Assembly: GCF_003334385.1 (NCBI RefSeq)
Contig: NZ_QOWN01000107.1
Strand: one strand, 5' to 3'
Source of the DNA: Escherichia coli
GTDB lineage: Bacteria > Pseudomonadota > Gammaproteobacteria > Enterobacterales > Enterobacteriaceae
DNA: 1,828 nt
Below the pieces are notes generated by a model. That model was given only the letters and a program-made list of their open reading frames with translations. It had not been told where the DNA came from and did no database searches. Position 1 is the first letter of the stretch. Every line of letters starts with the position of its first letter. Shown here piece by piece: positions 1-1,828 of the stretch. The translations under genes were made by a program, and so were the position numbers.

Positions 1-77
1 GCAACCAGCATTAGTGAAAATGAAATACCGACAATCACACACAGGACCTTTGCCGGCGTTATGAGTTTGTCTGACAT
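1..77 (-). CDS. 5' fragment (25 codons) of a putative i-spanin (Rz-like); continues past the left edge of the window
   Basis: ATG at 77..75 is preceded by AAGGGG (88..83) with a 5-nt spacer. Translation is MSDKLITPAKVLCVIVGISFSLMLV: a short polar N-terminus followed by a hydrophobic helix, the type II anchor topology of lambda Rz. It is the last gene in a holin-endolysin series on the same strand. Only 25 aa are visible, so the call rests on position and topology. Confidence 0.45.
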   Translation of the reverse strand, partial: MSDKLITPAKVLCVIVGISFSLMLV

Positions 78-79
78 CT

Positions 80-175
80 TTACCCCTTGATAGCAGTAAT
101 TAACTGGGCAACCACCCATAAAAACGGAATCAGCCAGACCAGCAAAAATTTCCAGTCCATTTTTATCATCTTCAT
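80..175 (-). CDS. 31-aa hydrophobic micro-ORF, predicted single-pass membrane peptide, function unknown
   Basis: My hand translation is MKMIKMDWKFLLVWLIPFLWVVAQLITAIKG; the ORF is too short to appear in the supplied track. The ATG at 175..173 overlaps the antirepressor TGA at 174..172 (ATGA coupling). The TAA at 82..80 lies 2 nt before the next gene's ATG. A 20-residue apolar core (FLLVWLIPFLWVVAQLITAI) is flanked by Lys residues. In-frame alternative starts exist at 169 and 160. It exactly fills the gap between two genes, but no homology was recognised. Confidence 0.4.
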   Translation of the reverse strand: MKMIKMDWKFLLVWLIPFLWVVAQLITAIKG

Positions 176-867
176 GCTGCGGTAGCTCTCCATGCAGCAA
201 GCAGACCAGCAATCCACTCAACACCTTTTGGGGTGAATTTAACCTGCGTAAAAGCATGACCATTGCCCGCCTCGCCCGTTTTCACGCTAAACCGCCCCGC
301 ATCCAGGTGATGCGAGTAAGGCGTCATTTTTCCAGCGAGGCGATACATTATTCCGTTCTCCAACAAAAACAGCCGGAAATCGGTTTCTTTGATACCGAGT
401 AACTTAGCAACTTCCCGGAATCCCATCAGACCAGATGCTTCAACATAGTTATCAACAAATTCAGCCTTCGGCGCTGCTATTGCCAGTTGATTTTCCAGCA
501 CTGCTTTCTGTTCAGCCAGTTTTGCCGCAAATCGCAACGCCTCAGGTAAAGTCCGGGGGATCTGAATACCATGCATCGCTTTGAGTCTTGCCAGCACAGA
601 ACGACGAACGGCCTTTGACTCCCTCATGCCAACGAGCATCATCTGGTCAAAATCCAGATCATAGTATGCCGTTCTTGTCTGGTTATTGTTTAACCGGAAT
701 TTTTTTCCGGTTCCATCAAGCTCTAGCTCATCCTCAATTTTTGCAAGAAACTTACGCGGTTCATGAGGGACTTCTCCGGCTTCTGCCCGGGCTGGATTAA
801 TAATGTTATTCAGAAAATCCAGACTACTCATGGATATTTCATGATCGACAGAAATCATCTCTTTCAT
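172..867 (-). CDS. ant: Phage antirepressor, N-terminal Rha-like region plus C-terminal KilAC (ANT) domain, 231 aa
   Basis: Full ORF in the track. AAGGA (879..875) sits 7 nt upstream of the ATG at 867. The N-terminal half (KKFRLNNNQTRTAYYDLDFDQMMLVGMRESKAVRRSVLARL) resembles the phage Rha regulatory family. The C-terminal half (PRTLPEALRFAAKLAEQKAVLENQLAIAAPKAEFVDNYV...FREVAKLLGIKETDFRLFLLENGIMYR...TPYSHHLDAGRFSVK) matches the KilAC antirepressor domain pattern as I remember it. Confidence 0.88.
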   Translation of the reverse strand: MKEMISVDHEISMSSLDFLNNIINPARAEAGEVPHEPRKFLAKIEDELELDGTGKKFRLNNNQTRTAYYDLDFDQMMLVGMRESKAVRRSVLARLKAMHGIQIPRTLPEALRFAAKLAEQKAVLENQLAIAAPKAEFVDNYVEASGLMGFREVAKLLGIKETDFRLFLLENGIMYRLAGKMTPYSHHLDAGRFSVKTGEAGNGHAFTQVKFTPKGVEWIAGLLAAWRATAA

Positions 868-890
868 GGTTGATTCCTTTTAGTGATGAA

Positions 891-955
891 CCCTGCGCAC
901 AGGAATAACCAGCCCAAAGAGGGTTAACCAGACCACTGCCGGTTATCCACCAGGG
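891..955. repeat. Long imperfect inverted repeat (potential about 65-nt stem-loop) just upstream of the ant RBS
   Basis: CCCTG (891-895) pairs with CAGGG (951-955). GGA (902-904) pairs with TCC (946-948). TAACC (906-910) pairs with GGTTA (941-945), with one bulged A at 905. The interior contains the 8-bp palindrome GGTTAACC (922-929) and CCC/GGG (913-915 / 921-923). All pairings were read directly from the sequence; no energy was computed. Confidence 0.6.
906..934 (+). repeat. Direct repeat TAACCAGcCC / TAACCAGaCC (9/10 identical, 19 bp start to start)
   Basis: The copies are at 906-915 and 925-934. A third, inverted, 6/7 copy (the reverse complement of 940-946 reads TAACCGG) forms the opposite arm of the 891..955 inverted repeat. 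Confidence 0.7.
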
Positions 956-1001
956 CTCATCCTGAAAGGTTCTTTGGTTTATTTACGCTTGTGCGAAGCG
1001 C

Positions 1002-1031
1002 AGAAATGACAAAGGCACCATTACGGTGCCT
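1002..1031 (-). terminator. Candidate Rho-independent terminator/attenuator downstream of the endolysin gene
   Basis: The minus-strand RNA reads A-GGCACC-GUAAU-GGUGCC-U followed by UUGUCAUUUCU. That is a 6 GC-rich bp stem plus an A-U closing pair, a 5-nt loop and a U-rich tail interrupted by G, C and A. The stem is short. An outer helix CGCAGA (1036..1031) / UCUGCG (1004..999) could alternatively sequester the U-tract. Confidence 0.4.
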
Positions 1032-1104
1032 CTGCGTGAAATAATGTTCCTGACTTTATTCACTTACATTTTGCCAGCTCGCAGGATTTCGTGTTATCCG
1101 CCCG

Positions 1105-1116
1105 CGTTGGCCAACG
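1105..1116. repeat. Perfect 12-bp palindrome CGTTGGCCAACG
   Basis: Read directly: the sequence at 1105-1116 equals its own reverse complement. It lies 25 bp downstream of the endolysin stop in the non-coding spacer. On the plus strand it is followed by TCATTTTT. Confidence 0.9.
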
Positions 1117-1140
1117 TCATTTTTCAGCAAAATATTCTGC

Positions 1141-1674
1141 TTATCTGTCGATTCCCCAGCACGCCAGCGCGCTCTCCTGGTCTCGCCGGGATACCTGACC
1201 GTAACAGTTATTTGAGCGAATACGGCAGTCCCTGCCACCGTCCTTAATCCACCAGCGAATCGCCTCACATGCTCCCCTGCGATCACCAGCATTAATTCGT
1301 TTATAAAACGTCGACGGGAAACACTTACCGGGGCCAATGTTGTACGGACAGAATGACGCGATCCCCGCTTTCTGGGGTTCGGTCAGTGGCACCCGGATGT
1401 TTTTCTCCACCCATGCCAGCGCCTTATCACGCTCAATGGCATTAACCCGGTCGCATTTTTCCTTCGACAGCTTCATGCCAGGAATAACAGGCTTACCATC
1501 CACCCGGGTGGCTCCACGGCAGATGGTCCAGATACCCGCACCATCACGGTATGCTGTGGTGTGGTTGCCTTCTTTTTCATCCAGAAACTGGTCGAGAATG
1601 TCAGGCGCAGAAGCGCCAGCGGCAATCAGCGCCAGAACGGCAGCCGATAAACCATAGCGGAGTTTTCTGCTCAC
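1141..1674 (-). CDS. R: SAR (signal-anchor-release) endolysin, T4-lysozyme-like glycoside hydrolase family 24, 177 aa
   Basis: Full ORF in the track. The start is GTG at 1674..1672, with GGGGAG (1689..1684) 9 nt upstream and only 4 nt after the holin stop. The catalytic-triad spacing EGNHTTAYRDGAGIWT gives E35, D44 and T50, the same numbering as phage 21 R. The N-terminal stretch GLSAAVLALIAAGASAP is weakly hydrophobic and Gly/Ala/Ser-rich, as expected for a SAR domain. From memory the sequence looks near-identical to the endolysin of Stx-converting lambdoid phages. Confidence 0.92.
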   Translation of the reverse strand: MSRKLRYGLSAAVLALIAAGASAPDILDQFLDEKEGNHTTAYRDGAGIWTICRGATRVDGKPVIPGMKLSKEKCDRVNAIERDKALAWVEKNIRVPLTEPQKAGIASFCPYNIGPGKCFPSTFYKRINAGDRRGACEAIRWWIKDGGRDCRIRSNNCYGQVSRRDQESALACWGIDR

Positions 1675-1678
1675 CAGT

Positions 1679-1828
1679 TCATTCTCCCCGCGCCGCCTTA
1701 CGCCGGTCCTCTCTGATTTTGAAATACAGGTTAGTCAGATATGTCAGCAGCCCAAACAGCAGACTCCCCAGCACGCCTATTGCCGCCCACTGAGACGGGG
1801 AAACCCTGTCCAGCAACTGCAGGAACCA
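1679..1828 (-). CDS. S: 3' fragment (49 codons plus stop) of an S21-family class II holin (pinholin); N-terminus lies outside the window
   Basis: My hand translation from 1828 is [49 protein letters not shown], with TGA at 1681..1679. It closely matches my recollection of the phage 21 S TMD2 plus charged C-terminal tail (...[32 protein letters not shown]). It sits immediately upstream of a SAR endolysin, which is the canonical pairing. Confidence 0.85.

Follow-up and report, generated by a model that had tools for sequence, protein, structure and literature searches.

A conserved leader RNA in front of ant and other accessory genes of enterobacterial prophages: a putative translational lock in a terminator-led cassette

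The control of an antirepressor by RNA was reportedly described in 1987 by Liao, Wu, Susskind and colleagues, who are said to have found that the sar antisense RNA of phage P22 controls ant. Outside the antirepressors, the leader of the MS2 maturation-protein gene is, by the account attributed to Poot et al. in 1997, kinetically controlled, and in the same year Gultyaev, Franch and Gerdes reportedly used “coupled covariations” to expose mutually exclusive helices in hok. Mobile accessory modules have reportedly been described as well, namely the morons of Juhala et al. in 2000, of which the classical ones are said to come with a promoter of their own and a terminator downstream, and the PeSLs of Arbiol et al. 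in 2010, said to be mobile promoter-stem-loop cassettes of T4-type phages. A structured RNA directly upstream of an antirepressor gene is found in the IsrK-orf45-anrP system of Salmonella Gifsy-1, a relative of the c4 RNA-icd-ant system of P1/P7 immI (PMC4825925). In systems of this type the RNA follows an intrinsic terminator, and the read-through mRNA is translationally inactive, with alternative structures masking the ribosome-binding site (PMC4825925).

Here, we compare with these systems the spacer between R and ant in a window of 1,828 nt of Escherichia coli DNA, the window being the whole stretch analyzed (contig NZ_QOWN01000107.1). The R gene occupies 1141–1674 and ant 172–867, both on the minus strand, with ant encoding 231 aa and a Pfam ANT/KilAC domain (PF03374, E 5e-28) and starting with the ATG at 865–867. 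The 273-nt spacer between them (868–1140) had been described, in an original prediction made from the letters alone, as one gene-free unit packed with hairpins and palindromes, and when the plus strand was read directly, all five of the claimed elements were in place: the bulged hairpin GCAGGAT-TTCGTGTT-ATCCGC (1081–1101), the 12-bp palindrome CGTTGGCCAACG (1105–1116), the stem GGCACC-ATTAC-GGTGCC (1014–1030) with its flanks CGCAGA (999–1004) and TCTGCG (1031–1036), the hairpin CGCTT-GTGCG-AAGCG (986–1000), and the long imperfect stem-loop (891–955). The comparison with shuffled sequence also came out in favor of structure, with the sense (minus) strand folding at −96.3 kcal/mol against −73.6 ± 5.2 for shuffles (z −4.33) and beating all 200 of them; the plus strand gave z −3.72. 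The statement that the sense strand holds no ORF beyond a few codons needs a small correction, since it has a 26-codon GTG ORF at 983–1063 and a TTG ORF at 1056–1337, the latter out of frame. The former crosses the terminator, which is the most variable stretch of the spacer.

What did not survive was the view of the spacer as a single unit. Judged from its sequence relatives, the R–ant spacer is instead a mosaic of three separately distributed modules, that is, a tail next to R (1055–1140), a terminator-like hairpin (1004–1033), and the ant leader (approximately 865–1000). Folded on their own on the minus strand, the leader (865–1001, z −3.69) and the terminator region (996–1054, z −3.96) were each equaled by none of 200 shuffles, and the R-proximal part (1055–1140) reached only z −1.87, with 9 of 200 shuffles, or approximately 5%, doing as well. 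This tail, or module A, is a conserved non-coding segment of the minus strand that begins directly after the R stop codon and holds both the palindrome at 1105–1116 and the hairpin at 1081–1101. It goes with R and not with ant: it is found in phages lacking ant, with homology to these phages stopping at approximately 1055, and the 86-nt tail next to R has 6673 matches, spread over 2111 of 5426 E. coli genomes and for the most part lacking the remaining spacer. In TL-2011c, which has no ant, module A is followed by a different terminator. The first 24 nt of module A also stand after the stop codon of another gene, for a lipobox protein, in other phages, and its first hairpin shows some covariation. 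The possibility that 1117–1140 is a remnant of the R C-terminus was rejected, given that translation of the relatives shows it to be non-coding and that it also follows a different gene.

The second module (1004–1033, minus strand) reads AGAGGCACC-GUAAU-GGUGCCUUU and then GUCAUUU, and both sequence and fold make it an intrinsic-terminator-like element at the 5′ edge of what appears to be an inserted cassette. Its stem GGCACC/GGUGCC, which can be lengthened to 11 pairs, and its 5-nt loop are those of an intrinsic terminator as defined here (a G+C-rich stem, a loop of 3–8 nt, and 5 or more U among the 8 nt that follow the stem), and its tail UUUGUCAUUU is interrupted, which is why the consensus scanner made no call at this place. 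Most members of the leader family have canonical terminators at the equivalent position, and a hairpin with a T-run lies within 50 nt of the first leader hairpin, P1, in 68 of the 78 distinct upstream contexts of the family; the 933W variant has a mismatch in the terminator stem, and the phages without ant carry a stronger canonical terminator at the equivalent position behind the same 86-nt tail. Between terminator and leader, the scanner found no sigma-70 promoter, and by eye the spacing and the sequence are unconserved. The original prediction had further proposed an attenuator here, in which an outer CGCAGA/TCTGCG helix would hide the U-tract. This was rejected, given that the 5′ strand of the helix varies among homologues (CGCAGA, CGCTGA, TGAAGA, CACTCA) and the 3′ strand does not compensate, TCTGCG being constant except in variant L044; the conserved pair of mutually exclusive folds sits in the leader instead.

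The proposal of a structured leader governing ant translation is, in contrast to the attenuator, well supported for 865–1000, a member of a conserved RNA family in which the ant Shine–Dalgarno sequence (SD) is predicted to be paired within a long hairpin. The window matches R1, the covariance model built in this analysis for the family, at 862–1022 of the minus strand with 101.7 bits (E ~1e-22, model positions 1–155). From 5′ to 3′ on that strand, the leader starts with the small hairpin P1 (986–1000, CGCUU-CGCAC-AAGCG), present in all classes as GCGY-loop-RCGC, its register in the window copy being shifted by one base, and with covariation at one pair from C-G to U-A (65 CG and 4 UA in one alignment, 50 and 5 in another). 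Then comes segment a (970–976, CAAAGAA), the 5′ strand of an alternative helix a-d formed with 915–921. It abuts the anti-SD CCUUU (965–969), which is part of segment b (951–969, CCUUUCAGGAUGAGCCCUG), the 5′ arm of the long hairpin, whose partner is segment g (877–896, CAGGGUUCAUCACUAAAAGG), the 3′ arm, with the ant SD AAAGGA at 876–881. Between these arms, segment c (939–948, GGAUAACCGG) and segment e (902–912, CUGGUUAUUCC) are the 5′ and 3′ strands of the upper helix c-e, and the apical loop of the closed hairpin holds segment d (915–921, CUCUUUG), which supplies the 3′ strand of helix a-d. In both the minimum-energy and the centroid folds of the window, the anti-SD (965–969) pairs with AAAGG at 877–881.

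The original prediction had proposed to look for compensatory changes among homologues, and these were found in the leader part when 102 distinct leaders were gathered and their classes compared by regex parsing and model-based alignment. Helix b-g has double changes across classes; helix c-e has, in the window class, a compensated insertion of two base pairs on both strands and changes from CCAG/CUGG to UCAG/CUGA in the P22-like class; and the one-sided changes in the closed hairpin of class I are all compatible with wobble pairing. In the P22-like class the main helix stops 2–5 nt short of the SD, and sequestration depends on a short extra ACCU/AGGU pairing across the internal loop. Overall, 95.3% of the cells of the closed hairpin are paired, double changes occur at 22 of its 29 pairs, and its covariation scores 0.234, where shuffles give 0.118 (0 of 500 reaching it) and slid controls at most 0.044, in an alignment (A3) that was fitted to the closed structure and is biased in its favor. 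The functional RNA is the sense strand, because G-U pairs occur where the opposite strand would show A-C mismatches.

The most strongly covarying feature of the leader is helix a-d, where alignment columns 69/129 hold A-U in 52 cases, U-A in 12, C-G in 11, and are never unpaired. Its variation sits in three central pairs with constant bases around them, and gives at least seven fully compensated versions (CACAGAA/TTCTGTG, CACCGAA/CTCGGTG, CTCAGAA/TTCTGAG, CCAAGAA/TTCTTGG, CGTCGAA/CTCGACG, CAAAGAA/CTCTTTG, and CCCAGAA/TTCTGGG), class IV having CACAGAG/CTCTGTG; the version of the window, with 6 of 7 pairs, is unique to its class. The open-state helices H1 and H2 show little covariation. Helix a-d cannot coexist with the closed hairpin because a and b adjoin directly and the gap between d and e is only 2 nt, and therefore the RNA must visit two conformations. 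In the predictions, the closed state is 4–11 kcal/mol more stable than the fold with a-d enforced, and both SD guanines have a pairing probability above 0.8 in 96 of 100 distinct leaders; the minimum-energy fold includes helix a-d for 47 of 102 nascent RNAs ending at d, for 14 of 102 after e, and for none of the 102 full leaders. A helix conserved by covariation and absent from the equilibrium fold points to a function during folding or upon a trigger.

The leader also contains highly conserved unpaired stretches, such as CCUGUG, and these, together with the two exclusive conformations in the models, would be compatible with a riboswitch; no Rfam riboswitch matched the window or four homologous loci. 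A K-turn at the conserved internal loop was rejected, since the tandem G-A pairs were not seen by eye, and so was an upstream ORF with translational coupling, given that the ORF from the internal AUG, of 5 codons in the window, varies from 3 to 45 codons, ends in all three frames, and would encode 34 different peptides.

Of 5426 complete E. coli genomes, 876, or approximately one in six, carry the family, at 2964 places in all and at up to 10 in a genome, and it is also present in 305 phage records; the exact 17-mer GGTTCATCACTAAAAGG of segment g occurs in more than 120 IMG/VR contigs. Its hosts are Shiga-toxin, P22-like, and Klebsiella phages, and Salmonella phages too; it stands upstream of ant in 933W and Sp5, and the P22 rha leader scores 62 bits with R1. 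The genes downstream encode ANT, P22_AR_N, KilA-N, KilA-N+P63C, Rha, AntA, or HNH_3 domains, the ant-proximal part of the spacer being found upstream of genes other than ant, for example, in Klebsiella phage Kp4864-1. The cassettes lie inside late operons, in the same orientation as these operons, at three different positions and also in tandem. One leader (L047) is a natural recombinant, its 5′ half being of the window type and its 3′ half of the 933W type. Seven phage contigs contain a pair of leaders, and in each of them the two a-d versions differ. Scans with Rfam 15 cmscan gave only chance-level matches in the window (E up to 10) and in the P22, 933W, UPF_BP1, and Kp4864-1 loci (E up to 1), the signature 13–15-mers of the leader are printed in no open-access paper, and keyword searches turned up no description, and the family is thus apparently undescribed so far in Rfam 15 and in the searchable literature.

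We suggest that the leader, fused to ant in a terminator-led moron cassette, locks translation and opens only transiently, a reading that we hold to be somewhat more likely than not. The cassette would consist of the intrinsic terminator (1004–1033), the cis-acting leader of approximately 135 nt (approximately 865–1000), and ant, in this order, and would be entered only by terminator-resistant late transcription, that is, by Q-modified polymerase. In the nascent RNA, helix a-d would form first and keep the anti-SD arm occupied, and a ribosome could load as the SD emerges; later, the RNA would relax to its most stable fold, the long interrupted hairpin made of b-g and c-e, in which the invariant anti-SD (CCUUU or ACCU) pairs with the SD, locking the gene and shutting off further initiation. 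An operon that is transcribed very strongly would in this way yield only a short and limited pulse of the antirepressor-type or HNH protein, and stray transcription in the lysogen would yield none. No conserved promoter was found, and we therefore assume from the context that the cassette depends on late transcription reading through. According to Henthorn and Friedman in 1995, rha transcription may reportedly be regulated by IHF; this would imply a local promoter, and none was detected in this analysis.

Several other explanations have to be weighed against this lock. [quoted passage not shown] However, the outer helix is neither conserved nor compensated, the fold of module A is matched by approximately one shuffle in twenty, the scanner found no promoter-like site upstream, and Q-modified polymerase, which ignores terminators in lytic growth as is established in lambdoid biology, would be expected to ignore this one. 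We found no supporting evidence for the small RNA: Rfam gave no hit in the window to AsxR, AgvB, EcOnc03, Esr41, PasA-D, StxS, or HnrS, and papers and coordinates put AsxR, AgvB, PasA-D, StxS, and HnrS elsewhere, with PasA and PasC between the esterase and holin genes and HnrS downstream of Rz on the opposite strand. Likewise, the orphan-peak table of Hfq-CRAC in uninduced cells, taken without rows EcOnc44–48, has no row at 1273543–1273812 of Sakai Sp5, the equivalent spacer. We therefore give this explanation very little probability. A more serious rival, and still an unlikely one, is that the long hairpin is mainly an element of RNA processing or stability, which would cleave the moron mRNA off the long late transcript as an RNase III site or shield it as a folding insulator; the SD might then be unmasked by cleavage (compare the phage lambda N leader) and not by a kinetic switch. 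The long quasi-continuous duplex, of 25–30 bp and with an uninterrupted 18-bp stretch in P22 rha, would fit such a role, as would its intercistronic location in a polycistronic late mRNA, seen at several genome positions, and the P1 hairpin, which could protect the 5′ end after cleavage; but both the strongest covarying feature, a helix incompatible with the hairpin, and the invariant anti-SD/SD pairing would then be left unexplained.

Helix a-d might also form in trans, with segment a supplied by a second RNA molecule or by a processed fragment and opening the apical loop d of a locked mRNA. The three hypervariable central pairs of the helix would in that case encode specificity and prevent cross-talk between co-resident prophages, in analogy to the c4 RNA of P1/P7 and to IsrK, which acts on its own long isoform. 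The confinement of the variation to three central pairs with at least seven compensated alleles, the fact that segment d forms part of the apical loop when the hairpin is closed, and the differing a-d versions in all seven two-leader contigs speak for this, and IsrK provides a precedent for action both in cis and in trans at an antirepressor leader. Against it, no short RNA with segment a alone is predicted, with neither a terminator nor a known processing site after a, the differences between co-resident leaders may reflect divergent repeats that escaped deletion by recombination, and a transient intramolecular helix accounts more simply for the same covariation; we hold pairing in trans to be quite improbable. 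The broader idea is that of a new class of phage riboregulator in which the at least seven compensated versions of the central pairs make helix a-d an allele-specific address, by which each of up to 10 co-resident prophages would unlock only its own antirepressor, KilA-N, Rha, or HNH gene, in trans or upon a phage-specific trigger; it seems to us a long shot of slightly better standing. Finally, the leader could be conserved as DNA, as a recombination linker for moron swapping with no function in the transcript. The same leader does stand before unrelated genes at different positions, and natural recombinants such as L047 and tandem cassettes exist, but recombination hotspots produce no compensatory changes, no tolerance of G-U on one strand, and no precise SD pairing, and a role as exchange site is likely a consequence of the conservation and not its cause, which makes this last explanation scarcely credible. 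The translational lock with a transient open state is thus the reading that we retain.

Antirepressors can switch prophages on, and the induction of Shiga-toxin phages means toxin release; because of this, the silencing and brief expression of an antirepressor would be directly relevant to disease. As a family, the leader is a new candidate for inclusion in RNA databases, with base pairs that can be tested, and the cassette would be a portable module of terminator plus translational lock, evidently reused by phages, whose cargo consists of risky genes for DNA-binding and nuclease proteins inside the most strongly transcribed operon of these phages. If the allele-specific address were true, it would amount to an RNA-based layer of “immunity specificity” for late-expressed antirepressors, comparable to the c4 heteroimmunity of P1/P7, unrelated to it in sequence, and far more widespread.

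In summary, like the c4/IsrK systems, the leader family lies directly before an antirepressor gene of enterobacterial prophages, almost always after an intrinsic terminator, its read-through mRNA would be kept untranslated by structures that mask a ribosome-binding site, and its nucleotide sequence is conserved where the overlapping “ORF” is not. Unlike them, it has neither sequence nor structure homology to c4/IsrK, no tRNA-like C4 fold, no repeated a/b target sites, no coupling ORF, and no detectable dedicated promoter, and it sits within late operons, whereas c4/IsrK sit at PR′ or in immI. As a positive control, an Rfam scan of Gifsy-1 (E up to 1) found C4 (RF01695), c4-a1b1 (RF03163), and isrK (RF01394), and these models had no match in the window (E up to 10) or in the four homologous loci (E up to 1); conversely, R1 had no match in Gifsy-1, and homology with its isrK locus, a C4-type system, was rejected. 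Like sar, the leader would control how much antirepressor a lambdoid phage makes through RNA acting at the ribosome-binding site, but sar is a separate antisense transcript with a promoter inside ant, whereas the leader structure is assigned to the sense strand by its wobble pattern, and the scanner found no promoter-like site facing the leader on the opposite strand. As in MS2 and hok, the final stable fold would sequester the SD and a transient co-transcriptional fold would give a short window for initiation, as proposed here for the leader, and the strong covariation of a helix present in no full-length minimum-energy fold is a hok-like trait; there is no relation in sequence, host, or gene class, and the hok trigger is 3′ processing plus antisense RNA. 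Like morons and PeSLs, the conserved module flanks variable accessory genes and marks mosaic junctions at several positions and in tandem, and, in contrast to the classical morons, the cassette opens with a terminator and without a recognizable promoter, its conserved part being the folded leader itself.

Our main result is a leader RNA with two states, widespread and to all appearances undescribed, that guards genes of the antirepressor type. All genes of the 1828-nt window lie on the minus strand, namely the end of the holin gene S, the SAR-type endolysin gene R (1141–1674) and ant (172–867; Pfam ANT/KilAC), with the 273-nt R-ant gap (868–1140) read in the same sense. Stx1a-converting phages are about 97% identical to the window, the spacer shares 80% identity with its counterpart in phage 933W, and the R-spacer-ant order is also found in the Sakai prophage Sp5, whose spacer scores 166 bits with R1, the covariance model that we built for the leader family. 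The hairpins and palindromes listed in the original prediction were all present at the positions given there when the sequence was read directly, and the sense strand of the spacer folds at −96.3 kcal/mol vs. −73.6 ± 5.2 kcal/mol for shuffles (z −4.3), with z −3.7 for the antisense strand. When the spacer is divided, the ant-proximal 137 nt (z −3.7) and the terminator region (z −4.0) account for this signal, the folding of the R-proximal 86 nt being not significant (z −1.9; 9 of 200 shuffles equally good). That observation is confirmed and its interpretation partly supported, given that a leader does lie on the ant side, whereas the outer helix supposed to hide the U-tract of the terminator is uncompensated among homologues.

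The spacer is a mosaic. By BLAST against 5426 complete E. coli genomes it was found at 6673 places in 2111 genomes, with most of it present in just 702, the remaining matches comprising only the 86 nt adjoining R. In TL-2011c, which lacks ant, another terminator, of canonical type, comes after these 86 nt, and then a small membrane ORF and Rz; the sequence shared by the ant-carrying and ant-less arrangements stops near position 1055 of the window. For the ant-proximal part, a match was found in a Klebsiella phage, upstream of a KilA-N gene and directly 3′ of a terminator, in an apparent tail-gene region. Since the R side is found without the ant side, and the ant side elsewhere, we consider the spacer to be composed of module A (1055–1140), a terminator-like hairpin (1004–1033) and the leader (about 865–1000). 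Although real, the hairpin has imperfections in this lineage, namely an interrupted U-tract in the window and a stem mismatch in the 933W variant.

Module A starts directly after the R stop codon and, in other phages, after that of a lipobox-protein gene, probably an o-spanin; its 24 nt GCAGAATATTTTGCTGAAAAATGA (1117–1140, minus strand) are identical after the stop codons of R and of the lipobox gene (phage sequences L128 and L149), followed 3′ by homologous small hairpins in both contexts. It contains two small hairpins with modest covariation, and in ant-less phages a strong terminator lies 3′ of it. For the 3′UTR-derived small RNA also proposed for the R transcript, no supporting data were found when the Hfq-CRAC orphan-peak rows other than EcOnc44–48, from uninduced cells, were compared with the Sakai Sp5 spacer; such an RNA from module A is conceivable. 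The Hfq-bound small RNA HnrS (EcOnc11) maps to 4947–5308 of Sakai Sp10 (L354), downstream of Rz, on the strand opposite to the late operon; lying downstream of the R-ant spacer by about 1.4 kb, it is near the spacer finding without belonging to it. On the other side of ant, the window has two small membrane-peptide ORFs on the minus strand: one of 31 codons (MKMIKMDWKFLLVWLIPFLWVVAQLITAIKG; 80–174), with its ATG overlapping the stop codon of ant (ATGA), and one starting MSDKLITPAKVLCVIVGISF... (1–78) that continues beyond the window and resembles a small ORF downstream of 933W ant, at the site between ant and Rz that is annotated as ECs_1966/ECs_5707 in Sakai. TL-2011c has an unannotated small ORF between R and Rz (L004, about 2289–2460, minus strand), preceded by AAAGGAGAAAGTG, with a hydrophobic segment ...KLSTWKYILIWLVFVIMASGYFIGQIRWW* and its end at the Rz start.

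The 17-mer GGTTCATCACTAAAAGG, which is the 3′ arm of the leader including the Shine-Dalgarno (SD) sequence of ant, occurs exactly in more than 120 IMG/VR contigs among the matches listed, and a divergent class including P22 rha was recovered with a second sequence pattern, giving a collection of 102 distinct leaders. R1, trained on 75 sequences of class I, gives 101.7 bits (E about 1e-22) for the window and 42–74 bits for copies that are P22-like or belong to classes III, IV and V. BLAST located the leader in 305 phage records (Stx, Shigella, P22-like Salmonella and Klebsiella phages) and at 2964 places in 876 of the 5426 E. coli genomes (median 3 per genome, maximum 10), with no RNA feature annotated at these places among the E. 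coli records listed. The genes 3′ of it encode ANT/KilAC, P22_AR_N, KilA-N, KilA-N+P63C, Rha+ORF11CD3, AntA and two kinds of HNH endonuclease. The cassette is co-oriented with late operons at several sites: Stx phages have it between R and Rz; P22, PS34 and UPF_BP1 have it between Rz and terminase; and Kp4864-1 has it in the apparent tail-gene region. A strong hairpin with a T-run lies upstream in 68 of 78 distinct contexts, and the median distance from the start of the T-run to P1, the small hairpin at the 5′ end of the leader, is 22 nt. Seven phage contigs carry two cassettes each (L042, L222, L263, L245, L243, L014 and L333), adjacent in the first three (gene, terminator, leader, gene), and in all seven the copies differ in class and in the version of helix a-d. 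The annotated start of P22 rha (L127 1376–1981; NC_002371 39575–40180) falls within the conserved leader; the true start is likely the ATG at about 1445 (record about 39644), which is preceded by AAGAAGG and gives a protein beginning MNELIANHDFDFRQL... that aligns N-terminally with other Rha proteins.

From 5′ to 3′ on the sense strand, P1 is followed by a (7 nt, directly 5′ of the anti-SD), b (the 5′ arm, with the anti-SD at its start), c, the apical region containing d, then e, a conserved asymmetric internal loop CCUGUGNGA, and g, the 3′ arm with the SD at its end. The predicted closed hairpin, b-g plus c-e, is nearly invariant in class I, its few changes all being wobble-compatible or compensated and its b-g cells 100% paired. 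Across classes, in an alignment itself fitted to this structure, both sides change at 22 of 29 pairs, 95.3% of cells are paired, and the covariation score of 0.234 exceeds those of shuffles (0.118; 0/500) and of slid partners (0.044 or less). Several double changes in b-g and c-e, seen by eye in P22, class IV and L229 relative to class I, support the closed hairpin independently of that alignment. In 96 of 100 leaders the predicted pairing probability exceeds 0.8 for both SD guanines.

A second conserved helix joins a to the 7 complementary nucleotides of d. Its second pair in class I is A-U in 52 leaders, U-A in 12, C-G in 11 and unpaired in none, and its third is C-G in 58 and A-U in 14; in all classes together the central triplet has seven versions with full complementarity, to which class IV adds one with an extra compensated end pair, and wobble pairs are seen in the sense orientation only. 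Helix a-d crosses the closed hairpin, and because there is no a-b linker and the d-e gap is two nucleotides (GG), simple geometry suggests that it could not coexist with b-g and c-e, making the two states mutually exclusive. An alternative partner is possible for segment c, giving the local hairpin H2; this partner changes together with c in one lineage, apart from which H1 and H2 are weakly supported. Any fold in which a-d is enforced is predicted to be less stable than the closed one, by 4–11 kcal/mol, and a-d appears in the minimum-energy fold of 47 of 102 nascent RNAs ending at d, 14 of 102 after e, and none of the 102 complete leaders. Strong covariation combined with absence from the equilibrium fold suggests that a-d belongs to a conformer that is transient or needs a trigger. 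Two natural variants were also seen: the L047 leader (2499–2656) is a recombinant of a window-type 5′ part (P1, a = CAAAGAA) and a 933W-type interior (d = TTCTGTG), with one mismatch in a-d, and the short class V leader of L243 (3122–3255) is missing most of the apical region, its 5′ flank GAAAGU being complementary over 5–6 nt to the small apical hairpin loop ACUUUC.

We infer a mechanism with two locks. The upstream terminator would keep stray lysogen transcription outside the cassette, so that only the Q-modified late polymerase would enter, and the closed hairpin would prevent translation of the mRNA at equilibrium. During transcription, a-d and local hairpins would form first on the nascent chain, leaving the 3′ arm and the SD free for a short spell of initiation before relaxation into the closed state, the same kinetic logic as in the MS2 maturation gene and hok mRNAs. 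Such a mechanism would suit genes that are harmful when overexpressed, yet lie in the phage operon with the heaviest transcription. Alternatively, the leader may be processed by RNase III, helix a-d may act in trans as a specificity code, or some ligand or protein may be the trigger.

In function, the closest relatives of this leader are RNA controls of other antirepressor genes, namely P22 sar, P1/P7 c4 and Gifsy-1 IsrK-orf45-anrP. In the last, the read-through mRNA is translationally inactive by means of alternative structures (PMC4825925). An Rfam scan of Gifsy-1 (L355 34131–34329, minus strand) matched isrK, C4 antisense RNA (69 bits) and c4-a1b1 (48 bits), so the IsrK-anrP locus looks like a P1-type immI c4 system directly downstream of Q. 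The same scan of the window and four homologues gave nothing, nor did an R1 search of Gifsy-1, and no description of the leader turned up in Rfam 15 or the searchable literature. The potential ORF within the leader shows no conservation, in contrast to an orf45-type coupling ORF. Given this lack of homology in either direction and of a conserved ORF, we regard the leader as a separate family with a similar job.
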